In this document: positions 1 to 64,000 of the stretch, in pieces
Position numbering within the stretch: the first letter of the stretch is position 1
How the letters are laid out: every line of letters begins with the position of its first letter
Assembly: GCF_006538345.1 (NCBI RefSeq)
Contig: NZ_BJKL01000006.1
Span: 127,095-191,094 of the forward strand
Source: Alteromonas sp. KUL49
GTDB lineage: Bacteria > Pseudomonadota > Gammaproteobacteria > Enterobacterales > Alteromonadaceae
DNA: 64,000 bases
Direction: 5' to 3'
The notes under the pieces: generated by a model
Seen by the model: only the letters and a program-made list of their open reading frames with translations
The model's database searches: none
What the model was told of the DNA's origin: nothing
Program-made: the position numbers and the translations under genes

Positions 1-509
1 AAATGGGCAAACACCCCCCCCTTGTCTATATCTGCAATAATAATGACTGGGCAATCAGCGGCTTCAGCAAAACCCATATTGGCAATGTCTCGATCTCGTA
101 GATTGATTTCGGCAGGGCTGCCCGCCCCCTCAACTAACACAACATCGTATGCCGATTGCAATCGAGTGAAAGACGACATTACTGCCGACATCGCTTGGGT
201 TTTATATTCGTGATAAGGCTTGGCTTGCATATCACCAACAGACTTACCATGAACAATCACTTGTGCCCCCGTGTCTGAACTGGGCTTGAGCAATATGGGA
301 TTCATATCGACATGGGGCTCTATACCCGCTGCCTGTGCTTGTACTGCTTGGGCACGACCTATCTCTCCACCTTCAGCAGTCACCGCACTGTTCAGCGCCA
401 TATTTTGCGGTTTGAATGGAGCGACTTTCACTCCTTGTTGCAATAGGCATCGACACAAGCCTGCGACAAGGGTACTTTTTCCCGCATCTGAGGTAGTGCC
501 TTGCACCAT
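1..509 (-). CDS. cobQ: Cobyric acid synthase CobQ/CbiP, N-terminal part; the gene continues beyond the window start
   Basis: The reverse-complement translation from the ATG at 507-509 reads [44 protein letters not shown]..., matching the CobQ N-terminal ATPase domain. It is absent from the ORF track because it is truncated at the edge. Confidence 0.75.
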
Positions 510-522
510 GAGTTTAGTCACT

Positions 523-1173
523 TCAATTCCCCATCGACTGATGTTGTAGTTCGCTTGCGGTTAGGCCAATAAATTTTATTTGCGGCACGGCACCAGCAAA
601 GCGAGCAATTTGTATTCGAGTAACGCTGGCATAACGAATATCTAGCTGCCGATATAGCTTTTGACTACGCCAATCAAGCCCAAGAATAAAGGCGAGGATC
701 TGGCGAATGACGCCACCATGACAAATCACAGCGATGTGTCCAGAGGTATGGGTTGCGGTAATGTAATCCCACCCTCGGGTAACACGGTCATAAAGTGCAT
801 CTACGGTTTCCCCTTGTGGTGGCGGGTTTTCAAAAGGTGAATAGAAAAACTGCTCAACGGCTTTCCACTCAGCGCCCATACTCTCAAAGGGTACGCCATC
901 CCACTCACCAAAATGGCATTCTTTTATTTCCTCAAGCTGGTCTACGGCTACGCCTCTTTGTTTCGCCAGTTCGAGAGCGCTATTACTACATCGTTTTAGC
1001 GGTGAAGTAACAACATGAGTGATCGCAGGAAGCCAAGTCAGCACATTGCTTACCGCACTATCACCTGCTTCACTTAGCTCGATGTCTGTTAGCCCGTATA
1101 ATGCCGCAGGACCATCTACCGCACCGTGACGAACTAAGTCGAAGGTAGTGACATTGGATGAATCAGGGAGCAT
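523..1173 (-). CDS. cobC: Histidine-phosphatase family protein, probably alpha-ribazole-5'-phosphate phosphatase
   Basis: It has the LVRHG phosphoglycerate-mutase-like motif and sits between cobQ and cobU in a cob operon. Confidence 0.65.
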
Positions 1174-1174
1174 A

Positions 1175-1714
1175 TTACGCTGTCTCTTGAGGTTTCATGG
1201 TCAAAGGTAAACCGGCTGCCATAAAAGTCACCCGAGTCGATACCTTTGCCACTGCCTGATTTAACCAACCTGCCAAATCAACAAAGCGGCGACTAATGTC
1301 TCCCATAGGAATAACACCAAGCCCTACCTCATTGGCGACCAATACCACATTGCCTTTGCAATGGGTCAGTGCATGACACAGCTGTTCGAAAAGCACATCA
1401 AAATCTTGTTCGGGATAATAATGCAGCTGATTGTTGAGCCACAGGGTGAGACAATCCACCAGGATAACTTGGGAGTCACTGCATGAAGCGAGCTGTGAAA
1501 CTAGGTCAAGAGGCACCTCTTTCACACACCAATCTTCGGGACGATTATTCTTGTGATGGGCTATTCGCTTATCCATCTCATCATCAATATTCTCTGCTGT
1601 CGCTATGTAAATCACGGAAGATGTGTTGTGGCCGCTCAATTGCTCAACCATTTGCTGAGCGTAAGCAGATTTACCCGACCGCGCACCACCAATCACAAAA
1701 TGAATCATGCTCAA
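1175..1714 (-). CDS. cobU: Adenosylcobinamide kinase / adenosylcobinamide-phosphate guanylyltransferase
   Basis: MIHFVIGGARSGKS P-loop at the N-terminus and CobU/CobP-like length (179 aa). Confidence 0.85.
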   Translation of the reverse strand: MSMIHFVIGGARSGKSAYAQQMVEQLSGHNTSSVIYIATAENIDDEMDKRIAHHKNNRPEDWCVKEVPLDLVSQLASCSDSQVILVDCLTLWLNNQLHYYPEQDFDVLFEQLCHALTHCKGNVVLVANEVGLGVIPMGDISRRFVDLAGWLNQAVAKVSTRVTFMAAGLPLTMKPQETA

Positions 1715-1720
1715 GCTCCC

Positions 1721-2487
1721 TCAACTATTAGCCAGCAACACGGTATAAATAGCTATTTCTTGCACTTGCTGCGCGGCGCCTAGGGTATCTCCGGTAAATC
1801 CCTCGATATGACGTTTCATAAAGCTGTTCAAAACAAAAAAAGCACACCACACACTAAGGCAATAGCAATGCACTCCCACAATGACAACCAAACAATACAG
1901 ATACCAGCGGTAGCAAAAAGCACCAGCCAATCTTGAGATTGCATTGGCCAAGCAACAGGACCACTTTTGCTACTTTGTGAACTAGACACATAAGGTAAAG
2001 TCCCAATATGAAGCAGCGCAAAAGCTCTAGACACGGCATACGCGGTTAAAAGAGCAATAGGCAAACGCTGTGCTTCGATGAGAGCTTCAAAGGCCGCAAA
2101 CTTTGCCAGCAATACTAATCCTATCGCTAAGGTCCCGTAAGTCCCTAAACGACTGTCTTTCATAATGGCTAGCTTATGCACTTTGTCCTGTCCGCCGCCG
2201 AAAGCATCGGCAACGTCTGCAAGGCCATCTTCATGGAGAGCACCGGTAAGCAGAACGCTTACTGTCATCAGCAAAACTACAACAACACTGCTGGGTAAGA
2301 AGGGAGAAAGAAACGTGTACAGGCCGATTAACAGGACAGCGAGCAACAATCCTGTCACCGCAAAGTAGCGTCGAGACTGGGCCATTTCCTCATCGCTATA
2401 CTTGGCCCATTGGAATACGGGAATACGAGTAAAGAAACCCAAGTTGAGCAAAACTAAATTAACGTGTTTTCTCATGTTCCCTGTCAT
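1721..2487 (-). CDS. cobS: Adenosylcobinamide-GDP ribazoletransferase (cobalamin synthase); apparent frameshift in a T7/A7 run at 1835-1841
   Basis: ORF 1828..2487 carries the CobS body (HEDGLADVADAFGG). The conserved C-terminal TGDTLGAA motif lies in ORF 1721..1951 in another frame. Adding one T to the homopolymer gives a continuous ...ALVCGVLFFVLNSFMKRHIEGFTGDTLGAAQQ... Confidence 0.8.
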
Positions 2488-2490
2488 TGT

Positions 2491-3570
2491 CTAAAGCACA
2501 ACCTGCGCACTTTCAAAGGTGGCCATGTCGTTGTAAAACGCTGCCGCCGCTCGTAACAATGGTATAGCGAGAGCGCAACCAGTACCTTCTCCCAATCGCA
2601 TCTCTAAATTCAACAACGGCTGTGCATCTAATACCTGCATTACCTTTTCATGTGCTTTCTCTGCACTGGCATGACAGAACACCATAAAGTCTCGCACTTC
2701 CGGCTTCAACTTAACTGCGACGAGTGCTGCCACAGAGCAAATGAAACCATCAACAAGGATCAGCTTTTTCTCACTTGCACAGGCCAACATAGCGCCCACC
2801 ATATGGGCAATTTCAAAACCACCTAGTTCTTGCAAGACAATCAGTGGCGATGCAGTAGCACCTTGTATGCGAGACAGTGCTTGTTGAACAAGCTGTTGTT
2901 TAACAAATAGTTGGTCATGGTTTATCCCAGTACCTAAACCAACGGATTCGTTAACAGGCATGTCACTAAGCGCGGCAAGTATAGCTGATGCACTGCTTGT
3001 ATTGCCTATACCCATCTCGCCAAACCCCATCACATTTGTCCCTTGTGAAAGTTCAGCAAAAGCCAAGGCAGCCCCCTGAGATATAGCCGCTTCAACCTGA
3101 CCAAGGGACATCGCTGGTTCAACAGAGAAGTCTTTAGTGCCCGCCCCCATTCGTGAAACGACAAAGTTGTCGCTGTCAGACGTTATTGGTTCAATAACGC
3201 CACAATCTACGACTTTCAAACGAACGTCGTTTGCTGAACAAAAACAGTTGATAGCCGCCCCACCGGCTAAAAAATTATGAACCATTTGCTCGGTGACGGC
3301 TTGTGGCGCAATACTTACCCCGTGGACAGCAACACCATGGTCGGCGGCAAATACCATAATAGTTGGCGATGTCACCTCGAGTTCAACAAACTCACCATGC
3401 AGTTCACACTGCACATTCGCCATTTGTCTCGCTAGCGTTTCTAATTGCCCGAGCGCTCCAGGCGGTTTGGTTTTGTTATCAATCTTTAAACGAATATCCT
3501 TGTCAAAACCATAAGACAAAGGAGTAACTGCGTCGAAAATAGAAGAAAGCGTAGACATGTATAAACTCAT
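2491..3570 (-). CDS. cobT: Nicotinate-nucleotide--dimethylbenzimidazole phosphoribosyltransferase
   Basis: 359 aa with a CobT-like sequence (…PPGALGQLE…GIGNT…) in a cob operon context. Confidence 0.9.
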   Translation of the reverse strand: MSLYMSTLSSIFDAVTPLSYGFDKDIRLKIDNKTKPPGALGQLETLARQMANVQCELHGEFVELEVTSPTIMVFAADHGVAVHGVSIAPQAVTEQMVHNFLAGGAAINCFCSANDVRLKVVDCGVIEPITSDSDNFVVSRMGAGTKDFSVEPAMSLGQVEAAISQGAALAFAELSQGTNVMGFGEMGIGNTSSASAILAALSDMPVNESVGLGTGINHDQLFVKQQLVQQALSRIQGATASPLIVLQELGGFEIAHMVGAMLACASEKKLILVDGFICSVAALVAVKLKPEVRDFMVFCHASAEKAHEKVMQVLDAQPLLNLEMRLGEGTGCALAIPLLRAAAAFYNDMATFESAQVVL

Positions 3571-4575
3571 TTATGTTTTGCGCATAGCAAGCAGAAAAAA
3601 CACGCTACCAATGGCAGACGTAATGATACCAATAGGAATTTCTTGGTTTGGAACGGCGGCGCGAGCAATAACATCAACCCATACCATAAAAATACCACCT
3701 AACAACACACAGCCAAGCATGAGCCTTCTGCTAGTGACGCCAAACCAACGACGCACAATATGGGGAATCATTAACCCAACAAAACCGATGCCACCACAGT
3801 AAGCAACGACCACAGCCGTCAGCAAAGCACACACAACAAGGCAGAGCATTCTGAGTTGCTGCACATTAACACCCAACGTCAGAGCGCTTTCATCTCCGAG
3901 TAACAAGGCGTCTAATCTGGGGCCAAGCAGCATCAGCAAGACTGTGCAAACCATTACGATGCCCAATAACCCCCACATATACGCCGTATCCACTCGCGAC
4001 AAGCTTCCCATTAACCAAAAAATCACTTGATTGGTTGCATAAGGGTCACCGATAAAGAGTAGAAAATGAGTTAAAGCGCTGAGCATAAATGACACCGCAA
4101 TCCCTGCCAGCAACATGTGTTCAATTCGTCCTCCGAGTGAAGAACTAGCAATGCTTCTGACTAAAAGCACTGCAAGCAAAGACCCCGTAAAAGCGAACAT
4201 AGGAAGCAAAAACGGCTTAATTTCTGGCGGTATTGGGGCAGCTAAAAAGGTCTCATTAGCAAAAAGTAAGCTCGCGATACTGGCACCAAACCCTGCACCA
4301 GATACCACACCGAAGAGATACGGATCGGCTAAACTGTTTCGCGTCACGTTTTGAAGTGTGGCACCCGATATGGCCAGAGCACTACCGACTAAGAACCCCA
4401 CCATGACTCTTGGAAACCGAATATCCCAGAATATACTTTCGCTCACCACGCTACTGCATTGTTCGACCAAGCAACCGGTAATGTCTTGTACTGAAAGACT
4501 GGCAGCACCAAAAAATAAACTGCCTATTGGAGCAGCCATGGCCAATACCACTAAGAGGATCCATTTGAACTTCAC
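3571..4575 (-). CDS. btuC: FecCD-family ABC transporter permease, probably for cobalamin/cobinamide
   Basis: 334 aa polytopic membrane protein with a FecCD/BtuC-like sequence. It overlaps the next gene's start, and the operon lies under a B12 riboswitch. Confidence 0.8.
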   Translation of the reverse strand: MKFKWILLVVLAMAAPIGSLFFGAASLSVQDITGCLVEQCSSVVSESIFWDIRFPRVMVGFLVGSALAISGATLQNVTRNSLADPYLFGVVSGAGFGASIASLLFANETFLAAPIPPEIKPFLLPMFAFTGSLLAVLLVRSIASSSLGGRIEHMLLAGIAVSFMLSALTHFLLFIGDPYATNQVIFWLMGSLSRVDTAYMWGLLGIVMVCTVLLMLLGPRLDALLLGDESALTLGVNVQQLRMLCLVVCALLTAVVVAYCGGIGFVGLMIPHIVRRWFGVTSRRLMLGCVLLGGIFMVWVDVIARAAVPNQEIPIGIITSAIGSVFFLLAMRKT

Positions 4576-5408
4576 TGTAAAGTATCCTCTGAGCGGGACG
4601 AAGAATGCCCTTCTATACTAGGGTACAAATCGACTTTGATTCGTCCGTCTTTGGTACTGGTTCTAATATCGCTATCCACACTAAACACATGCTGGATGAG
4701 TTCATGCGTAATTTCAGTTTCTGGCGCACCTATTGCTCTGAGCTGTCCCCGTTGCAACACGCCAATGGTATCGCAATACTTACTCGCCAAATTCAAATCG
4801 TGAAGACTAATGACAATGGTTTTGCCCTGAGTTTTAGCCAGTGTTTTTAACAACCCCAATATTTGATGCTGGTAATATACGTCGAGATGATTTACGGGCT
4901 CGTCGAGCACGAGCAGTGAAGCTTGCTGCACTAACGCACGGCCTATTAAGCAACGTTGCTGCTCACCACCGGATAACGCACTAAAAGCCTGAGTTCGCTT
5001 GTGTTGCAACCCCACATAATCAAGGGCTTGAGACACACTTTTTTTATCATGTCGCGAATGGCGAGACAGCAGCGATTTATGAGGTAGGAGCCCCATTGCC
5101 ACTACCTGCTCCGTCGTTAAAGCAAATATAGGCGCATTAGTTTGATGCACTACGGCAAGCTTTTTTGCACGCTGCTGCGCTGATAGCCGTCGCAGTGACT
5201 CATCACGCCAAAACACATCGCCATCAAAATCTGTCAGCCCAGCAATAGCGTTGAGTAAACTAGACTTTCCTGCACCATTGGGGCCAAGCAATCCAAAAAT
5301 TTGCCCTTGGGCAACGTCAAAAGATACGCCACTGAGAATATGGTGTTTTTCTATATGATAATTAATGTTTTCAACGCGTAGCGCTGGCTTTAACACCATG
5401 AAATACAA
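4572..5408 (-). CDS. btuD: ABC transporter ATP-binding protein (BtuD/FecE type)
   Basis: Walker A GPNGAGKSSLL, signature LSGGEQQR and Walker B LLVLDEP. It is the first gene after the riboswitch. Confidence 0.8.
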   Translation of the reverse strand: MYFMVLKPALRVENINYHIEKHHILSGVSFDVAQGQIFGLLGPNGAGKSSLLNAIAGLTDFDGDVFWRDESLRRLSAQQRAKKLAVVHQTNAPIFALTTEQVVAMGLLPHKSLLSRHSRHDKKSVSQALDYVGLQHKRTQAFSALSGGEQQRCLIGRALVQQASLLVLDEPVNHLDVYYQHQILGLLKTLAKTQGKTIVISLHDLNLASKYCDTIGVLQRGQLRAIGAPETEITHELIQHVFSVDSDIRTSTKDGRIKVDLYPSIEGHSSSRSEDTLQ

Positions 5409-5439
5409 TCACTCTAAAAAAAGTGAGGAATACAACGCG

Positions 5440-5625
5440 CACAGAAACCAGCAACTGCTTTGCTAGCAAGCTGCCTAAAGGAGAATCTATGTTTCTATCG
5501 TGTTTTCCCGCACGAGAATACAAATTAGGTGGTTAGGCTGGTATCTGACTTGCCAACGAAACAGTGGCTTACAGTTGCGGGTACAGTTTTGGTTTTTCAC
5601 CAAATTCCCATTTAATTGCCTTTAA
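5440..5625 (-). promoter_or_regulatory. Cobalamin (AdoCbl) riboswitch in the leader of the btuD-btuC-cobTSUC-cobQ operon
   Basis: The minus-strand sequence reads ...GGTGAAAAACCAAAACTGTACCCGCAACTGTAAGCCACTGTTTCGTTGGCAAGTCAGATACCAGCC..., which contains the GGTGAAA..CC element and the B12 box GCCACTG. Boundaries are approximate. Confidence 0.75.
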
Positions 5626-5701
5626 AAACACAAAGACAAACCTGAACGCGGTTCGAGTGTATCAAGAGTGATGTGTACAAACCAGTGGTAATGATTCTTA
5701 A

Positions 5702-5923
5702 CTACGTTTGCTCTGATGCATCGGTCTTTCTGCTTGCGAATGCGATAGCTGCCGCAAAATATCCCAACCACGAGAACAAAATAACGATGACAAACCAAAA
5801 CACTTTGTCTGAAACGTCTCTTTCTGATTTGATAACCAAAACAAGCGGGACAAGATAGAGGAAAATAGCTATAGCAATGATTACCAGCGGAGAAACTAAA
5901 AAGCCAAGTATAGTTTCGTTCAT
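5702..5923 (-). CDS. Small two-TM membrane protein, resembling a PLD-nuclease N-terminal (PLDc_N) family member
   Basis: 73 aa and hydrophobic, with an ...FWFVIVILFSWLGYFAAAIAFASRK motif. Weak; it could be spurious. Confidence 0.35.
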   Translation of the reverse strand: MNETILGFLVSPLVIIAIAIFLYLVPLVLVIKSERDVSDKVFWFVIVILFSWLGYFAAAIAFASRKTDASEQT

Positions 5924-6111
5924 AAAAATACCTTTTTAAAAATAACAATCCATAGTGCTTCTAGAGTCTACTTTAACGCAAACCTTTCCTTGGACAAAAG
6001 CATATTGGACGAAATGTCATGCGATAGTCTCGTGTTTATCTTCATGAGTCGTTCTTTTTACGTTAACTTAAGAGTTAGCCCGCATATCTACAATTTGAAC
6101 AAGGACTCACC

Positions 6112-6987
6112 ATGTTTAATGGACTTTCAGCCTTTCCCATTACCCCATTCAAAAACGAAGCTATCGACTTCGATGCGTTTGAAAAAATTGTAGATAATTT
6201 AGTTGATGCGAAGGTAGATTCCATCTGTGCCATGGGGTCTACGGGTTTGTACCCCTATTTGAAACCCGACGAAATATTTCAAGTTGCTAAGAAAACGGTA
6301 GAAATTGCCAATGACGTTCCAGTAATGGCGGGAGTCGGTGCGCTTCGCACTGTGGATGTGCTGAAGAATGTTGAAGCGGCACAAAGGGCTGGCGTGAGCG
6401 CCGTGTTACTTGCCCCTGTGTCTTATCACCCGTTAAATGATCAAGAAGTCTTCTCTCTCTACGAAAAAGTTACTCAAGAACTATCTGTATCCCTATGTGT
6501 ATACGAGAATCCTAGAGTCACCCAGTTCACCTTCAGTGACGACCTCTATAAATCGATCACCCAACTCCCCAATGTTGGTGCTATCAAAATTCCAGGAATG
6601 CCTTTTGCCACGGACGAGGGCAATGCTCGGTTAGCCCAACTGAGAGCAATAGTTCCCTCAACTGTGGCTATAGGTGTGAGTGGGGACCAGTTTGGTGCTG
6701 CTGGCATGCAAGCAGGTTGCGATTTGTGGCTTTCAGTACTGGGAGGTTTGTTTCCACGCACAGTACAACGCCTAATAAGAGGTAGTGACATAGCGTCGCT
6801 TCAGCAAAAACTCACGCCTATGTGGCAATGTTTTGTTGAACATAAAGGGGGCTTACGAGTGATGGCAACGGCGGCAGCTATTCTAGGTTATAGCGAAAGT
6901 AATTGCTTACCTTCACCGCTATTACCAGTATCAGGTGAACACCGTGATGCCCTTGAGAAAATGTTAAATCTACTCGCGCTAGATTAG
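6112..6987 (+). CDS. Dihydrodipicolinate synthase / N-acetylneuraminate lyase family (class I aldolase) protein
   Basis: FPITPF...GSTGLYPYL... is a typical DapA-family N-terminus and the length is 291 aa. Confidence 0.8.
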   Translation: MFNGLSAFPITPFKNEAIDFDAFEKIVDNLVDAKVDSICAMGSTGLYPYLKPDEIFQVAKKTVEIANDVPVMAGVGALRTVDVLKNVEAAQRAGVSAVLLAPVSYHPLNDQEVFSLYEKVTQELSVSLCVYENPRVTQFTFSDDLYKSITQLPNVGAIKIPGMPFATDEGNARLAQLRAIVPSTVAIGVSGDQFGAAGMQAGCDLWLSVLGGLFPRTVQRLIRGSDIASLQQKLTPMWQCFVEHKGGLRVMATAAAILGYSESNCLPSPLLPVSGEHRDALEKMLNLLALD

Positions 6988-7001
6988 GAACATTAACAAA
7001 G

Positions 7002-8183
7002 ATGACCAACCCACTCGCCTCTCGGTATTTTGTTCAGTACATGTTTGCAGCTGTGCTGTCGCGTATATGCACCGGTGGGGCTATCATTGCTGTCATTTTG
7101 CTAGCCAAAGAGTACGGTGCCGACAGTAAACTTGCTGGCGCGCTGGCCGCATGCCTCACGGTGCCGCATTTGCTCGGGCCTTTTTACGGTAAGTGGTTAG
7201 ACACGGCGAAAAATCCTAACCTGATTTTGGCATTCTTTGCAGGACTCTACACAATAGCGTTTCAAGTTGCCATACAGTGTTTTCAGCACAACACCTTACT
7301 CGGTGTATTTGCTTCATTGTTAGTGTGTGGTGTATGTAGCGCCTTTATGATGGGTGGATTAGGGACGCAACTTATCTATATCATTCCGGATAACCTCAAC
7401 TATCGCCGCAAAGGACAGAGCTTCGACACCTTTACCTATGGTATTGGTCATACCCTTGGCCCATTGACAATAGCACTACTCATTACTCAGTTTTCAACAT
7501 CAATGAGCGCTACGATCCTCACATGTTTACCCGCGGTAGCGAGCGTATTTATTGTGTGCTTTCCAAAGCGCCATTCTGAACATGCGATATCACAAAAATC
7601 GACGCCTAATTTCAATGAGATCTGGCACACATTTCTTAGCTCATCGTCACTGAAAATCACGCTATTTATGACGTCAAGTGCCTCATTTGCCATTGCCGCA
7701 CTTCCCGTGTTAGCTGTCTACTTGAGTGAAGGTTGGAATCAGCCTGAGGAAAATGGCGCCTATCTCGCTACACTTTACGGCATCGGAGGGTTATGTGGTG
7801 CGCTATTATTGTTAGTGTCTCCGTTAAAAGGAGAGGCCTTGCAGCTGCTCAAGCGCATTGGAAGCCTATTGTTTCTAAGTATAGTGTTTCTTGCTATTTC
7901 CTGGAGCTTCCCACTAGGGCTTTCCGCCTATTGGGTCTGTGGACTCATCAACGCGTTATTCTTCGCATCGACCCTTGCTGCGCGTACTGAATACGCCCCA
8001 AAAGAGGGTGCTGCGCAAGTGTATATGTGGGTGGCCGCGGCGAAAGTGGGCGCGGGCGCATTAGGGGCATTCACCACGGGTATCCTGTTGGAATATCACG
8101 TTAATGCCCCACTAATGCTGTCGCTGAGTGTATTGGGAGGAATGTTGTTTCTCTGCTTCTATACCTCGATAGCCAAGAAATAA
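7002..8183 (+). CDS. MFS transporter
   Basis: 393 aa with about 12 predicted TM segments, immediately downstream of the DHDPS-family gene. Confidence 0.8.
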   Translation: MTNPLASRYFVQYMFAAVLSRICTGGAIIAVILLAKEYGADSKLAGALAACLTVPHLLGPFYGKWLDTAKNPNLILAFFAGLYTIAFQVAIQCFQHNTLLGVFASLLVCGVCSAFMMGGLGTQLIYIIPDNLNYRRKGQSFDTFTYGIGHTLGPLTIALLITQFSTSMSATILTCLPAVASVFIVCFPKRHSEHAISQKSTPNFNEIWHTFLSSSSLKITLFMTSSASFAIAALPVLAVYLSEGWNQPEENGAYLATLYGIGGLCGALLLLVSPLKGEALQLLKRIGSLLFLSIVFLAISWSFPLGLSAYWVCGLINALFFASTLAARTEYAPKEGAAQVYMWVAAAKVGAGALGAFTTGILLEYHVNAPLMLSLSVLGGMLFLCFYTSIAKK

Positions 8184-8190
8184 CTGTGTG

Positions 8191-9195
8191 TTACCACACA
8201 GCAACTTCGCTCCAATGCCCGGTCATTTTCAAATGCGGAGAAAACTCCTGAATTTCTCCTTGCATGGGAAGGTGATCTTCCAGTAGCGCCCAACGCTCCA
8301 CCGTAACACTTATCAAACGCTCAGCGCCTTTAAACCCTGTCACTTCAGCGCCTTCCCAAACAATCTCTGCTCGACCAGATAAATATAAGGCATTTGAGCC
8401 GGCAAAATCAGGAAAGAACAAGCCAACACGCCCATCGGCTTCGATGTTTCCAACAGTATTGAAAAACTTGTTACCACTGTAGTCAGGAAACACCAATTTA
8501 TTGGCACCCACTTTAACAAAGCCTGGCTTGCCACCGCGATGCGACACGTCAACACCGTGGCGTGCATCCTGCGTTAAGTCTTCAGAACGAGAAGCAATAA
8601 AAAAGGTGTCTGCTAGCTCAATAAACTCACGAGCCCGCTCACTCAGTAGATCGGGCCTCACCTCACTAGTATCAGGTGACACCAATAAGGGGATATCATC
8701 ACGCCACTGTAAATCTCTCACTTGGATGTACTTAGGGCAGTTGCCAAAACTTTGGTCTACTTCAAGCTCAAAGCCACCATCATCACGCTGACTCACCACA
8801 CCATTCATTCGATTACGACGTCGAGTAGACAATTGAATACCCAACACTCCTACTCTGTCGTTTTGCTCAAGACTCACCCCCAATGCTTTTGCCACTGGAG
8901 GCAGTGCATTGACAACCAAACGAGTCGATGATGGCGAATCTATAAATTGCTGATGTGATAGTCCCTTACCCTGATACGGGTCAAATACTGGCATCGCCCA
9001 AGGAAAGCCTTGTTCGTCAACAGCGCCAATGATCACATAGGGCAAATCACTAAAAAACGTCCTGTGTTGATCGGGCATGGCACGACGAATAAATCGGTCG
9101 TACATAGCCACTTGTTTTGTAATGCCCAATCGAGCATGAACAGCCTGCTCACCACCATGAAATGGCCACAATGACCCAGTGTCTTGCTTGTTCAT
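8191..9195 (-). CDS. Pyridoxamine-5'-phosphate-oxidase-like FMN-binding split-barrel protein
   Basis: Carries the DVSHRGGKPGFVKV motif typical of the PNPOx-like family. Confidence 0.55.
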   Translation of the reverse strand: MNKQDTGSLWPFHGGEQAVHARLGITKQVAMYDRFIRRAMPDQHRTFFSDLPYVIIGAVDEQGFPWAMPVFDPYQGKGLSHQQFIDSPSSTRLVVNALPPVAKALGVSLEQNDRVGVLGIQLSTRRRNRMNGVVSQRDDGGFELEVDQSFGNCPKYIQVRDLQWRDDIPLLVSPDTSEVRPDLLSERAREFIELADTFFIASRSEDLTQDARHGVDVSHRGGKPGFVKVGANKLVFPDYSGNKFFNTVGNIEADGRVGLFFPDFAGSNALYLSGRAEIVWEGAEVTGFKGAERLISVTVERWALLEDHLPMQGEIQEFSPHLKMTGHWSEVAVW

Positions 9196-9229
9196 AATGA
9201 TTCCTCTTACTCAAGACGTTATTAATAAT

Positions 9230-9868
9230 TTACGCTGCAATCGCTGAGCGTTGCATCCCAACAAAACGAGGGGGCGCTTCTACACGAGCTAGCCATGATC
9301 GAATAGCTGGATAAGACGCCAGACTGACTCCCCCCTCTTCAACGTGAGCAACGTAACTATAGGCAGCCACGTCGGCTACGGTAATTCGCTCATCTACAAG
9401 GAAGTCTCGTTGTGCTAGGTAGGGCTCGAAAATCGCAAAGAAACTATCAGTGCGTTGTTTTGCCGTATCATAATCAAGAGGCATCCCGAACAACTTCACA
9501 AGCCTTACTGCGCAAGGGCCGTTAAATATCTCTCCAGCAGCAACTGACAACCAACGCTGAACTTCAGCGGCGTGTTGGGGGGCAGTAGGTAGCCATTCGT
9601 ATCCATCGGAATAGCGGGTGGCGAGATACACCAAAATCGCATTGGCGTCTGACACGGTTACACCGTTATCTTCAATAACTGGCACTTGTCCAAACGGATT
9701 TTTAGCCAGAAACTCTGGGGCTTTATGGGCACCGTTCATCAGATCTACGTCAACAATCTCATGGGGTAAATCAAGTAAAGACAACATCAACTGTGCCCTG
9801 TGGGCATGACCCGACAGAGGGTGACGGTACAAAACAATCGGCTTTTCAGCGGTAAACTGGGTATTCAT
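9230..9868 (-). CDS. Glutathione S-transferase
   Basis: GST N-terminal thioredoxin-like fold (…LYRHPLSGHAHRAQLML…FGQVPVIEDNG) over 212 aa. Confidence 0.85.
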   Translation of the reverse strand: MNTQFTAEKPIVLYRHPLSGHAHRAQLMLSLLDLPHEIVDVDLMNGAHKAPEFLAKNPFGQVPVIEDNGVTVSDANAILVYLATRYSDGYEWLPTAPQHAAEVQRWLSVAAGEIFNGPCAVRLVKLFGMPLDYDTAKQRTDSFFAIFEPYLAQRDFLVDERITVADVAAYSYVAHVEEGGVSLASYPAIRSWLARVEAPPRFVGMQRSAIAA

Positions 9869-9900
9869 GGTTATCTCCTCTTTGGTTAAGGGGTTAGCGG

Positions 9901-10365
9901 TTAGAAGCCAAGCTCAGTTAGGCTTGCATAATCGTCAGGGCGTCGCCCTTGTGGCCAAAGCATCACTCGCTCACTTTCGGTAATAGTGTGTTCGTTGATG
10001 CTGGCGATACGTCGACGCATCAAACCATTCTCGTCAAATTCCCAGTTTTCGTTACCGTAGGCGCGGAACCACTGGCCAGAATCATCACGAAACTCATAGG
10101 CAAAACGCACGGCAATTCGGTTCTCTGTGAAGGCCCATAGCTCTTTTACCAAGCGATAGTCCAGTTCTCGCGTCCATTTGCGGGTCAAGAACTCACGGAT
10201 CTCTTGTCTACCGGTAATAAACTCGGCGCGGTTTCGCCATTGACTGTCTTCGGTGTATGCCATCGACACTCGCTCTGGGTCACGATGATTCCAAGCATCT
10301 TCTGCAAGTCGAACTTTCTGTGCTGCGGTGTCTTGTGTAAACGGTGGTAGTGGTGGACGTTGCAT
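9901..10365 (-). CDS. DUF1348 / SnoaL-like (NTF2 family) protein
   Basis: 154 aa with a ...[30 protein letters not shown]... pattern typical of DUF1348. Confidence 0.65.
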
Positions 10366-10484
10366 GGTGTAGCTCCTTACTTGTTAGTGATGTAACCACT
10401 ATAGGAACTATCAACTGATAAATAATTAGCCAATTTTGAAATTTATTATTACGATATATGAAATAATAAACGGAGAGCCCGAGC

Positions 10485-11381
10485 GTGGATAAGCTTCATA
10501 CCATGCAGATTTTTATCGAGGTGGCGAAACACCAGAGTTTTTCTGCTGCCGCCGAAGCCCTCAACCTGTCTGCACCTGCAGTAACACGGGCAATAGCCAA
10601 CCTTGAACATGGGCTCGGCGTAAAGCTATTGCACAGAACCACCCGCCACGTCCGATTAACCGATGCTGGCCAAGGCTATCTAGGTGACGCAAAACGGATC
10701 CTTGAAAGCATTGAAGAAGCTGAGGCCGCCGCCACGGGTAGTTACGCTAAACCCAAAGGGACATTAACAATTACTGCGCCTGTACTATTCGGACAAATGC
10801 ACGTGATGCCCATTGTCACCGAATATCTAGAACGTCATACGGGTGTTCAAGTCAGGGCTGTTTTTTTAGATAGAGTCACAAATCTTATGGAAGAGCAATT
10901 CGATGTGGCTATTCGTATAGACCATCTCAAAGACACTAGTCTGTACGCGACCCAAGTGGGACGAGTCGGTCGCATTGCCGTAGGCGCGCCGAGCTATTTT
11001 GAACAGTACGGCTACCCTCAGCATCCTAGTGAGCTCTCGGATCACCGAATTATCGCCACCTCTAGCGACCAAGTAAGTACGTGGAGCTTTAACGACAAAG
11101 GTAAAAAGCTGGCCGTAAAAGTGTCTCCAAGACTGGCTTGTAATCAAAGTGCTGCATCGATAAACGCCGCCATTAGTGGCTATGGGATCGCCAGAACTAT
11201 GTCTTATCAAGTGGGAGAAGCAATCAATGACGGTCGTTTGGTCAGAGTACTCGAAGACTATGAGAATGTGCCGTTTCCAGTAAGTGTGGTTAGGTTAGAG
11301 GGGCGCCAAAGTAGTGCAAAAGTTCGCCATTTTGTCGACTTAGCAATAGAGCGACTGCGGGAAAATTCCTTTATTGGTTAG
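10485..11381 (+). CDS. LysR-family transcriptional regulator
   Basis: N-terminal HTH (…FSAAAEALNLSAPAVTRAIANLE…) plus a LysR substrate-binding domain; it is divergent to the DUF1348 gene. Confidence 0.9.
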   Translation: MDKLHTMQIFIEVAKHQSFSAAAEALNLSAPAVTRAIANLEHGLGVKLLHRTTRHVRLTDAGQGYLGDAKRILESIEEAEAAATGSYAKPKGTLTITAPVLFGQMHVMPIVTEYLERHTGVQVRAVFLDRVTNLMEEQFDVAIRIDHLKDTSLYATQVGRVGRIAVGAPSYFEQYGYPQHPSELSDHRIIATSSDQVSTWSFNDKGKKLAVKVSPRLACNQSAASINAAISGYGIARTMSYQVGEAINDGRLVRVLEDYENVPFPVSVVRLEGRQSSAKVRHFVDLAIERLRENSFIG

Positions 11382-11390
11382 CGCCAAATA

Positions 11391-12362
11391 CTATGCGCTA
11401 TATACTCGTCCGTTCGATTGTCGCCACTGTTTAGGTGACTGTCCGTACAATCGCTTAAACTCACGGCTGAACTGAGAAGAGCTGGTATATCCTACTTCCA
11501 TTGCGGCCACATTAACATTGGTACCCTCAGCTATTCGCATCGCTGCGTTATTCAGTCGCATAGACTTGATAAACTGAATCGGCGACAGATTAGTTGCTTG
11601 TTTAAACTTACGATGAAATACAGCGCGACTCATCCCAATATGACCCGCCATGTCATCGATAGTAATAGCCTCACTCAAATTTGATGACAAAAACTCGATG
11701 GATCGAGCTATCTCATTTCCCACGCCAAACGCACGTCTAGCAGCATACCCAGAATCACCTTTCAAAATGGCATAATACAGCTCTCGTATACGGCCTGCCC
11801 CCAGAATAGCGATATCAGTTGTACTACCTTCAAGGGATACCAAGCGAGTTAAAGCATCAGTAAACTCATCATCCCACCGTGCTGTTGTTAAGCCTTTCGG
11901 ATGGGGTACGCCTTTGGGTAGATTGGTTGAGCCTAATGTACTCTCCAATTCAATGGCGAGCTCTGTCATTACTCGGGTATTTAATGTGATGTATACCCCG
12001 AGCAGCGGGTTAGTTGGCGACGCTTTTGGCGTTCCCGCTTCTATAGGCATAGACATGGTGCAGCAAATATATTTACTGTTGTCGTAAATGTGCTTCTCGC
12101 CATCGACAATGGCTTCTTTGGCGCCACTCACAACTGCGGTAATTGCAGGTTCGTAGACCGCTGGCGCACAACGGATAGACTCGGTAATTTTAAACAATTG
12201 CACCCCGGGTATACCCGTTTCTACCATGCCACCAGCGCTTACTCGCCGTTCTACTAACTCTGCGATTTTTGCTTTGCTCATTATCAATACTTCACTTATC
12301 AACACCGGAGCCACAGTATCAGGCAAATCTAGGTAGTTCAAACGAATGATACAAATAGGCAT
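11391..12362 (-). CDS. AraC-family transcriptional regulator with an AraC_N-type sensor domain
   Basis: The C-terminal HTH_AraC (…IDDMAGHIGMSRAVFHRKFKQATNLSPIQFIKSMRL…) is clear. Confidence 0.85.
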   Translation of the reverse strand: MPICIIRLNYLDLPDTVAPVLISEVLIMSKAKIAELVERRVSAGGMVETGIPGVQLFKITESIRCAPAVYEPAITAVVSGAKEAIVDGEKHIYDNSKYICCTMSMPIEAGTPKASPTNPLLGVYITLNTRVMTELAIELESTLGSTNLPKGVPHPKGLTTARWDDEFTDALTRLVSLEGSTTDIAILGAGRIRELYYAILKGDSGYAARRAFGVGNEIARSIEFLSSNLSEAITIDDMAGHIGMSRAVFHRKFKQATNLSPIQFIKSMRLNNAAMRIAEGTNVNVAAMEVGYTSSSQFSREFKRLYGQSPKQWRQSNGRVYSA

Positions 12363-12446
12363 GTTTTAGCGATTAATTCGCCTATTTATATATCAATATA
12401 GTCACTAAAATGCATTTCAAGATTAAGATTGAGAAGGTAGCGAACC

Positions 12447-13397
12447 ATGACTATTGACAACCAATTCGGTAAAAACGGCTGGACACCTGCAAACATAGAT
12501 TCACAATCAGGCAAGACCTATGTGATTACTGGCGCAAATACTGGTGCAGGGTTTCAGGCGACACGCATACTCCTGTCAAAAGGTGCAAGCGTAGTTATGC
12601 TTAACCGCAATCCAGAAAAATCTCAAACCGCTATTAGTGACCTAAAAAACGAGTTTGGGGAAGACGCAAAGGTACGTTATGTCGTTATGGATCTAGCTGA
12701 CTTGAGTTCGGTGAGAAACGGAGCATCTGAGTTACTTGCTAGTACTCCTCAAATAGACGCACTTATCTGCAACGGCGCTATAGCCCAAATCGCAAAACAA
12801 ACGCTCACCGTGGATGGCTTTGAGAGCCAATTGGGCGTAAATCACTACGGACACTTTTTGTTATGTGGGTTGTTGTTTGACCGCATTGACGCTTCAAAAG
12901 GACGTATTGTGGTTGTATCAAGCGAGGGTCATAAAATAGGGCTCAGAACCATGCAGTTCGACGATATGAATTGGGACAAGAACTACCATCCCAACAAGGT
13001 TTACAGCCAAAGTAAATTAGCGCAAATGATGTTCGCTTATGAACTTCAAAACAAAGTTCGTGAGTCAGGAAAAGACGTAAGTGTGTATGTTTGCCATCCG
13101 GGAGCCTCAAACACCTCACTGATAAGAGACAGTGCGAACTTTGCCACCCGTGCTACTTGGTCGATTATGGTCAAACTCGGACTTGCACAGTCAGCAGAAA
13201 AAGGGGCATACCCTGAAGTCATGTGCGCTACACAAGCAAACCTAAAAGAACGCGCATATTACGGTCCTACGGGATTAATGAACTTTGGTGGCCCTGTGGG
13301 TGAATGCAAGCTTGAGTCTTTTGTACTCGAAGACACGGTTCTAAAGAGACTATGGGAAGTGTCTGAACAAGCAACGTCTCACAGTTGGAACGTATAG
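12447..13397 (+). CDS. SDR-family oxidoreductase
   Basis: TGANTGAGFQ Rossmann motif and a YxxxK region. Confidence 0.85.
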   Translation: MTIDNQFGKNGWTPANIDSQSGKTYVITGANTGAGFQATRILLSKGASVVMLNRNPEKSQTAISDLKNEFGEDAKVRYVVMDLADLSSVRNGASELLASTPQIDALICNGAIAQIAKQTLTVDGFESQLGVNHYGHFLLCGLLFDRIDASKGRIVVVSSEGHKIGLRTMQFDDMNWDKNYHPNKVYSQSKLAQMMFAYELQNKVRESGKDVSVYVCHPGASNTSLIRDSANFATRATWSIMVKLGLAQSAEKGAYPEVMCATQANLKERAYYGPTGLMNFGGPVGECKLESFVLEDTVLKRLWEVSEQATSHSWNV

Positions 13398-13426
13398 CTT
13401 TAGTTTTTCATACTAAACTTCACACC

Positions 13427-14122
13427 ATGATAATGAGATTACTAGTTTTAGCTTCGGGGCTTACAATGACAGCATCATCAATATCTTCGAATTCGGTTGA
13501 AAGCTATAGAGAACATCAAGTAGCTCAAGATATTGACGGAAATCGATATAAAACCGTAGAAATCGGTGGTCAAGTTTGGCTTGCTGAAAATCTTAGAACC
13601 ACTCGATTTCAAGATGGCTCTGATGTTTCAACAGGCTTTATCCCAAAAGACGATGAGTCTAATCTTCTACCTTATGGCAGGTTATACAACTGGGACGATG
13701 TGGCAGATGAAAGAAGCTTATGCCCAGCAGGATGGCGTGTTGCCAGTGATGATGATTGGAAAGCCTTAGAGCTGGCAATCGGTATTTCGCCACAGCAAGT
13801 TGACGCAGAAAGGTGGCGAGGAGAAGACGATATTGCGATTACCATCAAGAAGTCTCAACCAGATACCTTGTTCAAGACATTTGACCAAACTAAGGTTAAT
13901 TCCTACCAATTTAATGCTACACCTGCCGGTGTTAAGGTGGGTAATTGATATATTACTCAAGGGGTTTACACCGAGTTTTGGACAAGCACCAGTGCGAGCA
14001 TTAAAAAAGCCTATGCGAGAACATTAGCCTATTCTTGGTGGAATTCGCACAAAGGAGAAATCCGCCGAGCACAATTAAATAAGGAATACATGTTTTCTGT
14101 GAGGTGTGTAAAAATAAAATAG
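13427..14122 (+). pseudogene. Secreted FISUMP (Fibrobacter succinogenes major paralogous) domain protein, interrupted by an in-frame TGA at 13946-13948
   Basis: It has a signal peptide (MIMRLLVLASGLTMTAS) and the motifs IGGQVWLAENL, GRLYNW and ATPAGVKVGN. Across the stop, the same frame continues YITQGVYTEFWTSTS...YSWWNSHKGE...MFSVRCVK, the typical FISUMP C-terminus. Confidence 0.55.
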
Positions 14123-14171
14123 CAGCAGAGTTAAACAACTCACAATTACAACGATTCACGCGAGAATACTA

Positions 14172-14693
14172 TTGTTACCAGCCATCGGGTTAGGAAATGA
14201 GCAAGCCAAATTAAAGGTATATATTGCCAATCGACCTAACTACTCTCACTACCCAGCGCTAACTTCCGTTGTAGATTTACCCGAGTCAGAAATACATCAA
14301 ATCGGCGCGGCCTGTGGAAACGGCTGGAGAAAGGTATTTAACGTATATGCGAAGTTTATCTTTGCTTTGGGGCATGATGAAGCCAAAACGTTTGCTAGTT
14401 GGCAGCAATACAGAGATAAAAGGTTATTACAAAGCAACAGCGATACGAGTTTACTGTTCTCAGCGCCGGATTTAACCTGCAACGCCATCCGCATTGTCAT
14501 GGGACGCACCTATGCTAAAGCGCTACTAAAGCAATCGCTGAGTCACATTGAACTGGATTGGTTAGATGATGAATTTGCCGTTTGCAAAACTAACAAGCTC
14601 ATCGTATGTCCATATTTTGATTATCGGCAGTTGAGTAATATCAAAATTATTCGCTTAGTAGAACTCGTTAACGCGCTTCCTAACCACGTATAA
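14172..14693 (+). CDS. Hypothetical protein
   Basis: 173 aa ORF with reasonable coding appearance. I recognise no domain. Confidence 0.4.
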   Translation: MLPAIGLGNEQAKLKVYIANRPNYSHYPALTSVVDLPESEIHQIGAACGNGWRKVFNVYAKFIFALGHDEAKTFASWQQYRDKRLLQSNSDTSLLFSAPDLTCNAIRIVMGRTYAKALLKQSLSHIELDWLDDEFAVCKTNKLIVCPYFDYRQLSNIKIIRLVELVNALPNHV

Positions 14694-14857
14694 AGATCTC
14701 GTTTTCAAATAGTTTCAATAATTTAAATGGATCTTTGACAAGAACCGCATATTATCAAGTACAGAGGCAGTCACTACAGGTGATGCCTCCACTCTAGCTC
14801 TCTTCAAATAACGCTGTGTTACTTACTTTTAAAAATAGTCTCTGATGGGGTACTAAG

Positions 14858-15805
14858 ATGACTAAATACCTATGTTTAGCGCTTTCACTATATTCAATGT
14901 CGACATATGCAGGGACTGACTCTAGATTAATTGCTTCTGGGGGTATTGCTGGCTTCGAAGGTACAGCAGGCGGTGGCATTACACCATGGGCTTTCATTGG
15001 CGGTTACACTAGCAAAGAAGAAGTTGGGTATGGTGCAAACATTCAATTGCTAAATTTGAATGACTATACACTTACCACTGCAGGCGCAAGTGTCAGTATA
15101 TTTGATAGAGTAGAGTTAAGTATTCAGCGCCAAAAGCTCGATATTTCAGCAGGTCTTACTAGCAATGTATTTTCATTACTAACCGACGGCGCAATTACTA
15201 ACGCCAACTCAACAACTATTGGGCAGGATATTATTGGTGCTAAGGTAAAAATATGGGGCGATGGCGTATTCACTCAAGACACATGGGTCCCCCAAATTTC
15301 AATAGGTGCACAACACAAGCGAAATAGAGATTTCGACACCTCACTGCTACTGCCAGATGGTTCAGCGCCGCTGCCCAATATCGGCGTACCACAACTGCTT
15401 GGCGCAACAGACAACAGTGGAACTGACATTTATGTATCGGCAACAAAACTCTGGTTAGGGTTTCCAGCGGGTTACAATTTACTCACCAACTTTACTGCGC
15501 GTTTCACTAAGGCAAATAGCTTTGGGTTACTTGGATTTTCGTCAGAAAATGACGATAGCTACAGTACAGAATTGGAGGGCTCATTAGCGGTTTTAATTAG
15601 TCCAACAACCGCCATTGGCGCAGAATTTAGAACCCAATCGGACCGCTTAGGAGGTCTAGCCGAAGAAGACACTGTGGTAGATGTATTTGTCGCTTATTTT
15701 CCAAACAAATCACTGTCTATTACGGCTGCCTATGTTGATTTGGGAAACCTACCACTTCAAGAAAACTCTAACGGCTTTTACCTTACGTTAAATACAAACT
15801 TTTAG
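14858..15805 (+). CDS. DUF3034 family outer-membrane beta-barrel protein
   Basis: Signal peptide followed by a Gly/Thr/Ser-rich alternating beta-barrel pattern that ends in an aromatic residue (…LTLNTNF). Confidence 0.65.
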   Translation: MTKYLCLALSLYSMSTYAGTDSRLIASGGIAGFEGTAGGGITPWAFIGGYTSKEEVGYGANIQLLNLNDYTLTTAGASVSIFDRVELSIQRQKLDISAGLTSNVFSLLTDGAITNANSTTIGQDIIGAKVKIWGDGVFTQDTWVPQISIGAQHKRNRDFDTSLLLPDGSAPLPNIGVPQLLGATDNSGTDIYVSATKLWLGFPAGYNLLTNFTARFTKANSFGLLGFSSENDDSYSTELEGSLAVLISPTTAIGAEFRTQSDRLGGLAEEDTVVDVFVAYFPNKSLSITAAYVDLGNLPLQENSNGFYLTLNTNF

Positions 15806-15820
15806 TTGGAGTAACTCGCT

Positions 15821-16246
15821 ATGACTAATTCTAAAATTATTGCGTTATTCCTGATTCCATTAGCATTACTCGGTTGCTCGAGCACCACTGAACAAAGCCT
15901 TTACGATGAAATTGGCGGTCATAAAACGTTAGAGACTGTGTATGGCGTGGCAGTTACCCGTATTTATACGCACCCAGACATTGGACACTATTTTAAAGGC
16001 GTTCCAAAGCGACATTTACGCGACCAGTTGGTTACTCAAACCTGTGAGCTAATTGGAGGGCCCTGTGAATATGACGGCAAAAGTATGCTGGAGTCACATC
16101 AAGGATTAGATATCAAAGAAAGAGAGTTCTACATATTGGTCGAAATTGTGCAAGGCGCCATGCGTGATGTAGGTTTAACCTATCAACAAGAGAACCGCAT
16201 TCTTCAAAAACTAGCGCCCATCAAATATGAAACCATAAATCTCTAA
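15821..16246 (+). CDS. Group 1 truncated haemoglobin (trHbN) with a lipoprotein signal peptide
   Basis: Lipobox LLGCSS, then LYDEIGG...YFKGV...H..LDIKEREFY..., the trHb signature. Confidence 0.75.
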   Translation: MTNSKIIALFLIPLALLGCSSTTEQSLYDEIGGHKTLETVYGVAVTRIYTHPDIGHYFKGVPKRHLRDQLVTQTCELIGGPCEYDGKSMLESHQGLDIKEREFYILVEIVQGAMRDVGLTYQQENRILQKLAPIKYETINL

Positions 16247-16250
16247 CGAA

Positions 16251-16300
16251 AAAGACCAGTCAGTGTCATTGAAGAGTGCCCTCAATGACACTGACTCAGG
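16251..16300. terminator. Rho-independent terminator shared by convergent genes (17-bp stem)
   Basis: AGTCAGTGTCATTGAAG / TTCAATGACACTGACT inverted repeat. The minus-strand transcript continues TGGTCTTTTT, so it is stronger for proC. Confidence 0.65.
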
Positions 16301-16302
16301 CT

Positions 16303-17130
16303 TTAGTTTGTGTAGAGTTCGTTTGTACGAAACGCTGCTGAACGCATTGCCTTTGCAACAATTTCCTCCAGCTTACCCTCTTTTAAGCGGTTTAGTGCTT
16401 GCTCAGTAGTCCCCTTGGGCGAGGTAACTCTCTCTCGCAAAGTGGCGAGGGAGTCTTCACTTTGTGAAGCCATACTGATAGCTCCCAAAGCACTCTGAAT
16501 AACAGTATCGGTTGCTATGTGCCTCGGTAAACCTTGAGCAACAGCCTCTGTTTCCATTGCCTCCATGAACAAGAAAAAATATGCCGGAGCGCTACCTGCA
16601 GTAGCGACGATAGCTGGCATTTGAGATTCCTCTTCAACCCAAACCGTTTTACCAATCGTACGCATTACACTATTTGCTTGTGCAATCTGGGCCTCGGGAA
16701 CACAGGGATCAGAAAACAACCCAGTCACACCACGGCAAAGCGCAGACGGTAAATTTGGCATGGCACAAACCACTCGACGACGGCCACCCAGTGACTCTGA
16801 TATCAATTGCCATGACACACCAGCTGCAACTGAAATGACCAAAGGATCTTTTTGAAGATCATTCATCTCACATCGCAACTCCTCACACACACTGGTAACT
16901 TTGTCTGGCTTAACCGCTACTATTACCACATCAGCAAATAGAACGGCTTGTGCGTTACTGCGCGATACCCTCACCTGATGCTTGTTCGCCATTCGCTCCC
17001 GAGTTTTTGATGATGGTGCACATACCATAAGGTTGAGGGGAGAATGGCCAGACAACAAAAGGCCCGATAATATAGCCTCGGCCATATTACCTCCTCCAAT
17101 AAATGCTATTTTTAAATCAGGGTTCAACAT
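16303..17130 (-). CDS. proC: Pyrroline-5-carboxylate reductase
   Basis: IAFIGGGNMAEAI NAD(P)-binding N-terminus and ProC length. Confidence 0.9.
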   Translation of the reverse strand: MLNPDLKIAFIGGGNMAEAILSGLLLSGHSPLNLMVCAPSSKTRERMANKHQVRVSRSNAQAVLFADVVIVAVKPDKVTSVCEELRCEMNDLQKDPLVISVAAGVSWQLISESLGGRRRVVCAMPNLPSALCRGVTGLFSDPCVPEAQIAQANSVMRTIGKTVWVEEESQMPAIVATAGSAPAYFFLFMEAMETEAVAQGLPRHIATDTVIQSALGAISMASQSEDSLATLRERVTSPKGTTEQALNRLKEGKLEEIVAKAMRSAAFRTNELYTN

Positions 17131-17133
17131 AAG

Positions 17134-18357
17134 TTAAGCCCTTACTTGGCCATTGCCAGTAACAATAAATTTTTCCGTGGTCAAAGACTCTATTCCCATG
17201 GGGCCATAGGCATGCAGTTTTGTGGTAGCAATTCCTATTTCAGCACCGAGACCGAGTTCAGAACCGTCTGAGAATCGTGAAGATGTATTCGCCATGACTA
17301 CCGATGCATCTACCGCGCGTTGGAATAGTTCAGCCCGCTCTTGGTTGGTGGTGCAAATCACTTCAGTGTGATTACTTCCAAACCTATCAATATGAGACAG
17401 TGCGTGGTCAAAATCGTCTACAACGCGAATAGCAATTTCCAGATCAAGGTACTCTTGTCCAAAATCGTCTTCTTCTAACACAATGCTGTCAGGAAAAAAT
17501 GGTGCTGCGCGCTTACACGCATTTATCTTAACCTGTCGCGGCTCAAGTGCTCCTCTCACCATAGGTAAAAAGTCTTTCATGACATCTTTGTGGACTATCA
17601 AACCTTCTAGCGCGTTACACACGCCTGTTCGCTGAGTCTTTCCGTTTACCAATAGTTCGATAGCTGTTTGTAGATTTGCTTCGCTATCAATATACAAATG
17701 ACACACACCTTTATAATGCTGAATAACAGGAACTTTGCTATTTTCGGTAACATACCTAATTAACCCTTCTCCTCCTCTTGGAATAATAACGTCGATGTAA
17801 TCTTCTTGTTCCATGAGCTCTCGCATCAACTCACGGTCTGGTACGGGTACAACAGTAATCAGCTGTGGTGGCAAGCTGTACTCTAACAACACTGCTTTGA
17901 GCAACTCGGCAATTGCACAGCTTGTTTTAAGTGCTTCTTTCCCCCCTCGCAAAATAACGGCGTTGCCTGACTTGAAACACAAGGCTCCAGCGTCTGCGGT
18001 AACATTGGGGCGAGCCTCATAGATCATACAAACAACTCCAAGTGGCACTCGCATTTTACTGACCTCAATACCATTAGGGCGGGTCTCAACAAAACGACTT
18101 CGACCAACCGGGTCATCCAAGTGGGCGATAGTTTCAATACCAGCTGCCATATCTTCAATGCGTTGCGGCGTCAGTGTTAAGCGGTCGATCATTGCACTAG
18201 ACAGTGCATCCGCTTTTGCTTGCATGACATCATCAGCATTCACTTTAATAATACTGCTCGCATTTTCCCGAATTTTTGTCGCCATAGCGCGAAGCACTTT
18301 GTTTTTAAAAACCTTCATCGACAAGCGCCAATGTCTTAGCTGCATTAGCAGCGTCAC
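17134..18357 (-). CDS. proA: Gamma-glutamyl phosphate reductase
   Basis: Aldehyde-dehydrogenase fold with a ProA-like sequence over 407 aa. Confidence 0.9.
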   Translation of the reverse strand: MTLLMQLRHWRLSMKVFKNKVLRAMATKIRENASSIIKVNADDVMQAKADALSSAMIDRLTLTPQRIEDMAAGIETIAHLDDPVGRSRFVETRPNGIEVSKMRVPLGVVCMIYEARPNVTADAGALCFKSGNAVILRGGKEALKTSCAIAELLKAVLLEYSLPPQLITVVPVPDRELMRELMEQEDYIDVIIPRGGEGLIRYVTENSKVPVIQHYKGVCHLYIDSEANLQTAIELLVNGKTQRTGVCNALEGLIVHKDVMKDFLPMVRGALEPRQVKINACKRAAPFFPDSIVLEEDDFGQEYLDLEIAIRVVDDFDHALSHIDRFGSNHTEVICTTNQERAELFQRAVDASVVMANTSSRFSDGSELGLGAEIGIATTKLHAYGPMGIESLTTEKFIVTGNGQVRA

Positions 18358-18381
18358 GTGCTAGATTTTTAATTAAACTCA

Positions 18382-19482
18382 TTATTCCTCCAAAATTGCT
18401 ATGTTGTTCTCTGAAATGATAGGGCCTGTTGTATTTTCGAAGTCTGCGGCGAATGCCCTATCATCTTGCTCAGCGAGAAAGCTCAACAGACAACTACTGT
18501 AATTGGATTTCGCTTTTGCCAACTTTGTCCCATCTTTCTTTCTGACGAGGATTGTGTCGCCCACCGCAAAATCACCTTTCACGGCCACAACGTCTTGACT
18601 GCACAACTTTTCACTCTGCTCATCGAGTGCAACATCGAAATTTTCTGGGACTACCACTTCTCCCTGAGCATTCGACGTATGAGTTAACCAGTGCTTGTGC
18701 TCCTGCATAGGAACTTCAAATGGCTGGAAGTGAGTCCCCGGATTGTATCCCTCCAACAGCGCGTTAAATGATTGGTCTGTAAAGCCATTTACAATAAAGG
18801 TGCTAATGCCATGAGATACCGCTTTTTCTGCCGCCTGGATTTTTGTTTTCATTCCACCAGTACCCACGTCACTAGTCGCACCGCCAGCCATCGCATGAAT
18901 GGTGGCGTCGATGTGAGTGACCGTTTTTATAAGTGTGGCATCATCATTCTTGTGTGGGTTTTTGTCGTACAACCCGTCGACGTCTGAACAAATAATAAGC
19001 GCATCGGCATTTACTGATGCCGCAACCATGGCTGATAGATTATCGTTATCGCCCACTTTCAATTTGTCGGTGGTTATTGTGTCGTTTTCATTAACAACGG
19101 GAAGAATGCCATTCTTCAATAGTTCAAACAGTGTTTCCTTTACACTCACATAACGCTCACGATTTCGCAGGTCAGCATGAGTTAGCAGTATTTGCGCCGT
19201 GGGAAAATCAAACAGCTTATCCCAAGTTGCCATCATTTCTGTCTGCCCGGCGGCAGCCATCGCTTTTTTTAATGGCACACTGTTTGGCGACTGAGCGAAG
19301 TAGCCCGTACCTGCGGCAACCGATCCGGAAGAAACAAGGACAACTTCCACACCTCTGGCTCTGCATTTCACTATGAACTGTGCGATGCTTAACAGGTAAT
19401 GACTACTACATCCTTTTTTACTCGGGGCAATAAGCGCACTCCCCACCTTCACCACTATGCGTTTCCAATTGAAATTACTCAT
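18382..19482 (-). CDS. proB: Glutamate 5-kinase with a C-terminal PUA domain
   Basis: KRIVVKVGSALI... amino-acid kinase plus a PUA tail. The start was chosen at MSNFNWKR because the longer ORF overlaps the 3' end of putP. Confidence 0.9.
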   Translation of the reverse strand: MSNFNWKRIVVKVGSALIAPSKKGCSSHYLLSIAQFIVKCRARGVEVVLVSSGSVAAGTGYFAQSPNSVPLKKAMAAAGQTEMMATWDKLFDFPTAQILLTHADLRNRERYVSVKETLFELLKNGILPVVNENDTITTDKLKVGDNDNLSAMVAASVNADALIICSDVDGLYDKNPHKNDDATLIKTVTHIDATIHAMAGGATSDVGTGGMKTKIQAAEKAVSHGISTFIVNGFTDQSFNALLEGYNPGTHFQPFEVPMQEHKHWLTHTSNAQGEVVVPENFDVALDEQSEKLCSQDVVAVKGDFAVGDTILVRKKDGTKLAKAKSNYSSCLLSFLAEQDDRAFAADFENTTGPIISENNIAILEE

Positions 19483-19496
19483 TTTTTCACCATTCA

Positions 19497-20996
19497 TTAA
19501 ATTTGTTCCAGTAAGCTGCGTTCTGATTTTTTGTAAACCGCTGTGGCTCTCTCGCTTGGGCTCTGTCCCAGTATGGAAACTATCCAAATTGATAGACTGC
19601 TAATGACAAAACCGGGAACGATTTCGTATATGTGGTTACTAATCGTGCTTCCATCTGAAAACACCGGTACGCTTATTGAAAAAATAACGGTAGCAGCGCC
19701 GGTAACCATGCCAGTCATTGCGGCTGTATAATTGAGTGTTTTGCTGTATAAACAAAACAAGACTAAGGGACCGAATGCAGCACCAAAACCCGCCCAGGCA
19801 TGACTTACTAATCCAAGGATTGAACTACTAGTGCTGGTTGCCAGAATCATTGCTATGACCCCCACACTGAGTACGCCCAGTCGACTGATAGCTACTGAGT
19901 AACGCTCACTAAGCAGGTTGGCCGAGCTTTTCTTGCGTGCCATCGTCAAAATATCTTCCGTAAGCGATGACGCCGACACGAGAAGCTGGGATGAGATCGT
20001 ACTCATAATGGCAGCTAGAATTGCCGCGAGTAAAAAGCCAGTTATTAAGGGGTGAAACAGCACTTGCGTAAACACCACAAAGATAGTTTCGGGATCATCA
20101 ATTGGAGTGTTGGTTTTACTTACATAGGCAACACCTACTAGCCCAGTGGCAAGAGCGCCTATGATAGATACCGTCATCCAACTTATCCCGATGTTGCGGG
20201 CGACAGACACCGCCTGAACCGAACGAATTGCCATAAAACGCACAATAATGTGAGGCTGTCCAAAGTACCCTAATCCCCAGGCAAGACTAGAAGAAAGACC
20301 TATGGTGGTCATACTGGTCAAACTTTCACTGAGAGAAGGTATTGTGCCTTGAGTATATGAAAGCATTCCTTCAGTGCTTTCAAACTGCTGGAATGCAACA
20401 ACTGGGACCATGACCAAGGCTACAAACATAATGCAGCCCTGAACAAAGTCAGTAAGACTTACCGCCAAGAACCCACCTAATAAGGTGTAGGCAACGACCA
20501 CGACGAGAGTAATCAACACACCATACTCAAAAGGTACGCCAAAGGCAGAGTCAAACAGCTTACCACCTGCCACTAGCCCAGCTGACGTGTAAAGTGTAAA
20601 GAAGACAATAATAACCGATGCTGAAACCACTCTGACACCACTAGACTGAAGCCCAAAACGTCTTGAGAAAAACTCTGGGATGGTCAAGCTATTGCCCGCT
20701 TGTTCGGTGAAAACACGTAACCTAGGCGCTACAAATAGATAATTTGCACAAGCGCCCAAAACGAGTCCAACAGCGATAAAAACAGTGTCAAAGCCCATCA
20801 CAAACATTGCACCGGGTAACCCCATCAACATCCACCCGCTCATATCTGACGCACCAGCAGACAAAGCTGTTACTTGGGGGCTGACATTGCGCCCTCCGAG
20901 CAAATAATCAGAGACATTGCTAGAAGACTGCTTGTATGCAAATAAGCCAATTCCCAGCATACACAGAAAATAGAGACCTATAGAGACGAAGCTCAT
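19497..20996 (-). CDS. putP: Sodium/proline symporter (SSS family)
   Basis: ...DYLLGGRNVSPQVTALSAGASDMSGWMLMGLPGA... is a PutP-like N-terminal region. Confidence 0.85.
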   Translation of the reverse strand: MSFVSIGLYFLCMLGIGLFAYKQSSSNVSDYLLGGRNVSPQVTALSAGASDMSGWMLMGLPGAMFVMGFDTVFIAVGLVLGACANYLFVAPRLRVFTEQAGNSLTIPEFFSRRFGLQSSGVRVVSASVIIVFFTLYTSAGLVAGGKLFDSAFGVPFEYGVLITLVVVVAYTLLGGFLAVSLTDFVQGCIMFVALVMVPVVAFQQFESTEGMLSYTQGTIPSLSESLTSMTTIGLSSSLAWGLGYFGQPHIIVRFMAIRSVQAVSVARNIGISWMTVSIIGALATGLVGVAYVSKTNTPIDDPETIFVVFTQVLFHPLITGFLLAAILAAIMSTISSQLLVSASSLTEDILTMARKKSSANLLSERYSVAISRLGVLSVGVIAMILATSTSSSILGLVSHAWAGFGAAFGPLVLFCLYSKTLNYTAAMTGMVTGAATVIFSISVPVFSDGSTISNHIYEIVPGFVISSLSIWIVSILGQSPSERATAVYKKSERSLLEQI

Positions 20997-21199
20997 AACT
21001 CATCCTTTTTAATTAATCCAACGCTAACTAATTAGAACAGTAATAGTTAGAACACTAATTATATTACGCAGATAAAATGGATTTTTCAAAGTGATGATTT
21101 AGAAAGAGTGAAAAAATTGACGTTGAGGAAGGAATATGTACTCAAATATTTACGAAAAACACATTTGAGTACATTTTATATACAAGATAATTACATTGG

Positions 21200-21679
21200 T
21201 TATTCGGGAGACTTGGTTAGCTCACCAAGGTTGAGTACAGGTGCGGCATCAAGGTGTGACGCACCCAACATATCAGCTATTCTCTCGACGCTAGACATCA
21301 ACTGTAGCTGTTCCCACTCTTGAAGAGCACTGAAACGTTGAATGAAGGTATCTTCTATAGCCTGAGGCGCATTGATCAGTATGGCTTTGCCTTCTTCTGT
21401 TAAGAACAAAGACACGCGACGCTTGTCTTTTTCACTCCTTACTCGCTCTACCACCCCGCGGCTCTCGAGCCTGTCTAGGATATTAGTAACAGTCGCCTGA
21501 CTTAAGTTAACCTCGGTTGCGACCTCTTTTGCGGTAATTCCTTTAACCCGAGCGAGTTCCTGTAAAACCAGTAATTGGGGGCCGGTTACACCGGCCTCTT
21601 TACTTAACTTGCGCGAGCGAATATCAATTGCTCGGATAATTTTTCGTATAGAGACAAAAAGTTGTTCGTGTTTTTCCAT
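21200..21679 (-). CDS. MarR-family transcriptional regulator
   Basis: Winged HTH (…LSQATVTNILDRLESRGVVERVRSEKDKRRV…). Confidence 0.85.
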   Translation of the reverse strand: MEKHEQLFVSIRKIIRAIDIRSRKLSKEAGVTGPQLLVLQELARVKGITAKEVATEVNLSQATVTNILDRLESRGVVERVRSEKDKRRVSLFLTEEGKAILINAPQAIEDTFIQRFSALQEWEQLQLMSSVERIADMLGASHLDAAPVLNLGELTKSPE

Positions 21680-21845
21680 AGCAAGGCCACCGTAAAATCA
21701 TTGGTTGATCGGTGGATTATATGGCGAATTATTATCATCAACAATTAGTTTGAAATGAAAATATTAGTACTCTAATTAAAATTAATTAATACTGAGTATA
21801 TATGCACATAACTATGACGATGTACCTTAACTTAATATTGTCACT

Positions 21846-22292
21846 CTACTCCAACACAAACTCCACCGACGGGTCGACCAAGAACCTATCTCCCATCCCT
21901 TGCCGACCAAAAAGCATTAAGTAAGTCATAGAGGACCTATCTGTGAGCGTAATCTCAATCGGCCAGCGCATATTCGCCATAATAATATCGGTTTCAATGG
22001 TATATCGACGCTCTAAAGTGGCTGTTGAACTCTTCACTCGTTTTTTACTCACAACTTTCGATTCTTTGCGAACCACCTTTGACACATCATGTATATCAGG
22101 ATGCATGGTAAACCTAACCCAGGTTTCATTGTCTTTCTCGAACTCTTCAATGTCATCAACATGCAGTGATGAGGTTGCAGCGCCCGTATCTACGCGCACT
22201 GTCAAATTCTCAATGAGTAACTGTGGTAGGTCACAATGTTCCAATGCACCAATGATGGGTTTATTTTCCATATTACTGGTCCTGCTGAGCAT
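21846..22292 (-). CDS. RimK-associated ATP-dependent zinc protease (DUF785, retropepsin-like)
   Basis: 148 aa, overlapping the upstream AstE/AspA-like gene; this is the conserved rimK-triad arrangement. Confidence 0.6.
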   Translation of the reverse strand: MLSRTSNMENKPIIGALEHCDLPQLLIENLTVRVDTGAATSSLHVDDIEEFEKDNETWVRFTMHPDIHDVSKVVRKESKVVSKKRVKSSTATLERRYTIETDIIMANMRWPIEITLTDRSSMTYLMLFGRQGMGDRFLVDPSVEFVLE

Positions 22293-23310
22293 TTAATTCA
22301 GATGGCACTAGACTGTCTTGAAGCCGTTCGACGTGCTCGGCCACAGCAACAGGTTGTTTAAAGTAGGCAATGTGGTAAATAGCCTCGCCTTCTTGTGCCA
22401 ACGGAATATTTTGTTTTCCGACGACTATGCCTTCTGCGGGGCTGATAACATAATCATGTATTTCACCAAAAGGGTCCGAAATACTCGCGAGCTTATCCCC
22501 CTCGTATACATGGTCGCCTAATTGAGCAATGTGATTAATAAAACCACTCTCAGGGGCTCTCACCCATCCACTCTGATTTGCAATGAACGGTGTAAACTGA
22601 CCTGTGCGTGGACGCTTATTTAACATACCAATGTGCCGCATGACGTTGATGACCCCGCGAACACCAGCTCGAATACTGAATTCATCGTAGCGAAGTGCTT
22701 GCCCTGCTTCATAGAGCAGTATTCTTACGCCAGCTTCACTTGCAGCTCCCCGAAGAGAGCCGTCGCGAATGTCTGAATTTAGCATAACTGGAATACCAAA
22801 GGCTTCAGCGAGTTCTCGAACCACCTCGTCATTAAGATCGCCCCGAATCTGCGGTAAGTTACTTCGATGAATCGCGCCAGTGTGCAGATCGATGCCCACG
22901 TCACACTTGCACACTATTTCATTGAAAAACAGATTAGCTATCCGCCCGGCTAAACTACCTTTTTTACTGCCGGGAAAACTTCTATTTAGGTCTCTTCTGT
23001 CTGGCAAATAACGGGACTGATTTAAAACGCCATAAACATTTACCATTGGCACAGCAATGAGTGTCCCTCTCAGGCGTTGGATAGATTTCGACTTGATTAA
23101 TCGACTGACAATCTCAATACCATTAAGCTCATCACCGTGAATAGCCGCACTTACAAACAGGGTAGGGCCCGGTCTTTTTCCACGTTGCACGTATACGGGA
23201 ATCCCCATACTGGTAGACGTATATAATGGTGGCATCTCAAGTTCAATCTTCTTGAACTCTCCCGGCGCAATATCATGCCCACCTATGGTCAACACAGACG
23301 TTTCCATCAA
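22273..23310 (-). CDS. Succinylglutamate desuccinylase/aspartoacylase (AstE/AspA) family zinc hydrolase
   Basis: [12 protein letters not shown] zinc-binding motif and a 4-bp overlap with rimK. Confidence 0.75.
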
Positions 23311-24212
23311 CCTTTTCCTCGTGTTTTGGTGTTGTTCGGTCTTGCTGATTTTTCAATGAATTCGAACACCATGCCAGCTACGTTTTTTCCCGTCGCAGTC
23401 TCTATACCTTCAAGCCCAGGAGATGAATTCACTTCCATGACTACCGGACCATTATTAGAGCGAAGAATATCTACACCACAACAATTCAATCCCATCGTTT
23501 TAGCTGCATCAACGGCGGTTTTGCGCTCTTGTGGTGACAACCTTGTTAAACTCGCCGAACCGCCGCGATGTAAGTTTGAACGAAACTCACCTGGGGCAGC
23601 TTGACGTTTCATTGCCGCGATCACTTTTCCACCGACAACAAAGCATCGAATATCACTTCCGCCCGCTTCTTTTATATATTCTTGAACCAGAATACTTGCG
23701 TTTAACCCCATGAAGGCTTCAATAATTGATTCTGCCGCTTTGTGAGTATCAGCCAATACAACACCGATTCCCTGAGTACCCTCAAGTAGTTTAATAACTA
23801 CGGGAGCGCCACCCACATTCTTGATCAAGTCATCAATTTTATCTGGTGAGTGAGCAAACCCTGTTCTGGGCATCCCGATACCTTTTCTAGATAGTAGTTG
23901 TAATGAACGCAACTTGTCTCGGGAACGACTAATCGCCACAGACTCATTGATGCTATAGGTACCCATCATTTCAAATTGCCTCACTACTGACGTGCCATAG
24001 AAGGTCACTGACGCACCGATACGAGGTATAACCGCATCATAATGTGGTAGCTTTTTGCCATGATAGCGCACTGACGGACTGTTGCTGGTGATATCCATAT
24101 AACAATGCATAGTATCAATAACATCTACTTGATGACCTCTCTCTTGGCCAGCCTCAACAAGACGACGGGTGGAGTAAAGTTTTGGATTTCGGGACAATAT
24201 GGCTACACGCAT
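23307..24212 (-). CDS. rimK: Ribosomal protein S6 L-glutamate ligase (ATP-grasp)
   Basis: [18 protein letters not shown]... with an ATP-grasp fold; 301 aa. Confidence 0.9.
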
Positions 24213-24404
24213 TTTAGTTCTCGTAGGGGCGTTATACTCAGTTTAATTGAGCGGTTAAAAGAGTGCGCTATGATGAAGAAATGCACAGTCTTTGCAAACG
24301 ATAACTCTAAATCTAGACGGTATTTTTTTGTTCTTCACGACAATATTTTTTAATTTACTTATTTCGTAAATTCACCGTACATTGCGCGAAATTTATACTG
24401 AGAT

Positions 24405-25400
24405 TTGACAGTCTCATTTCGGATGAAAATAAACATGACACAAGCAACACCAGAAGCCTTGTTATGGCAACTCCAACTTGACCAACAAGGGGGAATTACT
24501 GATGACATTTTACCTTCGCAGGGTTTGCTTCCTCACTGGATTCATATACAAAGTGACGCACCTGGTGCACTGTCTCTAATGCGCTCTATTGGCTTGCCCG
24601 AAAACGTTATTGATGCACTGTGCGCTAACGAAACTCGCCCAAGAGTAGTTTCTACACAACAAGGTACTATGCTGTATCTTCGCGGTATCAACAGAAACCC
24701 CAACGCCGATCCTGAAGACATGGTGTCGCTTCGCTTTTGGATATCTGACAACTTACTCGTTACAGCGCGCAAAAAAGATCGCGCATTGTCATCAGTACAG
24801 GAAGTAAAAAATTTACTGGTATCTAAAGAAGGCCCAACAGATATAGGTGGGGTTATTTGCGCCCTAGTAGAGAAAATTGCCGACGCCATCAACGAAACGG
24901 TAGATGACATCAGTGATGTGTTATCACAGTTTGAAGAAGCTCTTTCAGAAGAAAATACGCCTATCGATCGCCACGAGCTCGCGGGGTTGCGACGAAAGGC
25001 CGCTGCGATTAAGCGTTATCTGGCGCCCCAACGCGATGCATTAGAGGCACTTGTCCGTCATCGAAAATTTATCGACGACGCCCAAACTTTCGACTTGCGA
25101 GAGCAGATAGACAGAATGACTCGATACGTTGAAGACTTAGATTTGGCAAGGGAGCGCGCCGTCGTACTTCACGAAGAGCTCAGAAGCCAAATAGCCGACA
25201 AACAAGGGCTTCGTATGTATGTACTGTCTATGGTGACCGCGATATTTCTCCCCCTGTCTTTTCTTACCGGTGTATTTGGTATGAATGTAGGAGGTCTGCC
25301 AGGTGTGGAAGAGCCAGATGCTTTCTTTTACCTCAGCATGTGTATGTTGGGTTTAGCAATTATCGGTCTAGTTGCCATGATTTGGAAAAAATGGCTGTGA
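24405..25400 (+). CDS. zntB: CorA-family zinc transporter
   Basis: C-terminal ...FLTGVFGMNVGGLPG... plus two TM segments, ZntB-like. Confidence 0.7.
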   Translation: MTVSFRMKINMTQATPEALLWQLQLDQQGGITDDILPSQGLLPHWIHIQSDAPGALSLMRSIGLPENVIDALCANETRPRVVSTQQGTMLYLRGINRNPNADPEDMVSLRFWISDNLLVTARKKDRALSSVQEVKNLLVSKEGPTDIGGVICALVEKIADAINETVDDISDVLSQFEEALSEENTPIDRHELAGLRRKAAAIKRYLAPQRDALEALVRHRKFIDDAQTFDLREQIDRMTRYVEDLDLARERAVVLHEELRSQIADKQGLRMYVLSMVTAIFLPLSFLTGVFGMNVGGLPGVEEPDAFFYLSMCMLGLAIIGLVAMIWKKWL

Positions 25401-25401
25401 T

Positions 25402-26292
25402 TCATTTTCCTAATGTATTCTCAAAATGAACTGGGTCAGCATAAAAGCGAAAGTACTCTTCTAAGGAAGTTTGCTGAGTACTTTTGAGGCATGAAACATA
25501 CAAAGTCAGCGTTGTTGGGACATCACAAGACTGCAGCGCTACCAGCTTTTTGTTTGCAACCAGAGTATTGCCTAAAGACTCGGGTAAGACCAAGCAAGCT
25601 GCATCATTCAAATCCAATAGCTCTAGCGCAAGTGACAAAGATGACGTTTTAAACAACGCCTGTCTACAACGAGGGTTTACGGTTAAAAACTCGCTATTAA
25701 ATTTGTTACTCCAACCAATGTGAATATAATGCTCAAATGGCGTATCTTCAGGCGTGTTAATCGTGCGGTATGCTCTTAACCGAACCTCCCCTAGCGGTAC
25801 GGTATGAATATCGTCAGATTTTAGAGTCTCCAAACTAAACGCCACATCAACAGTTCGCTCCAACAACTGACGAGTGAGTTGTTCAGCACTGAGTACCTCA
25901 CTTCGCAGCGACAAATCGGGTAAGTGTTTATTTGTCGCCTTCATGAGATCTGAAAAGACGATTTGCCAAGCATTGAGAGTACCCGCAAGAGACAGGTGCT
26001 GAACATCCACCTCTTCTAACGCTTTTCTCGCCTCTTGTAGTGTGGACACCATAGACTCAGCGTATGGGAGGAGTTTTTCACCCACACTGGTTAAGCGAAT
26101 ACTGTGACGTTCTCTGATAAAAAGTGGTGCATTAAAGTATTCTTCCAAAAGCTTAATGCGAGCACTGACTGCAGATTGTGTGAGATATAAATTTTCCGCA
26201 GCCCTGCCAAAGTGTTTAGTATTGGCTACTTCAATAAAGGTATTGAGAAAGCGTACATCCATGGAATTTGTCATTATAAAATCGAATTCCAA
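25402..26292 (-). CDS. LysR-family transcriptional regulator
   Basis: HTH FGRAAENLYLTQSAVSARIKLLEE plus a substrate-binding domain. Confidence 0.85.
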   Translation of the reverse strand: MEFDFIMTNSMDVRFLNTFIEVANTKHFGRAAENLYLTQSAVSARIKLLEEYFNAPLFIRERHSIRLTSVGEKLLPYAESMVSTLQEARKALEEVDVQHLSLAGTLNAWQIVFSDLMKATNKHLPDLSLRSEVLSAEQLTRQLLERTVDVAFSLETLKSDDIHTVPLGEVRLRAYRTINTPEDTPFEHYIHIGWSNKFNSEFLTVNPRCRQALFKTSSLSLALELLDLNDAACLVLPESLGNTLVANKKLVALQSCDVPTTLTLYVSCLKSTQQTSLEEYFRFYADPVHFENTLGK

Positions 26293-26342
26293 TAATGACG
26301 CTTTGCCACACCAAGTTTCAAGCTATTTAGCACCAAAATGAC

Positions 26343-26720
26343 TTATTCGTCAGCTTCGTAATCCATTGCGCCTTCTTCTGCCAAATCATTGTCACTGTCG
26401 GCGCCTTTGCATTTGCATTTGCTAAATACGGTGTAGAACCTGCGCGGAGAATTCGTCAATTTGCAGTACTTGAGCCAGGTTTTTTCCACTTTACTCTCTG
26501 GTAGTTTGTCACCTTTTAATACCAGTAAAAAGTGTTTCTCTTCTTCTGTTTCGGGCGCTAATTCTCCTTTGCTCAATCCCATTAAAACAGCACCAAGTGT
26601 AGTAAGTATGTCTGCTTCAGCAATACTATAGTCACCACACTTTCTGAATCCCCTCGGATAATTTTGGTTGTCTAAAAATCGCTTCGAACAACTTCTAAAA
26701 CCCATAGCAGTCATAACCAC
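26343..26720 (-). CDS. maoP: DUF413 protein, homologue of E. coli YifE (MaoP, macrodomain Ori protein)
   Basis: NQNYPRGF...GDYSIAEADIL...PETEEEKHFLLVLKGDKLPESKVEKTWLKYCK aligns along the E. coli YifE sequence as I recall it. Confidence 0.7.
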   Translation of the reverse strand: MVMTAMGFRSCSKRFLDNQNYPRGFRKCGDYSIAEADILTTLGAVLMGLSKGELAPETEEEKHFLLVLKGDKLPESKVEKTWLKYCKLTNSPRRFYTVFSKCKCKGADSDNDLAEEGAMDYEADE

Positions 26721-26875
26721 CTCTAACCCAATAAGATAAATGTGTTGAAAACCCGCTTTTTTTAGCTAATTACGTGTCTATTGAACAACGCAAAAATTTT
26801 GACTCGAAGAATAAAATTTTTGTTTTCTGACTGGTAAAATTGGGATTATATTATCGGGATGTAATATTGGAGATT

Positions 26876-27019
26876 GTGAAAGTGGGAAAAGACTTTAGAC
26901 ATAGTAAAAGTGATTGGGAAGATAATGCTCCCTCGCAAACCTATAAACAAGAGTCTGAGAAACGTAAGCGCAAGCTAGAGCAGCAACGCAAAGCTAAGTT
27001 GCGTTTAACCCCGCCCTAA
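26876..27019 (+). CDS. Possible small Lys/Arg-rich protein (about 45 aa)
   Basis: A GTG start with a GGAGA Shine-Dalgarno sequence 9 nt upstream. The translation is VGKDFRHSKSDWEDNAPSQTYKQESEKRKRKLEQQRKAKLRLTPP. It is not in the ORF track because it is under 60 aa. Confidence 0.3.
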   Translation: MKVGKDFRHSKSDWEDNAPSQTYKQESEKRKRKLEQQRKAKLRLTPP

Positions 27020-27238
27020 ACAGCTCATTACGCTCGTCAAAACACAGATCTCTTAATTTATGCAATAATGTGGCGCCTTTGTGCTAACGCATTACTTCGG
27101 CAATCATTGAGTCATGTTGAATTGGATTGCTTACCACTCAATCTAAAATTTTATGCGTCCTCGGGATTCAGCAACTTTGGTCAAGATCGATAATGAAATA
27201 GTTTCTATCTTTGATTTGCTGAAGAGAGAACGAGTTAT

Positions 27239-28043
27239 ATGACCAGATACCGCGACCAGTTTACAGATGTAGTCAATTACATTGATACAAACCTCGACAG
27301 TGAGCTTGATGTTGAAAAGCTTTGTCGGTTGGCATGCCTTTCAAAGTACCATTTTCACAGACAGTTTTCGTCGCACTTTGGTATGCCAGTGATATCACTT
27401 GCAAGATTACTTCGACTTAAACGAGCTTCCTATCAATTAGCCTACAGGCGTGATACAAAAATTGTTGATATTGCAATGTCGAATGGTTTCGCAAGTCATG
27501 AAGCTTTTTCTCGGGCTTTTAAAAATCATTTTAATAAAAGTCCGTTCCAGTTTAGGAAAAACCCTGATTGGACTCCTTGGCACTCAAAATACGAGCCTGT
27601 TATAAAGCTAAGGACTAAGATTATGAATGATAATTATGATTTTGAAGTGAAGCTGATTGAATTCCCTGAAACATTGATCGCAGTTATGGAGCACCGTGGT
27701 GCACCAAACCTTTTAGGAAAGACAATTCAACAATTCATCGAGTGGAGGAAAATCAACCATCTTCCGCCTAAAAAAACGTAAGACCTTTAATTTGGTTTAT
27801 GATGATCCCGCTGTAATAGCCCCAGAAAATTTCAGATTTGACCTATGTTGTTCCGTTAACGACAAAGTAGCTCCAAATGATTTTGGCATCGTCAACAAGA
27901 CAATACCTAAGGGAAGATGTGCGGTTGTAAGGCACATTGGAAGCGATGAATCTATTGGCATGGCGGTAAGATTCCTCTACTCCACATGGCTTATCAATTC
28001 TGATTTTGAGGTGCGAGACTTTCCATTTTTTTTGAAAGAGTAA
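27239..28043 (+). CDS. AraC-family regulator with a C-terminal GyrI-like effector domain; apparent frameshift in an A7 run at 27770-27776
   Basis: HTH_AraC in ORF 27239..27781; the GyrI-like domain (LVYDDPAVIAPENFRFDLC...) is in ORF 27792..28043. Removing one A gives a continuous ...LPPKKRKTFNLVYDDP... Confidence 0.7.
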
Positions 28044-28162
28044 GTTTTTACCCAGACGTACCAGAGAATGAAATGATTACCGATATTTATTTGCCGATTG
28101 ATTAGGCAAAGCAATACACCTGTTAATTCGGCCTCAATTTGCGGAGTTCTTTGATGTGGTTT

Positions 28163-28190
28163 GCCCTCTTTCTAAGAGGGCTTTACTCAT
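28163..28190 (+). terminator. Rho-independent terminator after the AraC/GyrI gene
   Basis: GCCCTCTT-TCT-AAGAGGGC hairpin followed by TTTACTCATAATTTATTG. Confidence 0.5.
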
Positions 28191-28233
28191 AATTTATTGT
28201 TGTTCCCATCATTAAAGAAGGTTTCAATATTTT

Positions 28234-29055
28234 TTACCAAGTTGTATCTATCACAGCCCTGAACAGCGCATTGAGCACTTCAAAACTCACTTCTCTTGCT
28301 TCATTTCCAGCCGAAAAGGTTTCGAGACGTTCTAGTTCCGAATCGATAAATTGATTTATCACTGGAACTGCAGGCCCATACTCCTTTTCCATGATGACTT
28401 TTTTCTTAGCAAGTAAGCCGGAAATTGCATCGTTTAACACTTCATTTTCCGCAACCAGTGTACGCAACACATCAAACTCGATTGGTGCAGGTTCGTCATA
28501 GGTCTCTAACCATTTGATCGCGAGCAAAGGCCTAAGCACATAAAAATACTTCTTTAGCGGCACTGTATCTTTTTTCAAATAGCCACGAAAATTACCTCTC
28601 GCCATATGCAAATAGTGATAAATCCCCCTATGAGATGAAGCAATCGCAGGTAACAGCGCTCTGGATTTTTCTGCAAAGATGCCCTCGTTAACATAAACGA
28701 TAGGAGATTGAAGCCACTCAACAAACGCTGGATTGGACTTCCAGAAAAGTTTTAGTGCTTTTCGAATATCCCACCCATTGATATCGATTTCATCAACAAT
28801 TGGATATTCAATAACGTCTCGTTTGTTTTCAACATCGACAGCTAAATACCAATCACGCTCGTGTACGTAGATGAACCGAACATCATAATCACTATTGGGA
28901 CTTGCAAATCCCCACGCTCTGCTGCCTGACTCTATTGCATAAAGAACTTTGACTCCGTGCTCTTTTTCTGCAGCTTCGATACGACGCATAACCTCTTCTC
29001 GCACATTTGCATCGATGGCGTTTTCAACATTCACTCTAAACGCTTTATCTTCCAC
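28234..29055 (-). CDS. Pol-beta-superfamily nucleotidyltransferase of the type often linked to RNA-repair operons; last gene of the rtc operon
   Basis: GS-x-D-x-D motif (ESGSRAWGFASPNSDYDVRF). Its start overlaps the rtcA stop by 11 nt. Confidence 0.7.
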   Translation of the reverse strand: MEDKAFRVNVENAIDANVREEVMRRIEAAEKEHGVKVLYAIESGSRAWGFASPNSDYDVRFIYVHERDWYLAVDVENKRDVIEYPIVDEIDINGWDIRKALKLFWKSNPAFVEWLQSPIVYVNEGIFAEKSRALLPAIASSHRGIYHYLHMARGNFRGYLKKDTVPLKKYFYVLRPLLAIKWLETYDEPAPIEFDVLRTLVAENEVLNDAISGLLAKKKVIMEKEYGPAVPVINQFIDSELERLETFSAGNEAREVSFEVLNALFRAVIDTTW

Positions 29056-30094
29056 TTTCCTTACTCACTCTTATTCGCCAACGTCCTTCAGCTTCCTCAT
29101 GCACGTGTACACTGATATCTAGAAACTGCTTAATCACATCAATATTCGTTTTGGTGTGCATACTGAGCTCTGTTGTTGTGAACTCTCCTTCCCCGGCTAA
29201 CGCCATAGGAACCAAGAGTTGATCGGCTAAACGTTCTTCAACGGCAGCACCAACCTTTAAAAACTTTTTAACTCGTCCAGCACAGCGCTTGGCGACCCGC
29301 TCCGATGACACACCCACTTCACCGACTTGTTCAAACACACTGGTGAATACATCACCTTTAATTTTTGCTTGAAAGCTATTCCCTGGCCCATTGGTTTTGT
29401 ATCGCTCTACTTCACCCAGAGCTGCATTCCAGTTCAACGCTTTTCTGGCGGCTGTCACTTCTTTTTGACCAATGGTGTCAGGTAGTTCGCTCATTAGCGC
29501 CTTCAAATAACAATGCTTCTGCTCCTGTTCAAACTCCCTCCCTGGGGTCAGCAATGACATAGCTTTTAGTGTATCGGTCGGCTCAATAGTTAACGTCCAC
29601 TTGCCACCTCCAGCGGGGTAAAACCCAAGAGAAGTGGTCTCTACTTCAGTCTTGACTCCCATGGCATTGAGTACTGCCAAATACGACTCTTTGAAAAAGC
29701 AAAGGGAGGGAGACATACCGTTGTGGGTTCCACCTTCAAAGGTGATTGTTGACGAGCCTTTAGCAAGTGCTAACACCGGAAGTATGGTTTGTGCCACTAA
29801 AACCGTACTTCCGGCGGTACCAATCACAAAATGGTAATCTCCCGTTTTCACTACCCCCGGTGAAAACCTGATGCGTTCCGCCCCTAACTCAACGTCTTCG
29901 GCGCTAGCCTCGCTAATGGCTTGAGCCGCCTTGACTGATGTTAGGTGCTGGCGTAAAAGCCCAGGCCTGTCTCTGTTGGCTCTTATGTTTACCAACTCAA
30001 TAGGTGTTTGTGTTAGCACCGACAAAGTGAGTGCCGTCCTTAGCACTTGTCCGCCACCCTCTCCTTGAGAACCATCAATCACTAAAAAAGACAT
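29045..30094 (-). CDS. rtcA: RNA 3'-terminal phosphate cyclase
   Basis: MSFLVIDGSQGEGGGQVLRTALTLS... and a conserved His-containing region; 349 aa. Confidence 0.9.
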   Translation of the reverse strand: MSFLVIDGSQGEGGGQVLRTALTLSVLTQTPIELVNIRANRDRPGLLRQHLTSVKAAQAISEASAEDVELGAERIRFSPGVVKTGDYHFVIGTAGSTVLVAQTILPVLALAKGSSTITFEGGTHNGMSPSLCFFKESYLAVLNAMGVKTEVETTSLGFYPAGGGKWTLTIEPTDTLKAMSLLTPGREFEQEQKHCYLKALMSELPDTIGQKEVTAARKALNWNAALGEVERYKTNGPGNSFQAKIKGDVFTSVFEQVGEVGVSSERVAKRCAGRVKKFLKVGAAVEERLADQLLVPMALAGEGEFTTTELSMHTKTNIDVIKQFLDISVHVHEEAEGRWRIRVSKESGR

Positions 30095-30102
30095 ATTGCC
30101 TC

Positions 30103-31335
30103 CTACCCCTTAACACACACGACTTGTTTCAATGTGTAAACCACTTCCACTAAGTCTTTTTGCGCATCCATTACTTTCTCAATGTCTTTGTACGCATGTG
30201 GAATTTCATCTATCACTGACTCGTCTTTGCGACATTCCACACCCTGTGTTGCTTCAATTTGGTCTTTCACGCTATACACCTTTTTTGCCTTAGTGCGCGA
30301 CATGACTCTTCCCGCACCGTGGCTACAGCTGTTAAAGCTTTCAGGGTTTCCAAGGCCACGCACAATAAAAGAACGGGCGCCCATACTTCCAGGAATGATC
30401 CCTATTTCATCTTTTTCCGCTCTAACGGCTCCCTTTCGGGTAACGAAACAGTCTTTACCAAAGTGCTTCTCTCGCGAGATATAATTGTGGTGACAATTCA
30501 CCGCCAACTCCGCCGTCGAAAATGGAATAGGGATTTCTTTGCGAAGTGCTGAAATGGCGTTAATCATCATGATTTCGCGATTTTTCTTCGCATAGTCTTG
30601 TGCCCATTCCACAGCTTCAACATAGTCATCAAAATAATCATTTCCTTCAGACAAATAGGCCAAATCCATATCTGGCAAATTGATCTGGTGACGTTCCATT
30701 TCCTTTTTAGCCAGCTCAATGAAGTAAGTACCAATGCGGTTACCTACGCCACGACTACCAGAGTGCAACATGATCCAAACTGCATCATTTTCATCTAAGC
30801 AAAGCTCTAAAAAGTGATTTCCCGTTCCCATGGTACCCAAGTGGTTAACGTGATTACTCTTTCGAATTGCGGGATGCTTTTGGCAAATTTTTTCAAATCT
30901 CGCCTCTAACTTTTTCCACTCTCCTGCAACCACGTCAGGAATGTTTTGCCATGCACCTTTGTCCCTGCCTCTTTGCCCTCGTCTTCCACTTGTTCTTCCA
31001 TGGGGAACCGCGGCTTCGAATGCACTCCTTATACCAAACAGGTTGTCTGGCAACTGGCTTGCAGTAAGAGTGGTTTTGGTGGCTACCATGCCGCAACCTA
31101 TATCTACACCCACAGCAGCGGGGATAACCGCATCAACTGAAGGGATGACGCTACCAATGGTTGCCCCCTTGCCCATATGCACGTCTGGCATTACTGCGAT
31201 ATGCGAATGTACCAATGGCATACTGGCAATATTCTTTAACTGCTCTTGCGCTTGCTCTTCAAAAGGCACGCCTTTGGTCCATGCCTTAATGGTTGCCATT
31301 CCATCGTTTTCTATAACGTTGTAATTCTTACACAT
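30103..31335 (-). CDS. rtcB: RNA-splicing ligase RtcB (3'-phosphate/5'-OH ligase)
   Basis: 410 aa with His- and Cys-rich metal-site motifs typical of RtcB (…MPDVHMGKG…, …GIIPGSMGARSF…, …CSHGAGR…). Confidence 0.95.
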   Translation of the reverse strand: MCKNYNVIENDGMATIKAWTKGVPFEEQAQEQLKNIASMPLVHSHIAVMPDVHMGKGATIGSVIPSVDAVIPAAVGVDIGCGMVATKTTLTASQLPDNLFGIRSAFEAAVPHGRTSGRRGQRGRDKGAWQNIPDVVAGEWKKLEARFEKICQKHPAIRKSNHVNHLGTMGTGNHFLELCLDENDAVWIMLHSGSRGVGNRIGTYFIELAKKEMERHQINLPDMDLAYLSEGNDYFDDYVEAVEWAQDYAKKNREIMMINAISALRKEIPIPFSTAELAVNCHHNYISREKHFGKDCFVTRKGAVRAEKDEIGIIPGSMGARSFIVRGLGNPESFNSCSHGAGRVMSRTKAKKVYSVKDQIEATQGVECRKDESVIDEIPHAYKDIEKVMDAQKDLVEVVYTLKQVVCVKG

Positions 31336-31423
31336 AACGTTTTCCTATATTCTTTCCTTTCAGCAGGGCCACCAATACACAACATGGCAGCCCCGCAGTT
31401 ACTCTTTGCTTTGCGAACCAACG

Positions 31424-32578
31424 CTAAGCGATTTTAACCAAGCTGTTAGTTAAGCCTTCTAAACCACCGTATACCGTTAAGCTATCAATGCGGTCAGCGA
31501 TTTTTTCAAGCGCCTCAAGTTCCTTTAAACGCATTAAGGTTGGGTTGTTTTCCATTACCTTTGCGGTGTTGTGCAAACTTCTTGTGGCAGAGGTTTCTTC
31601 TCTGCGTTTAATCACATTAGCTTCGGCCGCTTTTTGCGCCTCAACCACCTGATTCAATATGGCTTTCATTTCACCAGGTAAGATGATGTCTTTGACACCC
31701 ACATTAAGTAAGGACACACCGATAGCTTTTAGCTGTTGTACGACTAGCTCTTTAACTGTCTCATTGACGTACAACTTATCTAAAAGAATGTCGTCAAGGG
31801 TCTTGGTACCCACGGCCTCTCTTAGCGCCAACTGTAAGATCTTGTAGGCATAATCATCGACTTTATCCACACTTTGAGCGACTAGCTCAGTATCATCAAT
31901 CTTTATGCTCGCACTTAAGTTAATCCGTAAGCTCACGCGGTCCTTACTCAGAATCTCTTGACCTGAGACTTCCAACATCTTTGCCCGGCAATCAAAAGTT
32001 TTGAGTTCAACATCATGATTGAACTGCCAATAAGCGTGCCTACCCGGTGAAAGTCTCTTGATAAACTTACCGTCTACATACAAAAGACCCTCTTGATCTT
32101 TTGTCACCATAAGGTCGGCTATTGGCTTAGCAGCGACGGTGCGCTCGCTCCTAATCAATCTTGAAGCGCTATTTGCACCTGCTCGATTGATCAGAAACAT
32201 GAGTTGCTCATCAACTTCTAGATCTTCATCAACAACCAAGGTATCCAATCGGATATCACCGGCATCCTTCCAGAGGTATACATGTTCACTTGGCGCAACA
32301 ATGCCTCTCAGTAAGTCGTTAACATAAAGCAAACCCACTTGGTTGCTTTCTAGTTTCCAGTGAGAAACGTGTGCTTTAAGCACCTCACTATTGCGATACA
32401 AACGCTCGGCATTTCGCTCACTAAAATAGAGCTCATTAATATCGAACGTCACAAAATCATATTCTTTTTTGATATCCCAAATTTTATGCTTTCCTGGCAT
32501 AAGAACGTCAGTCAGCACTTGATTTTTAAACACTAAAACTCTCTGATTTTCGGTGACTAATTTGGTTACACTAAACAT
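31424..32578 (-). CDS. SPFH/band-7 (slipin-like) domain protein without a TM segment; first gene of the rtc operon
   Basis: The C-terminal half shows the SPFH pattern and a coiled-coil tail (…AQKAAEANVIKRREETSA…). The RBS AAGGAAAT precedes the ATG. Confidence 0.75.
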   Translation of the reverse strand: MFSVTKLVTENQRVLVFKNQVLTDVLMPGKHKIWDIKKEYDFVTFDINELYFSERNAERLYRNSEVLKAHVSHWKLESNQVGLLYVNDLLRGIVAPSEHVYLWKDAGDIRLDTLVVDEDLEVDEQLMFLINRAGANSASRLIRSERTVAAKPIADLMVTKDQEGLLYVDGKFIKRLSPGRHAYWQFNHDVELKTFDCRAKMLEVSGQEILSKDRVSLRINLSASIKIDDTELVAQSVDKVDDYAYKILQLALREAVGTKTLDDILLDKLYVNETVKELVVQQLKAIGVSLLNVGVKDIILPGEMKAILNQVVEAQKAAEANVIKRREETSATRSLHNTAKVMENNPTLMRLKELEALEKIADRIDSLTVYGGLEGLTNSLVKIA

Positions 32579-32754
32579 TTTCTATTTCCTTTTTGTTCAG
32601 CTTTAAACGGTGTTAGTAAGGGTTAATTACTTGGCAAACAAAGGTGTGAAGCTTTGTAATAACAGGGAGCCTCCTGCTTGCTGTTAATCATCAACCTCTT
32701 ACGTGTGCTAGCCAGTGGTAATAACAACTTACTAACTGTGTATCTAACATTGTG

Positions 32755-32828
32755 TTTTTTGGGTGGGACTCGAACCCACAACATCCGAATTAATTGTTCG
32801 GAGCTCTACCTGTTTGAGCTACCTAGAA
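32755..32828 (-). ncRNA. tRNA-like element 1; it has no encoded CCA and a degenerate acceptor stem
   Basis: Minus strand: TA GCTC-AAACAGGTA-GAGC T CCGAA-CAATTAA-TTCGG ATGTT GTGGG-TTCGAGT-CCCAC CCAAAAAA. D- and T-arms are perfect, but the anticodon loop lacks U33. Its 5' end abuts element 2. Confidence 0.5.
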
Positions 32829-32899
32829 TTTAAGGAAGGATTCGAACCTTCGCCGACGGCATTTTTAAGCCGTTGCTCTATCCTCTGAGCTACTTAAAT
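32827..32899 (-). ncRNA. tRNA-like element 2; full cloverleaf with an 8-nt anticodon loop and no encoded CCA
   Basis: Minus strand: ATTTAAG TA GCTC-AGAGGATA-GAGC A ACGGC-TTAAAAAT-GCCGT CGGC GAAGG-TTCGAAT-CCTTC CTTAAAT T. The acceptor, D and T stems all pair perfectly. Confidence 0.55.
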
Positions 32900-32929
32900 A
32901 GTTGTTTGATTAGGCATACGCAGTGACCA

Positions 32930-32943
32930 CTTGCTCAAGCAAG
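32930..32943. promoter_or_regulatory. Perfect palindrome CTTGCT-CA-AGCAAG, upstream of the tRNA-like elements in the rtcR / rtc-operon intergenic region
   Basis: Seen directly in the sequence. This is a candidate enhancer or operator site and is speculative. Confidence 0.3.
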
Positions 32944-33169
32944 GTCAGAGCGCACCGGAGTGATGTGTGAATCACAACCTCATAATCAGACACTCTATAC
33001 ATATCAAGTCGTGTACCAAACTCTTAAAAGTAGAAATAAAAATTAATAAATAATTGATTAATAAAAATTTATTAAGGATTTATGCTGGTATCCGTTAATC
33101 TCTTATAGATTTTCAAAACAGAAAAAAGTAATCTTAAAGATATAAATATATCTACTTGGATACACTATA

Positions 33170-34777
33170 TTGAACAAAAAAACAGTAGCGGTGAGTTTAA
33201 TCGGCTCACAACTGGATTTTGTGGGGAAGCGCGTCGACCGATGGGCGAGATGGCGTCCAAACGTAAGTTTGTGTAGCCAAGACAACTTAGTGATTGACCA
33301 GCTCCACATGCTGCATGACAACCATTCGGAACGTTTAGCGAATAACGTCGCTGTCGATATTGAGAGTGTATCCCCTGAAACAAGCGTGAGTTTGCACAAC
33401 GTTAACTTCAATGATCCATGGGACTTTGAAGAAGTGTATTCCAAGCTCTACGACTGGTGTCATCGCCAAACCTTTGATACTGATACAAACGACTACCTGT
33501 TTCATATCACAACGGGTACCCACGTTGTGCAAATTTGCAGTTACCTGCTTACCGAGAGCCGTCATTTTCCGGGACGACTTATTCAGACCTCTCCCGATAA
33601 ATACAACAAAAATCGATCGATTGGGCGTACACAGATCATCGACCTCGACTTGTCTAAGTATGACCAGTTGGCGACTCGATTCGACCGCGAGCATTTAGAG
33701 GGTAAAGCGTTTCTAAAAGGTGGTATCCAAACCAAAAACGGCGATTTTAACCGGCTGATTAGTCAGATTGAGAAAGTTGCTATTCGTTCTAGCGATCCAA
33801 TGCTACTCACTGGCCCCACTGGGGCAGGTAAAAGCCAATTAGCCACCCGTATTTTTCAACTCAAAAAACGCCGCTCTATGCTGAAGGGGGATTTGGTCTC
33901 GGTAAATTGCGCAACCCTAAAAGGCGAAAACGCGATGGCCGCGCTATTCGGCCATACACGGGGAGCATTCACAGGCGCTCAGAAGGAAAGAAGCGGATAC
34001 CTACTTACCGCCAATAAAGGGGTATTATTTTTAGATGAAATTGGTGAACTTGGCCTTGAAGAGCAGGCTATGTTACTCCATGCCATCGAGAACAAGTCTT
34101 TCCATCCCGTTGGGAGTGATCGCACTGTAGAAAGTGACTTCCAACTTATCGCCGGTACTAACAAAGACCTCAAAGATGAAGTTCACAAAGGAAGGTTCAG
34201 AGAAGACTTACTCGCGAGGATAAATCTGTGGACGTATAAATTACCTGCGCTCAAAGAACGAAAGGAAGATATTCCTGCAAATATTGATTACGAGATTGAG
34301 GTTTACGCACAAAAGAACAGCCAGCGCGTGCAATTTAATAAAGAGGCGAAGCTAGCTTTTGAAAAGTTTGCGGTATCACCAGAGGCGGTTTGGTCTGGTA
34401 ACTTTCGCGATCTAAGCTCAGCCGTTACTAGACTTTGCACACTGGCAGACTCTTCTCGTATATCTGTTGATGATGTTGAAGAAGAAATCGAGCGATTACG
34501 TGCTTCCTGGCAAACTTCAAGCGAAGCTCTTACCGTAAATCACCTCAACAGGTATTTAACTGAGGAGCAGATAGCAAACCTAGACGACTTCGATATTCAT
34601 CAACTCAGTTACGTTGTATCTGTGTGTCAACGTCACAATAGTATGGCGTCTGCTGGACGAGAGCTTTTTAACGTGAGTCGCACTAAAAAAGCACAAACCA
34701 ATGATTCAACGCGTCTACAAAAATACCTCAGCAAGTTTGGTTTGAAATGGGCACAGCTAACAAAAAGCCCGCAGTAA
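33170..34777 (+). CDS. rtcR: Sigma-54-dependent transcriptional activator RtcR (CARF-like N-terminal domain + AAA+ + HTH); TTG start
   Basis: It aligns end to end with E. coli RtcR as I recall that sequence: KTVA..G..LD, HITTGTH, GAFTGA sigma-54 contact motif and Walker A GPTGAGKS. Confidence 0.9.
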   Translation: MNKKTVAVSLIGSQLDFVGKRVDRWARWRPNVSLCSQDNLVIDQLHMLHDNHSERLANNVAVDIESVSPETSVSLHNVNFNDPWDFEEVYSKLYDWCHRQTFDTDTNDYLFHITTGTHVVQICSYLLTESRHFPGRLIQTSPDKYNKNRSIGRTQIIDLDLSKYDQLATRFDREHLEGKAFLKGGIQTKNGDFNRLISQIEKVAIRSSDPMLLTGPTGAGKSQLATRIFQLKKRRSMLKGDLVSVNCATLKGENAMAALFGHTRGAFTGAQKERSGYLLTANKGVLFLDEIGELGLEEQAMLLHAIENKSFHPVGSDRTVESDFQLIAGTNKDLKDEVHKGRFREDLLARINLWTYKLPALKERKEDIPANIDYEIEVYAQKNSQRVQFNKEAKLAFEKFAVSPEAVWSGNFRDLSSAVTRLCTLADSSRISVDDVEEEIERLRASWQTSSEALTVNHLNRYLTEEQIANLDDFDIHQLSYVVSVCQRHNSMASAGRELFNVSRTKKAQTNDSTRLQKYLSKFGLKWAQLTKSPQ

Positions 34778-34791
34778 TAGCGGGCTTTTTT
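34763..34791. terminator. Bidirectional rho-independent terminator between rtcR and ssb
   Basis: AAGCCCGC-AGTAATA-GCGGGCTT followed by TTTTT; an A-run precedes it on the other strand. The rtcR stop codon lies in the loop. Confidence 0.65.
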
Positions 34792-34814
34792 GAGTGTAAA
34801 CACGTTTTGCGGCT

Positions 34815-35369
34815 TTAGAACGGAATATCGTCATCAAAGTCAAAGTCTGGCTCAGCCATAGGCGGCTTAGGTTGCTGCCCACCTTGCTGAGGCGCTTGTT
34901 GTGGTGCTTGTTGGTATCCACCTTGATTTTGGCCACCTTGATTGTACCCACCACCTTGCTGCTGGTATCCGCCTTGGTTGTTATTTTGAGGGCGCTGTTG
35001 GTAACCACCACCGCCACCTTGTCCACCTTCAGCGCGGCCACCAAGCATTTGCATTTGGTCACAAACAATTTCAGTAGTATAACGGTCTTGACCTTGCTGA
35101 TCTTGCCACTTACGGGTTTGAAGTTTACCTTCAACATAGATTTGCGAGCCCTTTTTCAGGTATTCGCCAGCAATTTCCGCCAAACGACGGTACATAGTAA
35201 GACGGTGCCACTCTGTGCGCTCCTGAACCTGCCCCTGTTGGTCTTTCCAGCTTTCGCTTGTTGCCAAACTCAAGTTAGCAACAGCATTACCGTTAGGCAT
35301 GTATCGTACTTCAGGATCATTTCCTAGGTTACCCACCAAGATAACCTTGTTTACACCGCGAGTGGCCAT
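34815..35369 (-). CDS. ssb: Single-stranded DNA-binding protein
   Basis: OB fold ([16 protein letters not shown]), a Gly/Gln-rich linker and the acidic tail DFDDDIPF. Confidence 0.95.
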
Positions 35370-35651
35370 TTTTCTTTCCTATATTCTGGTATCAACGACA
35401 GCAAACGAATGTCACAAAAGCCTTGTGGCTTTGCATTTGTGGGCTCTCGAAGTACGCTGATTTCTTTACGTATGACTGATATTTTATCGCGAATCAGTTT
35501 TGTTTAGCTAGACATATTTGTGTCTAGCGCAAATGCGATACCTATCAAGAAGATGAAGAAAGATAGCACGTCATTCAATGCAAAACCACTGACGAAAGCC
35601 TAGGTTTTGCGAGGGTAAAGGGCCGATAGGCCCTCTACTTATTGACGATAA

Positions 35652-36095
35652 TTAGGCGACTTGCTGATTAGCTGTTGCTTTTCTGCCTGTTAGCTTTAGT
35701 GCTAACCATGCACCCAACATACAAAGTGGAATAGGCGACACCAGTTTACTCAGTTGTCTCGCTAGTTCGTGCTCAGGGTGTAAGAAGATACTCAATACCC
35801 CATAAATCACAAAACAAATACCCAGACTGATGGCGTATTTGTATCCTTGCGTTTTCGTTTTCAACGTTAGAATAAACGCACACAATATACCTGCTATCAC
35901 ACTGAGAATTGCCGTACCTGTACTTAGAAACTCTGAGTTAATCGCCAATTCATTGAGTGCAGCATAGTCTGTTGGCACCTCTGACAAGGTGGTTTGCCAT
36001 ACCGCGGTTAATATTACAGTCATTGTTACGGTGGCCACAATGTACAACACAAATGCAATTGCGACTGGCTTGATACTAAAGTTTTCGTTGTTCAT
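35652..36095 (-). CDS. Hypothetical membrane protein
   Basis: 147 aa with 4 predicted TM segments. Confidence 0.45.
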   Translation of the reverse strand: MNNENFSIKPVAIAFVLYIVATVTMTVILTAVWQTTLSEVPTDYAALNELAINSEFLSTGTAILSVIAGILCAFILTLKTKTQGYKYAISLGICFVIYGVLSIFLHPEHELARQLSKLVSPIPLCMLGAWLALKLTGRKATANQQVA

Positions 36096-36138
36096 CTTTT
36101 AGTTCCTTTAAGATTTGCGTTTATCGCAAATTGATTAA

Positions 36139-36675
36139 TTAAAAAGATGAGCCAATTCCATATTTCTTCGCGAGCTTTCTGGCTTGGTAGGCGAACAATA
36201 GGGCAGAACAAATCAGTACAATCGATAGAGCATCTTTAAACAACTTGAAGGTGTCGTAATCAATACGCTCCTCACCATAGGCTGTAAAAATGCCGTAAAA
36301 ACCAAACATATGACTAAGAAAAACCACAAAAAATCCAATGTAAGCATGCTTGAGTTGACGCTTACCCTCTAATTTTTTGCGCTCATTATCTGTATCGTTT
36401 TCTTGGTTTTTTACTATCTCTTGAGTGATTGTTTCTGTTGTAGTTGCATCTACAGAAGACGTCGATGTTAACGCATCAGCATCAAACAGTTCATTGACTG
36501 ATATTTCAAATACAGCTGCCAAGCATTTTATGCTTTCTTGAGAGGCGACTGATTTAGCTTCAATTCGCTGAACCGTTCGTAAGCTTAAGCCTGTCAACTC
36601 AGATAACTGTTGCTGTGACCAACACTTACTTTCTCTGAGTTGTTTTATCTTGTTTGCGTTAATTTTCAATTTCAT
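36139..36675 (-). CDS. XRE-family HTH regulator with a C-terminal transmembrane domain
   Basis: HTH_3 (…LRESKCWSQQQLSELTGLSLRTVQRIE…) plus 2 TM segments. The start was chosen at MKLKINANKIKQLRE. Confidence 0.6.
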   Translation of the reverse strand: MKLKINANKIKQLRESKCWSQQQLSELTGLSLRTVQRIEAKSVASQESIKCLAAVFEISVNELFDADALTSTSSVDATTTETITQEIVKNQENDTDNERKKLEGKRQLKHAYIGFFVVFLSHMFGFYGIFTAYGEERIDYDTFKLFKDALSIVLICSALLFAYQARKLAKKYGIGSSF

Positions 36676-36915
36676 TGTAGAGCTTCCTCTGTGGCTCGAT
36701 TTCAAGCTACCAAGAAAACTCAATTTCCTTTACGTCACTTTGTCGTAATGGTTACGTAACCAGTACGACACTTGTTGTAAAACCCTTATAATATAAAGGA
36801 TTTATTACACGTTGCAATTCGTTGCTACAACTAATATAACGCGAAATTGCAACATGCAAAACCAATAAAAAAGGCTTCGTATCGAAGCCTTTTTGCGTGT
36901 ATTTCTAGTTCTTCG

Positions 36916-38478
36916 TTACCACCATACGGTGTAAAAAGCGATGAGCAAACATACCACAGCAATCGATGCCACATTGAAACCTGAAGTGGTTTTAAATTCG
37001 ATGTCATTAAGGTCAACAGCGTTTTCATTGATACCATTTTTCTCTGCCAGAGAAGTAACAATAGCAAGTACAACACACAACAAAAATACCAACCCCACAC
37101 GATCGATAAACGGTAACTCTGGCCAGAATTGTCTCAGCACTAAACTAAATACAAACGACCCAACCGCAGCCACCAAACCACCATTGGCGGTAGTTTTCTT
37201 CCAAAACATACCAAGGACAAACAACGCGCAAATACCTGGCGTAAAGAAACCCGTAAATTCTTGAATGTACTGAAAAGCCTGGTCAAATTGACCGAGTAAC
37301 GGCTTAGCAGCGACCATGGCTATAATTAACGCAGTAAAACTTGCGATACGACCCACTTTTACATAATGATGCTGACTTTCGTCAGGACGCTTATCTTTGT
37401 ATAGGTCCATGGTAAAAATAGTCGACACACTGTTGGTCATTGATGCCAATGAAGACACAATGGCAGCCACAAGTGCAGCAAAAATGACTCCTTTTAAACC
37501 TACCGGCATCATAGTCATTAACGATGGATAGGCTTGGTCGGGTTTAGCTAAATCTGGTACCAGTAATACAGCAGCGATACCCGGTAACACTACAATGAGA
37601 GGCATCAAGAGTTTTAAGAACGCGGCAAAAGCAATGCCTTTCTGTGCCTCTTGTACACTTTTAGCCGCTAGCGTGCGCTGAATGATGTATTGGTTAAAGC
37701 CCCAATACGACAGGTTCATGATCCACATACCGCCAATCAAAACTGAAATACCTGGCAAGTCCACATAGTGTGGATTGTCTTTAGCTAGGATCATATCGAA
37801 CTTTTCAGGCAGCTGATTGGTAATGTCGATAAAGCCCTGAATAGGCCCTTGACCATCACTGATAAGATTAAGTGCCGTCCACGATAAAAAAAGACCACCG
37901 AATATCAGTAGCACGACTTGAATAATATCGGTAAGCGCTACCGCTTTTAAGCCTCCGTAGAGAGAATACGCTAGTGAGAAGACACCCAAGAAAATCATGC
38001 CATACACCATATCAACACCGGCTATAGTGTTAATGGCTAGTGCTCCTAACCAAAGTACTGCGGTTAAGTTCACAAATATGTAGACCCCAAGCCAAAACAC
38101 GGCCATGACTTTTCGTACTCTATGGTCATAGCGCTGCTCTAGAAACTGCGGCATAGTGTAGATTTTGTGCTTAAGAAAGATAGGTAAAAAGTACTTTCCA
38201 ACAATAATCAGTGTAATCGCTGCCATCCACTCATAAGATGCGATAGCAAGGCCGATTTGATAACCGGAGCCAGACATACCAATAATTTGTTCTGCAGAGA
38301 TATTTGCTGCAATTAACGATGCTCCTATTGCCCACCAAGGTAAGCTAGAGCCTGCTAAGAAATAGTCGTTGGTATCCTTTTCATGACCGGCCTTCTCTCT
38401 GGATACCCACCATGCGATACCAATAAGCGCTATCACGTAAACAGAAAATAACGTGATATCTAACGTTGCAAGTTTCAT
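36916..38478 (-). CDS. Sodium/solute symporter (SSS/SGLT family), probably Na+/galactose
   Basis: 520 aa with an SGLT-like sequence; it is the last gene of the gal operon. Confidence 0.8.
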   Translation of the reverse strand: MKLATLDITLFSVYVIALIGIAWWVSREKAGHEKDTNDYFLAGSSLPWWAIGASLIAANISAEQIIGMSGSGYQIGLAIASYEWMAAITLIIVGKYFLPIFLKHKIYTMPQFLEQRYDHRVRKVMAVFWLGVYIFVNLTAVLWLGALAINTIAGVDMVYGMIFLGVFSLAYSLYGGLKAVALTDIIQVVLLIFGGLFLSWTALNLISDGQGPIQGFIDITNQLPEKFDMILAKDNPHYVDLPGISVLIGGMWIMNLSYWGFNQYIIQRTLAAKSVQEAQKGIAFAAFLKLLMPLIVVLPGIAAVLLVPDLAKPDQAYPSLMTMMPVGLKGVIFAALVAAIVSSLASMTNSVSTIFTMDLYKDKRPDESQHHYVKVGRIASFTALIIAMVAAKPLLGQFDQAFQYIQEFTGFFTPGICALFVLGMFWKKTTANGGLVAAVGSFVFSLVLRQFWPELPFIDRVGLVFLLCVVLAIVTSLAEKNGINENAVDLNDIEFKTTSGFNVASIAVVCLLIAFYTVWW

Positions 38479-38728
38479 AAATTGTCCCGAGTTTTTGTTT
38501 TAATTTGTGCATTTACTGCACATTGCTGGGGTACAGAAAGATGAATTATTATTGTTATGATTGCTTTTACACGTGTGACGCGCGATTGCTAAACCATAAT
38601 TAACACATTTTGATGGTAGATATGAAGGGTAATTGTTTGGAAAATGTAAAAAACGCCGACCATTAAATATGCTCGGCGAAAGGGACAACCGTCGTTAAAC
38701 GGAGGACTTGCAAATTGAGAGCACTCGC

Positions 38729-39880
38729 TTATGCAAACGCTCCTTGAGTAGCGGTACAAACGTAAACGTCTGCTTTATAGCCAGTTTCGTCAAAATAATT
38801 GTATTCAACGACCTGCTTAACTACATCGACTTGATCGGTTGGTACCAAGGCAACAACACAACCACCAAAGCCGCCGCCAGTCATACGCACACCACCAGTT
38901 TCACCGATTACCTCAGAAATAATTTCTACTAGGAAATCGATAGGCTTAACAGTAATTTCAAAATCGTCACGCATAGACACGTGAGACTCCGCCATGGCTT
39001 GGCTCACAGTAGCAATATCACCATCTTTGAGTGCTTGGGCAGCAGTAAGTGTTCTAGCATTCTCAGTAATGATATGGCGAGCGCGTCGATACACTACCTC
39101 TGACATTTCACTCTTGGTGTTTTCTAGCTGCTCGAGTGTAGCGCCTCGAAGTGAGGAGACGCCCAAGATTGACGCACTTTCTTCACACTGCTCTCTGCGC
39201 AAGTTGTATTCGCTATCAACGAGACCGCGTTTTACATTAGAGTTAATAATGACAATTTGGTGAGTCGACGGTAATGGCGAGTGTTCGATAGCCAACGACT
39301 GGCAATCAAGTAACATAGCCTTTCCTTCGTTACCCATTGCAGATATCAACTGATCCATAATGCCACACGAACAACCCACAAAGGTATTCTCGGCTTTTTG
39401 GCCAAGCAAAGCTGCTTGAACACCGTCAAGAGGCAGTTCATACAATGCGCTAATCGCCTTTAAGATAGCGACTTCAAAAGATGCCGAAGAGCTAAGGCCA
39501 GCGCCTTGCGGAACATTACCCGTTACCAGTAAGTTTGCTCCGCCAAAATCCGGCAAGGCTTCTTTAAGGACTTTAACCACACCACGCACATAGTTTGCCC
39601 AACCTTGTTCGTTGTCAAACTGAATGTCGTCTAACGGAAACTGGTTTTGCTGATTATCATAATCAACGGCAGTGACCAGAATAGTGTTGTCATCGCGCTT
39701 TGTTGCAGCCACCCACGTACCAAAGTTAATGGCCGCCGGGAACACAAAACCCTCGTTGTAATCAGTATGTTCACCGATAATATTAACGCGACCTGGGGCA
39801 TGTACTAACACCTTAGGCGCAGCAGAATAAGTCTGCTCAAATTGTTCGGTAAATGCTTGATTATCCATTGCTCTTCTCAT
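38729..39880 (-). CDS. galK: Galactokinase
   Basis: GHMP kinase motifs ([11 protein letters not shown]) and a GalK signature near the N-terminus. Confidence 0.9.
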
Positions 39881-40916
39881 TTTTCTTGTAGTGTACTGTA
39901 GGTAATGCTTTCAATCGGTCAGCGGCTTGCTCTGGCGTTAAGTCACGCTGGGCCTCAGCCATCATTTCATAGCCCACCATAAATTTACGTACACTCGCTG
40001 AACGCAATAGCGGTGGGAAGAAGTGCGCGTGAAGCGTCCATTCTGGATGCTCTTGTTTGTCGAATGGTGCACTGTGCCAGCCCATTGAGTAAGGGAATGA
40101 CGTTTCGAACAAATTGTCGTAACGAGCAGTGATTTCACCAATGATAGACGCCAGCGCTTTACCTTGTTCGTCGTTAATATGGTGTAGCGCTTGGACATTA
40201 AAGCGTGGCAGTAACAAGGTTTCGAAAGGCCAAGCTGCCCAGTAAGGTACAACAACAACCCAGTGGTCGTTTTGACACACTACACGCTCTTGCTTTGCCA
40301 CTTCTTGCTCTGCGTAATCTAACAACATAGGGCGACCGTTTTCACGATAGTACTCGCCCAACTGGACCACTTTCTTAGCAGGATCCGATGGAATGTGCTT
40401 CTGCGCCCATACTTGACCATGAGGGTGAGGGTTAGAGCAGCCCATCATTGAGCCTTTGTTCTCGAACACTTGCACCCAGGTGTAAAGTTGACCCAGCTCT
40501 TCAGTTTGCTCCTTCCAACAATTAACCACATCAAAACGTTCTTCATCTGTCAGTTCAGGAAGAGTTTTGCTGTGGTCAGGCGAGAAACAAATAACACGGC
40601 TACAACCTTGTTCGGTCTCGAATCGGAATAAACCAGAATCTTCACCGTCTTGCACTGTGTCTTTCTTCAGTGCTGCAAAGTCATTTTCAAATACATAGGT
40701 CCCTGTGTATTTTTCATTCACTTCGCCATTTACACGAGTATTACCCGGACACAAGTAGCAGGTTGGGTCATAAGATGGCTTTTGCTCATTGTTTGGCTCT
40801 TCGGACTGACCTTGCCACGGGCGCTTCGCACGGTGTGGAGAGACAAGCACCCACTCGCCTAGCAACGGATTATATCGACGATGCGGATCATTTGTTGGGT
40901 CAAAGGACGTTCCCAT
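39861..40916 (-). CDS. galT: Galactose-1-phosphate uridylyltransferase
   Basis: C-x-x-C Zn site and HPHGQ active site; it overlaps galK. Confidence 0.9.
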
Positions 40917-41048
40917 AATTACTCTCTATTAAAGCCAAATCAAGGCAAAGGTTAAACGTTTACCCTAAATACTATATCAAGGGCGATAGATTATCAATTC
41001 TCCAATAAAGAAAATTATTTGTTAAATAATTGTAGTGTAAAAATACAA

Positions 41049-42071
41049 TTACTCACCCTTCAATGAGAACTGGTAGCTAATTACCGCTTCGAAAGGCTTT
41101 TCTGGCGTAGCAATACAGTCTGGAAATTCAGGACGATTAGGCGCATCTGGAAAGTGCTGAGGCTCAAGACACAAGGCGCCTAGTTGAGGGGAACTCTGCA
41201 AACTGCCCGTGTAGAACTGCATACCGGGTAAATTGGTACGAAGCACCATTTCAATGTCAGTATCAGAGGCATAGACTATGGCTTGAGGTGAATCTGCATC
41301 ATCTTGGCTCAATACGTAATTGTGGTCATAACCTCCCACCATATCGTAAAGCGGCATACCACTTCGGCTCTGCTCTCCAATGACGGTAGTTGTCGTGAAA
41401 TCGAAAGGTGTAGTGGCTACATCGACCAATTTGCCAGTGGGAAGTAATGTAGCGTCAGCATCGGTGACTTTGGTAGCGTTTATAAATAACGATGTACTCT
41501 CAACCGAATCACTTTTACTCAGTGTAAAGTACGCATGTTGAGTCATACTGATAGGTGTTGGAGCATCGGTTTTTGCTTGCATGGTAAGGGTTAAAGTATT
41601 CGTGTCAGACAAAGTATATCTAGCCGTTACTTCTAAGTTACCAGGAAACCCGCCCTCGCCATCTTCACTCGTAAGCGTAAGTTCCACACCTACCTCGGTC
41701 TCAGAGTTGATAGCAGTGCCTTTCCACAACTTTTTATGGAACCCCGGTAATCCACCGTGAAGATTATGGTCACCGCCATTTTGGTCTAGGTCATATTGAA
41801 TACCATTCAACGAAAAGCTTCCGTGACCGATACGGTTTGCATATCTACCGACGATTGCACCGCGATATGAGGGATCTTCCACATAGCCATTAATATCGTC
41901 ATAAGACTGAACACAGTCGTGTCTATTACTTGTGCTATCAGGTACTGCAATTTGATGAATGATGCCGCCATAGGTCAGTATTTCGACCTGCATCCCTTTT
42001 GAATTGTTTAACGTGAACAACTCAACAGGGTTACCTTCAAGTTGACCAAATTCAGAAACGTCGACGTGCAT
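41049..42071 (-). CDS. galM: Aldose 1-epimerase (galactose mutarotase)
   Basis: 340 aa mutarotase-family sequence; first gene of the gal operon. Confidence 0.85.
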   Translation of the reverse strand: MHVDVSEFGQLEGNPVELFTLNNSKGMQVEILTYGGIIHQIAVPDSTSNRHDCVQSYDDINGYVEDPSYRGAIVGRYANRIGHGSFSLNGIQYDLDQNGGDHNLHGGLPGFHKKLWKGTAINSETEVGVELTLTSEDGEGGFPGNLEVTARYTLSDTNTLTLTMQAKTDAPTPISMTQHAYFTLSKSDSVESTSLFINATKVTDADATLLPTGKLVDVATTPFDFTTTTVIGEQSRSGMPLYDMVGGYDHNYVLSQDDADSPQAIVYASDTDIEMVLRTNLPGMQFYTGSLQSSPQLGALCLEPQHFPDAPNRPEFPDCIATPEKPFEAVISYQFSLKGE

Positions 42072-42113
42072 AATTCCTCCAATCCCTGCGATTTAAGCGG
42101 TGTGCCTTTAGTG

Positions 42114-42138
42114 ATTATTCGTTCATAGGTCGAATAAT
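42114..42138. promoter_or_regulatory. Candidate operator: inverted repeat ATTATTCG-N9-CGAATAAT between galM and the LacI-family regulator
   Basis: Palindrome seen in the divergent intergenic region. It does not match the classic GalR box well. Confidence 0.25.
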
Positions 42139-42286
42139 CGCAAAGGGTATACGTTTTCTCTAGGTTTTTACAACATTTAAACACATAAGACTTTTATGTT
42201 ATTTTGTTCTTCTGAGGTACCCTGTTCTCTCAACGCGACTGTGCGTTAAGCGTCTACCAATAACAATAACGAAAAAAATTTAAGTA

Positions 42287-43288
42287 ATGGCCACAATAAA
42301 AGATATTGCTCTAGCAGCAGGTGTTTCACTTGCCACTGTGTCTCGCGTTATCAACGACGGACCCAAAGTTGGCGATAAAACCCGGAAACGGGTGAAAGCT
42401 ATCATGGAAGAAATGGGCTACCGTCCTAACGCAAATGCGCGGGCCTTAGTTACCCAGCGAAGTGCCTCGCTAGGTGTTGTGTTGGCCGAATTACACGACC
42501 CATTTTTTGCAATGTTGGCCCACGGTGTAGAGAGCGTAACGCGAAAAAAGAAAGTACAGATACTACTTAGTGCTGGCTCTATCGAAAAAGATACCGAAAT
42601 GCGCGCCATAGAAACCTTACTCGAGCACCGTGTTGAAGCCATGGTCGTGCACAGTAAAGCGCTAGATGACAAGACACTCGTCGATTTTGCCAATCAGATT
42701 CCGGGTTTCGTTCTTATTAACCGCTATATTCCTGAAATAGCCAACCGTTGTGTGTGGTTAGACAATGTTACTGGCGGTAGAATTATGGCCGAATATGCGA
42801 TCAATCAGGGTCATAAGAGTATCGCTGTAATCAGCAGTAGATATCGTATTGACGATCCAAATCACAGATTGGAAGGCATTCAGTCTGCCATACAACAAGC
42901 CAACCTAGCGCTGCCTGAAAGCATGATAGAGTATGCAGCACCGGATCAAGAAGGTGGCGAACTTGCGATGCAAAACCTGATTGCAACAGGCGCCAACTTT
43001 ACTGCTGTGTTGGCGTACAACGATGCTATGGCGTCTGGCGCTATGACCATGCTTCAAGACCACAATATTGGCGTGCCAGATCAAGTGTCGGTCATGGGCT
43101 ACGACGACGTGCTGTTAGCTAAGTATTGTCGCCCCAAATTAACCACGTTGCGTTATCCGATTGAGATGATGGCAGCAAAAGCCGCCGAACTCGCCCTCAA
43201 ATACGCTTCAGGACACAAGCCTGAAGAAGGATTGACGTTCAAATACACACCAACAGTCGTAAAACGTGATTCTCTCACACGGATATAA
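42287..43288 (+). CDS. LacI-family transcriptional regulator (GalR/GalS-like)
   Basis: N-terminal HTH_LacI (MATIKDIALAAGVSLATVSRVIN) plus a periplasmic-binding-protein-like domain. Confidence 0.85.
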   Translation: MATIKDIALAAGVSLATVSRVINDGPKVGDKTRKRVKAIMEEMGYRPNANARALVTQRSASLGVVLAELHDPFFAMLAHGVESVTRKKKVQILLSAGSIEKDTEMRAIETLLEHRVEAMVVHSKALDDKTLVDFANQIPGFVLINRYIPEIANRCVWLDNVTGGRIMAEYAINQGHKSIAVISSRYRIDDPNHRLEGIQSAIQQANLALPESMIEYAAPDQEGGELAMQNLIATGANFTAVLAYNDAMASGAMTMLQDHNIGVPDQVSVMGYDDVLLAKYCRPKLTTLRYPIEMMAAKAAELALKYASGHKPEEGLTFKYTPTVVKRDSLTRI

Positions 43289-43669
43289 CACATTGCGCTT
43301 TCCCAATTTCGTTTTTACAGATTGGTCAAGTTATTCGCAATAACTTATCCCCAGAGCGAGATTATTCGTGATCTTAGTACATTACATGATCACGCTAGAT
43401 CAATTACGTCTAAAAACACGTAACTCCCTATTAATAAAATACTTATTTAGATCTCAAAATCGCCTCTTGGGATCGAAACTTTCAGAACTGTAACACCTGT
43501 TACACAATTACCAACAAGTTGATCCACATTTTATCCACAGGCTTAGGACAAAATCCTCATTGTAATAGCACTAGTTATAATTAGGCGTATTTCAATTAAT
43601 CCCTTGTGATTTTGTATTCCCAATCCCCTTTAGTGTATAGTCTCGCCCAGCATAACTTGAGTAAGCAGC

Positions 43670-45403
43670 ATGGTAAGAGTATTCATCCTACTGAGTTTGT
43701 TGTTTGGAACATTCAAGGCACAGGGCAATGTCGATTTACAAAATTGGCAACAGGGTGCGATTGGTTATCACCTCAACTATTTCCAAGAGGACGATACCCC
43801 ACTAACGTGGCAACAAGCACAGCGTACATTTAATAGTCGTTCTACATTCCGCAGCGCGGGTCAGTCTCTGTCGCTAGGTATTGGTGTTGCGCCCGTGTGG
43901 TTAAAAGCAACGCTGGTCAATAATACTGAAACCCCCATAGATTATCGCATGTCAGTAGAGACTCCGTGGCTCGATTACATCGACACATACTTGGTTCACA
44001 ACGGAGAACTCGTCGCCCATATTGCTGGCGGCGATGGCTACCCGTTTGACCAGCGACCAATGGCGCACAGATACTATAGCTTTGACTACAGTTATGCCCC
44101 CGGGCAAACCGATGTTTTCATCCGTATTGATTCGGCTGGCCCTATGGCGATTCCTATACATTTGTCGCGCACAGCATTGGCCCAGACCCGAGACATTCGC
44201 GCAGGATATGAATACGGAGTGCTTTACGGCATTATGCTGGCTCTGGCGTTATATAACTTCATTTTGTTTATCAATATCAAGCAAGCAGAGTTTGGCTTGT
44301 ATTCCCTTTACTTGATCGGGTTTATAGCGAATAGCTTGTCTTATACGGGACAGATACATGCTGTTTTTACGCCAGATTTTGGGCCCTATTTTCAAGACTG
44401 GGTAGATATCTTCTTGATGATTACCTATTCCGTGGTGGGATTATTATTTGCCAGAAAAGTACTTAACACCCAACACTATGCGCCAACCCTCGACAAGGTA
44501 ACCCTTGGTTTTGCGACTATAATTCCAGCAGGTATGGTCATAGGTGCAGTAATCAATTCTTTGTTCCTATCCATGATATTGGCGTTTTTACTGAACACCA
44601 GCTTCGCTGTTTTATTCATTATTTTGGGCATTCGCGCGCTTAAAGCGAGAGTAGACTCTGCCAAGTTATTCTTGGTGTCATCGGTTACAGCGGCTATTTG
44701 TATTGCCATAAGCACTGGTGCCGTAGCAGGTATTTTCCCGTTAAATGACGTTACCTTTAAGCTAATCGAGGTGGGAATGGCGTTCGAAGCCGTGGTGCTT
44801 GCTGTACTGCTCGCGCAACGCTTCCGAAGTGCACAGCAAGATAAATTAATAGCGGAACACGTTGCCCAAACAGACGAACTTACGCAGTTGTTCAATCGCA
44901 GAGGGTTTCGCCAACGCTGCGACCTTGTTTTTGATAAAGACATTCATGAACATAGAGACATAGCGATACTGCTTATTGATATTGACAAGTTTAAGAGTAT
45001 TAATGATACCTATGGTCACGCTGGTGGTGATGCAGTGTTGGAAAGTGTCGCTAAGTGCATATCATCGCACAAGCGGGGCGACCGTCACATTTATGCCCGA
45101 TGGGGCGGAGAAGAATTTATTGTGTATCTCTCGGGTGTATCCCAACACGAAGCTGAGAGAGAAGCAGAGAGTCTTAGAGCACGCATAGAAAGTTTGATCA
45201 CTGAGTTCAGAGGTATTCAGCTATCAGTCACCATTAGCGTTGGTGTGTCTGGTAGTAATGGAATGTCATACAACGGTGAACCTTTATCGATGGTTAGCAT
45301 CGAAAGTATTATTAATCAGGCAGATATAGCTATGTACGATGCGAAAATTAGCGGCGGCAACCAAATTTGTAGCCAATATTTACTCGTACCAAGCATGGCG
45401 TAA
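43670..45403 (+). CDS. Diguanylate cyclase with an N-terminal 7TMR-DISM sensor (extracellular DISMED2 + 7TM) and a GGDEF domain
   Basis: Signal peptide, an extracytoplasmic domain, about 7 TM segments, and a GGEEF active site (RWGGEEF). Confidence 0.85.
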   Translation: MVRVFILLSLLFGTFKAQGNVDLQNWQQGAIGYHLNYFQEDDTPLTWQQAQRTFNSRSTFRSAGQSLSLGIGVAPVWLKATLVNNTETPIDYRMSVETPWLDYIDTYLVHNGELVAHIAGGDGYPFDQRPMAHRYYSFDYSYAPGQTDVFIRIDSAGPMAIPIHLSRTALAQTRDIRAGYEYGVLYGIMLALALYNFILFINIKQAEFGLYSLYLIGFIANSLSYTGQIHAVFTPDFGPYFQDWVDIFLMITYSVVGLLFARKVLNTQHYAPTLDKVTLGFATIIPAGMVIGAVINSLFLSMILAFLLNTSFAVLFIILGIRALKARVDSAKLFLVSSVTAAICIAISTGAVAGIFPLNDVTFKLIEVGMAFEAVVLAVLLAQRFRSAQQDKLIAEHVAQTDELTQLFNRRGFRQRCDLVFDKDIHEHRDIAILLIDIDKFKSINDTYGHAGGDAVLESVAKCISSHKRGDRHIYARWGGEEFIVYLSGVSQHEAEREAESLRARIESLITEFRGIQLSVTISVGVSGSNGMSYNGEPLSMVSIESIINQADIAMYDAKISGGNQICSQYLLVPSMA

Positions 45404-45420
45404 TAACACGGAAAACCCAC

Positions 45421-45999
45421 ATGGAAAGCAGGTTTCAAAAAACATATTTGGAAAAGAACCTTCGTAATTTAGCCTTAATCGCTATGGTAAATATTGGATT
45501 AGTGGGGTGTGAAGTCACACCTCCCGAAACTCTGGAGTCGACGCTAATTCCAGAGTCGACAAGGAAGGCGTACGAGTCAAAAATGGCGGAAGCTGAAAAA
45601 TGTACGCTGTCTTTGAATGAAATCGCTGACACACGTCAAAACAAGCTGTTTACTGTAAATGGACATTCCATCGCACCAGAAAACGTGAATGCATGGCTTG
45701 AGAGCACGCTGAATAAGCTTCATGTAGGCGCAACTGATTCTGCTGGCGGTGAGGTGAATGTTTACTTATCGAAGATATTTGTCAACGCTATAGGCAAAAC
45801 GCTAACCACCAACGTTGTTTTGGATGTGCAACATCGCCAAACACCCGCAGACACTTTTACTGAATTACAAAGTTTTAGAGGACAGAGTGTAACTGTTTAT
45901 ACGCCGGACACATCAAACAATGTAGAAGTTGCCTTAAAGCAGGCTATGCATCAGGCGGTAAGACGTATTAAAACCTCTTACGCACACCAGTGTAATTAA
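45421..45999 (+). CDS. Hypothetical lipoprotein
   Basis: Candidate lipobox LVGC; it starts 17 nt downstream of the cyclase stop. Confidence 0.4.
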   Translation: MESRFQKTYLEKNLRNLALIAMVNIGLVGCEVTPPETLESTLIPESTRKAYESKMAEAEKCTLSLNEIADTRQNKLFTVNGHSIAPENVNAWLESTLNKLHVGATDSAGGEVNVYLSKIFVNAIGKTLTTNVVLDVQHRQTPADTFTELQSFRGQSVTVYTPDTSNNVEVALKQAMHQAVRRIKTSYAHQCN

Positions 46000-46021
46000 C
46001 TCAGTGTGCAATTAAGCTTCA

Positions 46022-46609
46022 CTAAATTGATTGCACTTTACCGTTGATCACCATGATACATTGCATCCCCGCGCGCTCAGCGGCTTCTCGCCCAATATTA
46101 GTATCTTCAAAAACTACACACTCATTGGCAGGAATGCCCATTAGCTCAGCAGCTTTGAGAAAGGTTTCAGGGTGAGGTTTACCGTTACTCACATCATCAG
46201 CAGTGACAATAGCGTTAAGCTGATGATGGAGTCCGTGGTGACTCAAAACATGGTCAGCATGTGCTCTATCCGACCCAGTACCCACAGACATTGGTAGTTT
46301 GCCAAGATAGTGCTGAAATACCAATAAAGTGTCTTCGATCAAATCTGGCGTATGGGCTAGCCGCTCGTATTGTGCTTTTTTAAACGCCGCCACTTCTGCA
46401 GTGTCATGAGTTTTACCATGCTTTTCATTAAGCAATCCAACCGTATTCACTGTGGGAACACCGCCAAGGCTGTAGTGGTAATCACTGTCGAAAGGGTAAC
46501 CAAATTCCTCGCAGGTAATTTCCCACGCACTAATATGTGCGCTCATAGAATCAACGAGAGTCCCGTCCATATCAAAGATAATGCCGTTGAATTTAGATAA
46601 ATCGATCAT
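46022..46609 (-). CDS. HAD-superfamily hydrolase (beta-phosphoglucomutase-like)
   Basis: FDMDGTLVDS motif I, with K and DD motifs further along. Confidence 0.8.
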   Translation of the reverse strand: MIDLSKFNGIIFDMDGTLVDSMSAHISAWEITCEEFGYPFDSDYHYSLGGVPTVNTVGLLNEKHGKTHDTAEVAAFKKAQYERLAHTPDLIEDTLLVFQHYLGKLPMSVGTGSDRAHADHVLSHHGLHHQLNAIVTADDVSNGKPHPETFLKAAELMGIPANECVVFEDTNIGREAAERAGMQCIMVINGKVQSI

Positions 46610-46645
46610 CAGTCACTCCCTGTCCATTCACAGCTTAAAATGATA

Positions 46646-47986
46646 TTAGTTTGACGAATCAACCACTTGACGAGCGGTTGTCATATTGAAATCACGAGTT
46701 ACTTTTAAGTATACCGCGTCATGATTACTGTTTAACGTCACTTCTTCGACGCCAGGTTGCCCCATCAAGGTATCGATAATATGGGGGTTAGCCGCACCGC
46801 TGTTAATCGCCAGTGTTACTCGCTGTATTCTGCTGACTTCATTCAAACCCAACAACAAGAGTAACCACAATAGTGCGATACCCGCCCCAATAGCGTAAAC
46901 CATTTCGGGGGAGGCCAATTCTGTGATTACACCCGAAAGCATCCCCCCCAGAAACGCGCCAAAGAATTGGAAACTCGCGTAAATCCCCATAGCAGTGCCT
47001 TTTTGACCTGCCGGGGCAATACTTGATACTAGTGCAGGAAAGTTTGCTTCTAAATAGTTAAAGCCGACGAAAAACAAAATACACGCACTTAAGACCAACC
47101 ACCAGCGCTGGTCTAATCCACTTAAACCACCAAGAGCAACGGCGAGCATGACAACGGCGGTAACAAGATATGACTTAGGTGTGCGCCCTCTCGCCATTCC
47201 CATCATTATTACCAACCCCACTATCGACGCGCCTAATACTGGCAAGTAAAGGCTCCAGTGTTCTTCCAACGCTAAATCAAACTTTAGCAGCGTCAGAGGG
47301 AGCTGCGTGAACAGTAGGGTAATCAACATGTGAAGCAACAGCACACTCACATTGAGTCGCCATAGTTGGGATGAGAAAAACAGCGTCGATAGCTGACCTT
47401 TCTGAGGCAAGGTATCACCGCTACTCACAATGCTGGTTTGCGGTACAACCCAAACAATCAGAGGCATACACAAGAGTGCCAATAAACCGGTAACACCAAA
47501 AATCCCCGCCATCCCCCACGCATTAGCGATTAATGGGCCAAGCAAAACGGCAAGGTAAAATGAAAAACCAATAGCGATACCTATCACTGCGAGCACCTTG
47601 GCACGCTGCGACTCTCGACTAACGTCGGTGGCTAGCGCCATAATTGCACCAGCAATAGCCCCCGCTCCCTGAAGAACGCGGCCGACGATCATTCCCAGCA
47701 TGGTATCGCTCATTGCTGCAATGAAGCTTCCTAGCGCAAATACTGCTAGACCTAGCAAGATAACGGGCTTTCGTCCCCATTTATCAGACAACATACCCAT
47801 GGGTATTTGCAGTGCAGCTTGGGTTAACCCGTAACCGCCAACCGCGAGTCCAACATACAAAGGCGAGTAATCTGGATAATCCATGGCTGCTATAGCAATA
47901 ACTGGCATTACCATAAACAAACCCAACATACGCAAAACGTAAACCAAAGCTAATGCCAGCGATGTGCGTAATTCCAGAGCGTTCAA
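46646..47986 (-). CDS. MFS transporter
   Basis: 446 aa with 12-14 predicted TM segments. Confidence 0.8.
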   Translation of the reverse strand: MNALELRTSLALALVYVLRMLGLFMVMPVIAIAAMDYPDYSPLYVGLAVGGYGLTQAALQIPMGMLSDKWGRKPVILLGLAVFALGSFIAAMSDTMLGMIVGRVLQGAGAIAGAIMALATDVSRESQRAKVLAVIGIAIGFSFYLAVLLGPLIANAWGMAGIFGVTGLLALLCMPLIVWVVPQTSIVSSGDTLPQKGQLSTLFFSSQLWRLNVSVLLLHMLITLLFTQLPLTLLKFDLALEEHWSLYLPVLGASIVGLVIMMGMARGRTPKSYLVTAVVMLAVALGGLSGLDQRWWLVLSACILFFVGFNYLEANFPALVSSIAPAGQKGTAMGIYASFQFFGAFLGGMLSGVITELASPEMVYAIGAGIALLWLLLLLGLNEVSRIQRVTLAINSGAANPHIIDTLMGQPGVEEVTLNSNHDAVYLKVTRDFNMTTARQVVDSSN

Positions 47987-48092
47987 ACCTTTATATCCTC
48001 TTGGCTAATATGGCGGCGAAGTGTAGCACAATTAATGTCAATTTCGTTGTCGACTATGGCATACTGATTCTTTTTTTCGCACTTGAGTATCA

Positions 48093-50924
48093 ATGGACAA
48101 AATCGAAGTACGCGGGGCTCGCACCCACAATCTTAAAAATATCGATTTAACACTACCACGAGATAAACTGGTGGTGATTACCGGCCTCTCAGGCTCCGGA
48201 AAATCTTCATTAGCTTTCGATACACTTTATGCCGAAGGTCAACGACGTTACGTCGAATCACTATCTGCATACGCGCGCCAGTTTCTTTCCATGATGGAAA
48301 AGCCAGATGTGGATCACATCGAAGGCCTCTCTCCAGCGATTTCTATTGAGCAAAAATCTACTTCTCATAACCCTCGTTCTACGGTGGGAACCATTACTGA
48401 GATCTATGATTATTTGCGTTTGATGTACGCTCGTGTCGGCACACCAAAATGCCCTGACCATGATGTTCCTCTCGATGCGCAAACCGTAAGCCAAATGGTC
48501 GACAAGGTGCTTTCACTCCCAGAAGGCAGCAAGCTCATGCTGTTGGCGCCTATTGTGAAAGCCAGAAAGGGCGAGCATATTAAAACCCTGCAGAACTTAT
48601 CGGCGCAAGGTTACATTCGTGCTCGCATTGACGGTGAAGTGTGTGATTTGTCCGATCCGCCTGAATTAGACTTACATAAAAAGCATACCATCGAGGTAGT
48701 AGTCGACCGATTCAAAGTACGAGAAGACCTAGCGTTACGACTTTCAGAATCCTTCGAAACAGCCCTAGAGCTAGCCGGTGGAAACGCGGTGATTGCCGAT
48801 ATGGACAACCCCGACGCCGAAGAAATCGTATTCTCTGCAAACTTTGCCTGCCCTCACTGTGGCTATAGCTTAAGTGAACTCGAGCCTCGTTTGTTCTCAT
48901 TTAATAACCCAGCGGGAGCTTGTCCAACGTGTGATGGATTAGGTACACGCCAATTCTTTGATCCGGCAAGAGTCGTCACAAATGATGAACTGAGTTTGTC
49001 TGGCGGTGCCATTCGCGGATGGGACAAGCGCAGCTACTACTATTATCAAATGCTCCAAGCCGTTGGCGAGCATTATGGTTTTGACCTCACAGTCCCATAT
49101 CAAGAGTTAGACGATAAACATAAAGACATTGTGCTCTATGGTTCAAAAGGTAAATCACTGTCGTTTAAATACATCAATGAACGTGGTGATGTGATGGAGC
49201 GCAAGCACCCCTTTGAAGGCATCATTCCGAACATGGAGCGTCGCTATCGCGAAACTGAATCCAACGCAGTGCGTGAAGAGCTTGCCAAGTTCTTGAGTCA
49301 GCAGCCTTGTAACAGTTGTAATGGCACGCGATTGAGAGTAGAAGCTCGCAACGTATTCATTGCCGATACGCCGCTGCCAACAGTCACAGATATGTCCATC
49401 GCTGACGCTTTTGCCTTCTTTGACACGCTAAACCTAGAAGGGCAAAAAGCACAAATAGCGGAGAAGATCCTCAAAGAAATTCTCGATCGTCTGCGATTCT
49501 TAGTCAACGTGGGATTAAACTATCTCACTATGTCACGCAGTGCGGATACATTGTCAGGTGGTGAGGCGCAGCGCATTCGACTCGCCAGCCAAATCGGCGC
49601 TGGTTTAGTGGGCGTGATGTACGTGTTAGATGAACCCTCCATTGGTTTGCACCAGCGAGACAACGAAAGATTACTCAAAACACTGACTCACCTACGGGAT
49701 TTAGGTAACACTGTACTCGTAGTAGAGCACGATGAAGACGCTATTCGCGAAGCGGATTTTATTGTGGATATTGGCCCAGGCGCGGGCGTTCACGGTGGCG
49801 AAATAATTGCTCAAGGCTCTCTTGATGATATAAAGAACAGTGAAGATTCACTCACTGGAAAGTATTTGTCCGGCAGAGAAAAAATTGAGGTTCCCACGCA
49901 AAGAACACCGCTGAAAGATGATAAGTGGTTGTCACTCACTGGGGCCAGTGGAAACAACTTAAAGAATGTTGATCTAAACATTCCCATCGGTTTAATGACG
50001 TGTATTACTGGCGTATCTGGTTCGGGAAAATCTACTCTAATCAATGATACGCTCTACAAGATTGCCCATACAGTGCTTAACAAAGCAACCACTGCTGAAC
50101 CATCACCTTACACTGATATTCAAGGGCTAGATCAACTCGACAAAGTCGTCGATATAGACCAAAGCCCTATTGGCCGCACACCGCGTTCTAACCCTGCAAC
50201 GTATGCAGGTATTTTCACGCCAATTCGCGAACTCTTTGCTGGCACTCAAGAAGCCCGCTCTAGAGGCTATAAGCCAGGCCGTTTTAGCTTTAACGTTAAA
50301 GGCGGACGTTGTGAAGCCTGTCAGGGTGACGGTGTAATCAAAGTTGAAATGCACTTCTTACCCGACGTTTACGTACCTTGTGATGTGTGTCACGGTAAGC
50401 GTTACAACCGAGAAACCCTAGAGGTAAAATACAAGGACAAAAGCATTCACGAAGTATTGGAAATGACGGTAGAAGACGCTCGACAATTCTTCGATCCCAT
50501 TCCTTCCATTGCCAGAAAACTGCAAACGCTGATGGATGTTGGACTCTCCTATATCCGACTTGGTCAAGCTGCTACTACCCTGTCGGGTGGTGAAGCGCAA
50601 CGTGTGAAATTAGCAAAAGAGCTTTCTAAACGGGATACCGGACAAACTCTGTATATCCTTGATGAGCCCACCACAGGACTTCATTTCCACGACATTAAGC
50701 AGTTACTTGCGGTACTTCACAGACTAAGAGATCACGGTAATACCGTGGTTGTCATAGAACACAATCTAGACGTGGTAAAAACCGCTGATTGGCTGGTAGA
50801 TTTGGGGCCTGAAGGGGGATCAGGTGGCGGCCAAATTATTGCCCAAGGAACGCCGGAAACCATCGCTGAAAGTGACATTTCACATACTGGACGCTTCCTA
50901 AAGCCATTATTAGAACAACAATAA
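48093..50924 (+). CDS. uvrA: Excinuclease ABC subunit A
   Basis: 943 aa with two ABC modules and zinc fingers. Confidence 0.97.
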
Positions 50925-50934
50925 GGTAGCCGAT

Positions 50935-51348
50935 ATGAGCACCCCGATGGAAATGACCTTTGACGTAAGGTTTTACGAAACAGACGCACTTGCCCACGTC
51001 AGTAACACCGCGCTGGTAGGCTGGTTCGAAGCGGCTAGAGAGCCTGTATTTCGCATGTTCAACCCCACGCTAGATTTACAAAACTGGCCACTTATTTTGG
51101 CCAGCTACAAAGTAGATTTTCTGGCGCAGATTTTCTACGGCAAACCAGTGACCGTTAAGTCCTTTGTGAGTCGTTTGGGGAGTAGTTCTTTCGACGTATA
51201 CCAAGAGCTTTGGCAGAACGACATCATGTGTGCCACAGGGGTTACCACCATGGTTCACTTTGACTACGAAACCCAGCGTTCATCGCCCATTCCAGATGAT
51301 GTGAAGCTGCAACTAGAAGCACATAAAAAAGAAATCGATAATGACTGA
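50935..51348 (+). CDS. 4HBT/YbgC-type acyl-CoA thioesterase
   Basis: ...VRFYETDALAHVSNTALVGWFE... hot-dog fold. Confidence 0.7.
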   Translation: MSTPMEMTFDVRFYETDALAHVSNTALVGWFEAAREPVFRMFNPTLDLQNWPLILASYKVDFLAQIFYGKPVTVKSFVSRLGSSSFDVYQELWQNDIMCATGVTTMVHFDYETQRSSPIPDDVKLQLEAHKKEIDND

Positions 51349-52048
51349 TTTTATAGAAGTTATCGATAATGTTCTGTCACCGGAACTGTGCAATAAAATT
51401 ATCGAGCGATTTGAGCAAAGCCCGAACATGACTCAAGGTGTTACGGGTGGTGGTGTTGATCTGGACAAAAAGCGCAGCACTGATGTGCAGTTCAGTCATA
51501 ACCCAGAATTTCATGACTTAATACCACCAGTCATGAAATATACCGGTGAACAGTTAATCAAGTATATCGAGAAATATTACTACGCTTTGGTAGGCCCAAT
51601 TGGGCTTACGGTAAAACACCCTAAAACTGGCGAACCGGTAAAACTCACTGGCGACAATTTCGAAGAAGTCGGCAAGCCCAATTTAGGCGGGTTGATGAAG
51701 TATCTATTTCGCTTGGGCAAAGTAAACGCGCAGCGTTACACCGCCGGTGAGGGCGGCTACCCTTATTGGCATTCCGAAGTTTATCCTCAACATCCGCATA
51801 ATGACGCGCTGCATCGCATTTTGCTATTTATGTTCTACTTGAACGATGTTGAGGAAGGTGGCGAAACAGAATTTATTTATCAAAATAAGTCTGTAAAGCC
51901 TAAAGCGGGGACTATGGTTATTGCCCCGGCCTATTTTACCCATACTCACAGGGGTAATATTACGGTGAGTAACGATAAGTACATTCTCACGTCATGGTTG
52001 TTGTTCAACCCTGCAGACCGTATTTACTCACCGCCTCCTGCACGCTAG
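51341..52048 (+). CDS. 2OG-Fe(II) oxygenase superfamily protein
   Basis: His/Asp/His-containing double-stranded beta-helix region; it overlaps the thioesterase stop by 8 nt. Confidence 0.6.
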   Translation: MTDFIEVIDNVLSPELCNKIIERFEQSPNMTQGVTGGGVDLDKKRSTDVQFSHNPEFHDLIPPVMKYTGEQLIKYIEKYYYALVGPIGLTVKHPKTGEPVKLTGDNFEEVGKPNLGGLMKYLFRLGKVNAQRYTAGEGGYPYWHSEVYPQHPHNDALHRILLFMFYLNDVEEGGETEFIYQNKSVKPKAGTMVIAPAYFTHTHRGNITVSNDKYILTSWLLFNPADRIYSPPPAR

Positions 52049-52091
52049 TGCTCTCGCCACCGCTTGTTTTACTAGCGGTGGTATAGGCAAC

Positions 52092-52577
52092 TTAAAACGC
52101 CTCAACAGCCTCGCCCGAAAGTCGATATCCAACTGACGCTATATCACCTTTCCAGCCTTCTGTAGACATTTCACCGGTTACCCAAATCGCATCATAAAGA
52201 TTATCTATGGAGATTCCCTCTTCAAAAGTCACATGCACAATTTGATTAGAAGGTGGAGGGGGTACGTGAACACAAGCCCCAAAAAAGGGTACCAATAGAA
52301 ATTCCGTAATTTTATCTGCATCACCTTCTAGCGGTACAACAAACCCCGGTACTTTTACTCGCATACCGTCATACTTTTCAACCACAGGCGCATTGGGTTG
52401 AAGTTGCGTCATTTGACTGTCGTGTTGCATGAGGGGAGCGGTAAGTTCATTGAAACCCTCTGGAACGAGATCTTCCCAATACACTTCAACAGCAGCGTCG
52501 TCACTCATAACGCCAGTATGGAAAAACAAGAAAAATGCTAAAAAGCCTGTCGTAATACTATTTTTTATTCTTTGCAT
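52092..52577 (-). CDS. DUF3299 domain protein (secreted)
   Basis: Signal peptide plus a ...FGACVHVPPPPSNQ... motif. Confidence 0.55.
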   Translation of the reverse strand: MQRIKNSITTGFLAFFLFFHTGVMSDDAAVEVYWEDLVPEGFNELTAPLMQHDSQMTQLQPNAPVVEKYDGMRVKVPGFVVPLEGDADKITEFLLVPFFGACVHVPPPPSNQIVHVTFEEGISIDNLYDAIWVTGEMSTEGWKGDIASVGYRLSGEAVEAF

Positions 52578-52714
52578 GAATCTATAAAACCTATCTGCAA
52601 CGCACCAACTAAAAAGGGTTCGCGACTACGAACCCTTTAATACGTTGAAGTGCTGTGTAAGGGTTAGTTACCGTAAAACGCTACCTTCCCTTACTATACA
52701 CATGAGAGTAAAAA

Positions 52715-53245
52715 TTACTCTGCTTCGTAGCGTGCAACACTTGCAGTAATTTCTTCTTTCGCTGCGGCAGCGTCTGCCCAGCCATCTACCTTAACCCATT
52801 TACCTGGCTCAAGATCTTTGTAGTGCTCAAAGAAGTGCTCGATTTGCTTAAGTAGCAAAGGCTCAACGTCAGAGATTTCTTTAACGCCACGGTAAATTGT
52901 TGAAAGCTTGTCTACTGGAACCGCAAGCACCTTCGCGTCTTTACCAGATTCGTCAGTCATGTTTAAAACGCCAACTGGGCGACAGCGAATAACAGAGCCA
53001 GCAAGAAGTGGGAACGGAGTGATTACTAATACGTCGACTGGGTCACCGTCTTCAGACAGTGTATTTGGCACATAACCATAGTTAGTTGGGTAGTGCATAC
53101 AAGTTGCCATGAAACGGTCAACAAAAATAGCACCCGAGTCTTTGTCTACTTCGTATTTCACTGGGTCTGCGTGGGCAGGAATTTCAATGATTACATTTAC
53201 TTCTTCTGGCAGGTTTTTGCCTGCAGGAACAGCATTCAAGCTCAT
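52715..53245 (-). CDS. ppa: Inorganic pyrophosphatase
   Basis: 176 aa with the family I PPase signature. Confidence 0.95.
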
Positions 53246-53371
53246 TCTAATGTCCTTTCAATAATAACTAATTCAGTTGGCCGTAAGTATACGGCGAGCG
53301 CAGCAAAATAAAAACGCTTTACGACATATGTCGTACAAAACATCGTCAAAAACCGCGCGTATCGCGCCTAA

Positions 53372-54343
53372 TTATTTACTTTTGTAGCTCAAACAGGTTT
53401 CAACTTCTTCTTTTGAACCTATTAGCACTGGCACGCGCTGATGTATTTCTGTTGGCATAACTTCAAGAATACGTCCATCACCGGTATCAGCTAAACCACC
53501 TGCTTGCTCCATAAGGAACGCCATTGGGTTTGCTTCATAAAGTAGGCGAAGTTTACCTGGCTTTGCAGGGTCGCGTTTATCGTAGGGATACATGAAAATA
53601 CCACCACGACATAACAAACGGTGAATATCACCTACCATGGCCGCCACCCAGCGCATGTTGTAATTTTTACCACGAGGACCCTCTTCACCTGCTAGAAGGT
53701 CATTGATGTAGCTTTGCATCGACGGTTCCCAATGGCGCTGATTTGACGCGTTAATTGAGAACTCTTTGGTTTGCTCGGGCACTTTTACATTGGGATGGGT
53801 TAAAAGGAAACCACCGTGGGTTTTATCCAAGGTATAAATGTGAGTACCACGGCCTGTCGTTAGCGCAAGCATAGTAGATGGCCCGTACAATACGTAACCC
53901 GCCGCAACCATTTGCGTACCCGGTTGCAAAAATGCAGAAGGATCGTTTGGCTCCATCCACTGAGGTGCATGTGTAATCGAGAAAATAGTACCGATCAGGC
54001 TGTTAATTTCGGTATTAGATGATCCATCAAGTGGGTCAAAGCTCACTAGGTAGTTACCGTCAGGGTTACAACCCACTACGTCATCCTCTTCTTCTGAAGA
54101 GATAGCTTTAACGTAACCAGATTCACTTAAAATATCTTTAAGGATTTGGTTTGAGATAACATCTAGCTTTTTCTGTGTTTCGCCTTGTACGTTTTCAGAC
54201 AGGGTCGAACCAAGTACGCCGGCCAATGCGCCCTGACTGACGCGGAAAGATATTTCTTTACAGCCTGCTAAAAGTGTACGAATAAGAAGGATGAGTTCTA
54301 ACGGGGCACCGTCGTTCTGCAGTTGTGAATTTAAACGTTTCAT
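53372..54343 (-). CDS. fbp: Fructose-1,6-bisphosphatase class 1
   Basis: It aligns with E. coli Fbp (…DPLDGSSN…). The start was chosen at MKRLNSQLQ. Confidence 0.93.
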
Positions 54344-54635
54344 CGTGTGGTTAAGCCTTTTTGTGGGTGTAGGGTAACAACCAATCAAGCGTCAGTATTT
54401 CCTTACCTCTTTGCGAAACCAACAATACAAACCGTGTAGGAAAAGTTTGTATACAATCACAAAGGTTGACCACTTTTGACTGATTGCGTGAGCAACTTTG
54501 CACTCACCTAGTGATTGTAACCGCCTTTTGCACTAAGTGAAACCAATCTCACACACAACATACCAGCCTATTCGCGCCGTCCTCAGCTTCTGTTAAAGTA
54601 GGCGCAAATCGCGGTAAAAATAACGAGATAGATAC

Positions 54636-55990
54636 ATGCACATACATATACTGGGTATTTGTGGCAGTTTTATGGGTGGTATTGCAGCTATTGCAAAATC
54701 CCTAGGTCACAAGGTGACAGGTTCAGATACCAATGTTTACCCTCCCATGAGTACACAGTTGGAAAACTTAGGTATTGCTCTCACCCAAGGTTACGATTCG
54801 GCTCAGTTTGACCCAGCGCCAGATATGGTCGTGATTGGCAATGCAATGTCACGAGGCAACCCTGCAGTTGAGTATGTACTGAACCGCAACTTGCCTTATA
54901 CAAGCGGCCCTCAATGGTTGTTAGATAATCTATTAAAAGATCGCTGGGTGATTGGTCTATCAGGCACTCATGGCAAAACAACTACCAGTAGTATGGTGGC
55001 GTGGATACTTGAGTTTGCGGGGCTTAATCCCGGCTTTTTGATTGGCGGTGTACCTGAAAACTTTGGTGTATCAGCCCGTATCGGAAAAAGTCCCTTCTTT
55101 GTTATCGAGGCCGATGAATACGACAGTGCGTTTTTTGACAAGCGTTCTAAATTTGTTCACTACCGACCAAAGACACTTGTTATCAACAATTTAGAATTTG
55201 ATCACGCGGATATTTTTGCCAATCTTGAGGCCATTCAAACCCAGTTTCACCATTTGGTGAGAATGGTGCCGCAAACTGGCCTTATTCTTTATCCTGAACA
55301 AGAACAAGCCATTGTGGAAACCCTGGAAAAAGGCTGCTGGAGCGAATGCCAAACTCTGGGGGTTGACTGGACAGCCAAGCGTATTGAGGCGGATGGCAGC
55401 GTTTTTGAAGTGATTCACAAGGGTGAAGCTGTGGGTACTGTGCACTGGTCATTAATTGGAGAACACAATATCAATAACGGACTTATGGCTATTGCTGCCG
55501 CGCACCATGCAGGTGTAACGCTTAGCGACGCTATAGCAGCATTGAGTTCGTTTAAAAATGTTAAACGTCGTATGGAAACCAAGGAAACGTTGGCGGCATC
55601 ACGGTTTATGACGACTTTGCCCACCACCCCACGGCCATTGAAACTACCCTAAAAGGCCTCAGAAACCGTGTAGGTAATCAGCGTATTCTCGCCGTGCTAG
55701 AACCCCGTTCAAACACAATGAAGATGGGTGTTCACCAACACAGTCTTGCTCAGTCTTGGCAAAACGCGGATCAAGTATACCTGTATGAACCGCCGGGCAT
55801 GGATTGGTCACTGGAAGAGGCCGCAAAAGGCAGTAAAGTACCCACAAGCTGCTATAACAAGGTAGAGGACATCGTTCAGCAACTAAAGGTGATCGCGCAA
55901 CCTCAAGATCACATATTAGTCATGAGTAATGGTGGTTTCGAAGGTATCCATCAACGTATTTTAGATGCACTTGCCGAGGACAAAGGCTAA
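54636..55990 (+). CDS. mpl: UDP-N-acetylmuramate:L-alanyl-gamma-D-glutamyl-meso-DAP ligase; apparent -1 frameshift in an A-run at 55585-55587
   Basis: N-terminal part in ORF 54636..55652; the C-terminal part (…VGGITVYDDFAHHPTAIETTL…AVLEPRSNTMKMG…) is in ORF 55694..55990. Inserting one A gives ...RRMETKENVGGITVYDDFAHHPTAI... Confidence 0.85.
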
Positions 55991-56626
55991 ATGAAGCATG
56001 ACAAACAAGTAACACTGGCCATCACAGGGGCGTCTGGCGCTCCCTATGCACTGACGTTGATGCAGTCATTAGTTAATGCAGATTACCAAATCTACGTATT
56101 GATATCGTCCGCGGCAAAAGTGGTATTTGCCACTGAGGAAAACTTAAAAATTCCCGCAAGACCCTCTGATGCTGCAGCATTTTTTACCGAACGTTGTAAC
56201 GCTAAGCCCGAGCAGATTAAGGTGTTTGGCAAAGACGAGTGGTTTTCTCCTGTGGCGTCTGGTTCAGCAGCCCCATCGAAAATGGTGGTCTGCCCCTGCT
56301 CTACAGGGACGCTTTCTGCGATTGCCGTAGGTGCCAGTGATAACCTCATTGAGCGTGCCGCAGATGTGGTCATTAAAGAACGAGGACAACTCATTCTTGT
56401 CACTCGCGAGATGCCATTGTCGTCTATACATTTAGAAAACATGCTTAAGCTGTCACAAATTGGTGCCACTATAATGCCTGCATCACCGGGTTTTTATCAC
56501 AATCCTGAGAGCGTTCAAGACCTTGTAGATTTTGTTATTGCAAGGGTACTAGACCATTTGGGCGTTGAACAAAGCCACGTGGCCCGTTGGGGATACCAAA
56601 CAAGTAAACACAAAGAGAGTCAATAA
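55991..56626 (+). CDS. ubiX: Flavin prenyltransferase UbiX
   Basis: Flavoprotein N-terminus (…[13 protein letters not shown]…). Confidence 0.9.
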
Positions 56627-57435
56627 TGTTTCGGATTCGACAGAACACTATAAAGTTATTATTGGGTGCAGCGCTAAGTACGCTTGTTGCATCGCCAGTA
56701 TGGGCGTGGGGACAAACCGGCCACCGTGTAACTGGTGCTATTGCACAACAGTACTTGAGCCCTCTAAGCCATGCTGCATTAATGGATCTTCTGCCCAGCC
56801 GTTCATTGGCTCGAGCATCTACCTATGCTGATGAAATGCGATCTAACCCCTCTGAATTTTGGCAAAAAACGGCATCGCCATGGCACTACGTATCGGTACC
56901 TGAAGGGAAACATTATCATGAGGTAGGTGCACCAAAGGAAGGTGATGCAGTAACGGCTTTGGCTGCATTTACCGAAACGCTTAAAAGCGACTCTGCGAGC
57001 GTTGAAGATAAGCAATTAGCCCTACGCTTTATTGTGCATATTATCGGCGATTTACACCAACCATTACACGCTGGTAATGGTACTGACCGCGGGGGTAACG
57101 ACGTGAAGGTGCGCTTTTTCTGGCAAGACTCTAACCTTCACCGAGTATGGGATTCACAAATGCTCGACAATCGCCAGTTGTCCTACACCGAATGGACAAA
57201 CTGGCTAACAAAATCAATTACTGCTGAAGATATTCGCGCGTGGGACAGTACAGACCCCCTCGTATGGATTACTGAAAGCACAGAAATACGTGACACCATT
57301 TATCCCGAAGATGCTAACAGAATGTCGTACGACTACTTATACGATCACCTACCAACCGCAGAAAAGCGTCTTAAGATGGCAGGCATTCGTATCGCGTTGT
57401 ACTTGAATCGAGTATTCGAAGAAGCTAACCAATAA
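56626..57435 (+). CDS. Secreted S1/P1-family nuclease
   Basis: Signal peptide, then AWGQTGH and HxxGDxHQPLH zinc ligands. The TAATG junction overlaps ubiX. Confidence 0.8.
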   Translation: MFRIRQNTIKLLLGAALSTLVASPVWAWGQTGHRVTGAIAQQYLSPLSHAALMDLLPSRSLARASTYADEMRSNPSEFWQKTASPWHYVSVPEGKHYHEVGAPKEGDAVTALAAFTETLKSDSASVEDKQLALRFIVHIIGDLHQPLHAGNGTDRGGNDVKVRFFWQDSNLHRVWDSQMLDNRQLSYTEWTNWLTKSITAEDIRAWDSTDPLVWITESTEIRDTIYPEDANRMSYDYLYDHLPTAEKRLKMAGIRIALYLNRVFEEANQ

Positions 57436-57483
57436 GCAAGAGTAACCGGGGCTGGCTCAGCCCCAGCGTTCGTGCATTTTCTA

Positions 57484-57969
57484 TCAGTCGATATCCAAAG
57501 GCTCAGGAGAGAGAATAACACCTGTACTATCGGCGTAGAGGTGGTCTTCTGGCAAAAACGTCACTCCCCCGAAGTTTACGGGTATATCTACGTCGCCAGT
57601 GCTTTCACTTTCAGCATTCACGGGGATCGTTGAAACGGCAAGTAAACCAATATCCATATCCACAAGAGTATCAACCTCTCTCACACTACCGTAACAAACA
57701 ATACCTTCCCAATCGTTATCAATAGCGAGCTGCAATGATGCGCTGTCGATGAGCGCTCTACGCGTAGAGCCACCACCGTCAATCAACAATACTTTACCTT
57801 CTCCGGATTGGGCTAATACGCGGTCAATCAATCCACGGTCTTCGTAGCACTTGATGGTGGTAATTTCTCCGCCAAACGAGTAGCGACCACCGTAGCTCGC
57901 AAAAATTGGGTCAACCACGTCGACGCTATCTGCAAACAAGTCGCATAATTCGGAAGTGTTGTAATCCAT
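57484..57969 (-). CDS. rraA: RraA-family protein (regulator of RNase E activity / MenG-like)
   Basis: 161 aa RraA fold (…[37 protein letters not shown]…). Confidence 0.8.
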
Positions 57970-58267
57970 TGTATTGCCTTACCTTTGCCTAACTGAACTT
58001 AAAAACTGCAACAATTACAGTGTGTAATATGCTGGTGCTACACACAAAAACTGTGAGAAGTGACATACGCTCTGTGAACTAGCATAGCACTTATTCAAGA
58101 GTTTAAAACTGTTACTTATCTAGGATATTAAATTTACGTAACTCTCTGAAAAATAACGTGCAAAAATATCCACCCGATCTTCTTTACACGGTGGCTGTCA
58201 CAAAGGTTTCTTTTTTTGTAACAGGAGGGTCACAGTCGCCTTTTAGCCTATTTATTAATCAAGGTTA

Positions 58268-58802
58268 ATGGGCGTAAATCACGTGCTATTAAAATCATTT
58301 ACGAAATATGACACAGAGCTTTTTTACTTTCTGTATCGCCTTACAGTAAAACGAGACTGTAGGAGCATCATCTGGCTGTCTAAAAACCGGCGACGGGTAT
58401 CTCTATTTCGTGATCGGCATGTTATTGTGGGCTTTCGAGCCTCAACACGGTGAGCTCTTTTTGTACACAGCACTCATGGCGTACGCACTGGAGCTACCCG
58501 TTTATGTTGTGCTTAAAAAGATGTTCAAACGCCCACGACCTTGCGACTTCTTAGTTAACTTAACTGCACACGTCACGCCTTCTGATAAGTTTTCATTGCC
58601 TTCCGGTCATACCGCCGCAGCATGGTTAATGGCGAGTATCGTCGCCCATTATTATCCACCTTTCGCACTACTTGCTTACAGCTGGGCAGCCCTTATTGGC
58701 CTGTCTCGTGTATTGCTTGGGGTTCACTATCCTTCTGACGTGCTCGCCGGTACTGCACTTGGCGTCACGATAGCTTCTTTGAGTATTTCCATTCTGGGGT
58801 AA
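58268..58802 (+). CDS. PAP2-family phosphatase; apparent frameshift in an A5 run at 58382-58386
   Basis: ORF 58268..58453 gives the N-terminus. ORF 58410..58802 carries KRPRP...PSGHT...SRVLLGVHYPSDV. Deleting one A joins them as ...IIWLSKTGDGYLYFVIGML... Confidence 0.65.
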
Positions 58803-58803
58803 C

Positions 58804-59871
58804 ATGAAATTATTGTATGGCGTGCAAGGGACCGGCAACGGTCATATTGCTCGCGCAAGAATTATGGCTGCGGCGCTGGCCCAGCGAGATGATATTGACG
58901 TGGATTTCGTTTTTACTGGCAGAGATCCTGAAAAATACTTCGACATGGATGTATTTGGTGACTACCGAACGTTTTCTGGCTTGAGTTTTATCACCAAGCA
59001 TGGGCGGGTAGACCAATGGCAAACCGTGAAGCAGGCTAATGTTACTGCGCTATTTCGCGATATTCGCCAATTTGACACGTCTAAATACGATTTGATGGTT
59101 AACGATTTTGAGCCAGTCACTGCATGGGCGGCTAGACGACAAAAACTACCATCCATTTCAATTAGCCATCAGGCATCTTTTTCTTATGACGTACCCAAGT
59201 CTGGCGACACTATTCTAGACAAGCTACTGATGCGTACATTTGCTCCCACCGATGTGCAGCTTGGTGTGCATTGGTACCACTTTGGGCATCCTATTGTGCC
59301 GCCATTCGTGGCAGATAAGCCGGCGACAGTAGCGAGTAATCAGCATGTCTTAGTGTACTTACCTTTTGAAGACGTTAACGACGTTCAACAAATGTTAGAA
59401 CCTCTCAGCGACCAACAATTTCAGTGCTTTCACCCTGAGATAAAAGAAGCGCGTGATTGTGGCCATATTCAATGGCACCCTACGTCAAAAGTACATTTTC
59501 AGAAAGCACTGCAGCACTGTAGTGGTGTTATTGCTAACGGCGGCTTTGAATTATCCAGTGAAGCGCTGCACTTAGGTAAAAAACTTTTAATAAAGCCATT
59601 ACACGGACAATTTGAACAACTATCCAATGTACTCACGTTGAATCAACTTGATCTTTGCCAAACACTGTTCCAGCTCGATACGGATATTGTTGAAGAATGG
59701 CTCGAATCGCCGGACATAGAACGCATCGAATTTCCAGACGATCCAACACCACTGATAGACTGGCTCAAAAAAGGGGATTTGCACGACACAAAAACCCTCT
59801 GCGAAACCCTTTGGAAACACGTTAAATACGGCGATAAAACACGCTCGCGATTATTGTCTCTTGCAATTTAA
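58804..59871 (+). CDS. MJ1255/VC2487-type glycosyltransferase
   Basis: MKLLYGVQGTGNGHIARARIMA N-terminus; ATGA overlap with the PAP2 stop. Confidence 0.7.
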   Translation: MKLLYGVQGTGNGHIARARIMAAALAQRDDIDVDFVFTGRDPEKYFDMDVFGDYRTFSGLSFITKHGRVDQWQTVKQANVTALFRDIRQFDTSKYDLMVNDFEPVTAWAARRQKLPSISISHQASFSYDVPKSGDTILDKLLMRTFAPTDVQLGVHWYHFGHPIVPPFVADKPATVASNQHVLVYLPFEDVNDVQQMLEPLSDQQFQCFHPEIKEARDCGHIQWHPTSKVHFQKALQHCSGVIANGGFELSSEALHLGKKLLIKPLHGQFEQLSNVLTLNQLDLCQTLFQLDTDIVEEWLESPDIERIEFPDDPTPLIDWLKKGDLHDTKTLCETLWKHVKYGDKTRSRLLSLAI

Positions 59872-59883
59872 TCCCGCAATGCG

Positions 59884-60093
59884 ATGATAACGGCATTCTA
59901 TGAAGTTATCGCTGGAATTGCTGTGCTAAAAAAATGTGTTGCTTGCCTCTTTTTCACTCTATTTTTAGGTGGATGTGGATACAAAGGGGCATTGTACATT
60001 CCACCTGAAAGTGAGCTTTCTGAACCAGACGTTCAAGCCACCAAGCAAGAAGATGCACAGCAATCGCTTGCACCCATGCCTAGGGATTCGTAA
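59884..60093 (+). CDS. lptM: Small lipoprotein LptM (YifL)
   Basis: ...LFLGGCGYKGALYIPPE... is YifL-like and sits immediately upstream of lysA-dapF, as in E. coli. Confidence 0.6.
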   Translation: MITAFYEVIAGIAVLKKCVACLFFTLFLGGCGYKGALYIPPESELSEPDVQATKQEDAQQSLAPMPRDS

Positions 60094-60095
60094 AC

Positions 60096-61343
60096 GTGGA
60101 TTTTTTTGATTACAAAGACGGACAGTTATTTGCCGAAGATGCTGCAGTGAGAGACATTGCGGCAACGCACGGCACGCCGCTATATATTTATTCTCGCGCC
60201 ACTTTAGAGCGCCATTGGCACGCTTTTAATGACGCTATTGGTGATCACCCGCATCTTATTTGTTACGCCGTAAAAGCAAACTCAAATTTAGGTGTACTGA
60301 GTACATTAGCAAAACTAGGTTCTGGCTTTGATATTGTATCAGGCGGCGAACTTGCTCGTGTTATTGCAGCAGGTGGTGATCCGAGCAAAGTCGTATTCTC
60401 AGGCGTAGGCAAAACCTCAAAAGAAATTCGCTACGCATTAGAGCAAGGCATTCATTGTTTTAACGTAGAATCAGAGCCCGAACTACACCGTATCAATGCA
60501 GTGGCAGAGAGCATGAGCACCACGGCGTCGATTTCATTGCGTATCAACCCTGATGTAGATGCTAAAACCCACCCGTATATCTCAACTGGATTAAAAGCGA
60601 ATAAATTCGGTATTTCTCGCGAACGAGCGCTTGAGACTTATGAGCTTGCAGCGTCGCTAAGTCACTTAAACGTTGTAGGGATGGACTGTCATATCGGCTC
60701 ACAACTTACCGACATAGACCCATTTGTTGATGCATTAGAGCGTCTATTGGTATTGATTGACGAATTGGCTGAGCGCGATATTCATATCAAGCACTTAGAT
60801 GTTGGTGGCGGCCTTGGTGTGACATACGACAATGAAACACCGCCTCATCCCAAAGCTTACGCACAAGCAATGGCTGAAAAGATGCAAGGTCGAGAGCACC
60901 TCAAACTCATTTTAGAACCCGGTCGCGCTATTGCGGCAAACGCAGGTATTTTGGTCACCGAGGTAGAATTTATTAAGCAAGGCGAAGAAAAGAACTTCGC
61001 AATTGTTGATGCAGCAATGAATGACATGTTGCGTCCGTCGCTTTATTCAGCATGGCAGAAGATCATTCCTGTGAGTCAAACGTCTAGCGCTGAAGCTAAG
61101 ACTTATGATGTTGTTGGGCCTGTCTGCGAAACCGGTGATTTTCTTGGAAAAGATCGTGAACTCGCTGTTGAAGCAGGTGATTTACTCGCTGTTAGAAGTG
61201 CCGGTGCGTACGGTTTTGTGATGGCATCTAACTACAACAGTCGATGCCGTCCTGCAGAAGTGTTAGTTGATGGCGATAATGCGATTCTCGTTCGTGAAAG
61301 AGAATCATTGGATTCACTGTGGGCAGGCGAGCATACCGTTTAG
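60096..61343 (+). CDS. lysA: Diaminopimelate decarboxylase
   Basis: PLP-dependent fold III decarboxylase, 415 aa. Confidence 0.93.
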   Translation: MDFFDYKDGQLFAEDAAVRDIAATHGTPLYIYSRATLERHWHAFNDAIGDHPHLICYAVKANSNLGVLSTLAKLGSGFDIVSGGELARVIAAGGDPSKVVFSGVGKTSKEIRYALEQGIHCFNVESEPELHRINAVAESMSTTASISLRINPDVDAKTHPYISTGLKANKFGISRERALETYELAASLSHLNVVGMDCHIGSQLTDIDPFVDALERLLVLIDELAERDIHIKHLDVGGGLGVTYDNETPPHPKAYAQAMAEKMQGREHLKLILEPGRAIAANAGILVTEVEFIKQGEEKNFAIVDAAMNDMLRPSLYSAWQKIIPVSQTSSAEAKTYDVVGPVCETGDFLGKDRELAVEAGDLLAVRSAGAYGFVMASNYNSRCRPAEVLVDGDNAILVRERESLDSLWAGEHTV

Positions 61344-61376
61344 TTGGCAGAGCAATAGGAAAAAGAAACCGGTTCG

Positions 61377-62207
61377 ATGCAAGTTCAATTTTCAAAAATG
61401 CACGGTCTTGGGAACGACTTCATGGTCATTGATAATGTGACCCAGAATGTTTACTTCTCAAAAGATAAAATTCTTCAACTCGCCAATAGAAATTTTGGCA
61501 TCGGGTTCGATCAGCTATTAATGGTTGAACCGCCCTACGACCCAGAGCAAGATTTTCACTATCGCATTTTTAATGCGGATGGTTCAGAAGTTGAACAGTG
61601 CGGTAATGGTGCAAGGTGTTTTGCCCGTTTTGTTAAGCAAAAAGGCTTGATTAACCGCAATAAAATTGTGGTGAGCACCAAAGCGGGAAAAATGGTCCTG
61701 TATCTTGAAAAAGACGGCCAAGTAACGGTAAATATGGGTAAGCCCAATTTTGAACCTGCGCAAATCCCATTAAAAGCTAACAAGAAAGAGAACACCTACA
61801 TTTTACGGGTGGAAGACAAAACACTTTTCTGCGGTGCAGTTTCCATGGGCAACCCCCATTGTGTGATAGAAGTGGATGACGTAGACACTACTGAAGTGCT
61901 CACTATAGGCCCAAAAGTGGAAAAGCATGAACGCTTCCCCGAAGGCGTTAATGTGGGTTTTATGCAAATTATTAATGACAGTCATATTCGCCTTCGCGTG
62001 TTTGAACGAGGTACAGGTGAAACCCTTGCTTGCGGTAGCGGTGCGTGTGCTGCGGTGGCAGTAGGTCAACTTCAAGGTAAGTTAAGTAAGGACGTTCGTG
62101 TAGACCTACCGGGCGGAACACTTCGGATTCGATGGCCTGGCAATGACAATGTATTGAAAATGACTGGGCCAGCAGAACACGTTTACGATGGACAGCTAAA
62201 CCTATGA
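61377..62207 (+). CDS. dapF: Diaminopimelate epimerase
   Basis: [12 protein letters not shown] and the two catalytic Cys regions. Confidence 0.95.
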
Positions 62208-62895
62208 GTAATTTCTCAGAGCATAAAAATAATACCCTGCTAGATAGCCAGCCTGATGACTACTCCTTAAGTGCAGAAGAAGTAAGTGAATACCTACTTA
62301 CAAATCCAGACTTCTTTACTAAGCACCCCGAGGTTACTGAAAAGTTAGTCATCCCTCACACACAAAAAGGCAGTGTGTCGCTGGTAGAAATACAAGGTGA
62401 GTTACTGCGTAAAAAGACACGTCAGTTAAACTATAAGCTCAACCAACTGGTAACCATTGCTAAGCAAAACGAAAAATTTACCGCGTGTATACTGACTTAA
62501 ATGTTCAGCTGTTACGCTGTAAAAGTGTAGCTGAGGTTCAATACACATTAGAAGATGTTCTCCAAGAAAGACTCCAATTGTCGTGTGCCGTCATCAAGAG
62601 TTTTAAAGGCCCGCATGCAATCCCTGAGTTACAACAACGACTCTTTACCGAAAAACGTTTTCAATCAGAAACCTTCTTTTTTGGACGTCTCTCCCAACAT
62701 GAACGCCAGCTGTTGTTCAGTGAACAAGCCGCAGAATCTGTAGCCCTAATGCTATTGGGAGATAACAAAGACTTGGGTATTCTTGCTATAGGAAGCGCAG
62801 ATCCGTCTCACTTCACACCTGATATGGATACTCTGCTGTTACAACAGCTTCAGCAGGTTTTAAATATCATATTGCCCCCAATGATGGGCTATTAA
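62204..62895 (+). CDS. yigA: DUF484 protein YigA; apparent frameshift in an A5 run at 62472-62476
   Basis: It is split into ORFs 62204..62500 and 62485..62895. Inserting one A gives ...[25 protein letters not shown]... The dapF-yigA-xerC order matches E. coli. Confidence 0.7.
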
Positions 62896-62902
62896 GCGCA
62901 TT

Positions 62903-63811
62903 GTGAATAATGCCTCAATGCTGTCTGAAAACTGCCAGTTGTGGCTCGACAAATTCAGTCAGCATTTACGCGTAGAGCGCGGTTTATCAGAACACACCAT
63001 CAGTAATTATCGTCGACAGCTCACTGAAGTTGCCAAAACACTCGGCATACAAGAATGGGCTGAAGTGACCCCTTCAGATGTGAAGCGGGTGATGGGTACA
63101 GCGAAAATGGCAGGCAAAAAAGCCAACAGTATCGCATTAATGTTGTCAGCGCTCCGTACATTCAGCCAGTACCTTATCGATAATCAACAAAGAACAACTA
63201 ACCCAGTGGAAGGCATACAGGCTCCCAAACAAGGGCGCCCTTTACCCAAAAATCTCACCGTAGATGCCATGAATCAATTGCTCGCCGATGAAAGTGACGA
63301 AGATATTCTGTGTAGAGACCAAGCCATGTTCGAATTGCTTTACGGCTGCGGATTACGATTGAGCGAACTCACCGGCTTAAATGTTGAGGATTGCCTTAGC
63401 GATGGCACGGTAAGAGTGACAGGTAAGGGAAACAAAGCCAGAATACTACCACTGGGAAAACAAGCGCAAAAAGCACTGACAGCTTGGTTAAAAATACGAG
63501 GTCAGCACGCATCACCCTATGAAAATGCCGTGTTTGTGAGTAAACGCCGAACGCGGATCTCCAATCGGCAGGTAGCCAACCGATTGAATGCCATGGCGAT
63601 GCAGCAGAACATTAATCAGAAAGTAAGCCCCCATAAACTGCGCCATTCCTTCGCAACCCACGTATTAGAATCAAGTGGGGACCTACGTGCGGTTCAAGAG
63701 CTGTTAGGCCACGCGAATTTGTCCACCACTCAGGTGTATACCCACCTAGATTTTCAACACTTAGCCAAGGTATATGATCAAGCCCACCCACGGGCACAAA
63801 AGAAAAAATAG
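62903..63811 (+). CDS. xerC: Tyrosine recombinase XerC
   Basis: Catalytic motif HxxR...Y (…RHSFATHVLESSGDLRAVQELLGHANLSTTQVYTHL…). Confidence 0.95.
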   Translation: MNNASMLSENCQLWLDKFSQHLRVERGLSEHTISNYRRQLTEVAKTLGIQEWAEVTPSDVKRVMGTAKMAGKKANSIALMLSALRTFSQYLIDNQQRTTNPVEGIQAPKQGRPLPKNLTVDAMNQLLADESDEDILCRDQAMFELLYGCGLRLSELTGLNVEDCLSDGTVRVTGKGNKARILPLGKQAQKALTAWLKIRGQHASPYENAVFVSKRRTRISNRQVANRLNAMAMQQNINQKVSPHKLRHSFATHVLESSGDLRAVQELLGHANLSTTQVYTHLDFQHLAKVYDQAHPRAQKKK

Positions 63812-63825
63812 AGGCATTTATTTTC

Positions 63826-64000
63826 ATGCGATTCTACCGACCCTTTTCTCCCGTTCACGCGTTCACCTTCGACCTTGACGACACCCTGTACAATAACGGA
63901 CCTTACATTCGTCATGCTGATGCTGTACTCAAAGCTTACATAGCAGAACACTTTGAACACGCCTCGAAGCTCTCGCCACAGGATTGGTTTGCCATAAGAA
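63826..64000 (+). CDS. yigB: HAD hydrolase YigB-like, N-terminal part; runs off the window end
   Basis: MRFYRPFSPVHAFTFDLDDTLY is the HAD motif I, and the position after xerC matches E. coli. Confidence 0.6.
   Translation, partial: MRFYRPFSPVHAFTFDLDDTLYNNGPYIRHADAVLKAYIAEHFEHASKLSPQDWFAIR

Follow-up and report, generated by a model that had tools for sequence, protein, structure and literature searches.

What a Band-7 protein and a tRNA-like RNA do in operons for the RNA ligase RtcB has been a question since the combination was predicted in 2016. The question is raised again by a locus of Alteromonas sp. KUL49, located in a 64,000-nucleotide stretch of DNA (NZ_BJKL01000006.1:127095-191094) that is called the window here. 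In this locus rtcR, on the plus strand, is divergent from a minus-strand operon of an SPFH gene, rtcB, rtcA, and rlaP (Table 1). With a probability of about 0.8, the locus is a complete Band-7/b7a-tRNA RtcB repair operon that is controlled by RtcR and sigma-54 and would act in the steps given below. The reading builds on established gene identities, linkage, co-conservation, RNA structures, and covariation. The gene set itself is not new, and the RNA anatomy is the aspect most worth pursuing.

Table 1. Features of the KUL49 rtc locus, in positions of the window.
Feature	Position	Strand	Basis or remark
rlaP	28234-29055	-	Pol-beta-type nucleotidyltransferase, PF10127; GTG start
rtcA	29045-30094	-	RNA 3'-terminal phosphate cyclase; Pfam and NCBIfam
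rtcB	30103-31335	-	3'-phosphate/5'-OH RNA ligase; Pfam
SPFH/Band-7 (slipin) gene, 384 aa	31424-32578	-	Pfam Band_7
3' rod RNA, 125-nt imperfect hairpin	32610-32738	-	RNAalifold, model R1
tRNA mimic 2	32754-32828	-	ARAGORN only
tRNA mimic 1	32827-32899	-	ARAGORN and Rfam tRNA
5' leader RNA motif, three-way junction	32900-32993	-	Model R2, covariation
Predicted sigma-54-type promoter, TGGTAC-N5-TTGA	33004-33018	-	Position conserved
Candidate RtcR binding site (UAS)	33139-33163	not assigned	Alignment conservation; putative function
rtcR	33170-34777	+	TTG start; Pfam and NCBIfam
GC-rich hairpin, possible terminator at operon end	28163-28181	not assigned	Read from sequence

The divergent arrangement described in the initial annotation agrees with the coordinates and strands, and its 11-nt overlap of rlaP and rtcA (29045-29055) and 8-nt gap between rtcA and rtcB (30095-30102) are both correct. 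The two tRNA-like elements it had noticed are real, and ARAGORN places both upstream of the SPFH gene. It had also noted the lack of Ro and archease, and neither gene occurs within the locus or among its neighbors. The flanking genes encode an AraC/GyrI-type regulator and SSB, and the locus has no further ORFs; it therefore contains no Ro or archease gene. No protein of the locus or its neighbors has a TROVE match in Pfam. The GC-rich hairpin lies past the end of rlaP and before the convergent AraC/GyrI-like gene, has a T-run on the plus-strand side only, and is not among the predictions of a terminator scan.

RtcB matches Pfam RtcB (1e-126) and scores 175 against the E. coli-type NCBIfam equivalog, below its cut-off of 407. 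The translation carries DIGCG, GNHF, HSGSRG, NCHHNY, and SHGAGR, which we take to be the catalytic motifs of E. coli RtcB. RtcA matches Pfam RTC (6e-74) and passes the NCBIfam equivalog (378.6 bits; cut-off 352). RlaP matches Pfam PF10127 (2e-87, 293 bits) over 248 of 249 profile positions and shows the Pol-beta GS...DxD motif, and its gene is in the same operon as an RNA ligase gene. Profile searches, which had been proposed for the nucleotidyltransferase and the SPFH protein, place both in the expected families (Pfam RlaP and Band_7). The RlaP family was characterized biochemically in 2025; in vitro, it extends RNA 3' ends by 1-2 nucleotides (PMC12776372). Its products are 3'-OH ends that are not directly usable by RtcB, a problem raised by its characterizers (PMC12776372).

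The composition of the locus had been put down as not recognized. [quoted passage not shown] By that summary, b7a-tRNA expression and Band-7 association were without experimental validation as of 2018, and the class combines RtcB by a Band-7 protein, a tRNA-like ncRNA, RlaP with the ligase, and a proposed functional equivalence to Ro and Y RNA (bioRxiv 10.1101/312249). The KUL49 locus has a Band-7 gene adjacent to rtcB and an adjoining tRNA-like ncRNA gene, and belongs to this class; its gene content does not differ from that given in the summary. It has two fused tRNA mimics, compared with one in the descriptions given there, and these lie within a longer conserved RNA (leader and rod) that does not figure in the 2018 summary.

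A related set is present in Pseudomonas aeruginosa. In strain PAO1, rtcR faces an operon encoding RtcB, RtcA, PA4582, and PA4584, of which PA4582 would be the SPFH protein and PA4584 RlaP. The PA14 rtc locus encodes a homolog of the SPFH protein, PaFlo8 (PA14_60630), and deleting it altered nothing in assays of growth, virulence factors, motility, biofilm, or oxidative stress. Divergent RtcR, RtcB, RtcA, an SPFH protein, and RlaP are common to this locus and KUL49, and gene order differs: in P. aeruginosa and P. fluorescens, rlaP separates rtcB from rtcA (PMC12776372), which gives rtcB-rlaP-rtcA versus rtcB-rtcA-rlaP in KUL49. Salmonella rsr-yrlBA-rtcBA, activated via RtcR by damaged tRNAs, shares with KUL49 the RtcR/sigma-54 control that is predicted for the latter, RtcB, RtcA, a scaffold protein, and an operon ncRNA with a tRNA-like domain. 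Its scaffold is Ro60, whereas that of KUL49 is an SPFH protein without TROVE/Ro, and the KUL49 RNAs, unlike those of Salmonella, are upstream of the scaffold gene. Rfam YrlA scores 33.2 bits at KUL49, below its gathering score of 69, in a match that runs from one mimic into the other. E. coli rtcR and rtcBA have the regulator, the predicted promoter type, the ligase, and the cyclase in common with KUL49 and, unlike it, lack an SPFH protein, RlaP, and an operon-encoded ncRNA.

Conservation was assessed in 80 loci with an SPFH homolog, the 31 closest being L001-L031, with RtcB neighborhood defined as within 6 kb. RtcB neighbors the SPFH homolog in 57 of the 80 loci, RtcR in 46, RtcA in 35, and RlaP in 28; among the 31 closest loci the counts are 29, 29, 22, and 24. 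Because the gene arrangement recurs in dozens of genomes, it is far beyond chance. SPFH-RtcB co-occurrence spans Gamma- and Betaproteobacteria and MAGs labeled Myxococcota, Eisenbacteria, and Binatia. The gene-neighborhood comparison suggested in the initial annotation thus gave strong co-conservation. In 79/80 loci the SPFH gene is preceded by a tRNA-like element or T-arm, and 23/80 have no RtcB within 6 kb. As the pair of RNA and SPFH gene persists where RtcB is absent from this distance, the pair is the core unit. Arrays of canonical-looking tRNAs occur near some distant loci.

RtcR matches Pfam RtcR (3e-79), a divergent CARF domain at its N-terminus, and Sigma54_activat (1e-47). It passes the NCBIfam RNA_repair_RtcR equivalog (777 bits; cut-off 650) and shows GAFTGA and Walker A motifs. 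The sigma-54-type site upstream of the RNAs keeps its position in the 8 orthologous intergenic regions of alignment A2, and TGGCAC-N5-TTG is found at the same place in 31/31 of L001-L031. The KUL49 match, TGGTAC...TTGA, deviates from consensus, and the motif alone is at chance level across the window (70 matches; 70.8 expected). Approximately 120-150 nt upstream of the site, TATCC-N5-GATA followed by ATATC forms a block invariant in the 8 regions of alignment A2 (columns 47-75); this block is a candidate RtcR binding site. A scan of 27700-33300 gave no sigma-70-like promoter within the operon. These data and the neighbor counts uphold the earlier description of a single, co-conserved module linked to RtcR and sigma-54; the operon is probably co-transcribed, inducible, and RtcR dependent.

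The 430 nt before the SPFH gene make up a single composite structured RNA of leader, tRNA mimics, and rod. The leader and the 3' rod were overlooked in the initial annotation, and the tRNA-like elements are part of this longer conserved RNA. The leader comprises a closing stem (P1), a hairpin (P2), and a bulged stem (P3; GGUGCGC / GCGUAUGCC). Leader model R2 scores 67.2 bits at KUL49 and gives one on-position match per locus in 66 other loci. In the covariation analysis 83% of cells are paired, versus 62.5% in shuffles, and 0/500 shuffles were equally high. No Rfam family matches the motif. The leader is always directly 5' of a tRNA mimic, with a gap of -3 to 20 nt in 41/52 loci.

Mimic 1, the upstream element, has a fully paired 7-bp acceptor stem, D and T arms that fit the consensus, and an 8-nt anticodon loop (UUAAAAAU), and matches Rfam tRNA at 59.4 bits (E 2.5e-10). 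Mimic 2 overlaps it by 2 nt, forms 5/7 acceptor pairs, and has A33 in its anticodon loop (CAAUUAA). No Rfam tRNA match was reported for mimic 2, which is an ARAGORN call only; both its D arm and its T arm are conserved in 8/8 sequences of alignment A2. Neither mimic encodes CCA. Decoding tRNA genes were judged by a 7-nt anticodon loop, U33, purine 37, an intact acceptor stem, and separable gene boundaries, and were rejected on the 8-nt loop of mimic 1, the A33 and two acceptor mismatches of mimic 2, the 2-nt overlap, and the missing CCA.

The anticodon arm is the sole fast-evolving part of a near-invariant RNA. Identity among orthologs is 88.6% in the body, 48.9% in the anticodon stem, and 34.6% in the loop; pairing of the stem is kept by compensatory changes. 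Loops of 6, 7, and 8 nt occur, and the loop is canonical in just 26/69 SPFH-proximal elements. This pattern would suit mimics that bait anticodon nucleases or tRNA-cleaving toxins, absorbing or inhibiting them, or whose cleavage yields cyclic-phosphate fragments that feed back on RtcR, with an SPFH assembly that only stores or protects them. We regard this explanation as doubtful: loop variability is equally consistent with absent constraint, a nuclease may act poorly on a loop that is 6 or 8 nt long or lacks U33, and the strictly conserved leader and the SPFH protein are left without a function.

RNAalifold gives the rod 34 pairs, 29 with compensatory changes. Rod model R1 scores 121 bits at KUL49 and matches 30/31 of L001-L031. 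The apical motif GCAAGCNGGANGCUCCC is present in 27 loci, all inside this set, and GGA in the apical loop is invariant. The rod is specific to this clade, in which the SPFH gene is first after the promoter. Confinement to promoter-proximal loci, and the position of the RNA elements in the 5' untranslated region directly before the SPFH Shine-Dalgarno, would also fit cis-acting features, either RNase P, Z, or III sites or controls of translation or stability of the SPFH-rtcB mRNA, with no trans-acting RNP and a separate SPFH protein. As a long, imperfectly paired duplex, the rod may be of the kind that RNase III cuts, and the invariant GGA in its short hairpin loop presumably resembles a CsrA/Rsm-type site. 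This explanation is unlikely nonetheless. In other lineages the leader/mimic unit is mid-operon (RtcB-RtcA-RNA-SPFH) or by a stand-alone SPFH gene; it always adjoins SPFH, wherever in the operon it lies, as a partner of the protein would and a promoter-proximal element would not. A trans-acting RNA is also what the case of Ro and Y RNA suggests.

The SPFH protein (Pfam Band_7, 1.4e-27) has three beta repeats at its N-terminus, which are followed by an SPFH domain of the stomatin type and a long helix. Sequence matches in the PDB are stomatin, QmcA, and HflK, and Foldseek matches are cage subunits of stomatin, HflK/C, and prohibitin; together with the AF2 model, they identify the SPFH domain and coiled-coil helix. 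The AF2 monomer model has a pLDDT of 75.6, with N-terminal beta strands at 80-90 and low confidence in the C-terminal 55 residues. Internal repeats have E values of 6e-7 to 2e-3. Stomatin, HflK-HflC, prohibitin, and flotillin cages also have an SPFH domain and then a long helix. Unlike them, the KUL49 protein has no predicted membrane anchor, no adjacent NfeD gene, and two additional copies of the first beta module at its N-terminus. No transmembrane helix or N-terminal anchor was predicted in the protein (maximum KD19 1.32, inside the SPFH domain), a feature overlooked in the initial annotation. Because no membrane helix is predicted, the protein is probably cytosolic. In the cytosol it probably assembles into a ring or cage that would bind the leader/tRNA-mimic RNA.

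That the RNA elements are ordinary or decaying tRNA genes or integration-site remnants, with an unrelated membrane-scaffold gene by rtcBA, is hardly credible: ARAGORN assigns anticodons, mimic 1 exceeds the Rfam tRNA threshold, and tRNA arrays lie near some distant loci, but the reading is already contradicted by conservation data, the position relative to SPFH being kept across distant lineages, and the irregular loops, acceptor mismatches, overlap, and missing CCA of the mimics, the lack of a predicted transmembrane segment, and an N-terminal SPFH module that is a small family (160 cluster representatives among 1.84 billion) also stand against it.

As a Band-7/b7a-tRNA repair operon, the locus would work as follows. 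RNA damage would yield tRNA fragments that activate RtcR, and RtcR, bound upstream, would drive the sigma-54 promoter. The transcript would begin with the structured ncRNA of approximately 430 nt (leader, two fused mimics, and 125-nt rod), then run through the SPFH gene, rtcB, rtcA, and rlaP. RtcB would join 3'-P or 2',3'-cyclic-P ends to 5'-OH ends, RtcA would cyclize 3'-phosphate ends, and RlaP would restore 1-2 nucleotides on trimmed 3' ends. The SPFH ring or cage and the leader/mimic RNA would form an RNP on which the repair enzymes rely as a scaffold or cofactor, a role also proposed for Ro60/Y RNA in Salmonella. Four observations weigh against this scheme: the departure of the KUL49 sigma-54 match from consensus, at chance level by itself; the unchanged assays after deletion of PaFlo8; the 3'-OH products of RlaP; and the 23/80 SPFH loci that lack RtcB.

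A further, tentative possibility is that the SPFH partner is a composite ncRNA of an invariant three-way-junction leader and 1-3 mimics with hypervariable anticodon arms, joined in one clade by the rod with its GGA loop, and that with the cage it makes a cytosolic RNP capturing broken tRNAs for RtcB and RlaP or decoying anticodon nucleases. If so, the particle would be a bacterial analog of Ro-Y RNA, perhaps even of the vault particle, and both the leader motif and the modular architecture would be without precedent in the literature. A particle of RNA and SPFH protein would be the second bacterial RNP of scaffold and tRNA-mimic RNA, beside Ro/Y RNA, and the first SPFH assembly linked to RNA and not membranes. 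To the question of their roles the locus and its relatives supply a precise anatomy: RNA boundaries, a covarying leader absent from Rfam, fast-evolving anticodon arms, and an SPFH protein that is probably cytosolic. Slipin-RlaP pairs occur in some E. coli and Citrobacter strains and, with the related P. aeruginosa gene set, make experiments practical.

The window locus is a genuine, well-formed member of the Band-7/b7a-tRNA RtcB class, which was predicted bioinformatically. Its four minus-strand open reading frames are closely packed, and rtcR is divergent from them (see table). The initial annotation is borne out on gene layout and identity: rlaP and rtcA overlap by 11 nt, rtcA and rtcB are 8 nt apart, Pfam profile searches assign the SPFH protein to Band_7 and the Pol-beta nucleotidyltransferase to RlaP, RtcR carries RtcR and Sigma54_activat domains, and two tRNA-like elements are present (ARAGORN for both, Rfam tRNA for element 1). 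RtcR and RtcA both score above the NCBIfam equivalog cut-offs. The RtcB translation contains DIGCG, GNHF, NCHHNY and SHGAGR motifs, which are catalytic in E. coli RtcB. RlaP contains GS...DxD and RtcR contains GAFTGA. The locus is flanked by a convergent AraC/GyrI-type regulator and ssb, and therefore has neither Ro nor archease, as had been reported. A PDB sequence search returned no match for RlaP, and PADLOC returned none for SPFH, RlaP or RtcB.

Features of the RNA-repair locus and of tRNA arrays in related loci (window coordinates unless a locus is named)
Feature	Position	Strand	Description
rlaP	28234-29055	-	273 aa; Pfam RlaP (PF10127)
rtcA	29045-30094	-	349 aa; Pfam RTC
rtcB	30103-31335	-	410 aa; Pfam RtcB
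SPFH gene	31424-32578	-	384 aa; Pfam Band_7
Hairpin rod	32612-32736		125 nt; RNAalifold, 34 pairs, 29 with compensatory changes
tRNA-like element 2	32754-32828	-	ARAGORN
tRNA-like element 1	32827-32899	-	ARAGORN; Rfam tRNA 59.4 bits
Leader	32900-32993		~90 nt; three-way junction of closing stem P1, hairpin P2 and bulged stem P3 (GGUGCGC/GCGUAUGCC)
Putative sigma-54 site	33004-33018		TGGTAC-N5-TTGA; conserved form TGGCAC-N5-TTG
Candidate RtcR binding site	next to rtcR		TATCC-N5-GATA...ATATC, conserved in intergenic alignment
rtcR	33170-34777	+	divergent; Pfam RtcR and Sigma54_activat
tRNA arrays	L051 1840-3764; L077 3907-5338; L071 2607-4653; L070 4405-5391; L065, L066, L033, L061		betaproteobacterial and other MAG loci

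The gene set had been described as a composition not recognised as characterised. That claim is not supported: a class joining Band-7, b7a-tRNA and RtcB had already been predicted, and a related rtc locus is known in P. aeruginosa. The association of RtcB, Band-7 and b7a-tRNA is credited to Burroughs & Aravind 2016, as reported in bioRxiv 10.1101/312249, where b7a-tRNA was without experimental validation as of 2018 and apparently interchangeable with YrlA. [quoted passage not shown] In Pseudomonas its gene lies between rtcB and rtcA under RtcR, and the enzyme extends RNA 3′-OH ends by one or two NMPs, acts preferentially on damaged RNA and lets over-trimmed tRNA be aminoacylated again (2025 preprint, PMC12776372). 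In P. aeruginosa PAO1, divergent rtcR regulates an operon encoding RtcB, RtcA, PA4582 and PA4584. The PA14 SPFH protein PaFlo8 (PA14_60630) is "embedded within the rtc locus", and its deletion changed no general phenotype assayed. What this analysis adds is the anatomy of the RNA, with its leader motif, its rod and fused mimics whose anticodon arms vary, and the lack of a predicted membrane helix in the SPFH protein.

A genome scan with the SPFH alignment gave 556 relatives, of which the best 80 were kept (L001–L080). Neighbors were counted by tBLASTn with the window proteins within 6 kb of the SPFH gene. RtcB was found in 57/80 of these best loci, RtcR in 46/80, RtcA in 35/80 and RlaP in 28/80; the 31 closest loci (L001–L031, SPFH identity of at least 49%) gave 29/31, 29/31, 22/31 and 24/31. 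The SPFH gene is thus co-conserved with rtcBA, as the initial annotation had supposed. Gene order varies and includes SPFH-RlaP-RtcB, and RtcR facing RtcB-RtcA-RNA-SPFH. No RtcB was found within 6 kb in 23/80. In the inspected RtcB-less loci, the SPFH gene and its upstream RNA stand alone amid unrelated genes, so this pair is taken as the core unit. The phage genomes searched yielded no SPFH homolog.

Several loci carry other genes. A CCA-adding-enzyme-like gene separates rtcA from rlaP in a Colwellia locus (L002), with a SpoU-type methylase gene downstream (9593–10861 and 12274–12864); the former encodes PolyA_pol head, RNA-binding and HD domains. Neither gene is in the window operon. A comparable rtcA-rlaP gap of ~1.3 kb occurs in several Pseudoalteromonas and related loci (L003, L005, L008–L010, L014). 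In Citrobacter freundii (L081, NZ_CP151862.1, 3897–7850), rtcR faces a slipin-RlaP pair, and neither RtcB nor RtcA is encoded nearby. E. coli STEC639 (L082, CP061233.1, 4983–6907) carries its slipin-RlaP pair between rluF/DUF3811 and lysC; this pair has a conserved TGGCAC sigma-54-like site and no rtcR annotated beside it in PLSDB gene tables, which are incomplete. The upstream RNA in this enterobacterial variant has shrunk to a diverged leader and T-arm. An EF-G-like GTPase gene lies within a few kb of SPFH in two RtcB-less loci, L040 (10899–12986, minus strand) and L065 (7903–10065, plus strand). The L065 product has the full EF-G Pfam domain set, and that of L040 was called from N-terminal sequence only. 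Their proximity may be coincidence.

Alignment of rtcR-SPFH intergenic regions from eight orthologs revealed four conserved blocks beyond the mimics: the RtcR-site candidate, a putative sigma-54 site, the leader and the rod. The sigma-54 site occurs as TGGCAC-N5-TTG in all of L001–L031. Consensus matches alone are at chance level within the window, so the call rests on positional conservation. No sigma-70-like promoter was found in window 27700–33300 (5.6 kb) vs 9.8 ± 3.4 expected from shuffles, which fits one sigma-54-driven unit.

Leader stems P1, P2 and P3 were set by hand and then tested by pair counts; RNAalifold on a MAFFT alignment recovered the central stem only. In a 31-sequence alignment, 77.8% of proposed pairs were paired, vs 66.6% when shuffled and 34–51% with slid partners. 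A leader covariance model gave a single match in each of 66 other loci, ~36 of them outside the training set, including betaproteobacterial loci with SPFH identity of ~41%. In the alignment of these matches, 83% of cells paired vs 62.5% in shuffles (0/500 as high), with example pairs UA:47/CG:21 and GC:40/AU:19/CG:5. The 31-sequence test is the more independent because the match alignment is fitted to the model. The leader ends –3 to 20 nt before the first mimic in 41/52 loci and has no counterpart in Rfam, even when E values up to 10 are admitted. Single-sequence MFE folding pairs the 5′ end with sequence 3′ of mimic 2. This Y-RNA-like closure was set aside, as inspection shows no visible upkeep of it among the eight orthologs, and leader P1 covaries.

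ARAGORN detected a same-strand tRNA-like element within 700 nt upstream of SPFH in 59/80 loci (best 80 of 556). Six more passed the Rfam tRNA threshold, 13 kept at least a consensus T-arm, one had an element ~1 kb upstream, and the last lacked upstream sequence. The two window elements share 2 nt, and a CCA end is encoded in neither. In element 1 the anticodon loop is 8 nt long; in element 2, position 33 is an A and two acceptor pairs are mismatched. Loops of the canonical 7-nt Y32-U33-R37 type are present in 26/69 SPFH-proximal elements vs 64/83 tRNAs further upstream. Across eight orthologs, the body of element 1 is 88.6% identical, its anticodon stem 48.9% (maintained through compensatory changes) and its 6–8-nt anticodon loop 34.6%. 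Judged by sequence, these elements are mimics rather than decoders. YrlA membership was rejected, as the Rfam match, which straddles both mimics, falls short of the gathering score (33 vs 69 bits). Upstream mimics of the Pseudoalteromonas luteoviolacea group are more degenerate and missed by ARAGORN. Some leader/mimic/SPFH units are immediately preceded by arrays of 6–14 tRNA genes, most of them canonical in appearance and often beside RtcB. In these units the leader always follows the array and immediately precedes the SPFH-proximal mimic. Such arrays may link spare tRNAs to RNA repair.

A rod covariance model found the rod in 30/31 of L001–L031 and in no locus beyond them. The rod is either clade-specific or diverged past detection, and its apical motif GCAAGCNGGANGCUCCC is confined to this clade. 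The entire 406-nt region is more stable than shuffles (z-score –3.4). At the rod apex (window 32660–32680, minus strand), an invariant GGA occupies the short loop of a hairpin (AGC-NGGAN-GCU), and the SPFH Shine-Dalgarno sequence contains another GGA. This pattern resembles CsrA/Rsm binding sites.

The SPFH protein is identical (100%) to an NCBI "slipin family protein". Residues 160–370 match PDB sequences of stomatin, QmcA and HflK. Structural matches of its AF2 model (pLDDT 75.6) are to cage subunits of stomatin, HflK/C, prohibitin, flotillin and erlin. Hydrophobicity stays below the transmembrane range in every 19-residue window (maximum 1.32). Residues 1–150, modeled at pLDDT 80–90, repeat, twice over, the beta module that opens the SPFH domain (pairwise E 6e-7 to 2e-3). 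This N-terminal module was found in 160 cluster representatives among 1.84 billion. It is reasonable to infer that the protein would form a cytosolic ring or cage. In the P. luteoviolacea group (L016, L017, L019, L020, L022–L024, L028), further tandem duplication of the N-terminal beta-repeat extends SPFH to ~540 aa.

By analogy with Salmonella, damaged tRNAs would activate RtcR, which would switch on the sigma-54 promoter. One transcript would then provide a composite noncoding RNA and four proteins. RtcB would ligate, RtcA would cyclize, and RlaP would rebuild trimmed 3′ ends. The SPFH assembly and leader/mimic RNA may serve as scaffold or as cofactor, a role suggested for Ro/Y RNA (bioRxiv 10.1101/312249). 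The locus had been proposed as one damage-inducible healing-and-sealing module; gene identities, linkage and co-conservation support this reading, and inducibility is carried over from Salmonella. The main alternative, suggested by the hypervariable anticodon arm, is that the mimics are decoys or sensors against anticodon nucleases, which we consider rather unlikely. Less likely still is that the RNA acts purely in cis, in processing or regulation, because across loci it stays with the SPFH gene and not with the promoter. Coincidence of RNA, SPFH and rtc genes is highly improbable and is ruled out by conservation.

Two other window features were observed. An AraC-type HTH reading frame (27239–27781, plus strand) is followed after 10 nt by a GyrI-like effector-domain frame (27792–28043, plus strand), and together they look like a single AraC/GyrI regulator gene that a stop or frameshift has divided. 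A cobalamin riboswitch lies at 5519–5660 on the minus strand (72.7 bits).

Follow-up and report, generated by a model that had tools for sequence, protein, structure and literature searches.

Tandem non-decoding tRNA-like elements upstream of a slipin gene in an RtcR-RtcB RNA-repair locus of Alteromonas sp. KUL49 are members of the predicted b7a-tRNA class

The intergenic region between rtcR and the RNA-repair genes of Alteromonas sp. KUL49 carries two sequences that are folded like tRNAs and appear unable to decode, which raises the question of what these elements are and with which of the neighboring genes they belong. In the 64-kb stretch of DNA that we analyzed (hereafter the window), RtcR (33170..34777, plus strand; Pfam RtcR E 3e-79 and Sigma54_activat E 1.2e-47), a sigma-54 activator with a CARF-type N-terminal domain, is divergent from an operon whose order on the minus strand is tandem tRNA-like elements, slipin, rtcB, rtcA and rlaP. 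The slipin is a Band-7 (SPFH) protein of 384 aa (31424..32578, minus strand; Pfam Band_7 at residues 158-328, E 1.4e-27), 100% identical to the slipin recorded for Alteromonas sp. KUL49, and the same strand encodes the RtcB RNA ligase (30103..31335; Pfam RtcB E 1.1e-126), the RtcA RNA 3'-phosphate cyclase (29045..30094; Pfam RTC E 6.3e-74) and RlaP, a nucleotidyltransferase of the RNA repair pathway Pol-beta family (28234..29055; Pfam RlaP E 2.2e-87). Only 177 nt separate the end of the tRNA-like pair from the start of the Band_7 gene on the same strand. No Ro/TROVE domain was found with Pfam in the operon ORFs scanned (Band_7, RtcB, RTC, RlaP). A sequence-only reading had located the elements between rtcR and the rtc operon, in the position where Salmonella encodes YrlA/YrlB (rsr-yrlBA-rtcBA) and with no Ro protein; this layout agrees with ours, except that the gene directly downstream, which that reading left unmentioned, is the slipin gene.

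Exactly two tRNA-like genes were detected by ARAGORN in the whole window, and both were recovered with the Rfam tRNA model (RF00005, gathering score 29), with our family model R1 and by manual parsing, as expected from the two tandem minus-strand elements with intact D- and T-arms first read from the letters. Element 2 ('class B'; 32827..32899, minus strand) obtained 59.4 bits (E 2.5e-10) with the Rfam model and 79.1 bits with R1, and was reported by ARAGORN at 32826-32899(-) as tRNA-??? with a 4-base 'anticodon' aaaa. It combines an A/U-rich acceptor stem with 7/7 pairs (ATTTAAG/CTTAAAT), a D stem GCTC/GAGC, an anticodon stem ACGGC/GCCGT closing an 8-nt loop (TTAAAAAT), a T arm GAAGG-TTCGAAT-CCTTC and a discriminator T followed by CTA. 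Element 1 ('class C'; 32755..32828, minus strand) obtained 47.8 bits (E 1.5e-09) when searched without its overlapping neighbor and 71.8 bits with R1; ARAGORN called it 'Asn' (32754-32828(-), anticodon att). Its acceptor stem TTCTAGG/CCAAAAA forms 5/7 pairs, its D stem is again GCTC/GAGC, its anticodon stem CCGAA/TTCGG closes the 7-nt loop CAATTAA, which has an A at position 33 and hence no U33, and its T arm GTGGG-TTCGAGT-CCCAC is followed by a discriminator A and then CAC. The perfect and imperfect acceptor stems and the lack of an encoded CCA in both elements had been described correctly, while the supposed sharing of the 5' acceptor strand of element 1 with the 3' end of element 2 is reduced to an overlap of 2 nt (32827-32828). 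A third, degenerate element was sought in the window, both in the 5' leader and in the 3' spacer, without success: all other R1 matches remained below 5 bits with filters off. Neither element has a 7-nt loop that carries both U33 and a purine at 37, and each is a self-contained, non-decoding tRNA cloverleaf. Note that the loop of element 2 contains an A5 run, so that an indel is possible for its 8-nt length, as had been cautioned; this explanation is unnecessary because loops of 4-9 nt are normal in related elements.

Conservation was examined in 78 related loci, 69 of which carry one to three elements upstream of slipin on the same strand, at 160-860 nt (R1 or ARAGORN). The loci with elements span Gammaproteobacteria, Planctomycetota, Myxococcota and one Leptospiraceae genome bin; ARAGORN calls at a lowered threshold included long false ones and were left out of the statistics. 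In a MAFFT alignment not fitted to structure, the fraction of paired cells was 85% for the acceptor helix, 97.5% for the D helix and 99% for the T helix, and 19 of 21 pairs changed on both sides, giving a covariation score of 0.484 compared to <=0.25 for slid controls, with the caution that such counts, here and for the flanking domains described below, are inflated by sequence relatedness. The anticodon helix was only ~44% paired in both the MAFFT and the R1-fitted alignments, which is an alignment artefact of the variable loop length: parsed sequence by sequence, 74 of 83 unique elements form all 5 pairs with 46 different stem sequences, compared to 6.6% of shuffled controls. Compensatory changes, for which the sequence-only reading had proposed to look in related genomes, are found in all four stems (acceptor, D, anticodon, T), which are conserved across many genera together with the D-loop and T-loop residues responsible for the L-shape. 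The anticodon loop itself is free, with a length of 4-9 nt among 84 elements (7 nt in 43 of them) and U33 together with R37 in only 22/84. ARAGORN 'anticodons' vary between close relatives and include stop anticodons; as an example, orthologous positions read tca, tgg, tcg, tag or aaaa in one case and tta, ttt, agt or att in the other, so that no anticodon is conserved among orthologous genes. Since the loop varies in both sequence and length, the elements do not decode, as had been proposed from the 8-nt loop and the missing U33. In addition, a G occupies position 1 in only 16/84 elements, CCA follows the discriminator in 19/84 (~1.3 expected by chance at 1/64), and neighboring elements abut or overlap by 2-3 nt at 10 junctions. 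Two outcomes had been named beforehand as fatal to the sequence-only reading, ordinary tRNAs with normal anticodons and an absence of conservation in relatives, and neither of them was observed.

Our comparison of these loci also demonstrated that the element goes with the slipin gene rather than with RtcR, RtcB or the rtcR-rtc junction to which it had been tied. Indeed, RtcB adjoins in about 55 of the 78 related loci, and its adjacency is not universal; the element lies between rtcB and slipin in five loci (L051, L052, L054, L055 and L077), and element and slipin occur together with neither RtcR nor RtcB detected by tblastn within 6 kb in many others (L047-50, L053, L057-65, L071-72 and L078). 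Among the latter, the neighbors in L047, L057, L058 and L072 are unrelated housekeeping or other genes. The slipin has a beta-rich N-terminal extension of about residues 1-150, and its AlphaFold2 model (pLDDT 75), compared to the PDB with Foldseek, matched stomatin, HflK/C and prohibitin, that is, SPFH proteins only, with no RNA-binding fold retrieved for the extension; the solved SPFH proteins closest to this slipin assemble into large rings or cages. Short slipins without the extension are found in RtcR-slipin-RtcB operons without a tRNA-like element (L069 and L070; also L068), and the Rfam models found neither tRNA nor YrlA in these short-slipin loci at the gathering and E-value thresholds. 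The extension could possibly serve as a binding surface for the tRNA-like RNA, as suggested by this match of extension with RNA over few and phylogenetically clustered loci. Note that an SPFH gene (PaFlo8) has been reported as embedded in the rtc locus of P. aeruginosa PA14, so that a tractable relative exists.

Both elements are embedded in a leader of ~410 nt, together with structured domains on their 5' and 3' sides. Upstream of the leader, a sigma-54-type promoter-like motif, TGGTACACGACTTGA (33004..33018, minus strand; -24 GG and -12 TTGA, read from the sequence), is divergent from rtcR, and in 24 loci this same motif, TGGCAC-N5-TTGA, precedes the first tRNA-like element by 99-161 nt; it is aligned in A4, the alignment of the 5' domain described next. 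The interval 32400-33300 contained no sigma-70-like site, and the minus strand showed no terminator-like site from the motif to the start of slipin. From its sequence, TGGTACACGACTTGA would be the promoter of the leader. The 5' domain (32900..32995, minus strand; alignment A4, RNAalifold, model R2) is built of an outer helix GUCUGAUU/AAUCAAAC, a hairpin GUGAU-UCACAC-AUCAC and a helix GUGCGC/GCGUAU with a variable apical hairpin. RNAalifold predicted 15 pairs in A4, with compensatory changes in 7; R2 matches 52 loci, and in the R2 alignment 95.3% of the cells were paired and 11/15 pairs changed on both sides (slid controls 21-55%). The 3' domain (32606..32738, minus strand; alignment A7, RNAalifold, model R3) is a long bulged hairpin with an outer helix UUAGUAAG...CUUACUAA and a conserved cap GCAAGCAGGAGGCUCCC, for which 40 pairs were predicted in A7, 34 of them with compensatory changes; R3 matches 48 loci, and its alignment had 90.3% of the cells paired and 36/40 pairs changing on both sides (slid controls 31-44%). 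Neither 32900..32995 nor 32606..32738 has an Rfam match.

This combination of RNA and protein corresponds to a known class. The b7a-tRNA (band 7-associated tRNA) was predicted and named by Burroughs & Aravind (Nucleic Acids Res 2016; 44:8525), according to a 2018 preprint (bioRxiv 10.1101/312249), which presents it as a predicted, strongly tRNA-like ncRNA located beside a Band-7/SPFH protein and RtcB, and as a class without experimental validation so far. Our literature search retrieved no subsequent experiments on b7a-tRNA, nor any on a slipin combined with RtcB; the Band-7 RNA is absent from other papers of the same group, and the class has no Rfam family. Elements 1 and 2 are members of the b7a-tRNA class, as assigned from this second-hand class description: both resemble tRNAs well above the Rfam gathering score and are also called by ARAGORN, the Band-7 gene is their same-strand neighbor here and in the related loci with elements, and they belong to an RNA-repair operon, slipin-rtcB-rtcA-rlaP, beside rtcR. 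Since the RNA-protein pairing was already predicted and named in 2016, the elements are therefore not a new kind. The class has been only a prediction since then, and the present locus with its 78 relatives gives a testable picture of it, that is, a conserved tRNA-shaped body with a free anticodon loop, a coupling to slipin even without RtcB, and two covarying domains outside Rfam. The locus also supplies defined constructs for pull-down, structural and genetic work.

As regards function, we consider it probable that the elements are RNAs of the b7a-tRNA type that act as partner of slipin in an RtcB-repair ribonucleoprotein, and a slipin-partner role in such a repair particle, by analogy with Ro and YrlA, appears the most likely one. 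An RtcR-dependent sigma-54 promoter would transcribe the leader together with the operon, and the tRNA-like modules would fold into an L-shape recognized by tRNA-handling enzymes. They would then become the RNA partner of an oligomeric slipin, probably through its N-terminal extension, and the resulting slipin-RNA ribonucleoprotein may scaffold or assist RtcB, RtcA and RlaP in the repair of cleaved tRNA-like substrates, so that slipin and tRNA-like RNA would together play the part proposed for Ro and YrlA in Salmonella. The free anticodon arm fits an arm that is not contacted by the partner, and diversifying selection or a pure processing signal fit it equally well. A wider and distinctly more tentative proposal takes all parts of the leader, namely the 5' domain with its three helices, the tRNA-like modules (one to three) and the 130-nt 3' hairpin domain, as one multi-domain ncRNA system that could assemble with a soluble, cage-forming SPFH protein into an RNA-repair ribonucleoprotein, equivalent in function to Ro-Y RNA or to vaults; structural templates or docking sites for RtcB, RtcA and RlaP would be provided by the tRNA-like modules, and the flanking domains would be undescribed motifs.

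In a rival reading the modules are bait or sensors, i.e., decoy substrates for anticodon nucleases, a role that the sequence-only reading had listed next to that of scaffold. The activators of RtcR are 5' fragments of tRNAs ending in a cyclic phosphate, and YrlA has been proposed to inhibit the nuclease competitively (Hughes et al. 2020). In agreement with an arms race, the anticodon loop evolves fastest while its stem is kept; the loop of the last element often ends in ..TTAA (U36-A37-A38), like the Lys, Asn, Ile, Met and Thr tRNAs, and a Met-like loop CTCATAA is found in four distant loci. However, about half of the loops have 4-6 or 8-9 nt and most of the 7-nt loops lack the combination of U33 and R37, which makes them poor mimics of anticodon loops, and the element occurs with slipin in loci without RtcR or RtcB. 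The idea is weakened by both observations, and we regard it as unlikely. In addition, the elements lie downstream of the presumed RtcR-dependent promoter and would therefore be scarce before induction, and fragments of Salmonella YrlA were not detected after nuclease induction (Hughes et al. 2020).

It seems equally improbable to us that the modules are mainly processing punctuation, in which RNase P and RNase Z (or RNase E) signals would free the 5' domain as a small RNA and leave the 3' domain as a stabilizing 5' end of the slipin-rtcBA mRNA, the tRNA-shaped by-products having no role of their own. The elements are placed exactly between the two independently conserved structured domains and abut or overlap at their junctions, the features required by RNase P and RNase Z (acceptor stem, T arm and L-shape) are conserved while the anticodon loop is free, and RNase P cleaves the YrlA of M. 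smegmatis, which also gains CCA, according to a section title in Chen et al. 2014. However, distant loci (L048 onward) keep the elements upstream of slipin while few or none of the flanking domains are matched there by R2 and R3, and the 5-bp anticodon stem is kept by compensatory change though RNase P needs none. The excess of encoded CCA over chance also stands against mere punctuation, and therefore suggests that the tRNA-shaped product itself matters.

The suggestion of degenerate or permuted Y RNAs of the YrlA/YrlB type, in which element 2 would contribute its 3' half and element 1 its 5' half to one YrlA-like tRNA domain, fares much worse, and we consider it very improbable. YrlA (Rfam RF02553) is a tRNA-mimicking bacterial Y RNA bound by Ro/Rsr and encoded in rsr-yrlBA-rtcBA operons. 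The place of the elements in the operon matches that in Salmonella, and the Rfam YrlA model does align from the T arm of element 2 across to the element 1 D arm; it reaches 33.2 bits (E 3.9e-05), far below its gathering score of 69, and the likeness is confined to generic D-arm and T-arm sequence. A single GNCGAAN0-1G motif (GGCGAAGG) is present, at 32854, where it falls within the variable region and T stem of element 2 and not near a 5' end. Membership of YrlA was rejected on this score, on the unpermuted fold and on the missing Ro, no same-strand Ro60/Rsr (TROVE) gene being found among the operon ORFs scanned. Indeed, an open acceptor stem and a closed anticodon stem are present within each single element, both supported by covariation, and GCCGU and CCGAA, the two anticodon-stem strands whose pairing a cross-element fold would require, are not complementary. 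Ordinary or suppressor tRNA genes with sequencing errors, or decaying tRNA pseudogenes, are hardly credible, for, against the high Rfam tRNA scores, the A5 run that could hide an indel and the TTA or TCA anticodons that could read stop codons in some relatives, the 4-9 nt loops, missing U33, A/U at position 1 and imperfect acceptor stems recur in independent assemblies of dozens of genera, the 'anticodon' differs between close relatives, and the stems kept by compensatory change over large distances exclude pseudogene decay.

Altogether, the elements can be compared to four known systems. With canonical bacterial tRNAs they share U8, A14, the D-loop GG, the TTCRANT T loop and the G53-C61 pair; they differ in the 8-nt loop of element 2 and the 7-nt loop without U33 of element 1, in an anticodon that is not conserved among orthologues, in their location inside an mRNA leader, and in an A1 or U1, an A/U-rich or mismatched acceptor stem and the lack of CCA. 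The vault particle consists of the cage-forming MVP, which has an SPFH-like fold, of vault RNA and of the TROVE protein TEP1, and would resemble our locus in associating an SPFH-fold protein with a small non-coding RNA; vault RNA is not known to be related in sequence or structure to the RNAs described here. With YrlA, the elements have in common a non-decoding tRNA mimic within an RtcR-controlled RtcB operon, conserved D-arm and T-arm sequences and a proposed role as cofactor of RNA repair or decay. In contrast, YrlA is permuted (its T arm precedes its D arm, its 'acceptor' is a closed hairpin, and its Ro-binding stem is made by the open ends), whereas the elements here are unpermuted cloverleaves in an operon without a Ro gene; we speculate that tandem b7a-tRNAs might have been the source of the permuted tRNA-like domain of YrlA, in which the 3' half of a first copy would have been joined to the 5' half of the following one. 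Compared to the b7a-tRNA description, the window shows the same arrangement and nothing in it contradicts membership, and our analysis provides as further details the one to three tandem copies overlapping by 2-3 nt, the loop of 4-9 nt on a conserved 5-bp anticodon stem, the stand-alone pairs of tRNA-like element and slipin without RtcB, and the two flanking structured domains.

Our analysis shows a conserved, non-decoding, tRNA-shaped RNA gene that is coupled to a gene for a slipin (a Band-7/SPFH protein), usually within an RtcR/RtcB operon. In the window, ARAGORN found exactly two tRNA-like genes over the 64 kb, both on the minus strand, at 32826-32899 (element 2, with an unassignable 4-base 'anticodon' aaaa) and at 32754-32828 (element 1, which it labelled 'Asn', anticodon att). 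The Rfam tRNA model, whose gathering score is 29, gave 59.4 bits for element 2 (32827-32899) and 47.8 bits for element 1 (32755-32828, searched without its overlapping neighbour), the two sharing two nucleotides (32827-32828). Parsed position by position, element 2 has a perfect acceptor stem (ATTTAAG/CTTAAAT), pairs its D stem as GCTC/GAGC and its anticodon stem as ACGGC/GCCGT, and carries the 8-nt anticodon loop TTAAAAAT and the T arm GAAGG-TTCGAAT-CCTTC; element 1 forms 5 of 7 acceptor pairs, its anticodon loop reads CAATTAA, which places an A at position 33, and its T arm is GTGGG-TTCGAGT-CCCAC. CCA is absent after both. ARAGORN, the Rfam scores and the parse therefore agree in bearing out the two non-canonical elements described between rtcR and the rtc operon by the sequence-only reading. 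Note that GGCGAAGG, at 32847-32854 (minus strand), within the variable region and the T stem of element 2, fits GNCGAAN0-1G, which has been proposed as the Ro-binding motif of bacterial Y RNAs, and that TGGCGAAGG is kept in the orthologous 'class B' elements (the class of element 2) of loci L001-L004, L007 and L073; since the operon has no Ro gene, the match may be due to chance.

A scan with the slipin protein, taking one genome per species, gave 78 related loci (Alteromonadales, Vibrionales, other Gammaproteobacteria, Planctomycetota, Myxococcota and one Leptospiraceae genome bin), at most of which ARAGORN placed tRNA-like genes, 1-3 in tandem, some hundreds of nt upstream of the slipin gene. 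When ARAGORN was combined with a covariance model (R1) built from 74 of the elements it had found, tRNA-like elements were identified in 69 of the 78 loci, or 70 of 79 when the window is counted, and R1 scored the slipin-linked elements mostly at 55-81 bits, against 27-51 for genuine tRNAs of the same loci. In a MAFFT alignment not fitted to structure, with slid partners as controls, the acceptor, D and T helices were paired in 85%, 97.5% and 99% of cases, both sides had changed in 19 of 21 pairs, and the covariation score reached 0.484 (at most 0.25 for slid partners). The anticodon helix aligned poorly because of the variable loop length and was hence parsed in each sequence: a 5-bp stem occurs in 74 of 83 unique elements, with 46 different stem sequences, and in 6.6% of shuffled controls. 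Pairing, covariation and this parse indicate that each element is a self-contained cloverleaf whose structure is under selection, and the residues of the D loop and T loop on which the tRNA L-shape depends are preserved. The conservation with compensatory stem changes for which related genomes were to be checked is thus present.

Judged by their loops and ends, these cloverleaves are non-decoding, as had been proposed for the window pair. Indeed, among 84 unique, well-parsed elements, the anticodon loop measures 4, 5, 6, 7, 8 or 9 nt in 6, 20, 11, 43, 2 and 2 cases, respectively; only 22 elements combine a loop length of 7 nt with U33 and a purine 37, G at position 1 occurs in 16, and seven acceptor pairs in only 20. 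Even in the more conservative ARAGORN parse, 16 of 75 elements have loops of 6 or 8 nt, and the anticodons that it assigns, stop anticodons included, differ among close relatives. Given this spread, a loop of 8 nt, as in element 2, is typical for the family, and the homopolymer error against which the sequence-only reading had cautioned is not needed to account for it, though such an error may still have occurred. An encoded CCA comes directly after the discriminator in 19 of the 84 elements, many more than the ~1.3 expected by chance. A Met/Ile-like loop, CTCATAA, was seen in four distant loci (L051 at 5612, L052 at 5604, L055 at 2288 and L077 at 2090), and in many gammaproteobacterial loci the loop of the last element ends in ..TTAA (U36-A37-A38), like tRNAs for ANN codons, a pattern shared by the CAATTAA loop of element 1; this may go back to ancestry or to a modification determinant that was kept.

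The key to the elements is the slipin gene, which the sequence-only reading did not mention. Pfam places RtcR at 33170-34777 (plus strand) and, downstream of the elements on the minus strand, the Band_7/SPFH slipin (31424-32578; 100% identical to a slipin of Alteromonas sp. KUL49), RtcB (30103-31335), RtcA (29045-30094) and RlaP (28234-29055). Searching the related loci by tblastn with the window proteins, we found the order rtcB, tRNA-like element, slipin in five loci (L051, L052, L054, L055 and L077), and a tRNA-like element before the slipin without RtcR or RtcB within 6 kb in about 20, loci lacking both being L047-50, L053, L057-65, L071-72 and L078. As an example, in L047, L057, L058 and L072 the element lies about 360-480 nt upstream of the slipin (at 6001) among unrelated neighbours (thiamine biosynthesis, sensor kinase, sulfotransferase, Rieske oxygenase and ClpB-like ATPase), and RtcB, RtcA and RtcR were not found within 6 kb. 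The tRNA-like element and the slipin are therefore a module in their own right: the elements are conserved, as supposed, but their linkage follows the slipin and not the rtcR-rtc junction. Conversely, in planctomycetotal and deltaproteobacterial loci with the order RtcR, short slipin, RtcB (L068, L069, slipin at about 5980-6672, and L070, 5920-6690), the slipins (~235-256 aa in the planctomycetotal loci) are without an N-terminal region of ~150 residues, and R1, ARAGORN at its default threshold and Rfam detected no full tRNA-like or YrlA element. Both the linkage without RtcR/RtcB and this absence beside short slipins, in a small and phylogenetically clustered sample, point to the slipin protein, perhaps its N-terminal extension, as the RNA partner. 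In the AlphaFold2 model of the window slipin (pLDDT 75), beta-hairpin-rich repeats at the N terminus precede an SPFH domain and a long helix, and Foldseek matched the model only to SPFH proteins that form cages or rings, namely stomatin, HflK/C, prohibitin and their relatives.

Upstream, a sigma-54-type motif read from the sequence (TGGTACACGACTTGA, 33018-33004, minus strand) keeps its place relative to the first element in 24 related loci. A search of 32400-33300 gave no sigma-70-like site, the coding strand from this motif to the slipin start has no terminator-like site, and the simplest reading is that the elements are co-transcribed with the operon. (A cobalamin riboswitch at 5519-5660, minus strand, RF00174, 72.7 bits, is unrelated to them.) Two conserved domains flank the elements in this leader. 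The 5' domain (32900-32995, minus strand), between the promoter-like motif and the first element, folds in RNAalifold into three helices (an outer one, the GUGAU hairpin and GUGCGC/GCGUAU), all with compensatory changes; its model R2 matches 52 related loci, with 95% of cells paired (21-55% in slid controls) and both sides changed in 11 of 15 pairs, in an alignment that was fitted to the model and hence favours structure. Only in the window and L001 does the third helix contain an additional hairpin, an insertion of 14 nt. The 3' domain (32606-32738, minus strand), located in the spacer from the last element to the slipin start codon, forms one long hairpin capped by a near-invariant GCAAGCAGGAKGCUCCC. 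Of its 40 pairs, 34 show compensatory changes (RNAalifold on a plain MAFFT alignment); its model R3 matches 48 loci, with 90% of cells paired, both-side changes in 36 of 40 pairs and a covariation score of 0.71 (at most 0.14 in slid controls). Neither domain matched Rfam, even at E-values up to 1-10. Since both occur in L047, which has no RtcR/RtcB nearby, and R2 gives weak matches in L051 and L055, placed there between rtcB and the tRNA-like element, the domains, too, travel with the tRNA-like and slipin unit. This layout, with its overlapping acceptor stems, would fit elements that punctuate the transcript for RNase P or RNase Z and so set the flanking domains free, but punctuation does not explain why the anticodon stem is maintained, why encoded CCA is enriched, or why the tRNA-like element persists in loci with no detected flanking domains.

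Attractive but weakened is the idea that the elements are bait or sensors for anticodon nucleases or RtcR: the anticodon loop is the fastest-evolving part of the element and RtcR senses cleaved tRNA halves (Hughes et al. 2020), yet many loops are not 7 nt long, and the elements occur without RtcR and lie downstream of an RtcR-dependent promoter. Real tRNAs or pseudogenes are ruled out by stem covariation, loop statistics and the anticodon-stem parse, and a YrlA-type Y RNA, earlier raised as a degenerate option, by a score of 33.2 bits where the gathering score is 69, the lack of a Ro gene in the operon and the unpermuted fold.

The elements are thus real and biologically meaningful, and their class is already predicted in the literature. 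[quoted passage not shown] Every b7a-tRNA feature that could be checked was found in the window elements, and their membership of this class is very probable; a specialist in RNA repair would recognise them. In its statement on the class, a 2018 preprint from the Wolin laboratory (bioRxiv 10.1101/312249) notes that its existence 'has not been validated experimentally'; our literature searches found no later experimental work on b7a-tRNA, Rfam 15 has no family for it, and the present data make it directly testable. What may be new are the two covarying leader domains, outside the interval of the sequence-only reading, and the anatomy of the family as a whole (copies in tandem that overlap, a plastic anticodon loop and pairing with slipin as a unit that stands alone).

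In this family, a variable anticodon loop sits on a conserved stem, and two structured domains flank the elements. Upon RtcR activation, the sigma-54 promoter would transcribe the leader, and the tRNA-like modules would fold into L-shapes recognisable by tRNA-handling enzymes, by analogy with YrlA, for which such recognition is reported as shown. Together with the oligomeric slipin, the RNA might form a ribonucleoprotein assisting RtcB, RtcA and RlaP. On balance we favour this combination of b7a-tRNA membership and a partnership with slipin, with less assurance than membership itself. The sub-threshold YrlA alignment (32775-32873, minus strand) spans the T arm of element 2 and then the D arm of element 1, the order that a permuted tRNA from a tandem pair would have, and from this one may speculate that YrlA arose from tandem tRNA-like copies. 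A parallel is Ro with YrlA, proposed in the same preprint to assist RNA repair; the tRNA-like fold of YrlA is permuted, whereas the window cloverleaves are unpermuted and stand in an operon without Ro.
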